Below are positions 1 to 64,000 of a DNA stretch of 64,000 nt, in pieces. This DNA is from Candidatus Latescibacterota bacterium. GTDB taxonomy: Bacteria > Latescibacterota > UBA2968 > UBA8231. Both the position numbers and the translations under genes were made by a program. Position 1 is the stretch's first letter. Each line of letters begins with the position of its first letter. The notes beneath the pieces were generated by a model that saw only the letters and a program-made list of their open reading frames with translations, did no database searches and was not told the origin of the DNA. Where the stretch lies: NCBI GenBank assembly GCA_965204725.1, contig OZ242005.1, positions 128,001 through 192,000 on the forward strand. Direction: 5' to 3'.

Positions 1-552
1 ATGCGGGCCATGCCGAACATGACCGTCTTGGCCCCGGCCGACGCCGTAGAAGTCCGCGCCTGTATGTTGGTGGCTAACGACCTGCCCGGCCCGGTGTACG
101 TGCGCATGACGCGCGACCCAGAGCCGGTCATCTTTTCAGGGGACTACGAGTTTGAGCTGGGCCGCGCCTTGGTCGTGCGCGAGGGCACGGACGTCGCCCT
201 CGTATCCACCGGGGCCCAAACCCCGCGCTGCCTCGTCGCGGCCGACGAATTGGCGCGCGAGGGGATCGCCGCGCTCGTCTTGCACGTACCGACCCTCAAG
301 CCCCTCGACGCAGACGCCATTGTCGCCGTGGCCGAGCAGACCGGCCGCCTAGTAACGGCCGAAGATCACACGATCATCGGCGGCTTGGGCAGCGCGGTCG
401 CCGAAGTGCTCGGGGAGCACTGCCCTACCCCCATGCGGCGCGTCGGCATCCGCGACGTATTCGGCGAATCCGCCCCCAACGAGGAGTTGCTGCAAAAATA
501 CGGTCTGACCCCCGGGCACGTCGCACAGGCGGCGCGGGGGCTGTTCTCTTGA
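1..552 (+). CDS. Transketolase C-terminal subunit (5'-truncated by window edge)
   Basis: Typical motifs RAMPNMTV, GPVYVR, EGTDVALVSTG, TLKPLD, AEDHTIIGGLGSAVAE and GIRDVFGES. Confidence 0.9.
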   Translation: MRAMPNMTVLAPADAVEVRACMLVANDLPGPVYVRMTRDPEPVIFSGDYEFELGRALVVREGTDVALVSTGAQTPRCLVAADELAREGIAALVLHVPTLKPLDADAIVAVAEQTGRLVTAEDHTIIGGLGSAVAEVLGEHCPTPMRRVGIRDVFGESAPNEELLQKYGLTPGHVAQAARGLFS

Positions 553-754
553 CTGCCGTATCCAAATGCCCGTAATTAAATGCAATCCCTACCGCAACCT
601 ATCACCACACTACCACAAGCTGCTGATGACGCAACATACCACTATTTACTTCAGGGTGTTTGTTGACCAGCCGCCGCTCATTATGATCCATGCTAGAGTG
701 CATCGCAGATGCACTCTTTTTATTTGACCGCTGCCACAGAAAACGAGAGGCCGC

Positions 755-1474
755 ATGAAAGAGGGTTTGCTGCAACTATTAAAGCTCCAAGAGGTCGATA
801 AAAAGCTCTTTGAGCTCGAAGAGGCCAAAGAAAAATATCCCGCTGAAATTGATCTGCGTCGCAGCAGGATAGCCAAGGCGCGGTCCGCCCTAGCCGATTT
901 AGAGGCCCAGAGCGCGGAGATCGAAAAGCAACAGCGGCACTGCGAGCGCGAGATCGAAAGTGGCAAGGCCGCCCTGCGCGAGCGCGAGGAGCGCTTTTCC
1001 GCAGTGACCACCAACAAAGAATACGATTCCCTCCAGCTCGAAATCGAAATCTGCAAAAAGGACATTGCCGAGCACGAGACGCAACTGCTCAAAGCCCTTG
1101 AGGCGCTAGAGCGAATTCAGGAGCAGGTCGTCGAAGAACGAGGTGCTTTTGAGGAGGGCCGTGCGGTCGAGCAGGAGCGCATTGACGAGCTCCAAGGCCA
1201 GCTTGGCACCATGCAGGAGCAAATCGACAAAGTCGCAGCAAACCGGCAGGTAGTAGCCCAAGGGATCGAGGCCATCGACGCCCAACTGCTGCGGACGTAC
1301 AATCGCAAGAAGGGGCGGCGCGGGATTCGCGTCGCAGCCGTGCGCAAAGAGGCCTGCGGTGCTTGCTACCACCAGATGCCCGCCCAAACTCGCAACGAGG
1401 TCCGCATCGGCAACCGCGTCATCTTTTGCGAGAGTTGCGGCACCATCATGGTCTGGGACGCGCAGTCGGTTTGA
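755..1474 (+). CDS. Coiled-coil protein with C-terminal C4 zinc ribbon (DUF164/CT398-like)
   Basis: Long heptad region followed by CGAC...CESCG; this family often neighbours rnpB. Confidence 0.88.
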   Translation: MKEGLLQLLKLQEVDKKLFELEEAKEKYPAEIDLRRSRIAKARSALADLEAQSAEIEKQQRHCEREIESGKAALREREERFSAVTTNKEYDSLQLEIEICKKDIAEHETQLLKALEALERIQEQVVEERGAFEEGRAVEQERIDELQGQLGTMQEQIDKVAANRQVVAQGIEAIDAQLLRTYNRKKGRRGIRVAAVRKEACGACYHQMPAQTRNEVRIGNRVIFCESCGTIMVWDAQSV

Positions 1475-1478
1475 TTTT

Positions 1479-1853
1479 GGGAGGAGTAAGTCGGGCGGAC
1501 GCGCCTGCGGCCGCGAGCGGTCGCGGGTGAGGAAAGTCCGAGCTCCACAGGACAGGATGCTGGGTAACTCCCAGGGGGGGCGACCCCACAGACAGTGCCA
1601 CAGAAAACACACCGCCCAGCTTGCTGGGTAAGGTTGAAAAGGCGAGGTAAGAGCTCACCGCACCTGCGGCGACGCAGGTGGCATGGTAAACCTCATTCGG
1701 AGCAAGGCCAAGTAGGGAAGAGAGGCGGTCCGCCTCGCTCGATTCCCGGGTAGGCCGCACCGAGGCGGCTGGGTAACCACCGCCCCAGATGAATGCCCGC
1801 ACAACGCACTTCAGGTGCGTGGACAGAACTCGGCTTATAGACTCACTCCTCCC
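1479..1853 (+). ncRNA. rnpB: RNase P RNA (class A)
   Basis: Conserved GAGGAAAGTCC, AGTGCCACAGAAA, GGTAAACC, GAGCAAG and ACAGAACTCGGCTTA; P1 helix GGGAGGAGTAAGTC / GACTCACTCCTCCC. Confidence 0.97.
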
Positions 1854-1854
1854 A

Positions 1855-1890
1855 CACCCGGAGCCCGGCGGCTCCGGGTGATTTTTCTTT
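1855..1890 (+). terminator. Intrinsic terminator of rnpB
   Basis: Stem CACCCGGAGC / GCTCCGGGTG followed by ATTTTTCTTT. Confidence 0.85.
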
Positions 1891-1904
1891 CTTTGGAGCG
1901 CTAT

Positions 1905-3023
1905 ATGTTTTTGCCGATCGCCGTGCTCGTGTTGATTGCCGCACGGCTTCCCGCCCAACAGGCCGACCGCTACGCGATTGAGCCGCTGGTCTCGCAGCGA
2001 GCCGAAGGCTACATCGACTGGACGCAACACGCGCTCTTTGCTCAGGGCGACGGCACCGCGCCCGCGGCGGTAACCGACCCGGTGCAGCAGCGGCTCCACG
2101 GGTTGCGCAATGCCCGCGACGAGGCGTTCCGCAACCTGCGCGCACTAATCGGCCAAGTGCGCCTCAACGCCGATACCCAACTGCAAGACGCGGGCCTTGA
2201 GCGCGATTTTCAAGAGCTCGCCCGCGTGGCCATTGGCTCGCAAAGCGAGGACCAAGGGCGGTATCGGATCGCCGTGCGGCTGCTCCTGCTAGGCGATTTC
2301 GCCGCGGCGGTGTTGCCCCAAGTCGAGCCTATAGACCCAAGGGCACACGCCTTCCCCGCAGCACCGGCCACCGCCGATCCCCTCGTAACGGACGAAGCAC
2401 CAGCCACCACCGATTCCCTCGCAACAGACGAAGCAGCAGCTACCGCCGATTCCCTCGCGGCGAACGAAGCACCCGCCACCGCCGATCCCCTCGCAACGGA
2501 CGAAGCAGCAGCCCCCGCCGACTCCCTCGCAACGGACGATCTCGTGTTTTTCGTGCCCGATGCTCCCTACACGGGCTTGCTCATCGACGTCCGCGGGCTT
2601 GGGTTGCAACCGAGCATCGCGCCGAGGGTGCTCAGCGCAGACGGGCATCTCATTCACGGTGTGGCGACCGTGGACCGCCGCCTCGCCACCGACTACGGAG
2701 TCGCCGGCTACGACGACGACCTCAACCGCGCCTACACCAGTGAACGGCTCGGCGGGGAGGACGCCAAGCCTTTCGTCGTCAAGGCTACGGGCACGGCCGG
2801 CCGCTACTCAGGCGACGCCATCCTCGACGACTTCGATGCCGTGCAGGTCCTGCAAGCCGACGAGGCCGGCGACTTTTTGCGCCAAGGCCGGGTGACTTTC
2901 CTCCTCGGCCCGGCCCCAGCCGTCTTCGATTCCACCTATACCGATTCCATTTTCACATCAGAAGGCATAGAACATGAGCTCGAGTTTTACGACGAAATGG
3001 AACCAAGCCACTCGGCGGAATAA
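1905..3023 (+). CDS. Exported LPP20-like protein with internal 12-aa tandem repeat
   Basis: ATG at 1905 followed by a hydrophobic signal; IDWT...AQGDG N-domain and YTGLLIDVRGLGLQPSIAPRVL C-domain resemble LPP20-associated proteins. Confidence 0.65.
   Translation: MFLPIAVLVLIAARLPAQQADRYAIEPLVSQRAEGYIDWTQHALFAQGDGTAPAAVTDPVQQRLHGLRNARDEAFRNLRALIGQVRLNADTQLQDAGLERDFQELARVAIGSQSEDQGRYRIAVRLLLLGDFAAAVLPQVEPIDPRAHAFPAAPATADPLVTDEAPATTDSLATDEAAATADSLAANEAPATADPLATDEAAAPADSLATDDLVFFVPDAPYTGLLIDVRGLGLQPSIAPRVLSADGHLIHGVATVDRRLATDYGVAGYDDDLNRAYTSERLGGEDAKPFVVKATGTAGRYSGDAILDDFDAVQVLQADEAGDFLRQGRVTFLLGPAPAVFDSTYTDSIFTSEGIEHELEFYDEMEPSHSAE
2361..2540 (+). repeat. 5 x 36-bp in-frame tandem repeat
   Basis: Units APATADPLVTDE / APATTDSLATDE / AAATADSLAANE / APATADPLATDE / AAAPADSLATDD. 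Confidence 0.92.
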
Positions 3024-3789
3024 CTCGCTGGTCTGCGTCGGGCTAGATACCGACCTTGCTCAGTTGCCGGCCAGCGTCCGCACCAAAGCCGATCCCGTCC
3101 TCTACTTCAACAAACAAATCATCGACGCCACCTGCGACCTCGTCTGCTGCTACAAGCCCAACTTCGCTTTCTACAGCGCCCTCGGCGCCGACGGCTTTGC
3201 CACGCTCAAGCGCACCCTCGACCACGTCCCCGCAGACATCCCGGTGATCATCGACGCCAAGGTCGGCGACATCGGCAATGTGGCCGCGCAATACGCCCGC
3301 ACCTTTTACGAGGCCCTCGGCTGCGACGCCCTGACGGTGACTCCCTATATGGGCGCAGATTGCGTCGAGCCCTTCACCGCGTACAAAGATCGCACCACCT
3401 TTCTCGTCTGCCTGACGTCCAACCCCGGGGCCGACGACTTTGAAAAGCAACTCATGGGCGACCAGCCCCTATACGAGCGCGTCATTGCCAAGGCCCACGA
3501 GTGGAACGCCGCCCACAACATCGGCCTAGTCGCCGGCGCGACCCAACCCGAGCACTTGGCCCGCTTCCGCTCCCTAGCGCCGGACCTGCCCTTGCTGGTC
3601 CCCGGGGTCGGCGCACAAGGCGGCTCTGTAGAGCGAGCGGTCAAAAACGGCTGTGACGCCCAAGGCGCAGGCATCCTCATCAACTCCTCGCGCAGCATCC
3701 TCTACGCCTCTCAAGGCCGCGATTTCGCAGCCTCGGCCCGGCAGGCGACCCTAAGACTACGCGACGCGATCAACACCCATCGCCCCTGA
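2974..3789 (+). CDS. pyrF: Orotidine-5'-phosphate decarboxylase (subfamily 2)
   Basis: LVCVGLD, YKPNFAF, DAKVGDIGN (DxKxxD), LLVPGVGAQGG, INSSRSILYA. Confidence 0.96.
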   Translation: MSSSFTTKWNQATRRNNSLVCVGLDTDLAQLPASVRTKADPVLYFNKQIIDATCDLVCCYKPNFAFYSALGADGFATLKRTLDHVPADIPVIIDAKVGDIGNVAAQYARTFYEALGCDALTVTPYMGADCVEPFTAYKDRTTFLVCLTSNPGADDFEKQLMGDQPLYERVIAKAHEWNAAHNIGLVAGATQPEHLARFRSLAPDLPLLVPGVGAQGGSVERAVKNGCDAQGAGILINSSRSILYASQGRDFAASARQATLRLRDAINTHRP

Positions 3790-3803
3790 GCCGTTAGCCG
3801 TTA

Positions 3804-3832
3804 TTGCCATCAACCAAAGCTATCTCTATTTT
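3804..3832 (+). promoter_or_regulatory. sigma70-type promoter of tRNA-Pro
   Basis: TTGCCA-N17-TATTTT ending 11 nt before the tRNA. Confidence 0.6.
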
Positions 3833-3843
3833 TTGTAGCGAGT

Positions 3844-3921
3844 CGGGGTGTGGCGCAGTCCGGTCAGCGCACCTGCTTTGGGAGCAGGATGTCGTCGGTT
3901 CAAATCCGACCACCCCGACCA
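3844..3921 (+). tRNA. tRNA-Pro(TGG)
   Basis: Acceptor stem CGGGGTG/CACCCCG, anticodon arm CCTGC-TT-TGG-GA-GCAGG, T-loop GGTTCAAATCC, encoded CCA. Confidence 0.98.
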
Positions 3922-3990
3922 CTACTCGCCCTCCAGCATCTCTCCCTTCGGCACAGCGAATCCCCAATCCCTTCACGGCAAGGATGAATC

Positions 3991-5328
3991 ATGGCCCGAG
4001 AAATCAAGGCTTTGCTCGACGAGGAAATCGCTGCTTACGCAGCGCGCAACCCCCGCTCGTACGCGATGTTTGCGCGAGCCAAGCAATCCCTGCCGGGCGG
4101 CAACACTCGCACTGGCATCCATATTGACCCTTTTCCCCTCTATGCCGACCGCGGCGAGGGAGCCTATCTCTTCGACATCGACGGCCACCGCCTGACCGAC
4201 TTTGTCAACAACAACACGGCCCTGCCCTTGGGCCACGCCCATCCCGCCATCGTCGCCGCCCTACAGAAACAAATCGCCCTCGGCACTGGGTTTTCGCGGC
4301 CCCTCGCCCTTGAGGTAGAAATGGCCGAAGCGCTGCGGGCGCGCATGCCCGCGCTGGAGAAAGTGCGCTTTTGCTCCTCGGGCACCGAGGCCGTGCTCAA
4401 CGCCCTGCGCGTGGCGCGTGCGCATACCGGGCGCACCAAGATCGCCAAGTTTGAAGGGGCCTATCACGGGATAGACGACAGCGCACTGGTGAGTTATTTG
4501 CCGCCACTGGGGCCGGAGTTGGGGCCAGCGAGCAAACCGCAGGGCGTGGCCTCCTCGGCCGGGCTAATGGCCCATACCCTCGACGAGGTGGTCGTGCTGC
4601 CGTTCAACGACGCGGCCGCCTGCGCCGAGATCATCGCCAACTGCGCCCCAGAACTGGCCGCCGTGATCGTCGATCCGCTTTCCACGGCCGCCGGGCTGGC
4701 GCTGCCAGAGGCCGGTTTTTTGCCGAGCCTGCGCGACGCGGCCACCCGCGCCGGTGCCCTGCTAATTTTCGACGAAATCGTCAGCTTCCGTTGCGGCCCG
4801 GGCGGGGCGCACACCGCCTATCAGGTGCGGCCCGATCTGGTTTGTTTGGGCAAGGTAATCAGCGGTGGGACGCCCGGTGCGGCCTTCGGCGGCCGTGCCG
4901 ACGCCATGGACCTATACGACCCCGCCGACGGGCCACCCATCCAACAGTCCGGCACCTTCAACGCCAACCCCATCGCCCTAGTCGCTGGCTTGCAGACCCT
5001 CCAAGCGCTAACCCCAGCGGCTTACGAGCAGACAGAAGGACTGGCGCGGCGGGCAGCGGCGGGGTTGCAGGCCGCGTTTGGCGAGGTTGGGGTCGCCGTG
5101 CAGGTGGTCGTGGCCGGGTCCATATTCCGGCTGTATTTCCTCGACCAGCCGCCGCGCAATTTCCGCGAAGCAGCGCAGGACGACGCCCAGATGCACCGCT
5201 GGCTGTTCTTCGCTCTGCTCAATAGAGGGTTGTACACGCGAACGGGCGGCAACGTGTCGCTGGCGACCGAGCCCCACCACATCGACTCGCTAGTGCAGGG
5301 GGTGCGCGAGGCAGTGCAAGCACTGTAG
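3991..5328 (+). CDS. Class III PLP aminotransferase (GSA aminomutase-like paralogue)
   Basis: LPGGNTR, GAYLFDIDG, RFCSSGTEA, KFEGAYHG, LIFDEIVSFR, PDLVCLGKVISGG. Confidence 0.9.
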   Translation: MAREIKALLDEEIAAYAARNPRSYAMFARAKQSLPGGNTRTGIHIDPFPLYADRGEGAYLFDIDGHRLTDFVNNNTALPLGHAHPAIVAALQKQIALGTGFSRPLALEVEMAEALRARMPALEKVRFCSSGTEAVLNALRVARAHTGRTKIAKFEGAYHGIDDSALVSYLPPLGPELGPASKPQGVASSAGLMAHTLDEVVVLPFNDAAACAEIIANCAPELAAVIVDPLSTAAGLALPEAGFLPSLRDAATRAGALLIFDEIVSFRCGPGGAHTAYQVRPDLVCLGKVISGGTPGAAFGGRADAMDLYDPADGPPIQQSGTFNANPIALVAGLQTLQALTPAAYEQTEGLARRAAAGLQAAFGEVGVAVQVVVAGSIFRLYFLDQPPRNFREAAQDDAQMHRWLFFALLNRGLYTRTGGNVSLATEPHHIDSLVQGVREAVQAL

Positions 5329-5461
5329 CATCCCGCATGACGGCGCACCCTCCTTTGGATATTGTCTATCGCGGCTAGTAGCGAATGCGCGACGGGCAGA
5401 CCGATCCAGACAGCGTACTACAGTCTTTTAACAGCGATGGGCAAGGGCAAAGATAGATGCG

Positions 5462-6301
5462 ATGAACCACATCCAAATTATCGAGCAAGTTTACAACGCA
5501 CTCTCTGCAAAGATCACCCAAGGCGAGATCCCTATTTCTCTTCGGGCACCTGCCGTGGTCGGCACAGTCCAAGACGACCCATTTGACTGCTGGGTTGCCG
5601 ATACAATCAGAGACGCGCTTCCAGATGTCGAAGTGTTTCATTCAGGTAAATTGACTACTCCGGATCTCGTATTGCGATATAAGGAGAGCAATTCACTGCT
5701 CGGTCTCGAAGTAAAAAAGCTCATCCAAAAGGAGGACGGCAAAGATCCACGAGGTCTTACCATCGACTACAATAGCTGTCTTCCCTGTGGGAAAGCCCTT
5801 GTGAAGGTAGGCGAGAACACGGTCGAGGTGCCTTGTTTTTATTTTTTTGCCCTTCTCAGTCCCGACAGCTCTTCCATGGTCACAACAATCCTGATGGATG
5901 GAGATTTCCTCAACTACGATTTTGAACTCCACAAGGATGCAAAATATGCAAATCAGAGCGAGTATAACCACGGCCCTTATGGAGAAGGCTCCGTCCGTCA
6001 CCGCAGGATGTACACCTATCCGAATCCACTCAACTATAAGCTGAGCTTTTTTTATTTGCGGCACATCCTTATTGTCAAACAGCACGAATTGGCATCCTTT
6101 GCTAGCGCACCCTGTACGGATTTAATTATCCGTGCCGATAAGTATCAAAACGCTTTTTACTATGTCGTGATAGACGATGTGAGCGAAAAGAATCTCCCTT
6201 TTCCACTGGAGAAGCTCCCCGTACGTCAAGATATTTTCAAAGTGTGCAAAGAACGTAAGCCAAAAGAGCGCACCGCCTCCATGCCGCAACTCCCAGAGTA
6301 G
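5462..6301 (+). CDS. Putative type II restriction endonuclease (PD-(D/E)xK)
   Basis: TPDLVL...GLEVKK catalytic-like motif; AT-richer than flanks; ends 4 nt upstream of a DNA MTase. Confidence 0.65.
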   Translation: MNHIQIIEQVYNALSAKITQGEIPISLRAPAVVGTVQDDPFDCWVADTIRDALPDVEVFHSGKLTTPDLVLRYKESNSLLGLEVKKLIQKEDGKDPRGLTIDYNSCLPCGKALVKVGENTVEVPCFYFFALLSPDSSSMVTTILMDGDFLNYDFELHKDAKYANQSEYNHGPYGEGSVRHRRMYTYPNPLNYKLSFFYLRHILIVKQHELASFASAPCTDLIIRADKYQNAFYYVVIDDVSEKNLPFPLEKLPVRQDIFKVCKERKPKERTASMPQLPE

Positions 6302-6305
6302 AGAG

Positions 6306-8468
6306 ATGCCCCGACTCATAGAGACCGAATTTCCCTATGCTCGTCTCTCTGCAATCGCAGAAGCTGAATCGTGGCGAAAAGAGGTACATCGCCCGGTTTA
6401 CTACATCCACAAATGGTGGGCGCGTAGGTTGGGATCTGTTTTTCGGGGTATTTTGCTCGGCGCGTGTCTCGACGAGGGAGAGGACTTCTGGAAGCGCTTT
6501 TATGGGAAGAACGATTTTGCTGAAACCGTAATTTTTGACCCTTTCATGGGGAGCGGAGTTACCATAGGAGAAGCGATTAAGCTCGGTTGTACCGCTTTGG
6601 GCCAGGATATCAATCCCGTCGCGTATCTCGCATGTCGCGCTGCCTTCACTAAGTACGATCCGTCCGCAGTCGTCGCTACATACCAACTCCTCGAGCGCAC
6701 GGTTGCTCCCAAACTATTGAGCTACTTTGAGGCGCGCACAGAAGAAGGCCACCGGGCAACCGTACTGTACTACTTTCTCGTCAAGGTTGTGTCGTGTCCA
6801 CAATGCAGTAAACAGATCGATCTCTTCAAGTCTCGCATTTTCTCAAAGAACGCCGTACCGCGCAAAGACGCCAGCGCTCGCGCACTCTGTCCTAGTTGCA
6901 ACGCGGTCAACGCGACGCTCTACAACGCCGATTCCGTGCAGTGCTCCGTCTGCGGCCTAACATACAATCCTCAGCAGGGCAACGTACAAGGAGCGAAAGT
7001 CAAATGCGATGCGTGCGGCCATACATTCCGCCTTGTCGAGCGGATGAAATCAATGCGAGGTCCTCTTGGTTATCGCCGGTACGCCAAGATGATCCTCACT
7101 ACAGATGGGCAAAAGCAATACGCTGCGATGAATGCTTTCGACGACGCCCTTGCTGAGCGCATCGCCCGAGAGTGTACTGACATCCGCTCCTCCTTCCCCC
7201 AAGTTGAAATCGCGCCGGGTTACAATACAAACCAGATTTTGAAGCACAACTACCGCTTCTGGCACGAGCTGTTTTCCGATCGGCAGCTCCTTTGCATCCA
7301 CCACCTGCAAGAGGCCATTCGTCGGATTGATCACGCCGATCATAGACTCCTCTTTGCCTGCCTGTTCTCGGGTGTGCTTGAGTTCAATAACCTGTTTGCA
7401 TCTTTCAAAGGGGAGGGAACCGGGGCCGTGCGGCACATGTTTTCACACCATGTCCTCAAGCCCGAAATGATGCCCATTGAAGCGAACGTCTGGGGGACCA
7501 ACAAGTCGTCTGGATCGTTTTCCACCTTGTTCCGCTCGCGCGTCCTAAATGCGCTTGCCTATAAGGCCGATCCAACCGAGCTCCACACGGCGCGGGGAAA
7601 AAGCACCAAAGTTGGAGGAATTAATCGGCCCCTCGCCGTTTTGGTGTCCGATGAGTTTGCCTCGTCCGCGAACGGAAACGACGCGATTTACCTCACTCAA
7701 GGCGATTCCAGTCGCACCACTATTCCAGACCGCAGTGTGGACGTCGTCGTAACCGATCCCCCATTCTTCGACAATGTTCACTACTCCCAACTCGCCGATT
7801 TTTTCTTTTACTGGCTGAACCAGCTTTTGGATTATTCCAAAGCCAAAACGACGCGACGGCAAGACGAAGTTCAAGATACGAGTCCTATTCTCTTCGCCAA
7901 CAAACTGACATCCGTGTTCGCCGAATGCCATCGCGTCCTCAAGCATACCGGGCTGCTCGTGTTCTCCTATCACCATGCTCGACACGAAGGGTGGACCTGT
8001 GTACACAGGGCGATCCGACATGCCGGGTTCGCCTGCAAACAGGCTTATCCAATCAAGGCTGAAATGTCCGTTTCCACCCCGCTGAAACAGGCCAAGACGC
8101 CGATACATTTGGACTTGATACTTATATGTGGCAAGGAAGGAACCGGCGCTGCCCACCCCGTCGCCAACGTTGATATTGCTCGCGTTCTTCGCAGTGCAGA
8201 GGACCAAATTCGCGCCCTCAAATCGGCGAATATATCCGTCTCACTCGGAGATGCGAAGGTGATTCTCATGGGACGCTTTTTATGCGCAACGCACCGCCTG
8301 TGGAATTTGGAGCAGGAAGAGACATTCCTTTCCGATACCGAAAGGCGTATTGACGACTACGTGGCCGACGTGCTCAGAGCCCAAGGAGAGGTTCTATATA
8401 CCCAAGACCCCGCTGAGCAACTCGTCCTTTTTGAAGAGATGGCCAACTATTTGACCGCTAGAGAATAA
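6306..8468 (+). CDS. DUF1156-like amino-DNA methyltransferase with zinc ribbons
   Basis: IHKWWARRLGSVFR; SAM motif DPFMGSG; catalytic TDPPF; CPQC, CPSC, CSVC, CDAC. Confidence 0.88.
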   Translation: MPRLIETEFPYARLSAIAEAESWRKEVHRPVYYIHKWWARRLGSVFRGILLGACLDEGEDFWKRFYGKNDFAETVIFDPFMGSGVTIGEAIKLGCTALGQDINPVAYLACRAAFTKYDPSAVVATYQLLERTVAPKLLSYFEARTEEGHRATVLYYFLVKVVSCPQCSKQIDLFKSRIFSKNAVPRKDASARALCPSCNAVNATLYNADSVQCSVCGLTYNPQQGNVQGAKVKCDACGHTFRLVERMKSMRGPLGYRRYAKMILTTDGQKQYAAMNAFDDALAERIARECTDIRSSFPQVEIAPGYNTNQILKHNYRFWHELFSDRQLLCIHHLQEAIRRIDHADHRLLFACLFSGVLEFNNLFASFKGEGTGAVRHMFSHHVLKPEMMPIEANVWGTNKSSGSFSTLFRSRVLNALAYKADPTELHTARGKSTKVGGINRPLAVLVSDEFASSANGNDAIYLTQGDSSRTTIPDRSVDVVVTDPPFFDNVHYSQLADFFFYWLNQLLDYSKAKTTRRQDEVQDTSPILFANKLTSVFAECHRVLKHTGLLVFSYHHARHEGWTCVHRAIRHAGFACKQAYPIKAEMSVSTPLKQAKTPIHLDLILICGKEGTGAAHPVANVDIARVLRSAEDQIRALKSANISVSLGDAKVILMGRFLCATHRLWNLEQEETFLSDTERRIDDYVADVLRAQGEVLYTQDPAEQLVLFEEMANYLTARE

Positions 8469-8532
8469 TCTGCGGCACCCCGCGAATTTGCTCATTCGCG
8501 GTGGTAGCTGCCCAGCAGCAGGAGAGTGCCTC

Positions 8533-10422
8533 ATGGCCGACGATTGGTACGACGTGATTGTGAAAAAAGACCTAATGGTATCCATGCGCGACGGCGTCCG
8601 CTTGGCGACGGATTTGTATGTTCCCGCGTGCGATGGGCAGCCAGCACCCGGGAAGTTCCCCGCAGTCTTTCACCGTACGCCCTACGACAAAAGCGACGTA
8701 GAGCGCAACGGGCACTACGGCCGGTTTTTCGCCCAGCGCGGATACGTCTCCGTGTACCAAGACTGCCGAGGGACGTTCCAATCCGAGGGGGATGTGAACT
8801 TCCTCATTCCCGAGGCTGAGGACGGGTACGACACCTTGCTGTGGATCGACCAGCAGCCGTGGAGCAATGGCAAGGTGGGGTCGTGGGGAACCTCGTGGTC
8901 GGGCTGGACGCAAACGGCCATGGCGGCATTGGGGCCGACAAACCTAAAGGCCATGATCGTCAACATGAGCGGGGCCGACGCGCACGAGTCTTCAGTGCGG
9001 CACGGCGGCGCCCTAGAGCTGCGGTTTTTGGCGTGGGCGTTTTGGCATTCGGCAGCCAACACGCAGCGCGCCCTAAAAGCCGACCCCGCCGTGGATGCCG
9101 CCCTGAACTTGGGGGCACCGGCCTTTGCCGACTGGCTCACGCGGATGCCGCTCCGCAAGGGACAGACCCAGCTCAAATTGGTGCCGCCCTACCAAAAGTG
9201 GGCGTTGGACTTGCAGACTAAGGCCGACTACGACGAATACTGGCAGCATCCTAGTTACTCGCCGGTGCTCTTTTGGGACGACTTCCCGGACGTGCCGATT
9301 TTGCTCATTGGGGGCTGGTACGATTCGTACACGCGCTCGACGTGCAAAAACTACGCGGGGCTGGCGGCTTGCAAGCAAGGGCCGGTGCAGATGCTCATGG
9401 GGCCGTGGACCCACGGAACGCAAACCCTAGAGCAGAGCTTTGCCGGCGACGTGGAGTTTGGCGAGGACGCGGCCCTCAACGACTTCCGCGACCTGCATCT
9501 GCGCTACTTCGACTGGGCACTCAAGGGCATAGACAACAGCGCAGCGAGCGAGCCGCCGGTGCGGATCTTCGCCATGGGCGGCGGTGGAGGCCATCGCACT
9601 AGTAGCGGCCGGCTCTTTCACGGCGGGCATTGGCGCGACGAGGCCGAGTGGCCGTTGGCGAGGACGCGCTATACCAAGTACTACCTCCACGGCGACAGCA
9701 CCTTGTCGCCGGAAGAGCCGGCCGCCGAGGGCGGCGATACCGTCTATCGCTTCGACCCGGCCAATCCAGTGCCCTCCATCGGCGGCAATGTCTCGTCGCT
9801 TTCCGAGATCGGCCCGCTGCCCCCGGGCGTGGGTGCGGCGGCCAATGCGCCGTGGCGGGCGCGGGTGGAGCAGTTGATGGTGCCGGGCGGGTTCGATCAG
9901 GTGGAAAGACCGGAGTTTTACGGTTGCACCCCACCCTATCTACCGCTGGGCTCGCGGCCGGATGTGTTGGTTTTTGCCACAGAGCCGCTGGCCGAGGATG
10001 TGGAGGTGACCGGGCCGATAGAGGTGGCGTTGTGGGTGTCGTCGTCTGCGCCGGATACCGACTTTACCGCCAAGCTGATCGATTGCTATCCACCGAGCCG
10101 CTGGTATCCGCATGGCTACGCACTCAACCTGACCGACAGCATCGCGCGCCTGCGCTATCGCAACGGCCGCGAAACGGGCGAGCCGCTGCCGCCGGGCGAG
10201 GTCGCCGCGCTGGCGATTACGCTCTACCCAACGAGTAACGTGTTTGCCGCCGGGCATCAGATCCGCCTCGACATTTCCAGCTCGAACTTCCCCCGCTTCG
10301 ACGTCAATCCCAATACCGGCGACCCCATCGGCGCAGAGCGGCGACGACAGGGAGCGGACAACCGAATTCACCACAATGCGGCGCAGGCTTCGCACGTGGT
10401 GTTGCCAATTATTCCAACTTAG
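8533..10422 (+). CDS. CocE/NonD (X-Pro dipeptidyl-peptidase S15) family hydrolase
   Basis: MRDGVRLATDLY, RTPY, GTSW nucleophile elbow, GGWYD, GPWTH, ISSSNFPRFD; AGGAG RBS before ATG 8533. Confidence 0.93.
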   Translation: MADDWYDVIVKKDLMVSMRDGVRLATDLYVPACDGQPAPGKFPAVFHRTPYDKSDVERNGHYGRFFAQRGYVSVYQDCRGTFQSEGDVNFLIPEAEDGYDTLLWIDQQPWSNGKVGSWGTSWSGWTQTAMAALGPTNLKAMIVNMSGADAHESSVRHGGALELRFLAWAFWHSAANTQRALKADPAVDAALNLGAPAFADWLTRMPLRKGQTQLKLVPPYQKWALDLQTKADYDEYWQHPSYSPVLFWDDFPDVPILLIGGWYDSYTRSTCKNYAGLAACKQGPVQMLMGPWTHGTQTLEQSFAGDVEFGEDAALNDFRDLHLRYFDWALKGIDNSAASEPPVRIFAMGGGGGHRTSSGRLFHGGHWRDEAEWPLARTRYTKYYLHGDSTLSPEEPAAEGGDTVYRFDPANPVPSIGGNVSSLSEIGPLPPGVGAAANAPWRARVEQLMVPGGFDQVERPEFYGCTPPYLPLGSRPDVLVFATEPLAEDVEVTGPIEVALWVSSSAPDTDFTAKLIDCYPPSRWYPHGYALNLTDSIARLRYRNGRETGEPLPPGEVAALAITLYPTSNVFAAGHQIRLDISSSNFPRFDVNPNTGDPIGAERRRQGADNRIHHNAAQASHVVLPIIPT

Positions 10423-10432
10423 GAGACTCATC

Positions 10433-11596
10433 ATGGAACAGTTGCAGTTGGCCCTCGTGGGTTGTGGCGGCATGGCCGGGGCCCACGTGCGCGGCTTGGC
10501 AGAGTTAGCCGAGGCCGGGATCGACGATATTCAGGTGGTGGCCTGTTGCGACTTGGTGGCGACGCAGGCGCGACAGCGGGCCGCTGAGATCGCCGAGTTT
10601 CAGGGGCGCGAGCCGGCCGTCTATACCGACGTGGAGCGGATGCTCACCGACGAGGAGGGCCTCGACGCGGTAGATATCTGCGCCCTGCACTCGCAACACC
10701 ACGTCCTCGCCGTAGCCTGTCTAGCGGCGGGCAAGCACGTGATCATCGAAAAGCCGCTGGCGATCACCTTGCGTGCCGGTCGCCAGATAATCAATGCGGC
10801 CGTGGATAATCGCCGTCAGCTTGCCGTAGCGGAAAACTACCGCCGCTCGCCGCAGGAGCGGGCCAGAGCTTGGGCGGTGGCCAGCGGGCAGATCGGCCAG
10901 CCGCGCACCTTCTACTGGCAGGAAGCGGGCTTGCGGTTGGGCAAGTGGGGCTGGCGCAACTTCAAGCGCGACGCCGGCGCCGGCTGGATTCTCGATGGCG
11001 GCGTGCATTTTGCCGATTTGTTCCGCTACCACTTGGGCACTGAGGCGCGGCAGGTGGTGGCGCGCGTAAACCGCTTTGAGCCGTATCGCTACGACGACCC
11101 GGTCGAGCGCACAGGGGCGTGGCCCGTGGATGTGGAGGACTGCGCCATGGCACTGATCGACTTTGAGGGCGGCGCGGTGGTGCAGTGGACTTGGCAAGGG
11201 TCAGCACCGGGACAGGACTTTGGCAAGCGCGTCCTCTACGGCAGCGAGGGCTGCATTGATTGGGACAGTGGGCTGTGGACCCGCACCGGCGAGAACACGT
11301 CGACCGAGGACTTGGTCGCGGCGCATCAGCGCAGCCTCTCAGCAGACGAGCGCGAGCGGCTGTTCCCTAGGGGCGTAGAAAGCCCCATTGCTACCGAACT
11401 GAAGGATTTCGCCGACGCTGTGCGGGGGCAAGGTACGCCCGAAGTGGATGGCCTAGACGGCTATCGCTCGCAGGCGATTTGCATGGCGATTTTTGAATCG
11501 GCGTGGTTTAACAGACCAGTGAGCTTGGCCGAGATTGAGCGCGGCGACCTAGAGGGCTACCAAGCCGAAATCGACCAAGCGTTGGGGATTGCTTAG
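10433..11596 (+). CDS. Gfo/Idh/MocA family oxidoreductase
   Basis: VGCGGMA, GKHVIIEKP, LDGGVHFAD; AGGAG RBS before ATG 10433. Confidence 0.92.
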   Translation: MEQLQLALVGCGGMAGAHVRGLAELAEAGIDDIQVVACCDLVATQARQRAAEIAEFQGREPAVYTDVERMLTDEEGLDAVDICALHSQHHVLAVACLAAGKHVIIEKPLAITLRAGRQIINAAVDNRRQLAVAENYRRSPQERARAWAVASGQIGQPRTFYWQEAGLRLGKWGWRNFKRDAGAGWILDGGVHFADLFRYHLGTEARQVVARVNRFEPYRYDDPVERTGAWPVDVEDCAMALIDFEGGAVVQWTWQGSAPGQDFGKRVLYGSEGCIDWDSGLWTRTGENTSTEDLVAAHQRSLSADERERLFPRGVESPIATELKDFADAVRGQGTPEVDGLDGYRSQAICMAIFESAWFNRPVSLAEIERGDLEGYQAEIDQALGIA

Positions 11597-11720
11597 AAGT
11601 GGTCTGACAATCCACCTTGGGCGTGTTGAACAAGCCTCTTTCGTCATTCCCGCGAACGCGGGAATCCAGCCGGGATCGTTTAGACGCAAGCGACGACTAC
11701 CAGAGTTTGCAGGCCGCTTC
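11596..11720. mobile_element. MITE copy 1 carrying an ATTCCC-N8-GGGAAT palindrome
   Basis: Degenerate TIRs GAAGTGGTCTGACAA / TTTGCAGGCCGCTTC, TTA on both flanks, colinear with the reverse complement of 33226-33360; palindrome at 11642-11669. Confidence 0.8.
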
Positions 11721-11728
11721 TTAGGCCG

Positions 11729-12325
11729 CTAGCGCTTCCCCAAAACCTCCTCGAATAACTCGGGATACCGCCGCTGCAACGCCAGCAGCCTGCTCGCTGT
11801 CCCCACCGGCGTCACGCGAGCAAAGCGCGGAATGGGTTGCCGCTCTTGGAGAATGCCTCCTTGCTGCTCTACCTCCGCAAGGGCGAGCGGTCGGCGACCC
11901 AGCGCGTAGAACAGTGCCGGTTCGAGTTGCACAAGGGCCGGAAGATCCCTCGGCTCGGCTCGCCCCAGCGCAGTGCCGACGTACACGGCGACTTTTCCAC
12001 CGGCGACAAATCCCGGCTCGTTCCCTTCCCATAGGAACTGCACTCCGTCCGGTACGCTCTGCGGAAGGAGCGACGACACCGCATCGGTTGGGTCTAGCGA
12101 GAACGGACGAGTCGATTGAGCGAAGGCGACCTCGCAGCCGATTTCCTCAAGCACCTCTCTCGACAGGGCGTCCTCGACAGTCTCGCCTTCCTCGACCGTG
12201 CCCCCTATACAGCCCATGCCAATCTCCAAGACTCCGTTTGGCTGACGCCTCCATTTTGCCGGCTTCTGGAGTTCAAAGAGGAGTCTATCTTCAACGCTTA
12301 AAAGGATTGCAACGCCAAGGATCAT
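11729..12325 (-). CDS. NUDIX hydrolase-like protein
   Basis: Nudix box GGTVEEGETVEDALSREVLEEIG. Confidence 0.85.
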   Translation of the reverse strand: MILGVAILLSVEDRLLFELQKPAKWRRQPNGVLEIGMGCIGGTVEEGETVEDALSREVLEEIGCEVAFAQSTRPFSLDPTDAVSSLLPQSVPDGVQFLWEGNEPGFVAGGKVAVYVGTALGRAEPRDLPALVQLEPALFYALGRRPLALAEVEQQGGILQERQPIPRFARVTPVGTASRLLALQRRYPELFEEVLGKR

Positions 12326-12894
12326 TCAGAGTCTCCAAGCGGATGCAGATCAATCGGCGTGAAAACACCATAAAAACCATATTTGACGCCCTGTTGATCG
12401 CCCTTGCCGGGCGGAAAGTATTCTTCTACAAGGGCCAATAATCGACGACCAAATTCGGCGGCCTGTTCTTCAGACAGTCGGGCGCGGTTGTGATTGACGG
12501 ATTGCTGGAATGTCGGACCGTATAAGCCTTCGGTCGCTTCGCGAAACGCTTGATTGAACTGGCCGACGACGTCCGCTGGGACGGCCTCGGACGCCAGCGG
12601 CGCACGGACGCGAATCGCCCCGGCCGCTGGCAAACAACGCCATGCTCGGGGGCCTCCTCCATCTTCCTCCAAATGCACGACACCCGCGGACGCCAGCCGT
12701 TGCACGTGGTACAGAACCCGGGCATCGGTAACGCCCAACGTCTGCGAAATTTCCGCCACCGACTTCCCGGTCCCAAGGATTTCGAGGATGCGCCAACGCA
12801 GTGGATCGGCGAGTACGCTCGCCCGATCATCTTCAACGACGAGTACCGAGTTCTTTGCGGAGGCCGAGAAGGTCAATTCACGCCACGTGTTCAT
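12322..12894 (-). CDS. ArsR-type winged-helix transcriptional regulator
   Basis: LADPLRWRILEIL...SVAEISQTLG...VLYHVQRLASAGVV; 4-nt overlap with the NUDIX gene. Confidence 0.82.
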   Translation of the reverse strand: MNTWRELTFSASAKNSVLVVEDDRASVLADPLRWRILEILGTGKSVAEISQTLGVTDARVLYHVQRLASAGVVHLEEDGGGPRAWRCLPAAGAIRVRAPLASEAVPADVVGQFNQAFREATEGLYGPTFQQSVNHNRARLSEEQAAEFGRRLLALVEEYFPPGKGDQQGVKYGFYGVFTPIDLHPLGDSE

Positions 12895-12981
12895 TCAGAC
12901 TCTCCAGTGTGTAATCGAGATGGACCGACTCGCCTAAGTACGCGACCCCTACGTTGAGTCCGCACTTTTTAGTCTTGCCGC

Positions 12982-13036
12982 TGCGTCCGGGATCGAGGGC
13001 GTCCCGCCCTCGACGAGGGCAAGATGCCCTCGATCC
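12982..13036. repeat. REP-like doublet (GATCGAGGGC family), copy 1
   Basis: TGCGTCCGGGATCGAGGGCGTCCCGCCCTCGACGAGGGCAAGATGCCCTCGATCC is the exact reverse complement of 33364-33418. Confidence 0.85.
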
Positions 13037-13096
13037 GTTGGAGACTGGTAGTAGCTGGCCCGCAACCAAACCGGAAGCATCGCTCGCCTCAGCCAC

Positions 13097-13960
13097 CTAG
13101 ATCCCAACGCCAAACCGCTCCTCAAACTCGGCCCATACTTCGACCGGCACCTTCTGAGTCGCCGCGTCGTACGCGTCCTGGAGTTGGTCGCGGTCGGCGG
13201 GACCGCTCATGACGATGCCGTCAATGGGCGCGTTGAGGCAGAACTGCATGGCTAAGTGCTTGATATCTACGTCCTGCTTTTGGCACCACTCCCACATAGC
13301 ATGCGCACGCGGCTCAACGCCGCGGTTCGGCTCGACGCCGGTCAAGCGGCCCATGCCAAAGACGCTGGCTAAGATCAGGCCAGTGCCGTGCTTTTTGGCC
13401 AAGGGCATCGTGGTGCGGGCGACGGACTGGTCGAGCAGGGTGTAGTCGAGGAACGTGAGGACGATCTCGGCGTGGCCCGCTTTGATGGCAGCGCGGTGGA
13501 AATCGTGTGCGCGAACCCCCAAACCAAGATGCCGCACCAAGCCCTCCTCTTTCATCTTTTGCAACTCGTCAAAGGCGCGACCCGGGCCTAAGGGGTCGGC
13601 AATATCGGGGGGATCGTGGACGAGCACGGCGTCGAGGTAATCGACGCGGAGCGATTGCAGGCTTTGTTCGACGCTCCAGCGCGTGGCCTCGGCCGAAAAG
13701 TCCTTGGGGCGCGCTGGGTGCGGGCCGACCTTGGCCTGCATGTAATAGCTCGACCGCTCGACGCCGGCGAGTGCCTTGCCCCAGCGGTCCTCGTGGCGGC
13801 CAGCATAGCTGTCGAAATAGTCAATGCCTAAATCGAGGGCGCGTTCAATCGTGGCGATGGTCTCGGCCTCGCCGGACGCACCGACAAAGGCTGCGCCCAT
13901 GCCGAGGGCCCGGGGCTGCATGCCCGTGCGCCCCATCTTGCGGCGCGGTAGATTGCTCAT
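13097..13960 (-). CDS. Aldo/keto reductase
   Basis: RRKMGRTG, LGMGA, ALDLGIDYFDSY, SLQSLRVDYLDAVLVHDP, KEEGLVRHLGLG; AAGGAGG RBS. Confidence 0.9.
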   Translation of the reverse strand: MSNLPRRKMGRTGMQPRALGMGAAFVGASGEAETIATIERALDLGIDYFDSYAGRHEDRWGKALAGVERSSYYMQAKVGPHPARPKDFSAEATRWSVEQSLQSLRVDYLDAVLVHDPPDIADPLGPGRAFDELQKMKEEGLVRHLGLGVRAHDFHRAAIKAGHAEIVLTFLDYTLLDQSVARTTMPLAKKHGTGLILASVFGMGRLTGVEPNRGVEPRAHAMWEWCQKQDVDIKHLAMQFCLNAPIDGIVMSGPADRDQLQDAYDAATQKVPVEVWAEFEERFGVGI

Positions 13961-14108
13961 AGCTCCAACCTCCTTATCTCGTATAACTCGCTCCATATTA
14001 GCACACGCAACGCACTCGCTCAAGGGATGGCATGGACAACGGCGAGAGCGGCGCGTTATGTTACCTCCCGTTGCACGTTGCTCGGTTCGCACTCAGCAGG
14101 ATAACGCC

Positions 14109-16121
14109 ATGTCCCAAGCCCGCGCCCTATTCGACCGCACCCTATTGCCCGAAGCCCTCGGCGAATTCGTCGTCATCGCCGATACCCACTATGCGCTAGC
14201 CGAAGGCGTCGGAATGAGCGAATTCCCCTCCCGCGCCCAACAGAGCGGGCGGGCGGGTGCGGCGTTGCGTCTGGTGGCCGCTTTGGAGCCGGATTTTGTC
14301 TTGCATCTGGGCGACGTAGTTCAAGAGTACCCCGAGAGCGCGGGCTTCGGCCCGGCCTTGGACCAAGCCCTAGCCCAGATGGCCGCCTGCGGTGTGCAGC
14401 CGCGCTGGGTAGCCGGCAACCACGACGTTGGCGACAAACCCGACCCCACCATGCCGACCCATCCGGTCACGGCCGAGGGGCTAGACGCATACCACCGGCG
14501 CTTTGGCCCGTCTTGGTACAGCTTTGACCATTGCGACCTGCACTTAGTCGTGCTCAACAGCCAAATTCTGAACACCGGCCTGCCGGCCGAGGAAGAGCAA
14601 AAAATCTGGTTGGAAGCCGACTTGGCCGCGCACACCGAGCTGCGCACCGCGGTATTTTTGCACCTGCCGCCCTATCTACACAACCCAGCCGAGCCGCATC
14701 TGGGGCACTACGACAACATCGGCGAACCGGCCCGCACTTGGCTGCTAAAGTTATTGACGGCCCACCGGGTGGCTTGGCTTTTTGCGGCCCACGTGCATTT
14801 TGTCTTTTGCGAGCGAGCGGGCGGCTTGGACTATCGCACCGTCCCCTCCCCTGCTTTTACGCGGCCCGGTTTTAGCCACTTGTTCAGCAGCGCACCGCCG
14901 CCTGAGCAGGGCCGCGACGACCGGCCCAAGCTGGGGTTTTACCTGTGTCGCCTGCGCCCCAACCGCCTCGACATCCACCTAATCCGCACCGCCTGCGCCG
15001 AAAATTGGGCACCCGAGCAACGGCGATTGCTCATCCCGGCCACGCCCGACTTGGGCGGGAGCCCATTGGGGCTGACTGCGACCCACCCACTCGGTTGGGA
15101 AGCGCAAGTCCCCACGACCTTTCCCTCCATGGTGCGGCAGCCGGTGCGCAACGACTATCCCCTGCTGGCCTGTCTCGAACTGGGCGCACAGGCCCTGCGC
15201 TGTCCCTGGACCGACCTGCACCAGTTCGGCGACCGCCTGCGCTTTTTGCGCGGCCAAGGCGTCCAAGTGCAGGCGACCCTGCTCGACGACGAGGCCACCC
15301 CGCCCGAGTCCATTATGGAAAGGCACCGCGACCAAGTGGATACTTGGGAGCTCCAGACGCCGGGCGGGCCTTGGCCATCCTCGTCGTGTCTGTATTTGCT
15401 CAGGAGCTACCACCGCAATCTGCGGCTATCCCTAGCGCCGGTGATCCCCGGCCAGCAGATAACCGGCAAACAGCACCCCCGCACCCGAGTGGGCTACCGA
15501 CCCGACGAAGTGGCCCAGCTCGATCGCCGATTGCAGGACGCAGATACTTGGATAGAAGCGGCCGTGTGCCGACTGGACGCAACGGCCCCTTGGGAAGACG
15601 CCTTGGCGTGGCGTGCGGTACATGCCCTAACCACGATGGGGCGGCTCGATTTGCTCTTTGAGTTGCCCGGGCAAAGCGACCCAGACGATGCCATCCGGGC
15701 CGCGGAAGCCCTCTTTGCAACGGCCCTGCTGCCGCGGGCACGGCTCTTTGTCGAGCCTTTTATCGATCTGGACCGCACGATGGATGTGGGCCAAGGGCTT
15801 TTGGACCCTCGGTGCAACCCCCGTCCCGCCTTTGGCGTCCTGCGCTGTCTCAATGCGCTGCTGCAACGCTTTCGCGGGCCTTTTGCCGAGGCCACTAGCC
15901 TAGAAGGCGAGGGCGCGACCGCACGGCTGCTTAGGGGGCCGACCCGCACGTTGGCCCTGCTGTTGCCAGCAGTTGCCGGGGCTACCGTGCCAGCGGCTTG
16001 GGAGGATGGGGGATGGACGCGGCTCTATCGCCTAGCCGACCAAACCGTAGAAGAGTTGGAGGACGGACGGCTAGCGGAGATAGCACTCGATCAGCCGAGC
16101 TTGGCGGTCGGCGCAAATTAG
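14109..16121 (+). CDS. Calcineurin-like metallophosphoesterase with large uncharacterised C-terminal region
   Basis: ADTH, HLGD, AGNHD, FLHLP, AHVH; CAGGA RBS before ATG 14109. Confidence 0.85.
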   Translation: MSQARALFDRTLLPEALGEFVVIADTHYALAEGVGMSEFPSRAQQSGRAGAALRLVAALEPDFVLHLGDVVQEYPESAGFGPALDQALAQMAACGVQPRWVAGNHDVGDKPDPTMPTHPVTAEGLDAYHRRFGPSWYSFDHCDLHLVVLNSQILNTGLPAEEEQKIWLEADLAAHTELRTAVFLHLPPYLHNPAEPHLGHYDNIGEPARTWLLKLLTAHRVAWLFAAHVHFVFCERAGGLDYRTVPSPAFTRPGFSHLFSSAPPPEQGRDDRPKLGFYLCRLRPNRLDIHLIRTACAENWAPEQRRLLIPATPDLGGSPLGLTATHPLGWEAQVPTTFPSMVRQPVRNDYPLLACLELGAQALRCPWTDLHQFGDRLRFLRGQGVQVQATLLDDEATPPESIMERHRDQVDTWELQTPGGPWPSSSCLYLLRSYHRNLRLSLAPVIPGQQITGKQHPRTRVGYRPDEVAQLDRRLQDADTWIEAAVCRLDATAPWEDALAWRAVHALTTMGRLDLLFELPGQSDPDDAIRAAEALFATALLPRARLFVEPFIDLDRTMDVGQGLLDPRCNPRPAFGVLRCLNALLQRFRGPFAEATSLEGEGATARLLRGPTRTLALLLPAVAGATVPAAWEDGGWTRLYRLADQTVEELEDGRLAEIALDQPSLAVGAN

Positions 16122-16807
16122 TCGATATGTTCGGTGCGGTCCGAGTCGAGCAGGGCGCGCACTTCCTCGATATTGTCCAGCCCCAGCCGAACTCGGCGGG
16201 TGAGGTCTTCCTCGGCCTCGCGCACCTTGGGCAAGGTTGCCACAACCGAGTCGAACTGGTCGTGCGGAATGACCACCACCCCGTCGCGGTCGGCGACGAC
16301 AATTTCCCCCGCATCGACGCAGGTCCCTCCCATGACCACGGGCATCCCGGCGGTCCCTGGTCCATTGCGGGTGCAGGAATTGGGCGTAATCCCCATGCAA
16401 AAGGCGGGCAGGCCGACGGGCAGGATCCCGTCAATGTCGCGCATCAGGCCGTCGGTGACAAAGCCGGCGATGCCTCGGTTGCGCCCCATGGCCAGCATGA
16501 TGTCGCCGGCGACTGCGGTGCGGGTGAACGTATCCGTAGCGATGAAGATCGCGTCTCCTCGCTGCGCGATCTCAAGCGCGGCAAACACGGCGAGGTTGTC
16601 GCCCGGCCCCGGATGACAGGTGACGATGGGCGCGACGAACTTGCAGTTATCGGGGTCGAGCGGCTTGATGCGGTAGTCGAGCGCGCCGCGACCGTTCATG
16701 CAATCGGCGATAAAGCCGGTGGGCACATTGCGCAGGGCGCGCAGGACCGCTTCTGAGGGGCGCGGGAAGTGGCGACGGACCGTGAGCAGCGGAGGGTCTT
16801 TGATCAT
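16118..16807 (-). CDS. RraA/HMG aldolase family protein
   Basis: TGFIADCM, PGDNLAV, AVAGDIM, VTDGLMRD, GEIVVADRDGVVVIP. Confidence 0.9.
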   Translation of the reverse strand: MIKDPPLLTVRRHFPRPSEAVLRALRNVPTGFIADCMNGRGALDYRIKPLDPDNCKFVAPIVTCHPGPGDNLAVFAALEIAQRGDAIFIATDTFTRTAVAGDIMLAMGRNRGIAGFVTDGLMRDIDGILPVGLPAFCMGITPNSCTRNGPGTAGMPVVMGGTCVDAGEIVVADRDGVVVIPHDQFDSVVATLPKVREAEEDLTRRVRLGLDNIEEVRALLDSDRTEHID

Positions 16808-16956
16808 GTTGGCTCCAAAGGTGAACGAGGGCGGACTATTGTACAAGAGGCCGAGGGCGGTTGTCAAATCCCAAGCCGGCCCGAGGGCTTGCACAAAGCA
16901 GTCCTAAACGACTCGAAAGCATGGAATGTTGCTCGGCCCGGTCTTTTTTATGAGGC

Positions 16957-17010
16957 GTCCTTCCCGCGTAAGAACGTCACCCCGTGCCCTGACACGGGGC
17001 GGGAATCCAG
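16957..17010. repeat. REP palindrome, long variant with inner CCCCGTG...CACGGGG hairpin
   Basis: GTCCTTCCCGCG...CCCCGTGCCCTGACACGGGGCGGGAATCCAG; near-identical inverted copies at 30084-30137 and 60168-60221. Confidence 0.85.
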
Positions 17011-17111
17011 TCAAATTAGATCTTCATATAATCCCGCCAAGTCGGAAAATGACCCCCTACCCGATCTTTGAGTTTTCTAAAGTGCTACTTTAGATTTCTC
17101 AAACATGAATT

Positions 17112-17240
17112 ACCGCCCAGATCATCTTGGTCCCGCCCTTCTACCACAATTTTGGCAAACGGCTCGTCAAATCGCCTAAAATCTATCTCGCCGACTCGGG
17201 CTTGGCTTGCCACCTACTCGGCATTGAGACCGCCGCCACC
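17112..17240 (+). pseudogene. Isolated fragment of an AAA-ATPase/DUF4143 gene
   Basis: Translates QIILVPPFYHNFGKRLVKSPKIYLADSGLACHLLGIET, the DUF4143 signature, with no start codon (TGA at 17106). Confidence 0.8.
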
Positions 17241-17249
17241 TTATCCCTT

Positions 17250-17292
17250 TTGACAATTTTCACTGTATTGGCCATTTTCAGCAAATGCTGAA
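17250..17292 (+). promoter_or_regulatory. Promoter plus palindromic operator of the AbiE-like operon
   Basis: TTGACA-N17-CATTTT ending 6 nt before the ATG; inverted repeat TTCAGCA-AA-TGCTGAA (17277-17292) over the start codon. Confidence 0.55.
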
Positions 17293-18391
17293 CATACCGG
17301 AATCAGAAAAGGACCTTGTCGATAAAGCGGCGCAAGTACTAAGCAAGACGCTGGAAAAGCCGCCTTCTATCGCGGTTGAGGCCATTGAACGAGACGTGCC
17401 GCTATCGAGGCGATGGCGCGTCGATATTTTGGCCCGCATTGATATTTTGGCTCGCATTCGGTCCGCGGGGCACTCCTATACCTTGCTATGCGAGATAAAG
17501 CGCAACGGCCAGCCGCGTCATGTGCGAAGCGCGTCGCAATACCTTTGCGCTCAAGTTCTCAGTCTCAATGATCCGAACGCCGTTCCGCTCCTTATCGCAC
17601 CCTATCTATCCCCAGCATCGCGGGCGATCTGCGAGGAGTACGAGGTTGGGTTTCTCGACTTGATGGGCAATGCACGCATCGCTTTCAATGGCGTGTTCAT
17701 CGAGCGGGCTGTTGCAGCCCCTCCCCCTTCGGAACGACGCGGCCTGCGGTCAATTTTCAGTCCTAGGGCCGCACGGATTCTGCGGATCATGTTGCGCGAT
17801 CCACGGCGGCCATGGCGCGTCTCGGCCTTGGCCGCGGCTGCCGGAGTGAGCCTCGGCCACGTTAGCAACGTGCGCCGGGCGTTGCTCGACCGAGAATGGG
17901 TTGAGCAACGCCTAGGTGGTATCGTCCTTTCGGAACCCGATGTGCTCTTGGATACTTGGCGAGATAGCTATACAGAGTCAAAGGGACTGCGCTTGGGCTA
18001 TTACACTCCCCTGCACGGCAAGTTGCTAGACGCCGCCGCTCAACGTGTGTTTCGCCTTAGTCCAGATCGAGGGCGTGCGATCTTCGCCTCTTTCTCCGCC
18101 GCTCGCTGGTTGGCCCCCTACGCCCGGACAGGTACGGACTATTTTTATGCCGACAGGTCGGGGGCCGAACATCTGTGCGAGGCCCTGAATCTGGCACCCG
18201 CATCAAAGGGCGAGAATGTAGTAATCCGCATCTCCGAAGACACGGGCATTCTCGACGACAGCATAGAGCCGGTGCCGAGCATCTTGTGTACGAGCGAAGT
18301 GCAAACCTATCTCGACCTGTATGCGGCCGGTGAACGAGGACGTGAGGCGGCTGACCACCTGCGAACAGAGAAACTGCGATGGCACCAGTAA
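17285..18391 (+). CDS. AbiEi-like type IV TA antitoxin/regulator (DUF2186-like)
   Basis: CEIK...APYLS...FLDLMGN N-domain, wHTH (WRVSALAAAAGVSLGHVSNV), C-terminal VQTYLDL...GERGREAA. Confidence 0.75.
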   Translation: MLNIPESEKDLVDKAAQVLSKTLEKPPSIAVEAIERDVPLSRRWRVDILARIDILARIRSAGHSYTLLCEIKRNGQPRHVRSASQYLCAQVLSLNDPNAVPLLIAPYLSPASRAICEEYEVGFLDLMGNARIAFNGVFIERAVAAPPPSERRGLRSIFSPRAARILRIMLRDPRRPWRVSALAAAAGVSLGHVSNVRRALLDREWVEQRLGGIVLSEPDVLLDTWRDSYTESKGLRLGYYTPLHGKLLDAAAQRVFRLSPDRGRAIFASFSAARWLAPYARTGTDYFYADRSGAEHLCEALNLAPASKGENVVIRISEDTGILDDSIEPVPSILCTSEVQTYLDLYAAGERGREAADHLRTEKLRWHQ

Positions 18392-19245
18392 CAAACCAAG
18401 AACCGCAGTCCGCCAATGACTATGACGACCGCATCACGGCGGCAGTGAAGTCCGTACTAATAGAAATCGCTCAGATACTTGGCAGTTTTCGCGAGAAATT
18501 CGCCGTAGTTGGTGGCATCGTCCCGACCCTTGTTTTCACGAAGACGGAGATGGCCCACATCGGGACTACCGACATCGACTTGAGCCTCGACGCGGAATCC
18601 CTAGGCGATGGCGAATACGCTGATTTGGTCCAAGCTCTGATGAGCAGCGGTTATGAGCAACGCGGTGCCCGGCGGTTTCAACTCGTGCGCGAGGTCTCTA
18701 CTGAGGATGAAGGGGATCCAATCGCCATCATCGTGGACTTTCTCATGCCACGCGACGCCAAAGTGGTACGCAACAGGCCCGCGTTGATCGATGAATTTGC
18801 GGTCCAACGGGCGGATGGCGCGGCTCTCGCCCTGCGGTTTCCCCAGTGGATTCCGCTCGAAGGGAAGATGCCGGATGGCTCTCGCAACCGCGTCGAAATC
18901 GCCGTCGCATCCATTCCTGCATTGCTGGCAATGAAGGGCTTCGCGATCAACAACCGCATGAAGCGAAAGGACGCCTACGATATTTACTATTGCGTCCGCA
19001 ATTACTCAGGCGGCGTTGAGCAGTTGGCGCAGGAGTGCCGCGCTGTGCTAGCTACTGATGAGGGCAAGAGGGGCTACGGCCATATAGCGGAGAAATTTCA
19101 CGACGTTGATGGATTTGGCCCTCAGAGCGTTCGCCACTTTGTTGAAGGAACGGACATTCTGGACGGCCGCACACCCGATCAGTGGCAGCAAGACGCCTTT
19201 GGTCAAGTCAATGCTTGGTTGGGCGCACTCGGGTTGCGGAAATGA
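18379..19245 (+). CDS. AbiEii-like nucleotidyltransferase toxin
   Basis: VVGG...HIGTTDIDL Pol-beta NTase motif, LLAMKG, KDAYDI; overlaps the antitoxin stop. Confidence 0.75.
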   Translation: MAPVTNQEPQSANDYDDRITAAVKSVLIEIAQILGSFREKFAVVGGIVPTLVFTKTEMAHIGTTDIDLSLDAESLGDGEYADLVQALMSSGYEQRGARRFQLVREVSTEDEGDPIAIIVDFLMPRDAKVVRNRPALIDEFAVQRADGAALALRFPQWIPLEGKMPDGSRNRVEIAVASIPALLAMKGFAINNRMKRKDAYDIYYCVRNYSGGVEQLAQECRAVLATDEGKRGYGHIAEKFHDVDGFGPQSVRHFVEGTDILDGRTPDQWQQDAFGQVNAWLGALGLRK

Positions 19246-19320
19246 GGCATCGAACAAAGCGGAAGGTTCTAAGCGCACTCACTGAATCGCCGCCGCCCGT
19301 TAGACAGGAGAAAACGCCAA

Positions 19321-20700
19321 ATGGACCCCATAGCAGAGTTAGCCGAATTCGACCGCGAGACCGTCGCCCAAGCCAAAGCCGTTGAACAGCGCATCCAAGC
19401 CGAGGGCTTGGCGGCCGGGCACACCATCCGCGACGTGCGCGTCTTCCGGGTGCTGATGCCTTGGGTTGGGACCAAGCGCTGGGACGGCTCGGCCGAGCGT
19501 TTTACTTTCGCCGAGTTCGAGACCGATAAAGGCTTCGTCGGTATTGCCGAGGGCGTCACCGCGGACGCCGCAACATTAAAGGGCAAAGTCCTCGGCAAAA
19601 ATCCTTTTGACCCCCAAATCCGCGCCGATATGGGGCTGGCCTACTGGGATCTAATCGGCAAAATCGCCAACCGACCGTTGGGCCACTATTTGCACGAACT
19701 CTTCGCGCTGGAGACCCCCTTGGCCGAGCGCGTCCCCATGTCGGCCTATACTTGGTATCGCTTCCCCGACCTCAACGGCGAAAACGCCGTCACCTTTGAG
19801 AGTTATCCTGCCTATGTGCAGGAGATTATCCACGCCCACGGCTTCCACAACATCAAGCTCTCAATGTGCGATTTTGAGCCGCATCGCTACGTGGAATTGG
19901 TCCGCAACGTCCGGGCGGCCGTGGGACCGGACGTAGATATTCGCGTCGATCCACACGCCTCTTGGGGCGAGGCGCAGGCGCTGCGCTTTATGAGCGAGGT
20001 CGAGGACTGTCATCTGGAGTGGATTGAGGAGCCGGTGGGCGGGCGATTCGCTCACATCTTCTGCGCCGGCCATCGCCTGCGGCTGTTGAGCACCATACCG
20101 ATCTCGTCGCACGCTTGGCTACCGCCGCTGGTATCGCAGCCCAGCACCAAGGGCCGCTACGGCGATGGTGCTCTAGACGCGGCCCTCGATCTGGACGCGC
20201 TGCGCCGCTGGCAGCCAGCCGACATTTCCGCGCCCGACGCTTACGCCGGGCCGCTGGCACTCAAGCGCTACTACGACGCGGCGCGCTTTATGGGCATGGG
20301 CATCGGCATGCACAGCGCTTATGAGCTGGGACCGGCCACGGCGATCCGCCTGCACATCGCGGCTTTCGCCTTTCCCTACGAGATGCCCTATCACATCGTC
20401 TGGGGACGGGACCGCGCCTTTCCGCCCTTCTCGGCGTACGCGCTCGACTCGCATTACAACCAGTGGGCCGACGACGTGATCTGCGGCGGCAAGTTGACCT
20501 ATGATCAGGGGTTCCTCACCGTGCCCAAGCAACCGGGGCTGGGCGTCGAACTCGATCCCGAGCGCCTGCGCCACTACGCCTTTAGCGAAGAAAAGGCCGC
20601 AGCCCATACCCGCCACGTCGAACAAATCCGCGCAACCCATCTCGACGCGCTCGGCTGGCGAGTGGAGCGCAACGGCTGGCGACGCTATCGGACGGGCTAG
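19321..20700 (+). CDS. Enolase superfamily (mandelate racemase/glucarate dehydratase-like) enzyme
   Basis: ETDKGFVGIAE, AYWDLIGK, IRVDPH, WIEEPV, GMHS, PKQPGLGVELD. Confidence 0.85.
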   Translation: MDPIAELAEFDRETVAQAKAVEQRIQAEGLAAGHTIRDVRVFRVLMPWVGTKRWDGSAERFTFAEFETDKGFVGIAEGVTADAATLKGKVLGKNPFDPQIRADMGLAYWDLIGKIANRPLGHYLHELFALETPLAERVPMSAYTWYRFPDLNGENAVTFESYPAYVQEIIHAHGFHNIKLSMCDFEPHRYVELVRNVRAAVGPDVDIRVDPHASWGEAQALRFMSEVEDCHLEWIEEPVGGRFAHIFCAGHRLRLLSTIPISSHAWLPPLVSQPSTKGRYGDGALDAALDLDALRRWQPADISAPDAYAGPLALKRYYDAARFMGMGIGMHSAYELGPATAIRLHIAAFAFPYEMPYHIVWGRDRAFPPFSAYALDSHYNQWADDVICGGKLTYDQGFLTVPKQPGLGVELDPERLRHYAFSEEKAAAHTRHVEQIRATHLDALGWRVERNGWRRYRTG

Positions 20701-20762
20701 GCTATTACCAAACCAAAAAGGTGCTGACGATTTTGGATTAGTGCCCAATAATCTGCTGCGGC

Positions 20763-21668
20763 CTACCGCCCTTCCTCATCCATGAACTTCTTTATGTCCC
20801 TGCCGTAGCGCACGAAATTCTCCCGCTTTGCGCTATGCCCCTCAGAGTCAACTTTTAGACCAGCGTATTCCTCAGAATAGAAGGGCTTGCCATCAGCCTG
20901 CCCCCCCCAACCCGGAAAGCACGATCGCAGCCAATAGACCTTCCTGTTGTCTTCCTTTAGGCGCACGATATATGCGATGGAATAATCGATACCCTCTATT
21001 TTCTCAACCGTAGTCTTCTTGGCATTTTCATCAAAAACATGCCTTTCTGCTTGCCCGTGTGCATCATCGCCTTGGGTAATGACCACGTCAGGCTTGAGAA
21101 TACCCACTTCCTCGCTGAGATAGCCTCCACAATTCTTGTACAGTTGGGCAGGCTCTTGCCTTGATCCGCCCACGTTGGAGAAACACTTCGCCGTTCGCAC
21201 ATGAACGAAGAGTTTCTCTATTATCTTTAAACTATCGGAATCCTCTACTGGGTCCAAGCAGCGGTAAAAGGGATCGAGAAGGCTCCTAATGGTCGTTGTC
21301 GTCCCTCGCCAGTGCGAGTACGGGCGCAGCGAGAAAGGCTTGCTCTCCACTTGCTCTGGCTGCTTTAGCACTGGCTGCGGAGTGGACAGAGAGACCACCA
21401 CGATACGCGGGATGCGGTGGCCTTTGTACTTCTTTTTTATGTAGTATTGGCTGACTTTAACTCCCTGCGTCCGAGGGGAAAAGAGAAATCCATCTGAAGG
21501 TTTATAGGCTTTCTCACAGACCTCCCGACAGCAATCCTTCTTAGGACAACAGAAAGAGTCAAACATCTTTTCGTAATCGTAGTTGCCCTCCCTGTCTATC
21601 ACTCCTTTCACAGAAGCAATACCAACTTCCTCGTAATACTTTTTGAGTTTGTTCTCCATCTCATTCAT
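20763..21668 (-). CDS. Hypothetical protein with uracil-DNA-glycosylase-like fold
   Basis: TAKC...NCGGYLSEEVGILKPDVVITQG resembles the family 4/5 UDG core; N-terminal CCPKKDCCREVC; AT-rich; AAGGAG RBS. Confidence 0.6.
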   Translation of the reverse strand: MNEMENKLKKYYEEVGIASVKGVIDREGNYDYEKMFDSFCCPKKDCCREVCEKAYKPSDGFLFSPRTQGVKVSQYYIKKKYKGHRIPRIVVVSLSTPQPVLKQPEQVESKPFSLRPYSHWRGTTTTIRSLLDPFYRCLDPVEDSDSLKIIEKLFVHVRTAKCFSNVGGSRQEPAQLYKNCGGYLSEEVGILKPDVVITQGDDAHGQAERHVFDENAKKTTVEKIEGIDYSIAYIVRLKEDNRKVYWLRSCFPGWGGQADGKPFYSEEYAGLKVDSEGHSAKRENFVRYGRDIKKFMDEEGR

Positions 21669-21765
21669 GATTGGCTCCTTTTGACGTTTAATGGTTAAGA
21701 GCTTGTACTACTCGAAATCCCCCAAGGCATCACAAGTATTCTCTCGTCATTTGTATGTTGCGTAT

Positions 21766-21941
21766 TCCTTTCAGCTAGGCCACTCTGAAAGGGCCGCGTG
21801 CGGGGCGCGTCGTCCGTCATTGGGTGCGCCGGCACGTCCGTGTCGGCGGCACCGTGCGGGAGTAAGACACCCCTCACGCTGAGTTGTCGCTCCGAACCGA
21901 TACAAGGGCACAAGGCCCGTATTACAAGTGGGGAGGACAGC
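21766..21941 (+). ncRNA. Predicted IS110 bridge RNA
   Basis: 5' hairpin CCTTTCAG/CTGAAAGG; target loop with TCCGTCATT (21813-21821) and GCGGGAGT (21856-21863); donor loop with ACCGATAC (21896-21903) and TACAAGT (21923-21929); each loop closed by inner and outer stems. Confidence 0.85.
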
Positions 21942-21974
21942 ACCAGTATCCATTATAACCAGGAGGCGATTCGC

Positions 21975-22929
21975 ATGAAAGTTATGGCCGGTATAGACGT
22001 AGGAAAGAGGAGCTTGGACGTGTCGGTAGCGGCTGGTCCGGCGCGTCGATTTGACAACACGCCTGCGGGGCGTACGGCCTTGGTGGAGTGGTTGGAACGT
22101 CAGGGGGCGACCGAGGTAGTGTGTGAACCGACAGGGGGCTATGAGCGGCCTCTGGTGCGTCGGGTGCAGGCCACGGGATGGCCGATCCACCTAGTGCATC
22201 CCAATCGCGTGCGCCACTTTGCCCAGGCGGCGGGCAGCCCCGCCAAGACCGACGCGCTGGACGCACAGAGGCTGGCGCGGTATGGGATGGCCTTCGAGTT
22301 GCAGCGTCCGCTGGCCAAGGAAGCCGACCGGGAGGTGGTACAGGACCTGCTGCGGCGGCGCAAGCAGTTAGTCAACCAGCGGGTGCAAGAGCGCCACCGG
22401 CTAGACCAAGGGCAGACCGAAGGGGCGCGCATCTCTATCGAGCGGCACCTTCAATGGCTCGACGAAGAGATTAGCCAGTTGGACGAAGCCTACCAGCAGG
22501 CATTGGAAACACAGCGTCTCGCTGGCCGAAGCCGCCGCCCTCTACCGCAGTGTGCCGGGCGTGGGTGCGTTGACCGCGGCGACGCTAGTGGGGTATCTGC
22601 CGGAGTTAGGGCACTACAGCGGCAAGGAGGTGACCTCGTTGGTCGGGCTGGCTCCGTGGGCTAACGACAGCGGCCGACAGCAGGGGTATCGCTCGATCCG
22701 GGGCGGACGAGGCACCGTGCGGAAGGTGTTGTATTTGGCGGCCTTGGCCGCCATCCGCTGCAACGACGACCTCAAGCGGTTCTATCAACGACTGTGTACC
22801 CGGGGCAAGACCGGCAAGGTGGCCTTGGTCGCGGTGATGCGGAAGCTGCTGCTGGTGCTCAACGCCATTGCCCAGCGAGGCTCCCCGTGGGTCCAACACC
22901 CCACCCCAGCAGGCCACAAAAAGGCTTGA
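21975..22929 (+). pseudogene. IS110 DEDD recombinase, split by a +1 frameshift near 22509
   Basis: GIDVG, CEPTG, KTDALDA (DEDD) in the first frame; VPGVG, GLAPWANDSG, IRGGR, ALVAVMRKLL in the second; deleting one A in GAAAC (22506-22510) restores ALEHSVSLAEAAALYRSVPG. Confidence 0.88.
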
Positions 22930-23037
22930 CCCGCAACACAGATACTCCCGCGAAAGCGGGAATCCAGTCAATGTTTGTAAGAGCGGCCGCCTTTGGAAGA
23001 CATCACTTATTGAATCCTCATATCCGCTTGATCTTCA

Positions 23038-24240
23038 TTATCCTTTGAGAATATGAGCAGGAGTACCTTTGTCGGGCATATTCTTATGCAGATAATAGGT
23101 ACCGTGAGTCTTCAAATAGTCCTGAAATGTCCCATCCTTAGCCTTGAGCTTTCTCCAGTTCTTTGTTAGGTCGAATTTGGCACGTTTAATACCATACCGA
23201 GCAAGGACGACCTCACCTGATCCTTTACCGGGAAAGTACAGTACAAAAATCACTTCATTTATTTTAGTAAATTCCTTGCGAAGATCCCTCGGAAATAAAT
23301 AGAAGCTCCTTTTCTCATTGAATAAATTTAGAATGAGACTATGCGACGCCTTCATCGTACGGACCGGGTGTGTAAGTGTTATTTTTTCATCTCCAAATAT
23401 GTCGATGTTGTAGGAATCACTACCTGCTCGGAGAGACACCGTCAGCCGACCATCAGTGAAGTCAATGTTCTTTATAAGCTTAACCCCGTCTAGTATCTTT
23501 TTCCCGTCTATAATCCTAACAGGTTCAAGTCCTGCTCGAAATATCTCTCCCTTTTCACTCGGACGAAATTTCCACAGAACAGCGAGTTCTACTAGTCGCT
23601 CAAAACTACCGCGCTTCGTAAATAAAGCACCTGAGTCTTCAAATTCAGATTCAGCTTCCCGAAATATGACAACCTGACTAAGTCGTGCAGCCTGTTGAAA
23701 TTGGATCTTGGCCTGTTCTTCCTCTGGATGAACCAAAGAATCCATAAAAACAGAATCGAAGTAGTAAACCTTATACCGACGGTAAAGGTTCACTCCTGCA
23801 GAGTCCGATAGTGATTTTGCCAGCTCATAGTCTCGTGCGTTAAGAGCAGCCTCAGCCTCACTTACTAGTCTTCTACCCTCTTCAAGGGCAGCCTTGAGAT
23901 CATCTAGGTAAGTTGGGTCCTTCGTTCGGCGGTATATCTCCTCGGCTTTTAGGGCCTCCCATCTATTGTTGGGCTCATCATCTTCCTTGTCATCAGGGAG
24001 GCTATCAACCAGTGCTTCTTTTTGTTTCTCGCCTTCCCGCGCCGTCTGTTGTTCTGGCGTCTCTGGCTCCGGAGAAAGGGCTACCGCAAGTCCGTAGGAC
24101 ACGTAGGACGGGATCAAATAGAGAGCCGCACGTTTTCTTGTTGGTATCTTGAGAAGAGGTATTGGTCGGATGAGTCCAACTAAGCATATGAGGAAACTAA
24201 TCGCTGCTATAATACGAATTGTGTCGGCTAGTTGTTCCAC
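23038..24240 (-). CDS. Hypothetical membrane-anchored protein (two N-terminal TM helices)
   Basis: 400-aa AT-rich ORF with GGAAGG RBS and GTG start; hydrophobic N-terminus LICLVGLIRP...TRKRAAL. Confidence 0.7.
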   Translation of the reverse strand: MEQLADTIRIIAAISFLICLVGLIRPIPLLKIPTRKRAALYLIPSYVSYGLAVALSPEPETPEQQTAREGEKQKEALVDSLPDDKEDDEPNNRWEALKAEEIYRRTKDPTYLDDLKAALEEGRRLVSEAEAALNARDYELAKSLSDSAGVNLYRRYKVYYFDSVFMDSLVHPEEEQAKIQFQQAARLSQVVIFREAESEFEDSGALFTKRGSFERLVELAVLWKFRPSEKGEIFRAGLEPVRIIDGKKILDGVKLIKNIDFTDGRLTVSLRAGSDSYNIDIFGDEKITLTHPVRTMKASHSLILNLFNEKRSFYLFPRDLRKEFTKINEVIFVLYFPGKGSGEVVLARYGIKRAKFDLTKNWRKLKAKDGTFQDYLKTHGTYYLHKNMPDKGTPAHILKG

Positions 24241-24283
24241 AAGACACCTTCCCTTCTGTGTGGTTTAGTATCAACCCCGGCCC

Positions 24284-24693
24284 TCTGGGGGCCGGGCAGT
24301 TGCTCACGATCACGCAGATTAGTGCGGGAAGGTTCCTGCCTATTCGCCAGAATCAGGGAGCTACCCCGATTCTTTATTCAAGCTATTTTATTCAGCAGGC
24401 CACCCGACAGGCGGGATTCTGCGTTATCGTGAGCGAGGATAAAAATAAATGATTTTTAGCTGAGGGCAAGGAATTTGTTGGGTCTGGAAATTTACATAAT
24501 ATGTCGATATTGGCGGCTCAGAAGAGTCTTTGATGCCTAAATCGAAAGGCCCCTAACCATTTGTTTCAAAAAATTTATTCCTGCGACGCGAGCTGTCGCA
24601 CCCCTTAGATAAATTATCCTTCCTGCTTCTGGGACCGGGCAGTTGCTCACGATCACGCAGATTAGCGGGAAGGTCCTACCTATTCGCCAAAAT
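24284..24693. repeat. Imperfect ~70-bp direct repeat pair (24284-24353 and 24628-24693)
   Basis: Identical 31-bp core CCGGGCAGTTGCTCACGATCACGCAGATTAG, followed in both by GCGGGAAGGT..CCTATTCGCCA.AAT. Confidence 0.85.
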
Positions 24694-24699
24694 AGAACT

Positions 24700-27060
24700 T
24701 CAATAAACCACGGAGACCACGCGCCGGACGCGCTGCTGATGAGCGTCGCTGTCGAGGTGGAGTTCGAGTAGGTAGAGGCCGGGCGGCACCCGGTGCCCGG
24801 CTTGGTCGCGGCCATCCCAAGTGAAATGCCGAGTACCCGCCGTGACCGCTTGCGTCCGCTCAACGAGCACACGACCAGCCAAGTCGTAGAGCCGCAGATG
24901 CCAAGGGCGCGGCGCGAGGAGGTTGATCACGTCGGCGCGGACGGTCAGCGCGTCGTTTATGCCGTCGCCGTTGGGCGTCAGCACCTTTGCGTCGAAGGCG
25001 ACGTTGAGCAGGAGGTCGCGGGCGACCGGAAGGCCGACGACATTGGTGCTGCTGGCGACTTGGTCCGTAGCATCCCCGGGATCGACGCGCTGGCGGCTGG
25101 CGTCCTCCGCACGAGCGTCTTGGATAAAAAGGACGAAGGGCGTGGACTGCTGAAAAACCTGCGCGGCAAAGCGCAACTCCACGAGATCGTCGTCGCGCAA
25201 CGGCTGGGGGAAGGTCACCGCAAAACCCGCTTCGACCGGTTGGTCTGCGACCGCTAAGGGCGCGTCGTTGACCAAGGCGCGAATAAAGCGCGTCGGCGTC
25301 GGCGTCTCCACGACGAGGCGGTCAAACCCAGAGGCCCTCGTCTGACGCGGGCGCAAGAAGAAGCGGAACTCGGTTTCTTCGCCCGGCAACACCTCGGTCG
25401 GAAAAATTTCGCTGACCGCATGCTGCGATAACGGGTCGCTGAAGGCAATGCTCAGCGCGTTGAGTTGCAGCGCCACCGCTGGACCGGCGGTGACCATCCG
25501 CATCTGGAACTGAGCGTAGCGGCGCGGCGAGGGCGATTGGAACTCTTGGCCCGAAAAGGCGTAGAGCTTGCTCCACGCGCTCCAGTCGTCGCCGATGACC
25601 TCGGCCGTGTCAATCGGCCCTTTGAAGCTCGGAATCAGCTTGTCGTAGCGCTGCTTGCTGACTTGCTTGCCGTTCTTGTCGTAGTAGGTAAGGAGGTTTT
25701 CGACTTGGTTGCCAGAGCGGCTGCGTAGCTCCAGTCGAGTGCCCGGCGGGATGTCGGCCTCCCACGATAGGGCGTTGAGGCTTTTGGTGCGAGCGAAGTC
25801 CATGATGTGCGAGCGAAATTCCAAGTGGTGCGGAAAGCCCTCGCCAAACACCTGAAGCTCCTCGGCAAAGCCCCGAAAGGCCCAGCGATTGCTCGCGTCC
25901 CAGCTCTTCCACAACACTCGGATAAACCGGGTCGGCACCAGCCCAAACTCGTGGGTGGCGGCCCCGGTCACTTCTTTGACGTGTTGGCTGGCCGTGCCAG
26001 AATAGTACTTCTGCCAGATCAAGGTCCCATCGGGCGCGACCGAGCCATCGGAGCCGAGCACCTCGTAGAAATTGAACCCAAAGGAGCGTCGGGTGATGAA
26101 GAAGCCGATGACCCGGCCGCTGCCAGCGGTGATGCCGCCGCCGGGCCGGGCGACCACGCCGCCGACGATTTTGAGTTTGTCGATAAAGTAGGTGGCCCCC
26201 AAGTCGAGGACGATGTGCGAAAAGACGTCGCGCTCGGCTTGGATGGTGCGCCGCACAAACCAGCGCGTGGAGAGATCGCCGTCGATGAGCACTTGGGCGT
26301 TGCCCAGCGGAATGAGGTCTTGGGTGACGAACGCGTCGAGGACCACTTCGAGGTTGCCGCCGCGCTCTAGCATCTCCAAGGCCAGATTGTCGCCCAGTGC
26401 TTCGACCTCGACCTCGAGGAGACGGGTGCCGGGTTCGAGGGCGAGCAGGTCCAAGCGCACGTACTGGATCGGCGTGTGGAAGGGCTGGTCGAGTTCGTAG
26501 GTGATCTCGTGGCGGGTGTTCTCCTTGAATCGCTCGCGCAGGCGGTAGATGACGGTCCCGGCGATGGGGTTATCTACCTCGTCAACGGCGTGTTCGCCCG
26601 TGGAAAGCAGCAGGTCAAAAAGCGGCGGCGGCGGGCCTTGAGGGTCGAAGATCAGCTTGACGCGGCGAGCGGAGACGCCCCGACCCAAATCGACCTCAAT
26701 CGTCCAGCTTGCGGGCGGATCGTCCTGATGGGGACGCCAGCCGGTGGCGCGATCGCCGTCCATGACCAGCGGCGCGTCCCGCAGGTTGGAACCCGCGCGG
26801 CGGATGCCGCCGCCAAAGGCCGCCGCATTGAGCGCGGCATTGATGTTGCGGCGGACCGCAACGGGCTTGAGGCCGCCCTGTGGGGTCAGCGCGACCGTGC
26901 TGGGCAGCGGCCAAGCCTGCCAGTCGCGGCGGGAAGCAAAGCGAATCTCGTCGGCACTCGCCAGAGGAAGCCAGCCGACCAAGGCGCAGGCGACCGCCCA
27001 ATAGCGCGGTACGCACCATAAAGGAAAGCGGGGATCGCTGGAATCCATGGTTTGCCCCAT
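24700..27060 (-). CDS. Secreted multidomain protein with discoidin-like domains and C-terminal FlgD-Ig
   Basis: Signal-like N-terminus; MDGDRATGW/IEVDLG and IDGDLSTRW/VLDLG; C-terminal TPNGDGIND...WDGRDQAGHRVPPGLY. Confidence 0.8.
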   Translation of the reverse strand: MGQTMDSSDPRFPLWCVPRYWAVACALVGWLPLASADEIRFASRRDWQAWPLPSTVALTPQGGLKPVAVRRNINAALNAAAFGGGIRRAGSNLRDAPLVMDGDRATGWRPHQDDPPASWTIEVDLGRGVSARRVKLIFDPQGPPPPLFDLLLSTGEHAVDEVDNPIAGTVIYRLRERFKENTRHEITYELDQPFHTPIQYVRLDLLALEPGTRLLEVEVEALGDNLALEMLERGGNLEVVLDAFVTQDLIPLGNAQVLIDGDLSTRWFVRRTIQAERDVFSHIVLDLGATYFIDKLKIVGGVVARPGGGITAGSGRVIGFFITRRSFGFNFYEVLGSDGSVAPDGTLIWQKYYSGTASQHVKEVTGAATHEFGLVPTRFIRVLWKSWDASNRWAFRGFAEELQVFGEGFPHHLEFRSHIMDFARTKSLNALSWEADIPPGTRLELRSRSGNQVENLLTYYDKNGKQVSKQRYDKLIPSFKGPIDTAEVIGDDWSAWSKLYAFSGQEFQSPSPRRYAQFQMRMVTAGPAVALQLNALSIAFSDPLSQHAVSEIFPTEVLPGEETEFRFFLRPRQTRASGFDRLVVETPTPTRFIRALVNDAPLAVADQPVEAGFAVTFPQPLRDDDLVELRFAAQVFQQSTPFVLFIQDARAEDASRQRVDPGDATDQVASSTNVVGLPVARDLLLNVAFDAKVLTPNGDGINDALTVRADVINLLAPRPWHLRLYDLAGRVLVERTQAVTAGTRHFTWDGRDQAGHRVPPGLYLLELHLDSDAHQQRVRRVVSVVY

Positions 27061-27067
27061 TCCTGCT

Positions 27068-27826
27068 TCACTTTTGCAACACTCGGCCCGCGCCGTTGCG
27101 GTCCCAAATCCCCACCGCGCCGTTGCGCTTGCCATCGGCCCCTAAGAAGACGAGGTGGGTGCCATTCGCGGCGTTCACGTGTAAGCCGCCGTTGCCGCGG
27201 GCACCTGCCCCCGCGTAGATCAGGTTGTCGCCGGTGTGGCTGTTGATCAATAGGCCGCCGTTTTGCAACGAATCGGCCCCGGCGAGGAAGATGTTGACGC
27301 CCTCGGCGTTATTGGCCATCAGCAAGCCGCTGCCCGCGTCTTCCCCCGCGACGATGAGCAAGTCGCCGGCCGCGCTCCGCAAGTCCAAGTGCCCGCTGCC
27401 GGTCTCGCCCGCGCCCAAGTACGCCAACGGCTCGCCGGCCGCGCTGTACACCTGCACCGCGCCCCCCTCGCTGCTTACAATCGAGACCAGCGGCGCACCC
27501 GTAGCCGTGTTGACCACGAGCAAGCCGTGTCCAGCCGCGTCGGTACTGAGGCTAACTCCGCCCTGTCCTTGGCCGGTCCCCACCCACAACGCGCCGTTTT
27601 GGCGTTCATCGGCCGTAGCCACGAGCACGGGTTGGCCTTCGTTGTTGAGGATTTCAAGGGCGCGGGCGCGGATCACGTCGGCCCCGGACGCCGTGATCAT
27701 CAGGGCGGTACTCAGCGACGCGCTCAGCAAGACCGCAATGTCGGTTAGGGCCAGCGCGGCCAGCAGGGCCAAGAGGCGACGGCCAATGTAGCGTTCCAAA
27801 GAAGCGTACGGTTGAAAGGGAGGCAT
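27068..27826 (-). CDS. Membrane-anchored protein of ~22-aa Gly-rich beta repeats
   Basis: One TM segment, then repeated G-x-L-x-V-x-(N/S)-x-x-G-x-x-L-x-x-x-G-A units. Confidence 0.7.
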   Translation of the reverse strand: MPPFQPYASLERYIGRRLLALLAALALTDIAVLLSASLSTALMITASGADVIRARALEILNNEGQPVLVATADERQNGALWVGTGQGQGGVSLSTDAAGHGLLVVNTATGAPLVSIVSSEGGAVQVYSAAGEPLAYLGAGETGSGHLDLRSAAGDLLIVAGEDAGSGLLMANNAEGVNIFLAGADSLQNGGLLINSHTGDNLIYAGAGARGNGGLHVNAANGTHLVFLGADGKRNGAVGIWDRNGAGRVLQK

Positions 27827-27854
27827 AAGGGTCCTCTCGGTAAGAGCGGTTGGG

Positions 27855-29963
27855 CTATCGTATGAGCATAATTTTGCGCGTCAGCAACTGGTCATCGGCC
27901 TGTAGTGCCAACAGGTACATGCCGCTGGTGACGAGCACTTTCGCATCCGTTTGGCCGTCCCAGCGAATGGTGTGAGAACCGGCCTCGGGTGCGCCTTGCT
28001 CCACGAGCGTCCGCACGGATTGTCCGAGCACGTTATAGACTCGCAGGGCAACCCGCATGGTGCCGACGGGAATGGTATAAGAGACACTGGTACTGGAATT
28101 AAACGGATTGGGACGATTGGCAGCGAGCGTCAGGCCGACCGCGACGGATTGTTCATCAGTATAAGTATCTAAAACCGCTGTCTCATGGGATAGCACTACG
28201 GGCGGTCCTGCCGTGTTTAGCTGCTCAATGCGGTGCGCGGCGGCGGGCGGGATTTCGGAATCTCCATAGCGAAGGGGCCAAGAGCGTCCAAATCCCCACA
28301 TCTCTACTCCATAGCGGAGTATCTCGCCACCTTCCAGACCGACGATAGCTATCAGTTCCGAAATATCGTCCCCCCCATTCTCACCTCCGCGGCACTCAAA
28401 GCCCAGACGACCCAAATTGTAGAGACTGACCGGCCCCAAATCTGGATTGAAGTTGAAAACGGGATCAATTTTTGTGTGGTCGGGAAAAACGAAAGTGGTA
28501 AGTCGCGTCAGATAGGGACGAGCCATGAACACCTGTTGCACCTTGGTCTTAGGCTCGTGGACATAAGTCACCCAGTCATCGACAAACCCCGAAAAATCGA
28601 ACCATTCGTTTTCGTAGAAGTCTTCGTACAGATTGGGAAAGCTGTAAAATTGGGATTCGGCATACGAGTGGAACACTGCGGTTTGGAGCGCTTCGGCATT
28701 CTCGTCATCTGAATACAAGCTCCAAAAGTCATAGCCTAGGGGGGTCATTGGGTCTATATCTTCTCGCTTGATCTCTTCAAGTACCGCATCCGGTATGGGT
28801 ACATGTTGCCTAAGCAACTGTAGAAGCTTCAGATCCAATTGTCCTCGATGACCGAACCAGTCCTGGGGGAGCATACCTTTAAGTGAAAGGTCGCCCATAA
28901 AAGCACCGAGGTTTTCGGGATTGCGTAGCGATTCAAGGTCAATGCTCGATTCCACTTGATCGGTACGGGCTGCTCTTTCCGCTGCGTATTCTGTGCTGAA
29001 CGCATGGTGCCCGGCCTCTGCGATCGCCTCGGAAAGAACTTCATCGTAGTTGGAGATCCCCCACTGACCTCCAAATAGTCCATAGACATCTAGCCAACTC
29101 AGTCGCGCTTGGTTCAAGTGGACATGCAGGTAGTTTTCCGGTATCGCCCGGTGTTCAGCAGCACCCCAGACGGTCAGTTTGCCACTAATGCTCCCTGCAC
29201 TCGCCGCCAATTGCAAGGGTGCGGAGATCGCATCTCCCGCATAGGTGAAGGCAACTGGTTGAAGTTGGTTTACCCATCCTAGGTATTCTAGGTCGGCAGG
29301 TAGTGTCACTTCCACAGCCAAGATGGCATGGTCCTCTTCGAGATACGATTGCAAGAGCGCCGCATTTAGCCGACCCGATTCGTAACCGCGATCCGCAACC
29401 CAAGTTACAATCTCACTCGGAGACTGGACCTTGATAATGGTAGCAGAACGCGTCTCTCTTTCTCGCACGTCTGCCAAAACTACGGTAGGGCAGCCGATAC
29501 AATCAGAGATGTGAACATGGGGAAAAAACGTCCCCTCAACCAGATTGAAACACGCTTCACTGAGCTCGTTTTCAAGAGGGAGTTCGGGCAGGTCCGGGAC
29601 GAATCCATACCATTCTTTTATTTGCTCCTTACCCCACGTCTCCACGTATTCGTCGCCCAACAACCTGTAGCGCGGTATCGTCTCTTCATCCAATCGCGTA
29701 AATATGTCGTTATGACTAAGCTCGATCCGCGATGTCGAAGGCACAGGTACGAGCCAGACGAAGTCCTCGGCTGCTCCTTCAAAATGCGTTTTCAGGTGGA
29801 CGGTTGTGCTGTCTTCACCTACCAGAAACAACGCTTTGACCTCGGTCATTTCGACCGGAGTGCCGTCGCGACTGAGCAGAATACCCCAAGCATGGGCTGG
29901 AGCGGCTGACCAGAGCACAGCGGCCAAAAGCATGAACGAGAAAGACATTGTATAGACTGACAT
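27855..29963 (-). CDS. DUF2330-domain secreted protein with C-terminal FlgD-Ig
   Basis: FEGAAEDFVWLVPVP...IFTRLDEET, PYLTRL; C-terminal PNPFNSSTSVSY...WDGQTD...SGMY; exact start uncertain. Confidence 0.75.
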   Translation of the reverse strand: MSVYTMSFSFMLLAAVLWSAAPAHAWGILLSRDGTPVEMTEVKALFLVGEDSTTVHLKTHFEGAAEDFVWLVPVPSTSRIELSHNDIFTRLDEETIPRYRLLGDEYVETWGKEQIKEWYGFVPDLPELPLENELSEACFNLVEGTFFPHVHISDCIGCPTVVLADVRERETRSATIIKVQSPSEIVTWVADRGYESGRLNAALLQSYLEEDHAILAVEVTLPADLEYLGWVNQLQPVAFTYAGDAISAPLQLAASAGSISGKLTVWGAAEHRAIPENYLHVHLNQARLSWLDVYGLFGGQWGISNYDEVLSEAIAEAGHHAFSTEYAAERAARTDQVESSIDLESLRNPENLGAFMGDLSLKGMLPQDWFGHRGQLDLKLLQLLRQHVPIPDAVLEEIKREDIDPMTPLGYDFWSLYSDDENAEALQTAVFHSYAESQFYSFPNLYEDFYENEWFDFSGFVDDWVTYVHEPKTKVQQVFMARPYLTRLTTFVFPDHTKIDPVFNFNPDLGPVSLYNLGRLGFECRGGENGGDDISELIAIVGLEGGEILRYGVEMWGFGRSWPLRYGDSEIPPAAAHRIEQLNTAGPPVVLSHETAVLDTYTDEQSVAVGLTLAANRPNPFNSSTSVSYTIPVGTMRVALRVYNVLGQSVRTLVEQGAPEAGSHTIRWDGQTDAKVLVTSGMYLLALQADDQLLTRKIMLIR

Positions 29964-30035
29964 GGCGCTTTGCCTCCATGAAGGATGCAAGGTTGTAGCG
30001 ACACCGGACGCTACACGGCCGGCGTTGCCCGTTCA

Positions 30036-30194
30036 GAAGCGGTCTGAGAACCCACATTGGGGCGTGTTGAACAAGCCGTATTTCTGGATTCCCGCCCCGT
30101 GTCGGGGCACGGGGTGACGTCCGTTCGCGGGAATGACCCCTAGAGTCGTCGTGCAAGACTAGGCCAAAAGCAACGGGAGTTTTTAGACCGCTTC
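30036..30194. mobile_element. MITE copy 2 carrying the long REP variant
   Basis: TIRs GAAGCGGTCTGAGAA / TTTTTAGACCGCTTC, TTCA on both flanks; shares GGGCGTGTTGAACAAGCC with copy 1. Confidence 0.8.
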
Positions 30195-30195
30195 T

Positions 30196-31893
30196 TCAGA
30201 AGTCGATTCGCCAGATCCCTGTGGCTTGTTTGGCCATCCAACCTTGGCGTGAGTGGAGCTTCTCCACGGTCCAAGTATCAAAGTCTTCGGCCAGCTTGCG
30301 CGTTATTGCGAAGTCGCTCTCTTGGTAGGCCGAGTGCTTTTCGGCATATCCTGAATTGCCCAAGTCGCGATTGGCTGCGGTCGCCAAGAGCGTCATGTTC
30401 CCTAGACGATACGTAGCAGCCTCCCGCTGTTGATCGTCGAACTGGTCCCAGCCGTCATTCGGATTTTCCGGCAACACGTGCTCAACGCCGTATTTCGCGC
30501 TCTCAAAGTCAAAGCGCTGTCCCGACAACTGCGCTTCGAGCCTGAACAGTATAAAGCGCACGACTCTATTGTTGCGGGAGCTGGTCGTTCGCAGTGCCTT
30601 TTCTACAAACGCCGCCCTGAATTCCTCGTCCTCGGGATAGACGGGCCGCAGCCTTGCAATCGCTGCTTGCACACTGCCGATTTCGCCGGCCGATAGCCCG
30701 CAGGCAATCCGGTTATACACCATCTCCTGATCGTTGCTTTGGCGGCCACCAATCACGTTGTATCGAAACGATACGACCGCAATAGCGCGCAAGAACCGTC
30801 CAAAGCCAGTGCGGTCGCTTTCCTCAAATCGCTCGAATGCCGCCAGCAATAAAGCCAACGGCTGACGCACGTTGAACATCTGCAACTGGGCCAAACTTTC
30901 GCGCTCCGCTGCTTTCCATAAGTCGTCCTCTGGCCGTCGCAACGCCGAATACACCCGCGCAGACTGGTCCATATCGCGGATCAACTGAAACACTCTAGAC
31001 CTATCGCTTACTTCGCGGCGCAGGGTCTTGAACAAATCGGTCTTACGCACCAGCCTGTTGCGGCTGTTCCAGAAGACCCGCAAAAACTCGGGAAAGCGCT
31101 CACTGCCCAGCAGCCCGACGACACTCTCCCAGCGATCTTCCAAAGCGTTGATCTCTGATTCGTGTGGATTATCACGCGAGACGACCGAGAACAAGTGATT
31201 CTTCAGCAGATCGGTGGCGGACAAACGCACGCCGCGCGCGTTCAGGGTCTCAAACACCTTGAAGGCATTCAATTCGTCGGTCACGGTGATGATCGTAAAA
31301 AACAGCTTATCTACCACACCATCGACAAAGCGCGCCACCGCCTCACCATCGTCACCGGATCGCTCCTCAATGCGATCCTTGAACCAGAGAAACGCCCGCC
31401 GCAGGAGATGTTCCGATGCGTTCAATCCTCCCTGCGGCAGGCTTTCCAAGGAGACTAGGTAATGCTGATAAAAGCGATCGTTATGCCGATTCAGCACCAG
31501 CTTGGAGCGCGACACGAGGCTCACCGGGTCCAAATAGCCGATGTAATTGCTGCGCAACTGCTCGGCGCGCCGGCGTTGTGGATCCGCCGGGTCGCCCGAC
31601 GCGGCCAAGTCCGTCAGACGCGCTACCGCGGCCAGCATCAACAGGCTCAGCGTGGTCATGCGCTGCTGGCCATCGATGATGTCGAACGCCCTGTTGTCCG
31701 CCGATTGCAGTACCAGATAGCCCATGTAATGAGCGGGGTCTGGGGCCTCGTCGAACAGCGCGACCAAGTCCTGCCACAGGTCATCCCACTCGTCGATCCC
31801 CCAAGAATAATCGCGTTGGAACTGCGGCACGCGATAACTCAGCCCATTGCCCATGAGTTGACGAAACGTGCTGTTGGTGGCATTGAAATTCAT
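30196..31893 (-). CDS. GmrSD-like type IV restriction endonuclease (DUF262 + DUF1524 HNH)
   Basis: VPQFQRDYSW, IIDGQQRMTT, FETLNARG, VEHVLPEN, LGNMTLL. Confidence 0.9.
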   Translation of the reverse strand: MNFNATNSTFRQLMGNGLSYRVPQFQRDYSWGIDEWDDLWQDLVALFDEAPDPAHYMGYLVLQSADNRAFDIIDGQQRMTTLSLLMLAAVARLTDLAASGDPADPQRRRAEQLRSNYIGYLDPVSLVSRSKLVLNRHNDRFYQHYLVSLESLPQGGLNASEHLLRRAFLWFKDRIEERSGDDGEAVARFVDGVVDKLFFTIITVTDELNAFKVFETLNARGVRLSATDLLKNHLFSVVSRDNPHESEINALEDRWESVVGLLGSERFPEFLRVFWNSRNRLVRKTDLFKTLRREVSDRSRVFQLIRDMDQSARVYSALRRPEDDLWKAAERESLAQLQMFNVRQPLALLLAAFERFEESDRTGFGRFLRAIAVVSFRYNVIGGRQSNDQEMVYNRIACGLSAGEIGSVQAAIARLRPVYPEDEEFRAAFVEKALRTTSSRNNRVVRFILFRLEAQLSGQRFDFESAKYGVEHVLPENPNDGWDQFDDQQREAATYRLGNMTLLATAANRDLGNSGYAEKHSAYQESDFAITRKLAEDFDTWTVEKLHSRQGWMAKQATGIWRIDF

Positions 31894-31962
31894 CGGCGTC
31901 CTCTTTTGGGCCGATAGGGAGCTTGCTATTTTTCAGCCCAAACTTACGCAAGGAGGAGGCCA

Positions 31963-33171
31963 ATGGCCAAAATCAAGGAAGTCCGCTGCATCCGCACCCG
32001 CCAGAACGGCACGTGGGTCATCGTCAAAATCATCACTGACCAACCCGGCCTCTACGGCATCGGCTCGGCCAGCGAGCACAACCACGCCGCCACGGTCGTC
32101 ACAGCCCTCGAAGAGAGCTTGGGGCCGCTGCTGATTGGCCGCGAGGCCAGCCGCATCGAAGATATATGGCAGTGCCTCTACACCAGCGGCTACTGGCGCA
32201 GCGGCTCCATTCTCAACGCCGCGCTGGGCGGGATCGACATGGCCCTGTGGGACATCAAGGGCAAGGAAGCCGGGATGCCGGTGTACGATCTGCTCGGCGG
32301 AGCCTGCCGCGCGGCCGTGCCCTGCTACGCCCACGCAGGCGGCAGCGACCACGCGGCCCTCGCCGCTGACGTCCAGCGCTACATTGACGAAGGCTGGCCG
32401 GTAATCCGCTGCCAACTCGGGGGCTACGGCGGCGGCGGGTTCGTGGAAAACGCTCCCAAGCCGCGCAACCCGTGGTCGGCGGCCCCGGCCTTTGACGACG
32501 AAGCCTATCTCGAAGCCATCCCGGCCATGTTCGCCTATCTCCGCAAGCACCTCGGATTTGGCCCCAAGCTGACCCACGATGTCCACGAGCACCTCAAGCC
32601 CCAAGTCGCGGTCGCCTTGGCCAAGCGGCTAGAGCCTTACCGGCTCTTCTTTCTCGAAGACGCGCTCGCGCCCGAGCAGATCGGCTGGTTCCGGCTCATG
32701 CGCCAGCAATGCACCACGCCGCAGGCCATGGGCGAGCTATTCGTCAATGTCCACGAGTATCTGCCGCTGATTAGCGAACGCCTCATCGACTACGTCCGCG
32801 TGCGGGTGGCCAAAGGCGGCGGCATCACCCCGTGCCGCAAAATCGCCGCGCTCTGCGAGTTCTACGGCGTCCAGACAGCTTGGCAGGAGGGCGGAGACAA
32901 CGATCCGGTCAACCAAGCGGCCGCCATGCACCTAGACATGGCGAGCTACAGCTTTGGCATCCAAGAGGAGAACGGCTTTGGGCCAGAAGAGCTGGAGGCG
33001 TTTCCCGGACACGCGACCATGGAAGGGGGCTACATGTATCCCAACGGCCAGCCCGGCCTAGGGATCGACATCGACGAGGACAAGGCCAAGAAGCTGTTGG
33101 TCGGCGATCAGGTGCGCGCCTTTTACGCGGCCGAAGACCGCCGCGCCGACGGCAGCGTGGTGCGCCCCTAG
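31963..33171 (+). CDS. Mannonate dehydratase (RspA/ManD-like) enolase-superfamily enzyme
   Basis: YWRSG, ALWDIKGK, IRCQLGGYG, HDVHE, FFLED, AMGELF, GIQE, DGSVVRP. Confidence 0.88.
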   Translation: MAKIKEVRCIRTRQNGTWVIVKIITDQPGLYGIGSASEHNHAATVVTALEESLGPLLIGREASRIEDIWQCLYTSGYWRSGSILNAALGGIDMALWDIKGKEAGMPVYDLLGGACRAAVPCYAHAGGSDHAALAADVQRYIDEGWPVIRCQLGGYGGGGFVENAPKPRNPWSAAPAFDDEAYLEAIPAMFAYLRKHLGFGPKLTHDVHEHLKPQVAVALAKRLEPYRLFFLEDALAPEQIGWFRLMRQQCTTPQAMGELFVNVHEYLPLISERLIDYVRVRVAKGGGITPCRKIAALCEFYGVQTAWQEGGDNDPVNQAAAMHLDMASYSFGIQEENGFGPEELEAFPGHATMEGGYMYPNGQPGLGIDIDEDKAKKLLVGDQVRAFYAAEDRRADGSVVRP

Positions 33172-33225
33172 CACTTCCCGCGCAAGTGCCTCGACACGGA
33201 GCGGGCTAGCGACCCGCTTTCCTAA

Positions 33226-33360
33226 GAAGCTGTCTGAAAACTCTGGTAGTCGTCCTTTGTGTCTAAACGATACCGGCTGGATTCCCGCTTTCGCGGGAAT
33301 GACGGATCCTGTCTCTACGGCTTGTTCAATATGCCCCAAGATGGGTTTTCAGACCGCCTC
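33226..33360. mobile_element. MITE copy 3 with intact REP (33277-33304)
   Basis: TIRs GAAGCTGTCTGAAAAC / GTTTTCAGACCGCCTC, TAA on both flanks. Confidence 0.85.
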
Positions 33361-33363
33361 TAA

Positions 33364-33418
33364 GGATCGAGGGCATCTTGCCCTCGTCGAGGGCGGGACG
33401 CCCTCGATCCCGGACGCA
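33364..33418. repeat. REP-like doublet (GATCGAGGGC family), copy 2
   Basis: Exact reverse complement of 12982-13036. Confidence 0.85.
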
Positions 33419-33437
33419 AAGAGACGACCACCAGATC

Positions 33438-35039
33438 TCAGCGGGCGGTCAGCATCGTCACCCGATGGGGTTCGGTTCCCGGCGGCTGTTTTCGCGCCCC
33501 GTGAGCATCGCGGAGCGTGAACGGGTGGTGCATGAGGAGGTCCTGCTTGCCGTCTTCGTTGAGATCCACCAGCCATGCGTACTCCCGGTCATTGGGCAGG
33601 TCAGTCGCCACCCTCTGAGGCCGCGGGGCGAACAGGTCCGGTCCCGGGACGCCGACAAAGACATGCAATTCCTTATGGCCTCCCTCAATGAGCAGGTCCG
33701 AGCGACCATCGCCGGTCACATCGCCGATGAGCAGAGTCCGGTTGAACGCACGTCGGTACTGTTTTTGCGTCCGATGGCTTTCGTGCTTCCCCCCTCGAAG
33801 GACGACGTCGAGCGGCACCCACCCCGGCTCCCTATGGCTGGGCGCACCGTCTAACTGGATTCTGCGGGTAGCGTTAGGTCGGTCGCTGTAAAGGCCCCCT
33901 CGCGCTTGGTAGAACTCAATATCCAGCCATACATCATCGCCCATGAACCCCTTGAATCGCTTCCAGAGGCTGCTTTCGAGGTACTCGACCGCAATGGTTG
34001 TGAACATCAAGTCAACGTAGCCGTCGCGGTCCAAGTCGTGCCGGTCCATCCCAAGTTGGATTCTGCCATCCGACGCAAACGCGACATCGCTGCCCCGGGC
34101 AAACGCAGTGCCGCCGTCGGGGGTTGGCACACCGAAATGCACATTGAAGGCGGAACGTTTGCTGGAAATGCGCCGGCCCTCAAGCGAGAAGGTCGCCAAG
34201 TCGGCCACGCCATCGCCGTTCAGGTCCGCCAACGAGTGCAGCACCTTCCCAGTCATGTCTCCGGTGGCGAGCGAGCCGAGGTCGTCGGAGTCGAAGGCGA
34301 CATCAGTCGCAAAGGGCTTGGCCGCTGCGGCAAACAACCCGCGCTCGTCTTGGAGATGCACCTCAAAGTGGTCCGCGTTCCAGCACACCAAGTCGCCACG
34401 ACCGTCGCGGTTGAAGTCCACCTCGTGGATGCGGCTTTGAGACCAAGGGTCGTAGCGATAGCCGTCGACCCCGTAGATCCGACCCAATTCGGGGGCGGGA
34501 CCGATCTTCACGGGATCGGCAAACCCCCCGTCGTCCATCTGAACGAACACCGAGAAGCCATCGACGTCTGGCACGACCAAGTCGTCGCGTCCATCGCCGT
34601 TCACATCCCGCGTGACATCTACATGGGGGATTTCGCCGCGCCGAGGCGGAGTAAAGTGGGCAGTAACCGCGACCAAGGCGCGTTCCATCGCCGCGTCGGG
34701 GTCGAACCAGTTCAGGCGACCGCGCTCGTACGCAATCAAGCGGTCGCGTCCACCGATATTAGCCACATCCACGAACAACACGCCGGGCCGCAACGTTGCG
34801 TCGAGAACCGGCCCCCAAGCACCGTTATCGAACCCGTATATTTGCACGCGGCGGTCGCCATTGGCGTCGATGTTCACTACCACCAGTTCCGCCCTAGCAC
34901 CACCGAGGAGAAATCCCGTCAAAACAGTCAGGCGTTTCCCCGGGCCGATGACGACCTCGTACCGCTCAAAAGCGAACTCTTCGCCGAGCAGCCCCGAGCA
35001 GCTAAAAGCGAGTAGAAAAAGCGTCTTAAAAATAGGCAT
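33438..35039 (-). CDS. FG-GAP/VCBS repeat protein
   Basis: Repeated DVNGDGRDDL, DFNRDGRGDL, DLNGDGVADL, DLDRDGYVDL, DVTGDGRSDL, DLNEDGKQDL; signal peptide from ATG 35039. Confidence 0.88.
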   Translation of the reverse strand: MPIFKTLFLLAFSCSGLLGEEFAFERYEVVIGPGKRLTVLTGFLLGGARAELVVVNIDANGDRRVQIYGFDNGAWGPVLDATLRPGVLFVDVANIGGRDRLIAYERGRLNWFDPDAAMERALVAVTAHFTPPRRGEIPHVDVTRDVNGDGRDDLVVPDVDGFSVFVQMDDGGFADPVKIGPAPELGRIYGVDGYRYDPWSQSRIHEVDFNRDGRGDLVCWNADHFEVHLQDERGLFAAAAKPFATDVAFDSDDLGSLATGDMTGKVLHSLADLNGDGVADLATFSLEGRRISSKRSAFNVHFGVPTPDGGTAFARGSDVAFASDGRIQLGMDRHDLDRDGYVDLMFTTIAVEYLESSLWKRFKGFMGDDVWLDIEFYQARGGLYSDRPNATRRIQLDGAPSHREPGWVPLDVVLRGGKHESHRTQKQYRRAFNRTLLIGDVTGDGRSDLLIEGGHKELHVFVGVPGPDLFAPRPQRVATDLPNDREYAWLVDLNEDGKQDLLMHHPFTLRDAHGARKQPPGTEPHRVTMLTAR

Positions 35040-35553
35040 GTAGGCCCGACCCCACGTAAACGCCAGCAAGCCCCTTAGACTGATCACTCGCTTTTTCTCT
35101 GCCAAACCCCTGACCGACTGCTACGTTCAAGCCGAGCGGGATCCCGCCCAGTGAAAACACCAACTCGCCGCCAAAAGCAAGTCCAACGCCCAGCGTCGTG
35201 GTCTCGACGATCTTGCGGCGGGATCGCTGCCCTTCCTCAAATCGCCAGCCCCCTTCTAAGGTAAAATAAAGTCGGGCGATATTCCGTTTGTTTTGGTGCT
35301 CGAATATGGCATAGGAAACGCCAGCCCCTAGCATGTGGTCGCTGTTTTGATCTCTGAGAATAAAGCGTCCAACGGTTTGCAGATATACGGGGGCCAGCCC
35401 GGTATAACGAAGGCTAATTCCACCAAAGGCGGAGGTCGCTCCCTGAACTCCAATACCGAAACTCTTGGTCAGGTCTGTTGCTCGCGCCGGAGCCGAGAAA
35501 CTCAAGGTTGCACCCAACAAGATACCGATTAGGCAAGCAATCGAGCGCGTCAT
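35026..35553 (-). CDS. Small outer-membrane beta-barrel-like protein
   Basis: Signal peptide, alternating Gly/hydrophobic strands, C-terminal Phe (GLHAYF). Confidence 0.7.
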   Translation of the reverse strand: MTRSIACLIGILLGATLSFSAPARATDLTKSFGIGVQGATSAFGGISLRYTGLAPVYLQTVGRFILRDQNSDHMLGAGVSYAIFEHQNKRNIARLYFTLEGGWRFEEGQRSRRKIVETTTLGVGLAFGGELVFSLGGIPLGLNVAVGQGFGREKASDQSKGLAGVYVGSGLHAYF

Positions 35554-35584
35554 TGCATCCTCTCCGTGTTAAGGCGGGGTGCGC

Positions 35585-36526
35585 CTAGGGCCGGACCGAG
35601 AAGCCGAAGGAATCCACCGCGGCCGAGGCAAACAGGCCGATCCCGTTCTCCACGTGGAAGAGCGGCCGTTGAAAGCTCTGACCGGCCTCGCCGCTGCTCC
35701 GTTCCGCATCGAGATTGTCGGTGCGGACCAAGTCGAACCAATTCTGGTCAACGGCAAAGAGCTTGATTTTGTAACGCCCGGCATAGTAGATGCCGTCCCA
35801 AGGCAGGTAGAGTTCGCCGTCTTCCAAACTCAACAGGGGCAAGGTCTCTAAGCGCTCAAACTCAAAGTCTTCCAAGTCCTCAAACCAGTCGTCGTCAAAC
35901 AACAGCGGGCTGGAATCCTCTAGGTTGGCGACGCGCACTTGGTACGACAAGGCGACGCCCTCGTCCTGAAACCGGGCTGCGAGTGCGCCCTTATCGTACT
36001 CCAATCGGTTTTCCTCGGCCTCATAAACCCCGTCGCCGATCTCGGCAAACAACTTCAACCGCCGCAGTTCGGTTTCTAAATCGTCGTCCAAGAGCCACAA
36101 CTCGTCGATGCGGATGCGCGCTGGCGTCTGGGTCTGGGCGCGCACCGCCAACCCCTCTTCAGTGCCAACGCGCAACTCGTAGCGGCGGCTCGGCTCCACC
36201 ACCGGCGCGTCGTCCGGCGGCAGGTAGTTGCCGGCTCGGACTGGATCCGGGCGGTATGCAAACACCGCGTCGTCGCTGTGAATGGAGACAGTGGCCCCCT
36301 CCAGCAGGGTGGCCGCGGCCGAATAGGAACGACCGGGAGCGACCGTGCGCCGCAGGACGACCGGCGGCAGGGGCGCATCGACGATGAGAACGGCATCGAC
36401 GACCGGGAGGTCGGCCTCGCTGGGACCAAACAGTTCGGCCGGGTCGCGGTCGGCCGCGAGCGGCCCGGGGGCTTGGCAAGACAGGAGCGGGATGAGGGCC
36501 AGCAGCAAGAGGCATCTAGGCAGCAT
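35585..36526 (-). CDS. DUF4249-like lipoprotein
   Basis: Lipobox LLSC; PVVDAVL...GATVSI...YELRV; C-terminal HVENGIGLFAS; directly follows the TonB receptor. Confidence 0.75.
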   Translation of the reverse strand: MLPRCLLLLALIPLLSCQAPGPLAADRDPAELFGPSEADLPVVDAVLIVDAPLPPVVLRRTVAPGRSYSAAATLLEGATVSIHSDDAVFAYRPDPVRAGNYLPPDDAPVVEPSRRYELRVGTEEGLAVRAQTQTPARIRIDELWLLDDDLETELRRLKLFAEIGDGVYEAEENRLEYDKGALAARFQDEGVALSYQVRVANLEDSSPLLFDDDWFEDLEDFEFERLETLPLLSLEDGELYLPWDGIYYAGRYKIKLFAVDQNWFDLVRTDNLDAERSSGEAGQSFQRPLFHVENGIGLFASAAVDSFGFSVRP

Positions 36527-36527
36527 C

Positions 36528-38804
36528 TTAAAACCTGAAGTCAAAGCCGAAGGTCGGCACAATGGGCAGCATTTTGACCACGATCGGTTGCTCGGTAGCG
36601 TCTTCGGGGTCGTACTGGACAAACCATTCGTTGCGGCGGTTATACGCATTGAAAATTTGCAGGTAGAACTCAACATCCGCCCCAAACAGCCCAAACGCCC
36701 ACCGCATCCCAACATCCAAGCGGTGGTAGGGCAGCAGCCGGGCGGTGTTGCGCCGCGCCGCCAGCAGCCGGTCAATGGGGCGGTCGGAGGCGGGGTCGCG
36801 CAAGGTGTAACGGGCCGCAGGCGGCGTGTAGGCTTGGCCCGTGCCGTACGAAAAATTGGCGGTCCAAGTCCAGCGGTCCAAGCGATAGGCCGCCGTCAAC
36901 GACACGTCGTGGCGTCGGTCGTATTTGGGCGGAAAGGTCTGGCCGCCATCTATATCCGGGAACGCCCGCCGCGTCCAGCCGAGGGTGTAGCCCAGCCAGC
37001 CCGTGAGACGCCCGCCGCGCTTTTCGGCAAACAGCTCCACGCCGGTAGCATAGCCCGTGCCGCCGGTTTTGAACACGTCCTCAGAGGTCTCCGGTTCGTA
37101 GTTTTCCTCCCGCTCCTCGTCGAGGACGACGAGGTGAGCCAAGTCCGTATAGTACGTCTCGAGACTGAGCCGATAGCGGTTGGAAGGCTCCCACTCCAAA
37201 CCCGCAACCCCCTGATAGGAGCGCCCCGGCTCGACCGTCTCGTCGAGGGGAAGCCACAGATCGCCGCCGCTGAAACCCTCGGACGACACCAGTTGCAAGT
37301 ACTGCCGATAGCTCCCCCCGGCCAGCTTGACGCGCCAGCCTTCGCCGAGTACGCGACTCAGGGAAAAACGCGGGTTGAGCGACAGGTGCCCGCCTTCTTC
37401 ATAATAAGTTCCGCGCAGGCCCAGCCGGGCTTCGGTCAGCGGCGTCACCTGCCAGTCGTCTTGGAGATAGGCCGAAATTAGATAGGGCCGTACTAATTGG
37501 TCGTTCTCGTACTGATCAAAGCGCACGCCGTAGTCAAAGCGGAAGAACGTAACGCCGACCCCGGCGCGGAGCGTGTGCGCGGCCGCGGCAAAGTAGTCGA
37601 GGTCGCCCTGTACGGAGACTTCCCGCACGCGATTGCGCACCGCAATGGGCGTACCGAACAAATTGAGAGTGATGTCGCTTTGGTATCTCGAATACAGGGC
37701 CATCACGCGCCCGAAGAGGGCCGGTGAAAACACGTGCGTCCAGCGCCCGGTCAGAGCCTCGTTGCCCCAGTTATTGCCAAAGGACAAGGTGTTGGTGCTA
37801 TCGCTGCGGGCGCTGCCCGCGCTCGCGCTGATGTCGAGGTGGTCGTTGCCGCCGTACGCGCTGAGCATGAGGTTGTCGTTCGGGCCGAGCTGGGTATTGA
37901 CCTTGGCGTTGACATCGTAAAACCAGTAGCCGAGGCCATTGAGGTCGTCGGTGCTTCGCCGCACTGCCCGCAGCACGGGATCGATGTACGTGCGCCGCCC
38001 CGCGACCATCCACGAGCCTTGGCCGAGCGGCCCCTCGCTCATGAGCCGGCTGGTGATCAGGCTAACGCCGCCGCGGGTGCTAAAGTCGCGGCGGTTGCCA
38101 TCGCGGTTTTGCACATCGAGGACAGCGCTTAGGCTACCGCCGTATTGGGCCGGATAAGTGCCCTTGTACAACGTGACGTTCTTGATGGCGTCTGGATTGA
38201 AGGTGGAGAAGAAGCCAAAGGCGTGCGACGGATTGTAGAGCCGCATCTGGTCGAGCAGGATGGCAGTCTGGTCGGGGCCACCCCCGCGCACATAGAGTCC
38301 ACTGCTAAAATCCGATGCCGCTTGTACCCCCGGCAGCAGTTGCAAGCTCCGCAGCAGATCCGGCTCGGCCATGGCCGCCATCTGTTGCAAGTCTGCCACT
38401 GGCATGGCGACCACACTCGGCCGCTGGTTCACGTCGCTTTCGACCGCGGTCGCCTCGGCCTCCACGACGACCTCCCCCAGCTCTAGGGCTTGTCGATTGA
38501 GTTCAATATCCCAGCGCAGCGCTTGGCCAGCGGTCAACGCCAGCGTGTCTTGGTGGGTTGTGTAGCCAATGTAGGACGCGGTGACGACCCACGTCCCGGG
38601 CGGGATGGCCGGGATGGCGTAATAGCCCTCGCTGTTGGTCAGCGCCCCCAACTCTCGGTCTGCAACGGCGATGGCGACCGCGGCATTGGGCAAGCGCTCG
38701 CCATCGCTGCGGTCGCGGACAAACCCGCTGAGGGTGCTCGTGGTCTGCGCCCATGCCGCGGTGGGCAGGATGACCATTGCAGCCCCTGCTATCCATCGAT
38801 TCAT
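36528..38804 (-). CDS. TonB-dependent receptor with N-terminal carboxypeptidase-regulatory-like domain
   Basis: LSGFVRD..GERL, LQLLPGV, YVRGG, YGGSLSAVL, PYHRLD, C-terminal FDFRF. Confidence 0.93.
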   Translation of the reverse strand: MNRWIAGAAMVILPTAAWAQTTSTLSGFVRDRSDGERLPNAAVAIAVADRELGALTNSEGYYAIPAIPPGTWVVTASYIGYTTHQDTLALTAGQALRWDIELNRQALELGEVVVEAEATAVESDVNQRPSVVAMPVADLQQMAAMAEPDLLRSLQLLPGVQAASDFSSGLYVRGGGPDQTAILLDQMRLYNPSHAFGFFSTFNPDAIKNVTLYKGTYPAQYGGSLSAVLDVQNRDGNRRDFSTRGGVSLITSRLMSEGPLGQGSWMVAGRRTYIDPVLRAVRRSTDDLNGLGYWFYDVNAKVNTQLGPNDNLMLSAYGGNDHLDISASAGSARSDSTNTLSFGNNWGNEALTGRWTHVFSPALFGRVMALYSRYQSDITLNLFGTPIAVRNRVREVSVQGDLDYFAAAAHTLRAGVGVTFFRFDYGVRFDQYENDQLVRPYLISAYLQDDWQVTPLTEARLGLRGTYYEEGGHLSLNPRFSLSRVLGEGWRVKLAGGSYRQYLQLVSSEGFSGGDLWLPLDETVEPGRSYQGVAGLEWEPSNRYRLSLETYYTDLAHLVVLDEEREENYEPETSEDVFKTGGTGYATGVELFAEKRGGRLTGWLGYTLGWTRRAFPDIDGGQTFPPKYDRRHDVSLTAAYRLDRWTWTANFSYGTGQAYTPPAARYTLRDPASDRPIDRLLAARRNTARLLPYHRLDVGMRWAFGLFGADVEFYLQIFNAYNRRNEWFVQYDPEDATEQPIVVKMLPIVPTFGFDFRF

Positions 38805-38817
38805 GAATCACCTGCTC

Positions 38818-41493
38818 CTAGCGGATCAAGGCCATCCGTCCTGGCGCGGTAAAGTCCTCTCCAGCGGTGAGCCGGTACAAATAGACGCCGCTAGCGGCTG
38901 GCCGGCCCTCGTCGTCGCGACCGTTCCAAGGAGTGCGATAGTGCCCGGCCGGTAGCATCTCGCCGCGGTACAGGGCGCGGACGCGGCGTCCGAGCGCGTC
39001 GTACACCACCAAATGCACGGGTGCGGTCCTCGCCACGTCGAAAGCAATGGTCGTGCTGGCGTTGAATGGATTGGGCCAGTTGCCGTGCAACCGAAATGCC
39101 TCGGGCACACCGGCAGCCTGCTCAGCAATCGCCGTCTGAATGTGATTTGGAGCACCCGGCGAGGGATCGCTCACGGTCTGAAAGTCGCCCGTAATGTCGG
39201 GGACGCGGGCAAAGCTGGTTCCCTCATCGGCCTGTCCCTTTTCCCAATCAATACTAGCGACTAGGGTTCCGTCGGCCGTCCAGATGCCCAACTCTTCGTC
39301 GCGCCCGAGGGCAAACCCGGGCCATCCGTCTTTGTCTAGCTCAATCTGTAGATACGCACCCGCCTCAATGACCGTGCCGGCCGGAAAGGCCGTGCGCTTG
39401 CTGGCGTCCGTCAGATCGTCGGCCATCACAAAGTCCGCGAGATCGATCCGCTCATTTGAGGCATTGTACAGTTCAAACCAATCGAGCGGATCGCCTTGGG
39501 CGGCGACCTCGTTGATGATCAGGGCGATTTCGGCCTCGGCTTCGTCGTCTCCATCTTCTGACGCAGCGTCTCCGCCAAAGCCAAACAAGGTGCCGTAGAA
39601 TCGGCCCGCAACCCTTGCACCCGGTTCGGTGCTGGCCTCGTCAAACTCAACCCCGCCTTGGCCGATCAGGTCAAACTGCTCCGGGGGACTATCCGGGGAT
39701 GGCAACCACAAGCGGTAGCCGCTGACCGCATCCATGTCAATGGGCAAGTTGGCACCGCTCACCATGCGGTCAATCGGCAATTCCACCGCGAGGATGTCTA
39801 TGGTAGCGTCCGGCCCGAGGCTAATGATAGAGATAGACGCCCTCTCTTCAGCGTCGCGTCCTTCGCCCTCTGCTCCCACCGCGTCCTCAAATTCTCCTTG
39901 GTCAATGGCATCGTCGCCGTTGGCGTCTATGGTCAGAATTTCTTCCCACGGCGGCAGGTCTTCCACGCCGAGTGTGCGGGCCGCATCGTAGTCGGCTCGG
40001 TCAAAAACGCCATTGCCGTTGCCGTCGAGCGCACCCAAGGTTTCATCCCAGCTTTCACCTCGCTCGGCCTCGTCTTCTTCAATGCCGGCCGTGGCCCCCG
40101 AGCGCCCAAAGCGTTGCTTTTTTCCACCCAACTCGTAATCGACAAATTCGACCGTCCCTTCCCCCAGCGGATTCTCGCTGGCACTCGATCCCCAAGTCGT
40201 CTCAAAGCGCAGGTCAAAAGAGCCTATCTCCGCCCAGCAGATGTCGGCCGCAGCCAAGGGCCAAGGCCAAGCGGGCGGCTCCGGCTCGAGATCGGCCAAA
40301 ATCACCGCCCGCCGTGCGCGGATGAACCGGCGCACCCGGTCTGCGTCGCGGGCGGCAATCTCCCGCCTTTCAGGTAGGATGTGCTGCTGGACGATCGCCG
40401 CCATCTCGTCGGCGAGTTGCAATAGTTCTTCTTCGTTCCAGACCGCATCGAGCAGCTCCTTGAGGCGGCTCACATAAGCGGCTTGCATTGCGTCGTCGCG
40501 GTACAAACGGTGGGCAATGGCCCCGTGCGCCATGACCGCTGGCGGCGACTCAAAATCGTCAAAGGGGATGTCGCTCGACCCGAAGACGTCATCTGCGCCC
40601 CAAGGCATGAACACAAACGGCGCGTCCGGGGCGCGGTAGATGTAGAAGTTGTTGCGGTTGCCGGCGTATCCATCCCAGTGGCCGATGAGCACTTCGATGG
40701 CCCAGAAGGTCAGGAAGTGGTCGAGATCAACAGCCGCGGCGAGGGCTTCTAAGCCGGCCGGGGAAGGGTCTTGCAGCGCGGCGACGACCGCGTCGATGTC
40801 CGACCAGTCGGCCGCGTCCTCGTTGGTTTTCTTTTGAAAGGTGCCGCGCCATCCGGGGCGAAAATCGCTCAGGGTTCCCTCGTAGAGGTTGCCGCTTGGA
40901 TCGGAAAAATTGCGCTGCAAAAAGGCCGTTTTCATGCTCTCGACGTGGACGTACAAGCCCAAGTTTTCGCCGTTTACTGCAACGGTGGCAAAGTTGCAGC
41001 GCGGCGCGGGCAGGCCAGCGGCCGCGAAGACGCGGTACGCCATGCACGTATTGATCATCGAAGGGTCTTGCTGGACGTTGTTCAGGGTCAGGCGCTTCAT
41101 CGCGCCGCCGAGGAGTTGGCCGTCGACGAACTTGTCGAAGCGGACCTTGAGCGCGGGTTTTTCCTTACTCAGCGACCCGAGGAACCCTTTCTTGCGGACG
41201 CCGACTTGGGTGTGGGTTTCGCCATCTACCGTTACCGTCGCCTCGAACCAAGAGAACACATCGTCCGGCGGGCTATCGAGGCAGTCGGCTCCGCCGAGAA
41301 TATCCACAAGGGTCCGCGTCTGGGCGCGCAGCCGGTCCCAATCCTCGGGTGCCATCTCAATGGTCACAGCGAGGACGCGGTCGAGGGCAAAATAGGGGTC
41401 GCTAGCCCCAACCCCAAACGCTGGGCGGACAGCCCAGAGAAACGCCGCAAGCGCGATCCCTGTGGCTCTGAATAAGTTCCGGTGATTTTTCAT
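38818..41493 (-). CDS. CotH kinase + EF-hand + lamin-tail + FlgD-Ig secreted protein
   Basis: VGVRKKG, LTLNN, GNLYEG, HWDGY..NRNNF, PWGAD (CotH); DGNGNGVFDRAD and DANGDDAIDQGE (EF-hands); INEV..DWFELYN (LTD); PNPFN..WNGRD..SGVY. Confidence 0.88.
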   Translation of the reverse strand: MKNHRNLFRATGIALAAFLWAVRPAFGVGASDPYFALDRVLAVTIEMAPEDWDRLRAQTRTLVDILGGADCLDSPPDDVFSWFEATVTVDGETHTQVGVRKKGFLGSLSKEKPALKVRFDKFVDGQLLGGAMKRLTLNNVQQDPSMINTCMAYRVFAAAGLPAPRCNFATVAVNGENLGLYVHVESMKTAFLQRNFSDPSGNLYEGTLSDFRPGWRGTFQKKTNEDAADWSDIDAVVAALQDPSPAGLEALAAAVDLDHFLTFWAIEVLIGHWDGYAGNRNNFYIYRAPDAPFVFMPWGADDVFGSSDIPFDDFESPPAVMAHGAIAHRLYRDDAMQAAYVSRLKELLDAVWNEEELLQLADEMAAIVQQHILPERREIAARDADRVRRFIRARRAVILADLEPEPPAWPWPLAAADICWAEIGSFDLRFETTWGSSASENPLGEGTVEFVDYELGGKKQRFGRSGATAGIEEDEAERGESWDETLGALDGNGNGVFDRADYDAARTLGVEDLPPWEEILTIDANGDDAIDQGEFEDAVGAEGEGRDAEERASISIISLGPDATIDILAVELPIDRMVSGANLPIDMDAVSGYRLWLPSPDSPPEQFDLIGQGGVEFDEASTEPGARVAGRFYGTLFGFGGDAASEDGDDEAEAEIALIINEVAAQGDPLDWFELYNASNERIDLADFVMADDLTDASKRTAFPAGTVIEAGAYLQIELDKDGWPGFALGRDEELGIWTADGTLVASIDWEKGQADEGTSFARVPDITGDFQTVSDPSPGAPNHIQTAIAEQAAGVPEAFRLHGNWPNPFNASTTIAFDVARTAPVHLVVYDALGRRVRALYRGEMLPAGHYRTPWNGRDDEGRPAASGVYLYRLTAGEDFTAPGRMALIR

Positions 41494-41569
41494 CTGTCCT
41501 TTTCGCTTGCTTGGAGGGTGGAAAGCGCGGCTGCCCAACGATAGGGCCGCTAGCGATTTTCGGCAACGG

Positions 41570-41622
41570 CACCGCCGCCGCCTGTTTAACACCGCCGCCC
41601 GCCTGTTTTAACACCGCCGCCC
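41570..41622. repeat. Short ~21-bp tandem repeat (about 2.5 copies)
   Basis: CACCGCCGCC(C)GCCTGTTT(T)AA repeated. Confidence 0.7.
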
Positions 41623-41654
41623 CGAACCTTTTGCAGCCGCAGGAGGCTATCTAG

Positions 41655-41689
41655 CTTGTAAATTGATGATGGCATCATTAATCTACAAG
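41655..41689 (+). promoter_or_regulatory. Palindromic operator overlapping a leaderless promoter
   Basis: 17-bp arms CTTGTAAATTGATGATG / CATCATTAATCTACAAG (2 mismatches) containing TTGTAA-N17-TAATCT; the -10 ends 6 nt before ATG 41691. Confidence 0.7.
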
Positions 41690-41690
41690 G

Positions 41691-42947
41691 ATGAATTACA
41701 GAAATCGCCACTTAGAGGCCAAAATTCTTCGCTATAAAGAAATTTTTCCCGTCCTGCTGGTGACTGGTGCTCGCCAAGTCGGCAAGAGCACCCTACTCGG
41801 CCATCTGTTCGGTGCTGGCATGCCCCATATTACCTTTGATCCGGTAATTGACGTTGGCAACGCCCGTCAAGACCCGGAATTCTTCATCGCTCAGCACCCG
41901 CCCCCTATCATATTGGACGAGATTCAGTACGCGCCCGAACTGCTGGCGGTTATCAAGCGCCGCGTCGATCGCGACGACGCGCCCGGACAGTATTTTCTGA
42001 CCGGTTCTCAGAACTTAGCCCTGCTCCGCGATGCGAGCGAAAGTCTAGCTGGCCGGGTCGTCGTCCTCGATCTAGGGCCTTTGACCCTGAGCGAACGTCA
42101 AGGGTGCGGATCCCGCGCTAGCCCTCGGTGGTTAGAGTTGCTGCTACAGGCCGGTGGTGCCCTGCCGGACTTGCACGACCAAGCCCGCATCCCATCGGTC
42201 GCGCCGCTGAGGACCGCATTCGAGGTGCTGTGGAGAGGAGGCTATCCCCGGACGCTGGACCAATCGCCGGACATCATTGCCGACATCATGCAATCCTACG
42301 TGCGGACCTATGTCGAGCGCGATGTGCGCCGCCTAGCCAGCGTGCAGGACCAGCAGCAGTTCACGCGCCTGCTGAGTCTGTGCGCCGCGTTGACCGCGCA
42401 GGAGGTCAATCACAGTCAGTTCGGCCGCGAAATCGGCATTACTCCGCAGACAGCCACCCGCTGGCTGCACATCCTCAAGGCGACCTACCAGTGGCTAGAG
42501 CTACCGCCCTACCACGGCAGCGCGATCAAACGGATCAGCGGCAAACCCAAAGGCTACCTGACCGACACCGGGCTGGCCGCTTTCCTACAGAGAATTTCTT
42601 CGCCCGCGGCCCTGTCTGGCCATCCCCTGCTCGGGGCACTTTTCGAGACGCACGTGGTGCTGGATATCCACCACACCTTCCACTGCTTGGCCATGCCGCC
42701 CCAAGTCTATCACTGGCGCACCCTCTCGGGTGCAGAGGTCGATTTGCTGCTGGAGCGCGATGGGATCTTCTGGCCGGTAGAAATCAAGAGCAGTACCCGC
42801 ATCACTAGCGCCGATGCGCGGGGCATTCGAGCATTCCGGGAGACGTATCCGACCCTGCGCCACGGCCCGGGCCTTATCGTCGCCCCAGTAGAAAAGGTTT
42901 TCGAGCTGCGCGACCAAGTACTCGTCATCCCCTATGATCTGCTGTAA
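41691..42947 (+). CDS. AAA-ATPase with DUF4143 / PD-(D/E)xK C-terminus
   Basis: GARQVGKST, ILDEIQ, LTGSQ, SESLAGR, GGYP, TYVERD, EVDLL..PVEIK. Confidence 0.92.
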   Translation: MNYRNRHLEAKILRYKEIFPVLLVTGARQVGKSTLLGHLFGAGMPHITFDPVIDVGNARQDPEFFIAQHPPPIILDEIQYAPELLAVIKRRVDRDDAPGQYFLTGSQNLALLRDASESLAGRVVVLDLGPLTLSERQGCGSRASPRWLELLLQAGGALPDLHDQARIPSVAPLRTAFEVLWRGGYPRTLDQSPDIIADIMQSYVRTYVERDVRRLASVQDQQQFTRLLSLCAALTAQEVNHSQFGREIGITPQTATRWLHILKATYQWLELPPYHGSAIKRISGKPKGYLTDTGLAAFLQRISSPAALSGHPLLGALFETHVVLDIHHTFHCLAMPPQVYHWRTLSGAEVDLLLERDGIFWPVEIKSSTRITSADARGIRAFRETYPTLRHGPGLIVAPVEKVFELRDQVLVIPYDLL

Positions 42948-42949
42948 AC

Positions 42950-43275
42950 AGTAGCCGGCGATTAAGCCGATGAAGAACGGCGCGGCCCGGGAGTAGCGGT
43001 CAGCGGCTAGTCCACTGCCGCACTAGGATTTTTTGCGCGCTTCAAGGGCGCGCTCCAACGGGGGCAAATCCGTCTGCCAGACGATGAGTAAATCCAAATC
43101 GCTGTCCCATTGGCTTATGACCCGTAGCATGGGAGCCGAATAGAACGATTCACGCTTTTTGTCGCCGCCAGCGAGGGGGGTAACGGATACGGTGGTCGTG
43201 CCGCTGATTTCGCCGGCCTCAATCGTCAGGCCGCGCAAGACCGTCCCCCCATGCCTCGACACGGGGCGGCAAGCC
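42950..43275. pseudogene. Mosaic of gene fragments
   Basis: 42950-42987 matches 47715-47752; ~43025-43112 (minus strand) encodes WDSDLDLLIVWQTDLPPLERA (MNT-like); 43155-43240 matches revcomp 46861-46946; ends in a partial REP. Confidence 0.75.
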
Positions 43276-43434
43276 ATAAAAGCGTCCGGCCCGAACAACT
43301 GAAATGTTCTTGCGCTTGCGCGGGATATAGACGTGACGCGCCGCTCATTTTCACTTATCTTGCAGGTATGGCCTAAACGCTCTCAGGCCATACCCAAACA
43401 GCCCCCCGAACCCCTCACTCGAAAGGAGTGAATC

Positions 43435-43851
43435 ATGACGGAACAACCCCTCCCCCTCACTCAAACGCAAGACCGTGACCTCCGCCTTGGCCGGTTAGAA
43501 GGCCTTGCCGATCAATTCGTTGAGCAAAGCCGCGAGACCAACGTCCGCTTAGGCCGCATGGAGCAAACCATTGACGCGCAAGGCCGCGAACTGCGGCAAG
43601 AGATCGCCGAGCAAAGCCGCGAGACCAACGTCCGCTTAGGCCGCATGGAGCAAACCATTGACGAACAAGGGCGCGACCTGCGGCAAGCAATCGCCGCACA
43701 AGGAATCCGCATCGACGAACAAGGCAGCGAACTGCGGCAAGAGATTGCCGTGCAAAGTCGGCGGATTGAGGTGCTGACGCGGTGGTTGGTGGGGATGCAG
43801 GTGGCTAGCTTGGTGGCGTTGGGGACGTTGATCTTGGTGCGCTTGCCCTGA
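43435..43851 (+). CDS. Small coiled-coil protein with C-terminal TM helix (DUF1640/CCDC90-like)
   Basis: AAGGAG RBS; 87-bp tandem repeat at 43522-43695 (EQSRETNVRLGRMEQTIDxQGR); C-terminal LTRWLVGMQVASLVALGTLIL. Confidence 0.75.
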   Translation: MTEQPLPLTQTQDRDLRLGRLEGLADQFVEQSRETNVRLGRMEQTIDAQGRELRQEIAEQSRETNVRLGRMEQTIDEQGRDLRQAIAAQGIRIDEQGSELRQEIAVQSRRIEVLTRWLVGMQVASLVALGTLILVRLP

Positions 43852-43898
43852 TCGAGCCGCCCCCCCCTACGTCGCCAGCGACGCGACCACAGCCTTCC

Positions 43899-44307
43899 TG
43901 TCATACTGAGCGTAGCGAAGTATCTCATACCCAACACTCCATACAGAACATCCCTTATAACGGCCTCGAAAGCATGTAAAGATGCTTCGGCTGCGCTGCG
44001 CTGCGCTCAGCAGGACACACAGGCGGCCTTTGCGTGAGGGCTTTTTTCGGCATATTTTAGTGTTTTATGAATGAGCAGGGACGAATCAGGAAGATGGTAA
44101 ATCAACTGAATTATGAGAGGATGTTGGCGGCGGGCCAGCCGACCGCGATGAACGCATCCTGCTTACAACATCAAGACTTAACGATTTGTCGTAACTCATT
44201 GAAAGACAAGCACTTACCCCCCCCCCCCCCCCCCCCCCCCCCACGACACCAGCGACGCGGCCACAGGCTTCCTGCTCCCTGTCATACTGAGCGCAGCGAA
44301 GTATCTC
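43899..44307. repeat. Cluster of TGTCATACTGAGCG(T/C)AGCGAAGTATCTC REP-like elements
   Basis: Direct copies at 43899-43926 and 44280-44307, inverted degenerate copy at 43981-44017; both direct copies preceded by a C-run and CCAGCGACGCG.CCACAG. Confidence 0.8.
44217..44242. repeat. Poly-C tract (26 nt)
   Basis: Direct count of the homopolymer. Confidence 0.9.
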
Positions 44308-44496
44308 ATACCTCCCCCCCTTTGTGCCCTTTGTGCATTTTGTGGCTCTTTATGCCTTTTCTGCCTATCTTTCGGCCTTTCCCGCACGTTCATAAAAGGA
44401 AACGCAACTTATGCTTGCGAAAATACCCTTTTTAAGCATTTTTGAATGACCTAAACAATGTCTCTATCTAATTTGCATTCCACAGGAGGTTGAACG

Positions 44497-47400
44497 ATGA
44501 CATCCATGAGGCTTTTTGCATCCCGGCCCTACGCCCTTTACCTGCTGGTCTCAGGCTTGCTGCTGGGGTGGGCCGGCTCGGCAACCGCGACCATTACCCT
44601 GTCCGTCGATAAACCGCTAATACGCGAAGAAGACGACAGAGTCGAAATCACCGTGACAGCCGAAAGCGACGAAAACGTGACGGCGAATACGGTGGTCTCC
44701 CTGCAGCTTGGGGCCAAGACTTTCCCAAATGTCAACAATCCAGCAGAGAATCGCCTCCCCAACGGAGTAGGGAATATCTTCCCCGGCAGAACAATAGATG
44801 AACATGGTCGTATTGTGCTTACGTACCGATTGGCCTCAGGGGAACGCGCTGACTATGTAAGCCCGAACGCTCCGTGGTGGGCCTATCGCAATGCGGATCC
44901 TACGAGAGGTTCGATAGCTGCCAACAGGAAGCCGGGGGGGGATTGGAAAGACTGGCTCAATAGTCGCGCCCAGGTCAATAGCCAATTCTCCATCACGCTG
45001 CCGACGTTAGTGATCCCTAAGGACAAGAAAAAGGCGACCGGAACCATTGTCCTCACGAATCTCGATAACGACAAGCACGGTTTTTATAATACGTATGATG
45101 AGTTCACCATTCCTCATCAGCTTGACCTTGACGAGTCCGTTTATTTCTTCAATGGTGCTCTTAGGAACAGGGAGGGTTTTCAACGCCCCTGGGACTCTAA
45201 TTTGTTCAATTTCTACCGAAACCGCCCCCAGCGCGCGCTATCCCGATCTCATCATCAAAATTGACGGCCTTGCCGGTAGCGAGACGGTTAGGCAGACGGA
45301 GATTCGCGTAACGGACGACGAAAAGCTCAGCAGTCAGGTAAACCTTTCGTTTTCGCCGGCTAGTCTGAGCAAGGACGCGGGGCCGACCCCTGTTACCGTA
45401 ACCGCGACCTTAAACGGCTCTACGCTGCGGTCGGACCAAACCTTTACCTTGCTCTATCTGACACAGAGGGATATAACTGATCTCCCCGGCCCTGATTACC
45501 ATCATCTCCCGTTTGATGTTAATGCGTCCGATGTACTGACGCACGATACGGATTACTCGGCGCCGTCCGCGTCGATAACCATACGCCGGAACAAGCCATC
45601 GGGGAAGGCGACGATTACCATCGATCCCAAAGGCAAGGCTGGCCGCATCGCGTTATGGGGGGGGGGCGTCGAAGAAGAAGGTCCTCACAGGCGTTGACTT
45701 GAACCTCGATGGGGACATGAGCGACTCTCTGGCTCTTAGTAAACAATGGGGTTACGTCGCTGGTAATACTCATCGGCCCGACCGCGCCGTTACCTTCACC
45801 GAAGAAGGTCTAGGCTGCACCCCCACGACCCCCGGCGAACCCCTGTCCCAACACGATCTCAACTTTGATGGGCACTGCGACGGCCTTATTCGGGAAGCGT
45901 TAATCGGCGTCGACCTAAACGGTGATGGGACCATTCCTCCAGCGTTGAGAGATGGCCAACCCTTTACCTTCTCTGCCACTACCACACAAAATATCGGGGT
46001 TAATCCTAGTTTTGTTCTATTTGGCACAGACATAAGCTCAGTCCAAAACGGCGGAGCCCAGGTACTGACTGCGATAGCGGCTGGCCGGGTGCCTTGGATC
46101 GCTGACCGGGGTGCTCAGTATAGCCAACAGTTCAGTTTTGGTTATAATACTATCACTCTTCAGCCTGTTGATCCTTCTCGTCCCGCTCCCCAGTATTGGC
46201 CTACGTCGAATCCGAGGTTTGTGTTGGTTGAAAGCCAACTGCCGTACCATGTTGAGCTTCCCCTCCATCTCTTTGAGATAACGGACACCCCCGTTGTCAC
46301 CTTCAAAGACGCGACCGACGGCCTGACCGCCACCCCTTCAACGATCCGCGAGGGCGCCGGTCGGCAAGAAATCGCCCTGAAAGTCACCTTGAAGGCCGCC
46401 ACATCAGCGGATACGCGGGTGACGTTCACCATCACTCCGCAAGAGGGTCGCCGCGACATAGACTACACGGCCGTCTTGAGCGATCTCGTCATTCCCGAAG
46501 GCCAAACCTCCGCTTCAACCACGCTAGTGCTCACCCCGGTCGATAACGAGGTGGTAAACGACGCGCGGACATTCGACGTAGTCGCCACAATCGGCAGTTC
46601 GGACGACGCCCCCGAGGTCACCGAGACGATTACTATTGTAGATGACGAGACCCAGAGCACGCAGATCATGCTGACGGCCAGTCCCGCCGAACTCAAGGCC
46701 GGCACCGGAGCCAACAACGTCACGATCACCGGCACGTTAGACGGCCAAGCCTTCGACAAGGACGTGAACGTAGTCTTAGTCGTCACCACCGACACGGACG
46801 CCGACGGCGACGTGGACGACGCCGATAAAGCCGCCACCCGCGACACCGAATACACCGCCATCTTGCGCGGCCTGACGATTGAGGCGGGCGAAATCACCGG
46901 CACGACCACCGTATCCGTTACCCCGCTTGCCGGCGGCGACAAAAAGATCGGCCTAACCGCGCTGAAAAGCCCGGTCAAGAACAACGACGACGAGGACGTG
47001 ACGGTCACCACAACAGTCATCACCCTGAAAGACGGCGACCCAGAGACGGCCCTGGGCGGCCTCGTTTTCGACGAGGACGTAGATGTCGTCTCCACGGTAT
47101 TTGAATACGTCGTCGGCACGGCCATTGAGCCTTATGTCCTGCCCGCGGCCACCGGCGGCATTGGCGACAAGACCTACAGCGTGTCCGCCACGCTACCAGC
47201 CGGTCTGGTATTCGACGCGGAAACCCGCACCCTGTCGGGCACACCGCTGACAGCGGGCGACGCCACCGTCATCTACACGGTCATCGACAGCGCCCCGGAC
47301 GAAGTCAACACCGCCGTCCTCAGCCTGACCTTTGAGATCGGTACGGCCCCGCCCGCCACCGTGCGCGTCGCCAGCGTAACCTCAACGCATTCGTCCATCC

Positions 47401-47540
47401 GCGAGAACGGCGAGACCACCGCCATCCTCCTGACGGCAACGTTGACCGCTCCCGCCCCCAGTCCGAGACCATCCTGTTCACGATTGCCGCCCCCAGTTCC
47501 GGCACGCCCGCCGTGCGCGACGCCGATTACGCCTCTCTCC
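44497..47540 (+). pseudogene. Large secreted Ig-like/Calx-beta-like adhesin, frameshifted three times and 3'-truncated
   Basis: AGGAGG RBS and signal peptide; Thr/Val-rich Ig modules, DADGDVDDAD, putative-Ig LPAGLVFDAETRTLSGTP; frame changes near 45227, 45657-45666 (G10) and 47457; breaks off after RDADYASL. Confidence 0.75.
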
Positions 47541-47637
47541 AACAGAGGCCCCATTTTGCTTGCTAGTGGACGGTACGCAACGCATCGTTTCGGCTTACGA
47601 CCCGCCACCCGCCACCCGCCTGCCAAGGATCAAATCC

Positions 47638-49593
47638 TCACCCGTGCAGAATCGGATGCCCGTTGCCGGTAAAAAACGCCACATCTACGAGGAAGGAGAG
47701 GCCGACGCCGAGAAAGTAGCCGGCGATTAGGCCGATGAAAAACGGCGCGGCCTTGCGGTAGAGTTCAATGCCGCCAAAGCGCATGATCAAGCTCTTGGCC
47801 GCCCACGCGACAAAGATGGCCGCGGCTTGGTTCCGCACCATCCAAACTGCGGAGATGGCCAAGCCCACCGGATGCAGGGGCCACCACGGGAAGCGATACT
47901 GCATGAACGTCAAAACCGCCATGGCCGCAGCGCCGAGGCCGAAAAAGCCCAGCTTTTGCGCGTGCAAGTCGGCCGGGGTTTTTATCTTGGCCATCACATC
48001 GCCAAAGGCCATCACACCGGCGCCGGAGGAAACGCGAAAAATCCAAGAGTTGAAGTTGGAAGCCCCCTGCTCGTAAGCCATGGCAATGAGATTGGTCAGG
48101 GAAATCGCGAAGGATAGGACCACGGCCAAGGCGATGGCCAAGACAAAGCCGCGGCGGGCAATGCGCAGGCTGTGCTGCAACTTGGCGGCGTGCGCGGCCG
48201 AGGGCATGAAGATGGACTGCACGTCGCCGAAAAAGGAATAGGTCAGCCCCAAGGCCGCCAAACCCGTCGGCGAAATGGCGCTGGTGCCCAGCGTCATCAT
48301 CGTCATGGCCTGACTGACGACCGGCGTGGTCAGGTAAAACGCGCCCGTTTGAACCACCAAGCGCGTAATGCCCAAGTAGGCGATGAGCACGCCGGCCAAA
48401 AAGAGCGCGGCCACCGACCATTCCATGCCGGCCTTGTGCAGCCAAGTTAGCATGTAGAACGTGCCCAGCAAAAGGCCCAGCACGGCGGCGCGATAGGACA
48501 GCAACTCGCGGCGGTCGTCAATCGGGCAGGCTGGGTTCCACGCCTTGCGGAACACATCCTTGAGGTGGTCGCGTGCCATCCACAGCCCCCACAGCACGAG
48601 CATCACAAACGCCCCCCAACACTGCCACGAAGTCGAAGGCAGTCCCCAAACGAACTTATCCGCCTCGGTGACGCCGAGGCCAAAGCGGTTGAACAAACCC
48701 TCCTCGAGCAGCGTTAGCAAAAAGAAGAACCAGATACTGAAGGTGACGTTGAGGTTGGCAAAATACATGAAGCCGATGACCGGAAAGTAGAAGCGAATGT
48801 TGATGGTCGGAAAGCCGTGCGCGATTTGGATGGGGTGATGCCACTCGATTTTGGGGAAAAAGTGAAAAAAAAAGCCGACGATGTTCCACAAGACGATGCC
48901 CAAGGGAATGGCCGCCCCGGCCCAGAAGGCTTTGCTGTATAGGACCGCTGGCAACCGGCGGGCACTATCGGCGTTGGCGACGAGGGCTTGGGGCACTTCC
49001 ATCAGCGGGTAGGCCAACCGCTCGCGCTCGACCCACTGTTTGCGGAGGATGACCACCACGCAGAAGCAGACCCAGTACAAAGTCCATAGAAAGCTCAGCC
49101 ACCAAACCAGCGGCATGGCCCAAGCGGCGAGCAAGGTGCTCCACGGAATGGGTTCGCCGAGGGGCAGGCCCTCGAAAAACCAAGTCATGGCCAAGCCGTC
49201 GTTGGACGGCAGCAGCCAAGCGGGCAGGTAGGGCACCACGTAAGTGCCCCATTGATTCTCCGCGGACGCAAAGTAATACGGCGTCGTTGGTATCGCGAGG
49301 AAGTAGCCGATGAGGAAAACCGGGATGCCAGTACAGACCAACCCCATGACGACGACCGTGATCATCTCGGCCGGGCGCAGTGCCCAGTGGGGATTGAGGG
49401 TCTTGAGCAGGGCATTGGCAAAGATGAGGCAAATAAAGAGAAACCCCACCCCAATCGGAAAGAAGGACCAAGTCATCTCGGACGAGCCAAAGGTCCAGAT
49501 CGAGTGCGGCCCCCCCAAGCTGATCAACGCCACCACGGCGCAGCCCACGAACACGGAGCGCCCGGTGACGGCTGTTGCGGGATGGGTTGCCAA
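47638..49593 (-). CDS. DUF6785/DUF6784-type polytopic membrane protein (putative peptide transporter), paralogue 2
   Basis: Many TM segments; RKQWVERERLAYPL, NVTFSIWFF, WWPLHPVG, GGIELYRKAAPFFIGLIAG. Confidence 0.8.
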   Translation of the reverse strand: MATHPATAVTGRSVFVGCAVVALISLGGPHSIWTFGSSEMTWSFFPIGVGFLFICLIFANALLKTLNPHWALRPAEMITVVVMGLVCTGIPVFLIGYFLAIPTTPYYFASAENQWGTYVVPYLPAWLLPSNDGLAMTWFFEGLPLGEPIPWSTLLAAWAMPLVWWLSFLWTLYWVCFCVVVILRKQWVERERLAYPLMEVPQALVANADSARRLPAVLYSKAFWAGAAIPLGIVLWNIVGFFFHFFPKIEWHHPIQIAHGFPTINIRFYFPVIGFMYFANLNVTFSIWFFFLLTLLEEGLFNRFGLGVTEADKFVWGLPSTSWQCWGAFVMLVLWGLWMARDHLKDVFRKAWNPACPIDDRRELLSYRAAVLGLLLGTFYMLTWLHKAGMEWSVAALFLAGVLIAYLGITRLVVQTGAFYLTTPVVSQAMTMMTLGTSAISPTGLAALGLTYSFFGDVQSIFMPSAAHAAKLQHSLRIARRGFVLAIALAVVLSFAISLTNLIAMAYEQGASNFNSWIFRVSSGAGVMAFGDVMAKIKTPADLHAQKLGFFGLGAAAMAVLTFMQYRFPWWPLHPVGLAISAVWMVRNQAAAIFVAWAAKSLIMRFGGIELYRKAAPFFIGLIAGYFLGVGLSFLVDVAFFTGNGHPILHG

Positions 49594-49600
49594 CGCGGCC

Positions 49601-51583
49601 TCAGCCGTGCAGGATGGGGTGGCCGTTGCCGGGGAAGAAAATCATATCGACGATAAACGAGATCCCCACGCCAAAGAAGTGCCCGAGAATGAGGCCGATG
49701 AAAAACGGCGCGGCCTTGCGGTAGAGCTCGATGCCGCCAAAGCGCATGATCAGGCTCTTGGCCGCCCACGACACAAAAATCGCCGGGGCTTGGTTCCGCA
49801 CCATCCAGATCGCGGAAATCGCCAAGCCCACCGGATGCAGGGGCCACCACGGGAAGCGATACTGCATAAACGTCAAAACCGCCATGGCCGCGGCGCCAAG
49901 GCCGAAAAAGCCCAACTTTTGTGCGTGGAAATCGGCCGGGGTTTTTATTTTGCTCAGCGCGTCGTCAAAGGAGCGCACCCCCGCGCCCGAGGAGACGCGG
50001 AAAAACCAAGAGTTGAAGTTGGAGGCCCCCTGCTCGTAGGCCATGGCAATGACGTACACAATGGCGGCGACAAAGCCGACCACTAGGGCCAGTGCAATGG
50101 CCAAGCACAGGCCGCGGCGGCTCATCCGCATGGCGTCGTGCAGCCGGGCGGCATGGGCGGCCGACGGCATGAAAATCGACTGCACATCGCTGAAGAACCC
50201 ATAACTCATCCCCAAGGCCGCCAAGCCCGTCGGCGAAATCGCACTCGTGCCAAAGGTCATCATGGTCATGGCTTGGCTGACTACGGGCGTCGTCAGGTAA
50301 AAGACGCCGGCCTGCACCACCAAGCGGGTGATGCCCAAGTAGGCAATGAGCACGCCGCCCAAGAAAAACGCGGCTACCGACCATTCCATGCCAGCTTTGT
50401 TGAGCCACGCCAGCATATAGACGACCCCGACCAATAGGCCGACGACCGCACTGCGATAGGACATCAACTCGCGGCTGTCGTCAACCGGATGGGCGGGATT
50501 CCACGCTTTGCGCGCCACGTCTTTTAGGTGATCGCGCGCCATCCACAGCCCCCACAGCACCAGCACCACAAAAGCCCCCCAGCACTGCCAAGACGTCGAG
50601 GGCAAGCCCCACACGAAGTTGTCCGCCTCGGTGACGCCCACGCCAAAGCGGTTGAACAGCCCCTCTTCGACCAGCAGCAACAAAAAGAAGAACCAGATAC
50701 TGAAGGTGACGTTGAGGTTGGCGAAATACATGAAGCCGACGACCGGGAAGTAGAAGCGAATGTTGATCGTGGGAAAGCCGTGCGCGATTTGGATGGGATG
50801 GTTCCATTCGATCGTGGGAAAAAAGTGAAAGAAAAAGCCGACGATGTTCCACAAGACGATGCCCAACGGAATAGCCGCCCCCAGCCAAAAGACCTTGTTG
50901 CGCAAAACGGCGGGCACACGCGCCGGGCCATCGGCGTCCGCCACGAGGGCTTGGGGCACTTCCATCAGCGGATAGGCCAGCCGCTCGCGCTCGACCCACT
51001 GCTTGCGCAATATGACGACCAAGCAAAAACAGACCGCGTACAAGGTCCAGATAAAGCTCAGCCACCAAAACAGCGGCATGGCCCACGCATCAAGCAAGGT
51101 GCCCCAAGGCATCGGCTCGCCCAAGGGTAGCCCCTCGAAGAACCAAGTCATGGCCAAACCGTCGTTGCTCGGCAACAGCCACGCCGGCAGGTAGGGCAAC
51201 ACGTAGGTTCCCCACTGGTTTTCAGCCGAGGCAAAGTAGTAGGGCGTAGTGGGGATCGACAGCACGTAGCCCATCATAAAGATGGGGATGCCGGTCGTCA
51301 CCAAGCCCATGACGACGACCGTGATCATCTCGGCCGGGCGCAAAGCCCAGCCGGGGTTGATCGTCTTGAGCAGGATGTTGAGCAGGATGAGGCAGCAGAA
51401 CGAGAAGCCGACCGCAATCGGAAAGAACGACCACGTGATTTCGGACGACCCCAAGACCCAAATGGCGTAGGGCGCACCCAAACACACCACGAGGACTTGG
51501 ACGACGCCGAGCACCAACGAGCGGAGCGTGAGGCCGCTAGCCGCGCCTCGGTGCTGGGTAGGGGCCGCAGTCGGCGAAGTCAT
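49601..51583 (-). CDS. DUF6785/DUF6784-type polytopic membrane protein, paralogue 1
   Basis: Same motifs; long near-identical stretches with 47638-49593. Confidence 0.8.
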   Translation of the reverse strand: MTSPTAAPTQHRGAASGLTLRSLVLGVVQVLVVCLGAPYAIWVLGSSEITWSFFPIAVGFSFCCLILLNILLKTINPGWALRPAEMITVVVMGLVTTGIPIFMMGYVLSIPTTPYYFASAENQWGTYVLPYLPAWLLPSNDGLAMTWFFEGLPLGEPMPWGTLLDAWAMPLFWWLSFIWTLYAVCFCLVVILRKQWVERERLAYPLMEVPQALVADADGPARVPAVLRNKVFWLGAAIPLGIVLWNIVGFFFHFFPTIEWNHPIQIAHGFPTINIRFYFPVVGFMYFANLNVTFSIWFFFLLLLVEEGLFNRFGVGVTEADNFVWGLPSTSWQCWGAFVVLVLWGLWMARDHLKDVARKAWNPAHPVDDSRELMSYRSAVVGLLVGVVYMLAWLNKAGMEWSVAAFFLGGVLIAYLGITRLVVQAGVFYLTTPVVSQAMTMMTFGTSAISPTGLAALGMSYGFFSDVQSIFMPSAAHAARLHDAMRMSRRGLCLAIALALVVGFVAAIVYVIAMAYEQGASNFNSWFFRVSSGAGVRSFDDALSKIKTPADFHAQKLGFFGLGAAAMAVLTFMQYRFPWWPLHPVGLAISAIWMVRNQAPAIFVSWAAKSLIMRFGGIELYRKAAPFFIGLILGHFFGVGISFIVDMIFFPGNGHPILHG

Positions 51584-51637
51584 CAAAAGCCAACTTCAGA
51601 GGCACTGCGAGCGGGATTCAACACACCCAAGCATCTC

Positions 51638-53236
51638 CTATAGCCCGGCCGCGTGGCGACCGGCCGCCGGATCGCCCGCCGCGTAGTACGTGCCCGCGTC
51701 GGCCCACAGCATCACCGGCGTGGCGATGGGGCCTGTGCGGGCCTCAACTTGGTGCCCGCGCCGCGCCAGCTCGCCCCGGACCTGTGAGTCAACGGCCGCG
51801 CTGATGGCCAGCGAGCCAGCCTGAATGAACGTCTGCTCGCGCACTGGGTTGGGGTCAAACGAGTCCTCGTGGTGATCCGTAGCAAAGCGCGGCGCGACGA
51901 CCGCCTCGGCCGGGCGCATCCCAAACTCCACAAAGTCGAGCAAAAGGTTCAAGGTGGCTTGGTCTTGTAGGTCGCCGCCGGCCACGCTGATGGCCAACAC
52001 GGGCGCACCGTCTTTGAGTACCAGCGTAGGCGTCAGGGTGATGCGGGGGCGCTTGCCCGGCGCGATGCAGTTGGGGTGCCCAGCGGTGGTGTTGAGGCTG
52101 CGCAGGCGGTTGCCATAAGAGATGCCCGTGCGGCCGCTGCCCCCAGCGTGATAGACATTCGCGCTCGGCGTAGCCGACACGACCATGCCCCAGCGGTCGG
52201 CCACCACGCACGTGGTCGTGCCGCCGACCCCGGGCCGGAACGCGCCCCCCTCCTGCACCGCCCTCATGCCGAGCGGGTCGCCCGGGCGGGCGTCCAGTGC
52301 CGCTTGGCCCATGTCGATTAGGGGCCGCCGGAGTTGGGTGTACTCGTCGGACAGCAAGGCGTTCATGGGCACCTCCACGAACAGAGGGTCGCCGTAGTGC
52401 GCGTCGCGGTCGGCCATGGCCAATTTCATGGCTTCGACCACCGCGTGGACGTAGTCGGCCGAGCAAGGCCCCATGCTTTTGAGGTCAAACCCTTCGAGCA
52501 GGCGCAGTGCTTGACACAGATAGGGGCCTTGGGTCCACGGGCCGCACTTGTACACTTGGTAGCCCCGGTAATCAACCCTCACCGGCTCTTCGATCAAGGT
52601 CCTATGAGCGGCCAAGTCCGCCCGGCGCAAGAACCCGCCCTGCTCCACGTAGAACGCCTCTAGGTCCTCGGCTATATCGCCGCGCTCGGCTCGGCGACCA
52701 TAGAAGTGATCGCCGGCCGCTTGCAACTTCTCTGCGCGATTGCCCGCCGCGCAGTGCTCTTGCTCAACGAGGCGTCGCAGCGTCCGCGCTAAGCAGGGGT
52801 GCCACTCCTCTTCGCCTTTGTCGAGCAGGGCCAAGGTCGGCGCGACAATCTCGGCAAAGCTCTGCGTGCCGTAGTGCTGCAAGAGGGTGATGCACAAATC
52901 CACGACCGCGGGCACCGGCGCCATCTTGATGTCGTGGTCCGGGATGCCGTGCTCCATGTACCAAGCAATGGCCGCCGGCGACAGCGGCGCCCGCCCTTGG
53001 CCCGACAGCGACTTGACCGCCTGCCCGTCCCAAATAAGCACCGGCACTTCCCCACCGATGGAGCAGGCCCCGTGATCGGTGACGTTGAGCGCGAGAATCG
53101 CGCCGGCCGTGGCGTCGGCCGCATTGCCGCCTTGGCCGAGGATTTCAAGGCCAGCAGCTACCGCCCCGGCCCCACCGGCCGCAATGACGCCGGTCTTGCT
53201 CTGGGCCTGCCAGCCGATCTGATTTACCCTAGTCAT
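51638..53236 (-). CDS. Gamma-glutamyltransferase family protein
   Basis: GGNAADA, SIGGE, GPWTQGP, GTTTCVVADRWG (Thr nucleophile), PGKRPRITLTP, GGDLQDQ. Confidence 0.9.
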   Translation of the reverse strand: MTRVNQIGWQAQSKTGVIAAGGAGAVAAGLEILGQGGNAADATAGAILALNVTDHGACSIGGEVPVLIWDGQAVKSLSGQGRAPLSPAAIAWYMEHGIPDHDIKMAPVPAVVDLCITLLQHYGTQSFAEIVAPTLALLDKGEEEWHPCLARTLRRLVEQEHCAAGNRAEKLQAAGDHFYGRRAERGDIAEDLEAFYVEQGGFLRRADLAAHRTLIEEPVRVDYRGYQVYKCGPWTQGPYLCQALRLLEGFDLKSMGPCSADYVHAVVEAMKLAMADRDAHYGDPLFVEVPMNALLSDEYTQLRRPLIDMGQAALDARPGDPLGMRAVQEGGAFRPGVGGTTTCVVADRWGMVVSATPSANVYHAGGSGRTGISYGNRLRSLNTTAGHPNCIAPGKRPRITLTPTLVLKDGAPVLAISVAGGDLQDQATLNLLLDFVEFGMRPAEAVVAPRFATDHHEDSFDPNPVREQTFIQAGSLAISAAVDSQVRGELARRGHQVEARTGPIATPVMLWADAGTYYAAGDPAAGRHAAGL

Positions 53237-53296
53237 CTGTTTCTCCTTGTCAAAAAAAGATGGGCCGCACTTGGCGCCGCTTGGGACGGCAGAGTG

Positions 53297-53848
53297 CTAG
53301 AAAATCTCGTCTAGATCCATAGTGAAGCCGGCGAGCGTGGGCGAGGTCATCGTCTGCCCCTCGCCATAGATGGCCTCCACCTCAAAGGCACCCTCGCCGA
53401 GCCGCAGGACTGTCGCTGTCCGAGCGTCTGGATCGACCAGCCAGTACTCCTTTACGCCGTGTTTGGCGTACAGAGCGCGTTTGAGCGTCCGGTCCCGCCC
53501 AGCGGTGGAAGAGGACAGGATTTCGACGACCAAATCCGGCGCACCGCAGACATTTGCGCCGCCGAACAGCAGATGCGCTCGCTCATTGGAGACGAACAGC
53601 AGGTCCGGCTGCACCACGTCCGCGTCCGACAGCACCACGTCGCAGGGCGCGAAAAAGACTTCACCTAAACCTCTCTCTTCCACAAAGGTATAGAGCCGTG
53701 TTCCTATCCTAGTGCCAATTCTCTGGTGCCCCAGATTGGGCGCGGGGGCCATAATCAACGCTCCTTCCAATAACTCATAGCGCTTGTCCTCCGGGGTGTG
53801 CTGGTAGTCCTCATAAGTGAACTTGACGGCTGGGTTGGGGCTGAGCAT
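53297..53848 (-). CDS. Uma2/DUF820 family endonuclease
   Basis: RYELLEG, PAP..HQ, VVQPDL, GAPDLVVEILS, GVKEYWLVDP. Confidence 0.93.
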   Translation of the reverse strand: MLSPNPAVKFTYEDYQHTPEDKRYELLEGALIMAPAPNLGHQRIGTRIGTRLYTFVEERGLGEVFFAPCDVVLSDADVVQPDLLFVSNERAHLLFGGANVCGAPDLVVEILSSSTAGRDRTLKRALYAKHGVKEYWLVDPDARTATVLRLGEGAFEVEAIYGEGQTMTSPTLAGFTMDLDEIF

Positions 53849-53899
53849 AGCACCCTCCTCTCTCGTCGCTTGCTGTGCGGTTTACGGACTTCGGGGCAA

Positions 53900-54721
53900 C
53901 TATTCGGCGAGCCGCCCAATCGGCTGGCGCGGGCCGACCAAGATCATCCGGCCCCACGTGTTGTCGTCGTCGCCGTTGCCGTAGATCATGAAGTGGCCGC
54001 CGTACGCGCCGCCGTCCGGGTCGGTGTGGACGATTTCCATGCTGTATTCGTCGCCCACTTGCGGCGGCTGCCAGCGGGGGTCGCTTTGGCCAAAAGTCGG
54101 CGTCATTTCGACGCGGGCCTCTAGAATAAAATCAGCCGCACTCCGGCCCCAAGGATCCATGCGGACGACGTAGTCGCAAGCGGCCTCGGGAATCGGCTCT
54201 TCAATGTAGGTCTGGCCGGGCGCTCCGTGCCGCCACCACGCGTTTCGCCGGGCGGGCTGAGGATCGGCGATAAAGCAAAAGGCGTTGTCGCCTTGGCCGA
54301 AGCGCTCGTTGGCCCGGTCGCGCGGGCCTTCCATAAACCAGCAAATCGCATCCTTGAAATACCAGCGCTTGTCGGCCGGCTCCGGGTCGTCGAGGTCGTT
54401 GACATTGTCCCAGACCTCGGCTCCTAAGTAGAAGTTGTGCGCGTCCCAAGCAATGTAGTAGCGGGCGCTCAAGTCCTCGGCGAGCGACGGCTCGTCGCCG
54501 TGGTCCGTAAGGCGGTTGCGCGCCCCGCGATCGAGGCGGTAAAAGCCGGCCTCGCTGATGCGGCGCATGTCCCAGACGCCATCGTTGTGGGCGCGGTCCT
54601 TCCACTCGGAGAGATCGCCGTCGATCGTCGGGGCCGCCTCCAACAAGGGGGCGTTGATGTTCACGTCCGCACGCGCGGCCGAGGCCGCGAGCAAAATCGC
54701 GCATACAGCAAAGGGCAGCAT
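53900..54721 (-). CDS. Secreted CBM9/DOMON-like sugar-binding protein
   Basis: Signal peptide ending ASAARA; PTIDGDLSEW, AWDAHNFYLGAEVWD, WYFKDAI. Confidence 0.72.
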   Translation of the reverse strand: MLPFAVCAILLAASAARADVNINAPLLEAAPTIDGDLSEWKDRAHNDGVWDMRRISEAGFYRLDRGARNRLTDHGDEPSLAEDLSARYYIAWDAHNFYLGAEVWDNVNDLDDPEPADKRWYFKDAICWFMEGPRDRANERFGQGDNAFCFIADPQPARRNAWWRHGAPGQTYIEEPIPEAACDYVVRMDPWGRSAADFILEARVEMTPTFGQSDPRWQPPQVGDEYSMEIVHTDPDGGAYGGHFMIYGNGDDDNTWGRMILVGPRQPIGRLAE

Positions 54722-54732
54722 GAGTGGTCTCC

Positions 54733-55479
54733 TCAGCGATAGTCTTCGGCTCGGTCCGCGGGCACAAAGCCCACCGTCTGGCGAGCGTGCTCCAAGTCGC
54801 GGTAGCCCCATTTGTTGTCCGAGTTGACGAAGAAGGTGTCGAAGGGCAAATCGGGCGGGGCGGCAAGGCATTTTTCGATCATCTGCACTGCGTCGCGCTG
54901 GCTACACCAGACGCAGTATTCGCGGGCTTGGGTCGGGCGGTCTTCCGGGTTGACGCGGCCAAAGCGCAGGCAGAAGACCGACATGCCGTGGGCCGCGGCG
55001 TATTCGCGGCTCAGCGCTTCGCCCCACACCTTGCTGGCCGCGTACAGGCCCGTAGGCCGCAGGGGCGATTGCGCCGTCAGCATGGGCCACGCCGCCGGTA
55101 CTTGGTCGTACTCGCCGGCCAAAAGCTCCTTGTATGGAGAAAGCACCGCGTACCCGCCCATGACCGACCCGCTGCTGGCAAAGAGGACGCGCCGCACCCC
55201 GGCCTCGCGGGCCGCGGCGAAAACGTTGCCGGTGCCCTGCAAGTTGGCGCGGAAGATCGCCGACAGGTCGTTGGCGATGTGGGCGGCGAGATGGACAACC
55301 GCATCCACCCCGGCAAAGGCCGGCCGGATGGCGTCGAGATCGGCGATGTCGGCCCGGTGGCAGTCGATCCCGGACAGGGGGCGGCGGTTGAGGGCGCGCA
55401 GGGTATAGTGCCGGCCGAGGCTGGCGACCGCGGCCGTGCCGATCAGGCCGGTGGCTCCGGTGATGAGGACGGTTTGCAT
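54733..55479 (-). CDS. NAD-dependent epimerase/dehydrogenase (uronate dehydrogenase-like SDR)
   Basis: ITGATGLIG, VVHLAA, FASS, YAASK, DLEHARQTVGFVP. Confidence 0.88.
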   Translation of the reverse strand: MQTVLITGATGLIGTAAVASLGRHYTLRALNRRPLSGIDCHRADIADLDAIRPAFAGVDAVVHLAAHIANDLSAIFRANLQGTGNVFAAAREAGVRRVLFASSGSVMGGYAVLSPYKELLAGEYDQVPAAWPMLTAQSPLRPTGLYAASKVWGEALSREYAAAHGMSVFCLRFGRVNPEDRPTQAREYCVWCSQRDAVQMIEKCLAAPPDLPFDTFFVNSDNKWGYRDLEHARQTVGFVPADRAEDYR

Positions 55480-55581
55480 GGCGTGTCGTGTCTGATGTAT
55501 AAACCAACCTGCTTAACATGGCAAGCTCCCACCCAGCCGCGCGGATTGTCGGCAAGGGGCGGTTTGGCTAATATAACCCCC

Positions 55582-56862
55582 GTGAAATCCGCGAAAAAAC
55601 GACTCATTCCATTACTTATACTTACGAGCCTACTCGTCGCCTGCGGGGGCGACGACCGCCCGCGGCCCGGCGAGCCGACCGAGGTGGTGTTGTGGGAGTT
55701 CGGGGGCGTACCGGGGCTGCGCGCATGGGTGCAGCAGGCCGTGGCCGACTTCAACGCCGAGCGCAGCGACATCCAAATCGAGCTGGAATTCCGCGATTGG
55801 GCTACCCAGCGCGAGAGCCTGATCAGCACCACCATCGTCGGCGATGGGCCGGATATTGTGCGGGTGCATCACAAGTACGCGGTGGAGTTCGGCGAGTTGG
55901 GGGGCTTGTACGCGCTGGAGAATTTCCCCGACTTTCCCCAAGTCAAGGAGCGCGTCCTCGACAACGTCTGGGATCTGGTCGAATACGACGACCAGCACTA
56001 CGGCCTGCCGGTGACCATGCTGCCCTTCGTGCTGGCGGTCAATACCGACATCATGGCGAGGATGGGGCTCGAAGTCCCCCAGACTTGGGACGAGATGCTG
56101 GCCCTCGGCCCCAAGTTCGCCGGTACGGGGATCGATCCTTTTACCATGCCCGGGGGCGTCAACCTAGACACGGCCTACCGCTTCTTGCCGCTGCTGTACA
56201 AAGCGGGCGGGCGCGTCTTTAACGAAGATTGGTCGGCCGCCGCCTTTAACGGCCCGGCCGGGCAGGCGGCGCTGGAGTTTTTGGTCGAGATGAAGGTCAA
56301 GGGCTATTTGCCGGCCGGCAGCGCGGCGTATCGCTTCGACGAGAACGCCGCGCACTGGTCAACGGGCAAGGCGGCCCTGTCGATTGAGGGGCCGTGGTGG
56401 CAGGACATCGTCCACGGCAACTACGGCTTCGATCTGAACAATCTGGCGCTGGCGCAAATCCCCGCGCCCGCCACGCATATCGGGCCACGCGAATCGCGGA
56501 CGTTGCTCGACGTAATCATGATTTCCATAACGGGCTATACCAAGGTGCCCAATGAGGCTTGGGAAGTGGTCAAGGTGCTGGACTTGGACCATCCGGTCTG
56601 GCGCAATCCCAACCCGACCATGGGGGGTATTCCCACGCTCAAGGCGGCTTATGCCGAAGGCGTCCAGTCCGATTACATCGACTTAGACCAACTCGCTCTA
56701 GCCGGGGCCAATGGGCTGGGCTGGCCGGGGCATCCGGCCATTACCCAAATCCAGCGGCACATTGCCGACGCGGTCAATATGGCCCTGACCGGCACGCTAA
56801 GTCCCAAGGAGGCGTTGGACTTGGCGGCCGAAGAAGTGGATGAGGTGTTGAGTGATTACTAG
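55582..56862 (+). CDS. CUT1 sugar ABC transporter substrate-binding lipoprotein
   Basis: GTG start, lipobox LLVAC, GDGPDIV, HYGLP, VPQTWDE, SPKEAL. Confidence 0.88.
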   Translation: MKSAKKRLIPLLILTSLLVACGGDDRPRPGEPTEVVLWEFGGVPGLRAWVQQAVADFNAERSDIQIELEFRDWATQRESLISTTIVGDGPDIVRVHHKYAVEFGELGGLYALENFPDFPQVKERVLDNVWDLVEYDDQHYGLPVTMLPFVLAVNTDIMARMGLEVPQTWDEMLALGPKFAGTGIDPFTMPGGVNLDTAYRFLPLLYKAGGRVFNEDWSAAAFNGPAGQAALEFLVEMKVKGYLPAGSAAYRFDENAAHWSTGKAALSIEGPWWQDIVHGNYGFDLNNLALAQIPAPATHIGPRESRTLLDVIMISITGYTKVPNEAWEVVKVLDLDHPVWRNPNPTMGGIPTLKAAYAEGVQSDYIDLDQLALAGANGLGWPGHPAITQIQRHIADAVNMALTGTLSPKEALDLAAEEVDEVLSDY

Positions 56863-57745
56863 AAAAAACTTGACGCCGTACTATTTCTTGCTGCCGGCCA
56901 TGCTGGTTTTGGCGGTGGTCATCCTCTACCCGGTGTTTAGCAACCTGATCATGAGCCTGCACAAGGTGAAGCTCTTTCGCGGGGCTGGCGACGAGTTCAT
57001 CGGCCTGACCCACTACGCCAAGCTCCTCGGCAGCCGCACCTTTGTCAACAGTATATGGAGTTCGGTGCGCTTCGCGCTCTACTCCCTGCCGGTGGCCTTC
57101 GTCTTGGGCTTGGGTATGGCCTTGATCTTCAACGAAATTCGCAAGTATCGGCCGGTCTTTACTGGCTTTCTGCTCATCCCTTGGGCCATCGCCCCGGTCG
57201 TAACCGGCTACTTATGGCGCTGGCTCTTCCACGACAGCTTCGGGCTGGTCAATCACCTGCTTTTGAGCCTCGGCTTCATCGACGCCAATATCCCTTGGCT
57301 GGCGCAGCCCGACGCGGCCCTCGGCGCGGTGGTGGTCGCCAATGTTTGGCGCTTCATGCCTTATATAACCATCATGCTGCTGGCGGGTTTGCAGGGGGTT
57401 TCGGCCGAGCTATACGAGGCCGCGCACGTCGATGGGGCCAATGTGTTCGAGCGCTTCTTCCACGTGACCCTGCCGCAGCTCAAACACGTGATCGGCGTAG
57501 TCTTTCTCTTCGCCACGATTTGGATGGTCAACGACTTCGCCCTGATCTTCATAATGACCGAGGGCGGCCCGGCCAAGGCCACGCAAGTGGTGCCGATAAC
57601 GGTCTATCGCATCGCCTTTGAGCACCTGCGCCTCGGCAAGGGCGCGGCCGCCGCGCTCATTCTGCTGCTCTTTTTGCTGGCCATGAGCATCGTCTTTATC
57701 CGCGTACTCTTCCGCGAGGAGAGGCGAGGGGCGAATGCGAATTAA
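56852..57745 (+). CDS. CUT1 sugar ABC permease
   Basis: FIGLTHY, ELYEAAHVDGA (EAA motif), MTEGGP. Confidence 0.92.
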   Translation: MITRKNLTPYYFLLPAMLVLAVVILYPVFSNLIMSLHKVKLFRGAGDEFIGLTHYAKLLGSRTFVNSIWSSVRFALYSLPVAFVLGLGMALIFNEIRKYRPVFTGFLLIPWAIAPVVTGYLWRWLFHDSFGLVNHLLLSLGFIDANIPWLAQPDAALGAVVVANVWRFMPYITIMLLAGLQGVSAELYEAAHVDGANVFERFFHVTLPQLKHVIGVVFLFATIWMVNDFALIFIMTEGGPAKATQVVPITVYRIAFEHLRLGKGAAAALILLLFLLAMSIVFIRVLFREERRGANAN

Positions 57746-58574
57746 AACCCAAGCGACGCTCCGCGCCTATCTCGCCTACGGCTTAGGCTCGATTTTCGTC
57801 CTCGCGCTGGTGATGCCGCTGCTTTGGGTGGTGACCACGTCCATGCGCCCCCTGTCCGAGATGACGCAGACGCCGCCTTTAGTCTTTCCGCGCTCCCTCA
57901 CCTTGCGTGCGTACGTCGAGATGTGGGACACCGGGCCGTTTGTCAAATACTTTGCCAACAGCGTGGCGATTTCCCTTTCGACCGCCCTCATTGCCCTCGC
58001 GTTTAGCGTCTGCGCGGCCTACGCCTTTGCCCGCTTCCGCTTTCGCGGCAACACCTTGTTGCTGATGGTGGTGGTGATGTCGCAAATGCTGCCCGGCTCG
58101 TCGATCCTCATCCCGCTCTTTCAGGTGATTCGCTCGCTCGGCTTGCTCGACACGCACGTGGGCATGGTGCTGATCTACACGGGCTTTGCCATCCCCTTTT
58201 GCACTTGGCTGCTCAACGGCTATTTCCGCGCCATCCCCACCGACCTAGAGCAGGCCGCGCTCATCGACGGCTGCAATCGCCTCCAGCTACTCTACCGCAT
58301 CGTCTTGCCGCTGGCCGCGCCGGCAATCGTGGCGGTGGGGACCTTTGCGTTTTTGCTTTCGTGGAATGAATTTTTGTTCGCCTTTGTGTTTACCAAATCC
58401 CAAGCCCTGACCATTCCGGTGGGGCTGCGCGCCGCTTTTTTGGGGCAATACGTCAACAAATACGACCAGCTATTCGCCGCGTCGCTGATTTTTAGCCTGC
58501 CGCCCATCGCGCTCTTCGTGGGGTTGCAGCGGTATTTTGTGCAGGGACTGACGGCTGGGGCTGTCAAGGGATAA
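57735..58574 (+). CDS. CUT1 sugar ABC permease
   Basis: YAFARFRFRG, LEQAALIDG, SWNEF, QRYFVQGLTAGAVKG. Confidence 0.92.
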   Translation: MRIKTQATLRAYLAYGLGSIFVLALVMPLLWVVTTSMRPLSEMTQTPPLVFPRSLTLRAYVEMWDTGPFVKYFANSVAISLSTALIALAFSVCAAYAFARFRFRGNTLLLMVVVMSQMLPGSSILIPLFQVIRSLGLLDTHVGMVLIYTGFAIPFCTWLLNGYFRAIPTDLEQAALIDGCNRLQLLYRIVLPLAAPAIVAVGTFAFLLSWNEFLFAFVFTKSQALTIPVGLRAAFLGQYVNKYDQLFAASLIFSLPPIALFVGLQRYFVQGLTAGAVKG

Positions 58575-58586
58575 GGAGTCCGCGCG

Positions 58587-60161
58587 ATGCGTTTTTTTAA
58601 TACCAGCGGTCCGGTGGTCGCCGCCGACCACTACTGCATCCCGCCGTTGGAGCGGCTGAACCTTGCCGAGGTGCGTCGGCTCATTCGCGACAAACGCTAC
58701 TTCGTCCTACACGCGCCGCGGCAAACGGGCAAGACCTCGGCCCTGCTAGCCCTGCGCGATCTGCTCAACGCCGAAGGGAACTACGGCTGCGTGTACGTCA
58801 ACGTGGAAGGCGGGCAGGCCGGGAACGACGATGTGGAACAGGTGATGCGTACCATCTTGGGCGAACTAGCGTCTTGGGCGCGTTCGACGCTGGGCGACGA
58901 GTTTTTGGATGCCATCTGGCTCGATATTTTGGCAAAGTACGGTCCACGCAGCGCACTGCGCGAGGCCCTGACGCGCTGGTCAGCGGCGGCACCAAAGCCG
59001 CTGGTGCTGCTCATCGACGAAATCGATGCCCTGATCGGCGATTCGCTGCTGTCGGTGCTGCGGCAGTTGCGGGCGGGCTACGTGCGTCGGCCCGGGGAGT
59101 TTCCGCAGAGCGTGGTGTTGTGCGGGGTGCGCGATGTGCGCGATTACCGCATTCAATCGACGGCCGAGAACGCCATCGTCACCGGCGGCAGCGCGTTCAA
59201 CATCAAGGCGCGGTCGCTCCGGCTGGGCGACTTTTCCCGCGAGGAGGTGTCCGCCTTGCTGGGGCAGCACACCGCCGAGACCGGCCAAGCGTTCACCGCC
59301 GAGGCGGTGGAGACGGTGTGGACGCAGACCCAAGGGCAGCCGTGGCTGGTCAACGCCCTCGCTGACGAAGCCTGCTTTTACGGCGTCGCCCAAGACCGAC
59401 GCCATCCGGTTGCGGCCGACGCCATCCACACCGCACAAGAGCAACTCATCCTGCGGCGCGAGACGCATCTGGACCAGTTGGCCGACAAGCTCAAGGAGGA
59501 GCGGGTGCGCCGGGTAGTCGAGCCGCTGCTGAGCGGCGGCGAGCAGCGCCGCTTTGTGGACCGCGATTTGGAGTATGTGCGCGATCTGGGGCTGGTCGCG
59601 CAAGACCGTCCACTCCGCATTGCCAACCCCATCTACGCTGAAGTCGTGCCGCGCGAGTTGACGTGGGTCGTGCAAGAGGAGTTTGATCAAGAAACCGCGT
59701 GGTACGTAGATAGCGACGGGAGGTTGGACGTGGGCGAGTTGCTATCGGCGTTCCAAGCGTTCTTCCGCGAGCACTCCGAGCACTGGGTGGAGCGGTTCGA
59801 GTACAAGGAAGCGGGGCCGCAGTTGCTGTTGCAGGCGTTTTTGCAGCGCGTCGTCAACAGCGGCGGCCGCATCGAGCGCGAATACGGCCTCGGTCGGGGT
59901 CGGACGGACTTACTCATTGTATGGCCGCAGGGCGAACAGACGCGCCGGTTCGTGGTCGAGTGCAAGGTGCTGCACAAGAGCTTGGCGCAGACCGTGGCCG
60001 AGGGGGTCGAGCAGACCGCCGGGTACGTGGACCGTTGCGAGGCTGAGGCCGGTCATCCGGTGATTTTCGACCGACGTGTGGACCGACGGTGGGCGGACAA
60101 AGTGTTCCACGACCGCCGGACCGCGGACCGCGGGGTGCCGATCGATATTTGGGGAATGTAA
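58587..60161 (+). CDS. AAA-like ATPase with C-terminal PD-(D/E)xK nuclease
   Basis: RFFNTSGP, APRQTGKTS, LIDEID, GQPWLVN, REYGLGRGRTDL..VECK. Confidence 0.88.
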   Translation: MRFFNTSGPVVAADHYCIPPLERLNLAEVRRLIRDKRYFVLHAPRQTGKTSALLALRDLLNAEGNYGCVYVNVEGGQAGNDDVEQVMRTILGELASWARSTLGDEFLDAIWLDILAKYGPRSALREALTRWSAAAPKPLVLLIDEIDALIGDSLLSVLRQLRAGYVRRPGEFPQSVVLCGVRDVRDYRIQSTAENAIVTGGSAFNIKARSLRLGDFSREEVSALLGQHTAETGQAFTAEAVETVWTQTQGQPWLVNALADEACFYGVAQDRRHPVAADAIHTAQEQLILRRETHLDQLADKLKEERVRRVVEPLLSGGEQRRFVDRDLEYVRDLGLVAQDRPLRIANPIYAEVVPRELTWVVQEEFDQETAWYVDSDGRLDVGELLSAFQAFFREHSEHWVERFEYKEAGPQLLLQAFLQRVVNSGGRIEREYGLGRGRTDLLIVWPQGEQTRRFVVECKVLHKSLAQTVAEGVEQTAGYVDRCEAEAGHPVIFDRRVDRRWADKVFHDRRTADRGVPIDIWGM

Positions 60162-60167
60162 CCGCAT

Positions 60168-60221
60168 CTGGATTCCCGCCCCGTGTCGGGGCACGGGGTG
60201 ACGTCCGTTCGCGGAAATGAC
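60168..60221. repeat. REP palindrome, long variant
   Basis: Differs from 30084-30137 by one base. Confidence 0.85.
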
Positions 60222-60252
60222 TCCTAGTAACGCTTCTTAGAAAGGAATATCT

Positions 60253-61233
60253 ATGAAAAAAACATGGCTGCTGAGTCTGCTGCTGATCGCCTGCGGTCCG
60301 CTAGACGACGCGCCCGATGCACTCAAGATCGGCTACGTGATCAACTTCATGTCGCACGAGTGGTATCAAAACATTAGCAAGTCGGCAACGGCGCGGGCCG
60401 CCGAGTTGGGCGTTGAACTGATCGTCGCCGATGCCAACCTCGACGTGGCAGCGCAAATCTCCAAGGCCGAGAACCTGCTCGCCCAAGGGGTCGAGGTGCT
60501 GATTTTGTCGCCCGTCGATGCCAAGGCGATGGGGCCGGTGGTGCGGCAGGCCAAGGCCGCGGGGACCAAGGTGATTACCGAGTCCAACCCCGTGCCTGGG
60601 GCCGATAGCTACGTGGGGATCGACAACTACGCCGGCGGGGTCAAGGCCGGCGCGTGGTTTGCCGAGCACGCCCAAGCCAAAGGACTCGACCCCCAGATCC
60701 TCATCGTCGGCTTCCCCAACTTTGAGGACTGTCGGCAGCGGGTCGCCGGGTTCAAGGACGCACTCGCGGCCTCGGGGCTGGCCTATCGGATCGTCCAAGA
60801 GGTCGATGGGCAGGGCCTTAAGGAAAAGGCCTTCAAGGTGGCGCAAGACGCGCTGACGGCCAACCCGCACATCAACGCGATCTACGGTATCAACGACGAT
60901 TCGACGACCGGCGGCATGGCGGCCTACAAAGCCGCGGGCCTCGACGAAGCAGCACTAACGGCGATCGGCTTTGGCTTCGAGGGCACGGTCGGGCAGACAG
61001 CCCTCACCGGCGACACGCCCTACGAGGCGGCCCTAGCCATGTTTCCCAACTTCGTCGGCGCGACCCTGATTGACGCGGCCTTGCAGTTGAGCGAGGGCCA
61101 AGCGTTGCCCCCCCACTACGAGACGCCGACGGTCGTGGTCACCCGCGACGCGCTCGGCCGCTTCTACGACGTGAGCACCGAGCCGCCCTTCGCGCTCAAG
61201 GTGGATGCGGTGCGGGCCTTGATGGTGCAATGA
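60253..61233 (+). CDS. CUT2 (RbsB-like) sugar ABC substrate-binding lipoprotein
   Basis: Lipobox LLIAC; QISKAENL, VGIDNY, RVAGF, GINDD. Confidence 0.88.
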   Translation: MKKTWLLSLLLIACGPLDDAPDALKIGYVINFMSHEWYQNISKSATARAAELGVELIVADANLDVAAQISKAENLLAQGVEVLILSPVDAKAMGPVVRQAKAAGTKVITESNPVPGADSYVGIDNYAGGVKAGAWFAEHAQAKGLDPQILIVGFPNFEDCRQRVAGFKDALAASGLAYRIVQEVDGQGLKEKAFKVAQDALTANPHINAIYGINDDSTTGGMAAYKAAGLDEAALTAIGFGFEGTVGQTALTGDTPYEAALAMFPNFVGATLIDAALQLSEGQALPPHYETPTVVVTRDALGRFYDVSTEPPFALKVDAVRALMVQ

Positions 61234-62201
61234 ACCGCTTGCTGTCGAGGATGCTACACAGCGAGCAGGCCGGGCTGCTGCTGGCGCTGGTCTTGCTCTG
61301 CGTGGGGATTTCCCTGCTGACGCCGGTTTTCTTTACGGCCGTCAACATCAAGAATGTGCTGCGCGACGCCTCGCTGGTGGCCATCGTCGGGATCGGCATG
61401 GTCATGATCATCCTACTCGGGGAGATCGACCTGAGCGTCGGCTCAACCCAAGCCGTAGTCGGGATCATCGCCGTGGCGGTGCTCAATCAATTTGAGAGCG
61501 TGGCACTGGCACTGGGGGCCGCATTGGCCGCCGGGGCCCTCATCGGGCTGTGCAACGGCCTGTTGGTCACCAAGACGGGCATCAACTCCCTGATCGCGAC
61601 CTTAGGCATGATGGCGATTTTGCGCGGCGCGGCCATGGTCAGCACCCAAGCGGTATCCATCCAAGGCAAAGTAGAAGGCTTCGTCGAAGTGGGGACCGGC
61701 TACTGGGGGCCAATTCCGATCCCGGTGGTGGCGACCTTTGCCCTCTTAGGGCTGTTTTACTACGTGCTGCACCACACCATTCTCGGCCGCTATATCTACG
61801 CCATCGGCGGCAACATCCAAGCGGCGCGGCTGGCGGGCTTGGCCGTCGATCGCACGCGCATCTTGGTCTTTGTGCTCGGCGGCGTGCTGGCCGCGTTGAG
61901 CGCCTTTATCTTGGCCTCGCGCCTCAACTCCGGGCAGCCGAATGCCGGCTTGGGGTTTGAGTTGCAGGTGATCGCGGCGGTGATCTTGGGCGGCATAAGC
62001 CTGACCGGCGGCGTGGGGACGCTCGGCGGTGCTTTTATCGGCATCCTGATCCTGACGGTGCTCTCCAACGGCTTGGTGCTTTTGAACGTGTCGTCCTTCT
62101 ACCACGATATAGTGCGCGGCGCGGTAATTATCCTAGCCGTGTATCTGGACACTCGGCGCAAGCAGAGCCTGCTGCGGCGGCTCCTCGCCCCCCCGACATG
62201 A
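61230..62201 (+). CDS. CUT2 (RbsC-like) ABC permease
   Basis: GEIDLSVG, IATLG, GRYIYAIGGN, ELQVIAAVILGG. Confidence 0.92.
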   Translation: MNRLLSRMLHSEQAGLLLALVLLCVGISLLTPVFFTAVNIKNVLRDASLVAIVGIGMVMIILLGEIDLSVGSTQAVVGIIAVAVLNQFESVALALGAALAAGALIGLCNGLLVTKTGINSLIATLGMMAILRGAAMVSTQAVSIQGKVEGFVEVGTGYWGPIPIPVVATFALLGLFYYVLHHTILGRYIYAIGGNIQAARLAGLAVDRTRILVFVLGGVLAALSAFILASRLNSGQPNAGLGFELQVIAAVILGGISLTGGVGTLGGAFIGILILTVLSNGLVLLNVSSFYHDIVRGAVIILAVYLDTRRKQSLLRRLLAPPT

Positions 62202-63688
62202 CCCCGCTTTGCTCCTTAGAGGATATTCACAAGCGCTTCCCCGGCGTCTATGCGCTCAAAGGCGTTGATTTTGCGGTGCGGCGCGGGGAAGTCCACGCGC
62301 TGGTCGGGGAAAACGGCGCGGGCAAGAGCACCTTGATAAAAATTGCGGCCGGCGTGTACCGCTGCGACCGGGGCCGCTATCAGATCGCCGGCCGCCCCGT
62401 AGATATGCGCCATCCGCGCCAAGCCCTCGACCACGGGCTGGCGGTCGTGTACCAAGAGTTGGAGTTGGTCCCCTCGCTGTCGGTGGCCGAGAATTTGTTC
62501 TTTGGCCGCCTGCCGCACGGGCGCGGTGGGCGCGTCCAGTGGAACGCGCTCTACGACGCTTCCGCAACGCTGTTGGCCGAAGTCGGGCTGGCGGTCGATC
62601 CGCAGACCAAGGTAGGGCATTTAGGCGTGGCCGCGCAGCAATTGGTCGAGATCGCCCGGGCCTTGGCCGGCGACGCCCAAATAATCGTCATGGACGAGCC
62701 GACCTCGGCCCTGAGTACGCGCGAGATCGACAAGCTGTTCGCGCTCATCGGCCGACTCAAGGCGCGCGGCGTGGGCGTGGTCTATGTATCTCATAAGCTC
62801 GCCGAGGTCATGGCGCTGGCCGACCGGGTGACGGTCTTGCGCGACGGAGTGCGCGTCGCCTGCGCGCCGGCCACCGACCTCGACGAGGAGCAACTCATCG
62901 CGCTCATGGTCGGGCGGGCGTTGGGCCAAGGGTTTCCGGCGGCCGATCGCACCCTGGGGCCGGGGGTGCTAACGGTGGAGGGGTTGACCACGGACCGGGT
63001 GCGGGATATTTCCTTCCGGGTGTGCGCTGGGGAAATCGTCGGGTTTTCCGGGCTGATGGGCGCGGGGCGCACCGAACTGGCGCGGGCCGTGCTGGGGGCG
63101 GATCGCCGCCGCGCTGGGACGGTCGCCATCGGCGGGGTCGCCGTGCCGGCAAACGCACCGGAGCGGGCGCGCACCTTGGGGTTGGGACTCGTGCCGGAGG
63201 ATCGCCGGGCCGACGGCCTGTTCGCGCAGCAGAGCGTACGGGCCAACGCGAGTGTCGCAGCCTTGGAGCAGTTTTGCCGCGCTGGGCACGTGCAAACGGG
63301 CCTGGAGCGGCAGCAAGTTGGCGCACTCATTGCGCGCCTGCGCGTCCGTCCCCCCGACCAAGAGCAGGCCATCGCCCGGCTCAGCGGCGGCAATCAGCAA
63401 AAGGCGCTGCTGGCCCGCTGGCTGCTCAAGGAAAACCTGCGGGTGCTGCTCGTGGATGAGCCGACCCGGGGAATCGATGTCGGCGCCAAGGCCGAAATTT
63501 ATCAACTGCTGGACGAACTGGCGCGCGAGGGGCTGGCGATCGCGATCTTCTCCTCGGAAATGCCCGAAATTTTGGGGCTGTGCGACCGGGTGTACGTGAT
63601 GCGCGCCGGGCGGATCGCCGCCGAGTACAATCGAGCCGAGGCCACGCCGGAAAAACTCTTGGCCAGCGCCCTGCCCGGGGGCCGCTAA
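62198..63688 (+). CDS. CUT2 (RbsA-like) ABC ATP-binding protein, two NBDs
   Basis: GENGAGKST, MDEPT, SHK, LSGGNQQK, DEPTRGIDVGAK. Confidence 0.94.
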   Translation: MTPLCSLEDIHKRFPGVYALKGVDFAVRRGEVHALVGENGAGKSTLIKIAAGVYRCDRGRYQIAGRPVDMRHPRQALDHGLAVVYQELELVPSLSVAENLFFGRLPHGRGGRVQWNALYDASATLLAEVGLAVDPQTKVGHLGVAAQQLVEIARALAGDAQIIVMDEPTSALSTREIDKLFALIGRLKARGVGVVYVSHKLAEVMALADRVTVLRDGVRVACAPATDLDEEQLIALMVGRALGQGFPAADRTLGPGVLTVEGLTTDRVRDISFRVCAGEIVGFSGLMGAGRTELARAVLGADRRRAGTVAIGGVAVPANAPERARTLGLGLVPEDRRADGLFAQQSVRANASVAALEQFCRAGHVQTGLERQQVGALIARLRVRPPDQEQAIARLSGGNQQKALLARWLLKENLRVLLVDEPTRGIDVGAKAEIYQLLDELAREGLAIAIFSSEMPEILGLCDRVYVMRAGRIAAEYNRAEATPEKLLASALPGGR

Positions 63689-63726
63689 GATCTTTCATCC
63701 CTATCCATTCCATAGAGAGGTGTACC

Positions 63727-64000
63727 GTGAAAATCCTAATCACCGGCGGCACTGGCCGCGTCGGAGCCAACCTAGCCAAAGCCCTGCTCGACAAAGGGCA
63801 CACCATCCGCTCGTTTGTCTATCCCGGCGACCAAAGCCGCGCCCACAAGCTCGACGACTTTGAGCGCGTCGAGACCCTCGAAGGCGATTTACGCAATTTT
63901 GCCGATGTGCGCCGCGCTGTTGAGGGCGTCGATGCGGTGTACCACATTGCTGCGGCCTTTGGCGGCCCCTTTGACAACCGCGAATACCTCGACATCAACG
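63727..64000 (+). CDS. NAD-dependent epimerase/dehydratase (3'-truncated by window edge)
   Basis: GAGG RBS, GTG start, MKILITGGTGRVGANL...GDL...VDAVYHIAA. Confidence 0.85.
   Translation, partial: MKILITGGTGRVGANLAKALLDKGHTIRSFVYPGDQSRAHKLDDFERVETLEGDLRNFADVRRAVEGVDAVYHIAAAFGGPFDNREYLDIN

Follow-up and report, generated by a model that had tools for sequence, protein, structure and literature searches.

The closest described relatives of the element reported here belong to the IS110 group, for which a long left and a short right non-coding end, with an RNA in the left one, serve as a criterion (PMC11208160). The same study predicted bridge RNAs for 85.7% of the elements of this group. In IS621, the left guides of the RNA have the sense of the top strand and the right guides are antisense, with the core included (PMC11208160), and the handshake guides show complementarity to the non-cognate DNA at positions 6-7 (PMC11208158, which also names the catalytic residues of the recombinase). 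IS621 is reported to prefer matched CT cores, and non-CT cores performed more poorly in it and were improved by a 7-nt right target guide (RTG) (PMC11208160). That it inserts into REPs is indicated by the title that PMC11208160 cites for Choi et al. 2003. The IS110-family elements ISPpu9 and ISPpu10 of Pseudomonas putida are described as using REPs or a conserved stem-loop between genes as insertion sites (PMC12288879; 10.64898/2026.03.19.712850), and mainly top-strand insertion has been reported for CazIS110 of Caloranaerobacter azorensis (10.1101/2025.10.25.684509).

We have analysed a 64,000-nt stretch of DNA from a Candidatus Latescibacterota bacterium (contig OZ242005.1), hereafter the window. 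Positions 21752-22946 very probably constitute an IS110-group insertion sequence with a bridge RNA of the IS621 type encoded in its left end. It is a small mobile element of the known IS110 kind, and from its own guide RNA one can read the two ends of the element as well as the host repeat that is targeted. The features of the locus are the following.

21745..21751, + strand: left REP half of the interrupted target, CGTCA followed by the target core TT, as read in the empty site of genome G145
21752..22946, + strand: very probable IS110-group insertion sequence, TGTATG...ACAGATA-CT, 1195 bp, delimited by empty sites and by ends common to the copies of the same genome
21754..21759, + strand: TATGTT, -10-like hexamer, a putative promoter element only when joined to the right-end -35 in the circle
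21766..21942, + strand: predicted bridge RNA gene, 177 nt as modelled (covariance model R1, window 212.3 bits)
21767..21792, + strand: 5' stem-loop, helix 1, with compensatory changes in 3 of 9 pairs
21796..21879, + strand: target-binding loop module (outer stem, left target guide (LTG), inner stem-loop 21823-21853, RTG), helices 2-4, with 5 compensatory pairs
21813..21821, + strand: LTG UCCGUCAUU, equal to 7 top-strand nt of the REP left arm followed by the core TT
21856..21864, + strand: RTG GCGGGAG, complementary to CT+CCCGC, then handshake UA, complementary to donor TA
21883..21941, + strand: donor-binding loop module (outer stem, left donor guide (LDG), inner stem-loop 21906-21918, right donor guide (RDG)), helices 5-6, 97-100% paired and mostly invariant
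21896..21903, + strand: LDG ACCGAUAC, a 7/8 match to the right end ACAGATAC
21923..21930, + strand: RDG UACAAG, complementary to CT+TGTA, then handshake UG, complementary to target CA
21961-21966, + strand: ribosome-binding site AGGAGG
21975..22509, + strand: N-terminal part of the recombinase, RuvC-like DEDD domain plus coiled coil (PF01548, E 2.5e-22)
22505..22512, + strand: frameshift site, GGAAACAC, with one base more than GG-CACAC of the intact copy B
22510..22929, + strand: C-terminal Tnp domain of the recombinase in the +1 frame, with Ser-Gly aligned to the IS621 catalytic serine (PF02371, E 6.4e-16)
22926..22931, + strand: TTGACC, -35-like hexamer overlapping the stop codon, half of the putative circle-junction promoter
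22938..22946, + strand: left donor ACAGATA plus the donor core CT, the right end of the element
22947..22969, + strand: right half of the split REP, CCCGCGAAAGCGGGAATCCAGT, from the REP census and exact genome matches

The ends of the element could be set independently of the RNA, because an orthologous unoccupied site was available in another genome of the genus (locus L060, G145) together with an empty-site contig. The former reads ...CTCGTCATTCCCGCAAAAGCGGGAATCCAG..., with CTCGTCATT directly followed by CCCGC...GGGAATCCAGTCAA. In the latter, a 129-nt contig from another sample (run X5), position 21750 is joined directly to 22946, with 1195 bases left out in between. When the empty sites were set against the occupied ones, the insertion was placed at a 2-nt core, otherwise without target duplication. 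The left non-coding end has 223 nt and holds the RNA, and the right end extends 17 nt past the stop codon. The preliminary description had placed an element at 21745-22967; an element is indeed there, but these limits are too wide, as they include REP sequence common to all copies. The two flanking ORFs had no match in Pfam, PADLOC or NCBIfam.

Sequence comparison supported the prediction, already made in the preliminary description, that the protein is a DEDD recombinase of the IS110 family, and showed a Tnp domain (PF02371) as well. The PF01548 match spans residues 5-144 of the window copy. The intact sister in the same genome (copy B, G000:C1:2014327-2015549), which has a full 317-aa frame and is 97% identical to the window copy, scored 206.9 bits against NCBIfam NF033542 (cutoff 140), named "IS110 family RNA-guided transposase". 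Since NCBIfam already gives the family this name, the locus represents a known kind and not a new system. The protein aligned end to end (residues 5-305) with the PDB transposases IS621 (E 3e-35) and ISCro4 (E 7e-37), the latter (PDB 9t56, E 6.9e-37, residues 5-305) being its best-scoring solved relative. Residues D8, E51, D93, D96 and S232-G233 of copy B fall in motifs aligned to IGID, IEATG, KTDTVDA and ESG of IS621.

Over residues 1-177/179, the N-terminal part in the window is 96-97% identical to that of copy B. The frameshift implied earlier was located, by alignment to copy B and from contigs, to one extra base near 22507, which leaves the C-terminal domain out of frame in the window copy and in frame in copy B. 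Contigs of runs X1, X4 and X5 omit one base at 22507, and every X5 contig across this position has the intact-frame form. The window copy cannot make the full recombinase, since the frameshift precedes the Ser-bearing domain; frame repair is not needed, as there is an intact sister copy in the same genome. In total, the element occurs six times in the genome: one intact copy, the frameshifted window copy, a copy lacking 318 bp internally, a solo left end and two scars of ~35 nt. With its bridge RNA and both ends intact, the window copy could be mobilised in trans by its intact sister.

The insertion target is a genuine host REP. The census of the genome gave 110 REP cores, with 95 copies of CGTCATTCCCGC, and a 24-nt stretch including the right REP half has 15 further exact matches. 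The insertion point lies at the foot of the REP hairpin, a likeness to ISPpu9 and ISPpu10 as far as their descriptions go. When the other copies were collected genome-wide, as had been proposed, all six occurrences lay at CGTCATT of a REP. The parallel with REP insertion by IS621 drawn in the preliminary description is backed by the title cited above.

We have then considered the RNA encoded in the left end. Every structural feature listed earlier was found again. The 5' hairpin pairs CCTTTCAG (21767-21774) with CTGAAAGG (21785-21792). The outer stem of loop 1 is formed by GCGTG (21796-21800) with CACGC (21875-21879) and GGGG (21802-05) with CCCC (21870-73), and, around the inner stem-loop (21823-21853), the loop displays TCCGTCATT (21813-21821) and GCGGGAGT (21856-21863). 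Loop 2 is closed by an outer stem of GTTGTC/CTCC (21883-21893) with GGAG/GACAGC (21932-21941) and has an inner stem of GGGC (21906-09) with GCCC (21915-18); it displays ACCGATAC (21896-21903) and TACAAGT (21923-21929).

The minimum free energy fold of 21745-21975 predicted three hairpins (-94.7 kcal/mol, z -2.25, with 4 of 200 shuffles as good), which by itself supports the structure weakly. The hand-drawn structure was then laid over 10 related left ends, where 93.6% of the cells were paired, compared with 43-55% in slid controls, and 9 of the 46 pairs showed compensatory changes, a number reached by 1 of 500 shuffles. The folding check proposed earlier returned the three-hairpin shape. The covariance model R1, built from the 10 relatives and searched against 30 sources, gave 22 matches, 11 of them full-length and all of these from the close family; weak matches included the donor loop of L036 (E 0.004) and L056 and L040 (both ~E 0.25). 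An Rfam scan of 21000-23600 with E up to 10 returned four matches, all with E of at least 1.7 and to unrelated eukaryotic families, and none in the left end.

The locus can be compared with IS621 of Escherichia coli (PDB 8wt6) part by part. Both have the same two protein domains with conserved DEDD and Ser-Gly positions, a left-end bridge RNA (~177 nt) in which a 5' stem-loop precedes two internal-loop hairpins, a 9-nt LTG, an 8-nt LDG, handshake dinucleotides, the donor core CT and a REP target. A candidate counterpart of the IS621 promoter split across the junction of right and left ends (RE-LE) can be read here from sequence. The IS621 architecture recognised in the preliminary description is borne out, with the same hairpin layout and loops that follow the IS621 strand rule. 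The two differ in that the protein is distant in sequence (similarly ranked proteins among the loci are 30-45% identical) and belongs to another phylum, the relatives here being Latescibacterota MAGs. In addition, the RTG has 7 nt where that of wild-type IS621 has 4 nt, the RDG forms an uninterrupted 6-nt pairing and that of IS621 a discontiguous one, the natural target core is TT instead of CT, and the right end is only 17 nt long.

All four guides have the loop, side and sense expected of them, with the core included, and the right junction reads GATA-CT-CCCGC. Loop 2 matches the joined ends as previously claimed, with a single mismatch in the left guide: the LDG agrees at 7 of 8 positions and the RDG is complementary to CT+TGTA. 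The LDG mismatch is present in all four copies of the genome; the relatives L024 and L031 have the LDG ACAGAUAC, a perfect match to the right end. For loop 1, the claimed match to the flanks stood in general, but at the window site the LTG agrees at no more than 7 of its 9 positions (TCCGTCATT versus flank CTCGTCATT); all nine positions, together with the CCCGC right side (TCCGTCATTCCCGC), are found at 37 REP sites in the genome. Beyond what had been noticed before, both handshake dinucleotides fit their non-cognate partner as in IS621, the predicted complementarity falling at positions 6-7 of the non-cognate DNA; only position 6 discriminates, since position 7 is A in both DNAs. When the 177-nt RNA was shuffled 20,000 times and the four guide matches were scored, single matches appeared in 103, 137, 670 and 70 shuffles, two or more of the four in 16, and all four in none.

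Covariation of loops and flanks, the absence of which the preliminary description had named as refuting its proposal, was assessed across homologues. From 25 loci we left out three in which no right end was recognisable (L038, L052 and L054), and the remaining 22 were reduced to 17 by dropping the near-duplicates L002, L024, L025 and L031 and the sister copies of L001. The proteins of these 17 homologues are 30-45% identical and come from the same phylum, plus one Zoogloea locus. Because R1 could not align distant homologues, their guides and flanks were compared by script. The right target guide scored 6.59 of 7 against its own flank and 5.30 against those of other loci (0 of 20,000 permutations), the left target guide 7.06 versus 6.28 of 9 (1 of 20,000) and the left donor guide 7.53 versus 6.41 of 8 (0 of 20,000). 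This supported that the guides track their own flanks across the 17 homologues, covariation being present for RTG, LTG and LDG. The right donor was uninformative (5.65 for both own and cross comparisons), as it is nearly invariant over the 17 loci.

A switch of guide was also seen within the close family. Two elements of genome G118 (L054 and L111) carry the LTG GUGGAU or GUGGUU instead of GUCAUU, and their flanks read GTGGAT and GTGGATT, which is the other REP arm. A counter-case in the same genome (L038/L071) has a GUGGAU guide yet a GTCATT site. In several distant homologues (e.g. L041, L043, L046 and L056), the best scripted left-guide match was weak or lay outside the expected loop.

Target and donor do not have a CT core in common here. 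The natural REP core is TT, with GTCATTCCCGC found 124 times in the genome versus 4 times for GTCACTCCCGC, and the donor core is CT. The core guides disagree accordingly, the LTG reading TT and the RTG reading CT, and the G of the RTG can wobble-pair with T. A shared CT core is preferred by IS621 but does not define the IS110 family. The RTG of the RNA, as mentioned, has 7 nt.

The two cores are distributed very regularly over the junctions. Left junctions keep the target TT at 29 of 30 distinct sites from six genomes, and right junctions of the genus keep the donor CT at 21 of 21, with ACAGATACTCCCGC likewise at 21 of 21. Such a pattern fits top-strand-only transfer, and not the even mix expected from double-strand exchange with a heteroduplex core. 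It is also what the model of CazIS110 predicts (TT of the target on the left, CT of the donor on the right), although that claim comes from experiments on another element and what we have here is a genome pattern only. Recurrent, site-specific deletion scars in these genomes, four of which were found by a pattern search, have left breakpoints at LTG-like half-sites within the element's own left end, either at GCCA-CT, which pairs with GUCAUU via two G.U wobbles, or at the LTG-coding DNA itself. As a reading somewhat less likely than not, we suggest that the family may be a natural heterologous-core experiment, with top-strand-only transfer plus replication (copy-and-paste) and with the scars as records of half-site recombination.

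A candidate promoter can be read across the RE-LE junction. When the ends are joined, TTGACC is followed by 15 nt of the right end plus TG and then by TATGTT, which gives a 17-nt spacer. The TTGA is kept at the same distance from the right end in distant homologues, and in the integrated state no sigma-70-like site was found upstream. On leaving, the element would form a circle, which may be single-stranded, that brings ACAGATA-CT of the right end next to TGTATG of the left end, and this junction would assemble the promoter TTGACC-17 nt-TATGTT, from which the ~177-nt RNA and then the recombinase may be transcribed. One RNA loop would hold the donor junction through LDG and RDG and the other the host REP at its hairpin foot, and strand exchange by the DEDD/Ser recombinase at the 2-nt core would insert the element with no target duplication. 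Transcription, RNA binding and recombination activity of the element would be expected by homology with IS621. Of the sequencing runs listed for the sequence, none is recorded as RNA. Among the joints in contigs from four runs there was no RE-LE circle junction, which says little because contigs drop rare forms.

Three other readings of these data were weighed. The -10-like hexamer at the left end bears on the proposal that a longer host repeat takes in 21752-21786, in which case these ~35 nt would not belong to the element and its true left end would follow the CT at 21785-21786. Two loci (E and F) do have the 35 nt directly followed by the REP right half, and TGTATGTTGC...GGCCA-CT-CCCGC is found without the rest of the element at two loci here and three in G145. 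We give this almost no credence, since the orthologous empty site and the X5 contig both lack the 35 nt, the RDG is complementary to CT+TGTA and not to CT+GAAAGG, and the -10 hexamer of the putative junction promoter lies inside the 35 nt; moreover, the genome has just 8 instances of TGTATGTTGC, of which 5 accompany the element or its scars, versus 95 REP copies. A left boundary at 21787, contradicted by the empty sites, was rejected. It could also be argued that the protein itself reads the REP hairpin, the upstream region being a structured 5' leader and the guide matches stemming from short inverted repeats of ends and target. That the donor junction ATAC-TT-GTAT is partly palindromic, that in the RNAalifold structure the guide segments within each loop pair with one another, and that a target stem-loop is described as an added specificity determinant of ISPpu10 (10.64898/2026.03.19.712850) are all in keeping with such a role. 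This is nevertheless very improbable, given that among the 17 homologues both target guides vary in step with flanks that are unrelated and not REPs, that the LTG switches with the REP arm used and that direct experiments on IS621 show the RNA to set specificity (PMC11208160).

The remaining alternative accepts a genuine IS110 element and holds that the family is extinct here, so that the copies are relics and the guide-flank matches record past activity. The state of the copies is compatible with it, as only one of the six occurrences has an intact reading frame, the others being the frameshifted window copy, the 318-bp deletion copy, the solo left end and the two ~35-nt scars, and as the LDG mismatch affects all four copies. 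We regard extinction as unlikely: copy B encodes 317 aa with all five IS621-aligned catalytic positions conserved, it is 97% identical to the window copy (A), and the X5 contigs over 22507 are all intact-frame. Furthermore, the site occupied here is empty in a genome of the same genus and in another sample's contig, and genome G123 has at least 10 distinct left junctions, many at contig ends, as for a recent multi-copy repeat.

As an annotation the element is ordinary, since IS110-group elements, bridge RNAs and the REP preference are established. The novelty of an RNA-guided recombinase orthologue, put forward in the preliminary description, was overstated in view of the proportion of IS110-group elements with a predicted bridge RNA (PMC11208160), and its description as potentially reprogrammable, likewise overstated, is inference only. 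Our literature search found no paper joining Latescibacter and IS110; the supplementary tables of PMC11208160, with their natural orthologues and target motifs, may already contain the element or TT-core targets. The holders of the sequence include sponge metagenomes.

The value of the locus lies in being an unusually legible case from a little-studied phylum, known here from Latescibacterota MAGs. As all guides, handshakes, the candidate junction promoter, the empty site and the intact copy are readable, it is ready for a bench test, with a compact recombinase of 317 aa and a natural 7-nt right target guide. The difference between the TT and CT cores and the site-specific scars provide genome-level evidence that bears on cut versus copy and on the use of half-matched sites, questions that have so far been argued from in vitro work.

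A block of 60–69% G+C at about 21750–22950, in a surrounding stretch (20700–24600) of 40–50% and a genome otherwise at about 60%, holds an IS110-group element (copy A, 21752–22946). The two halves of its IS110-family recombinase are encoded by overlapping ORFs on the + strand. The element is located about 80 bp upstream of the start codon of the left flanking ORF, and both flanking ORFs belong to the 40–50% G+C island. The flanking ORFs had no match in Pfam, PADLOC or NCBIfam; relatives of the left one were found in 5 of 30 same-genus genomes.

20763–21668, − strand: ORF left of the element, 301 aa
21975 onward, + strand: N-terminal half of the recombinase (PF01548, E 2.5e-22)
22552–22929, + strand, +1 frame: C-terminal half of the recombinase (PF02371, E 6.4e-16)
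23038–24240, − strand: ORF right of the element, 400 aa

We have searched G000, the 5.43-Mb genome that contains the window, at the DNA level for relatives of the element.

C1:2014327–2015549: copy B, full length, 97% identical to the window copy
4480794–4481672: copy C, carrying an internal deletion
C1:5015039–5015241 (L005, 1501–1703): locus D, a solo left end
C1:3366070–3366111 (L006) and 1854869–1854931 (L007): loci E and F, two left-end fragments of about 40 nt

Copy B has an unbroken frame of 317 aa. The window copy carries one extra base at about 22507 (GGAAACAC vs. GG-CACAC in copy B), shifting the Tnp domain into another frame; the form without this base was also present in contigs from three public runs. 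The copy B protein scored 206.9 bits against NCBIfam NF033542, "IS110 family RNA-guided transposase" (cutoff 140), and its residues 5–305 aligned with the IS621 (8wt6) and ISCro4 (9t56) transposases. D8, E51, D93, D96 and S232-G233 fall within motifs aligned to IS621, for which PMC11208158 gives D11, E60, D102, D105 and S241 as essential. Locus D retains a complete but mutated bridge-RNA gene without recombinase, followed by unrelated sequence and a 395-aa ORF of TPR-like appearance, as judged by eye. In the sponge-metagenome run X5, where the site is empty, summed contig depth across 21720–22999 was about 200–550 over the element vs. 12–44 over the flanks, these being sums and not copy numbers.

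The ends of the element were set independently of the RNA. In the same-genus genome G145, the orthologous left gene is followed by ...TATTGTCTCGTCATTCCCGCAAAAGCGGGAATCCAGTCAACGTTTGTAA, in which the element is absent and its two window flanks are contiguous. In another sample, a 129-nt contig passes directly from 21750 to 22946 and lacks the 1195 bases between them; its support is weaker than that of the G145 site, since its right side comprises only 22 nt of sequence from the host palindromic repeat (REP). Together, these sites delimit the inserted DNA as 21752–22946 (TGTATG...ACAGATA-CT), with the insertion point at CGTCA-TT^CCCGC and no duplication beyond the 2-nt core.

A REP lies directly 3′ of the element, and the 23–24 nt 3′ of the element have 15 further exact matches in G000. 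TCCCGC-N3-6-GCGGGA cores number 110 in the genome, the majority having CGTCAT and ATCCAG as asymmetric arms; CGTCATTCCCGC is present in 95 copies. In the genome-wide check of insertion sites proposed in the preliminary description, all six occurrences (element or fragments) started immediately after CGTCATT. A REP variant with a second hairpin of about 30 nt (AAGAACGTCACCCCGTGCCCCGACACGGGG) inside the loop of the CCCGC...GCGGG hairpin was found repeatedly in several genomes of the genus (right flanks of copy C, in the G000:C1:4480794 region, and of L024; L006, L110, L123 and L124). The stretch of about 60 nt immediately 5′ of several insertion sites is itself a repeated unit (...GTCCTAAATGACTYGAAAGCATG...TCGGCACGGTCTTTTTT...), seen at the left flanks of loci E and F (L006, L007) and L026/L052, and at L117, L120 and L122; in G145, this unit is fused to a block resembling the left end (TGTATGTTGCCGATTCCTTTTAGGTCGGCAC).

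We have read the guides by the rules described for IS621: a 9-nt left target guide (LTG) that includes the core and is in top-strand sense, a right target guide (RTG) in antisense with the core, a left donor guide (LDG) of 8 nt and an antisense right donor guide (RDG). In the handshake described for IS621, the two bases after each right guide pair, once strands are exchanged, with positions 6–7 of the non-cognate DNA.

21813–21821: LTG, UCCGUCAUU; partner, REP left arm TCCGTCA + TT
21856–21862: RTG, GCGGGAG; antisense of CT+CCCGC
21863–21864: handshake bases after the RTG, UA; antisense of donor TA
21896–21903: LDG, ACCGAUAC; right end ACAGATA+C, 7/8
21923–21928: RDG, UACAAG; antisense of CT+TGTA
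21929–21930: handshake bases after the RDG, UG; antisense of target CA

Shuffling the RNA 20,000 times gave no case with all four matches; at least two were obtained in 16. As had been proposed, the loops match the insertion site: the RTG is antisense to CT+CCCGC, and the LTG fits the flank at this site in 7 of 9 positions; the full 9-nt LTG followed by CCCGC occurs at 37 sites in the genome. The single mismatch attributed to the LDG was recovered, and the relatives L024 and L031 carry a perfect LDG, ACAGAUAC.

All the hairpins of the preliminary description were present where it had placed them. A single-sequence fold yielded them with a modest z-score (−2.25). We have then aligned 10 left ends (four from the window's genome and six from four same-genus genomes) and assessed on them a structure drawn by hand, omitting guide–guide pairs. 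Its 46 pairs were 93.6% paired, with compensatory changes in nine; sliding the 3′ partner by 1–3 columns reduced pairing to 43–55%. The structure agrees with the architecture described for 103 IS110 left ends in PMC11208160, where the IS621 RNA is given as about 177 nt.

A phylum-wide protein search of 168 genomes gave matches at E ≤1e-20 in 21, and one Zoogloea MAG locus was added from a species collection. For 17 elements, with ends located solely by conserved terminal motifs, matches of an element's flanks to its own left end were compared with matches to the left ends of the other 16. The guides followed the flanks among homologues, as had been anticipated. The right target (7 nt) scored 6.59 in its own left end vs. 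5.30 in the others (0/20,000 permutations as high), and the left target (9 nt) 7.06 vs. 6.28 (1/20,000). The left donor (8 nt) gave 7.53 vs. 6.41 (0/20,000), a value overstated because kin share donors; the right donor was invariant among the 17 and hence uninformative on covariation. The right target was matched 7/7 in 11 elements, 10 of them at left-end offsets 88–109 and L037 with its best match at offset 8. In L041, L043, L046 and L056, the best left-target match was weak or not in the expected loop. Other IS110-group families of the same class (L048/L057 in G085, L043/L058 in G092 and L046 in G082; numbers reaching 13 or more listed matches in a genome) have loops fitting their own non-REP flanks, e.g., AGGUAAG with CT+TACCT and AGAAAAG with CT+TTTCT.

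Within the close family, the G118 elements L054 and L111 have GUGGAU or GUGGUU instead of GUCAUU, and are located at GTGGAT(T), the second arm of this REP. The exception is a degenerate G118 copy (L038 = L071, G118:C43) with the LTG GUGGAU, yet at the GTCATT arm. An insertion directed by only the RTG fits this case, as the REP stem does not differ between orientations; exchange between copies could also have produced it.

The REP core is TT (GTCATTCCCGC, 124 occurrences, vs. GTCACTCCCGC, 4) and the donor core is CT. Left junctions at distinct sites in six genomes had TT in 29 of 30 cases and CT in one (L106 in G123). Sites were counted as distinct by genome and 16-nt flank; orthologous ones may be among them, and duplicates may go unnoticed at contig ends in G123. 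In the genus, the right junctions had CT at 21/21. Exchange of both strands would leave a mismatched core at each junction, expected to resolve either way. A left junction keeping the core of the left partner and a right junction keeping that of the donor is what top-strand-only transfer predicts, a mode argued for in two preprints (10.1101/2025.10.25.684509 and 10.64898/2026.08.31.748434). The same pattern could arise from biased mismatch repair or from preferential loss of the other class.

Four loci (one in G000 and three in G145, L126–L128), differing in flanks and left-end variants, carry a scar of left-end bases 1–33 ending in GGCCA-CT, followed by CCCGC of the REP; locus E differs from this scar by an additional CT. 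L118 in G145 has a deletion that starts precisely at the TT of the LTG-coding DNA and runs to the REP right half, and L110 in G118 is a mini-element in which about 26 left-end nt precede ACAGATACT. GCCACT can pair with GUCAUU of the LTG through two G·U wobbles, and the LTG-coding DNA fits the LTG by definition. From these sequences, we infer that the scars, at five to seven loci, are deletions between an LTG-like half-site within the element and the right junction. Such deletions would be akin to the recombination at half-matched sites reported for IS621 and to the one-sided matches at element boundaries that a survey of naturally occurring IS110 loci describes (10.64898/2026.08.14.744561).

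TTGACC lies within the final 21 nt of the element, where it overlaps the stop codon, and TTGA recurs at equal distance from the right end in distant homologues. Joining of the ends would create a candidate promoter (TTGACC, 17 nt, TATGTT) with a predicted start just before the 5′ hairpin, in agreement with the junction promoter described for IS621; no sigma-70-like site was found upstream of the RNA gene in the integrated state. By homology with IS621, the RNA transcribed from the joined ends would bind the recombinase, one loop holding the donor junction and the other the REP at the foot of its hairpin, with strand exchange at the 2-nt core. By this analogy, the element very probably works like IS621, the window copy being non-autonomous but with RNA and both ends preserved; the enzyme could come from copy B. 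It is rather unlikely that the family is no longer active in G000.

In the literature searched, no paper names Latescibacter together with IS110, and supplementary orthologue tables may list the element. Bridge RNAs are predicted for 85.7% of IS110-group elements according to PMC11208160, and REP targeting by such elements is already classical.
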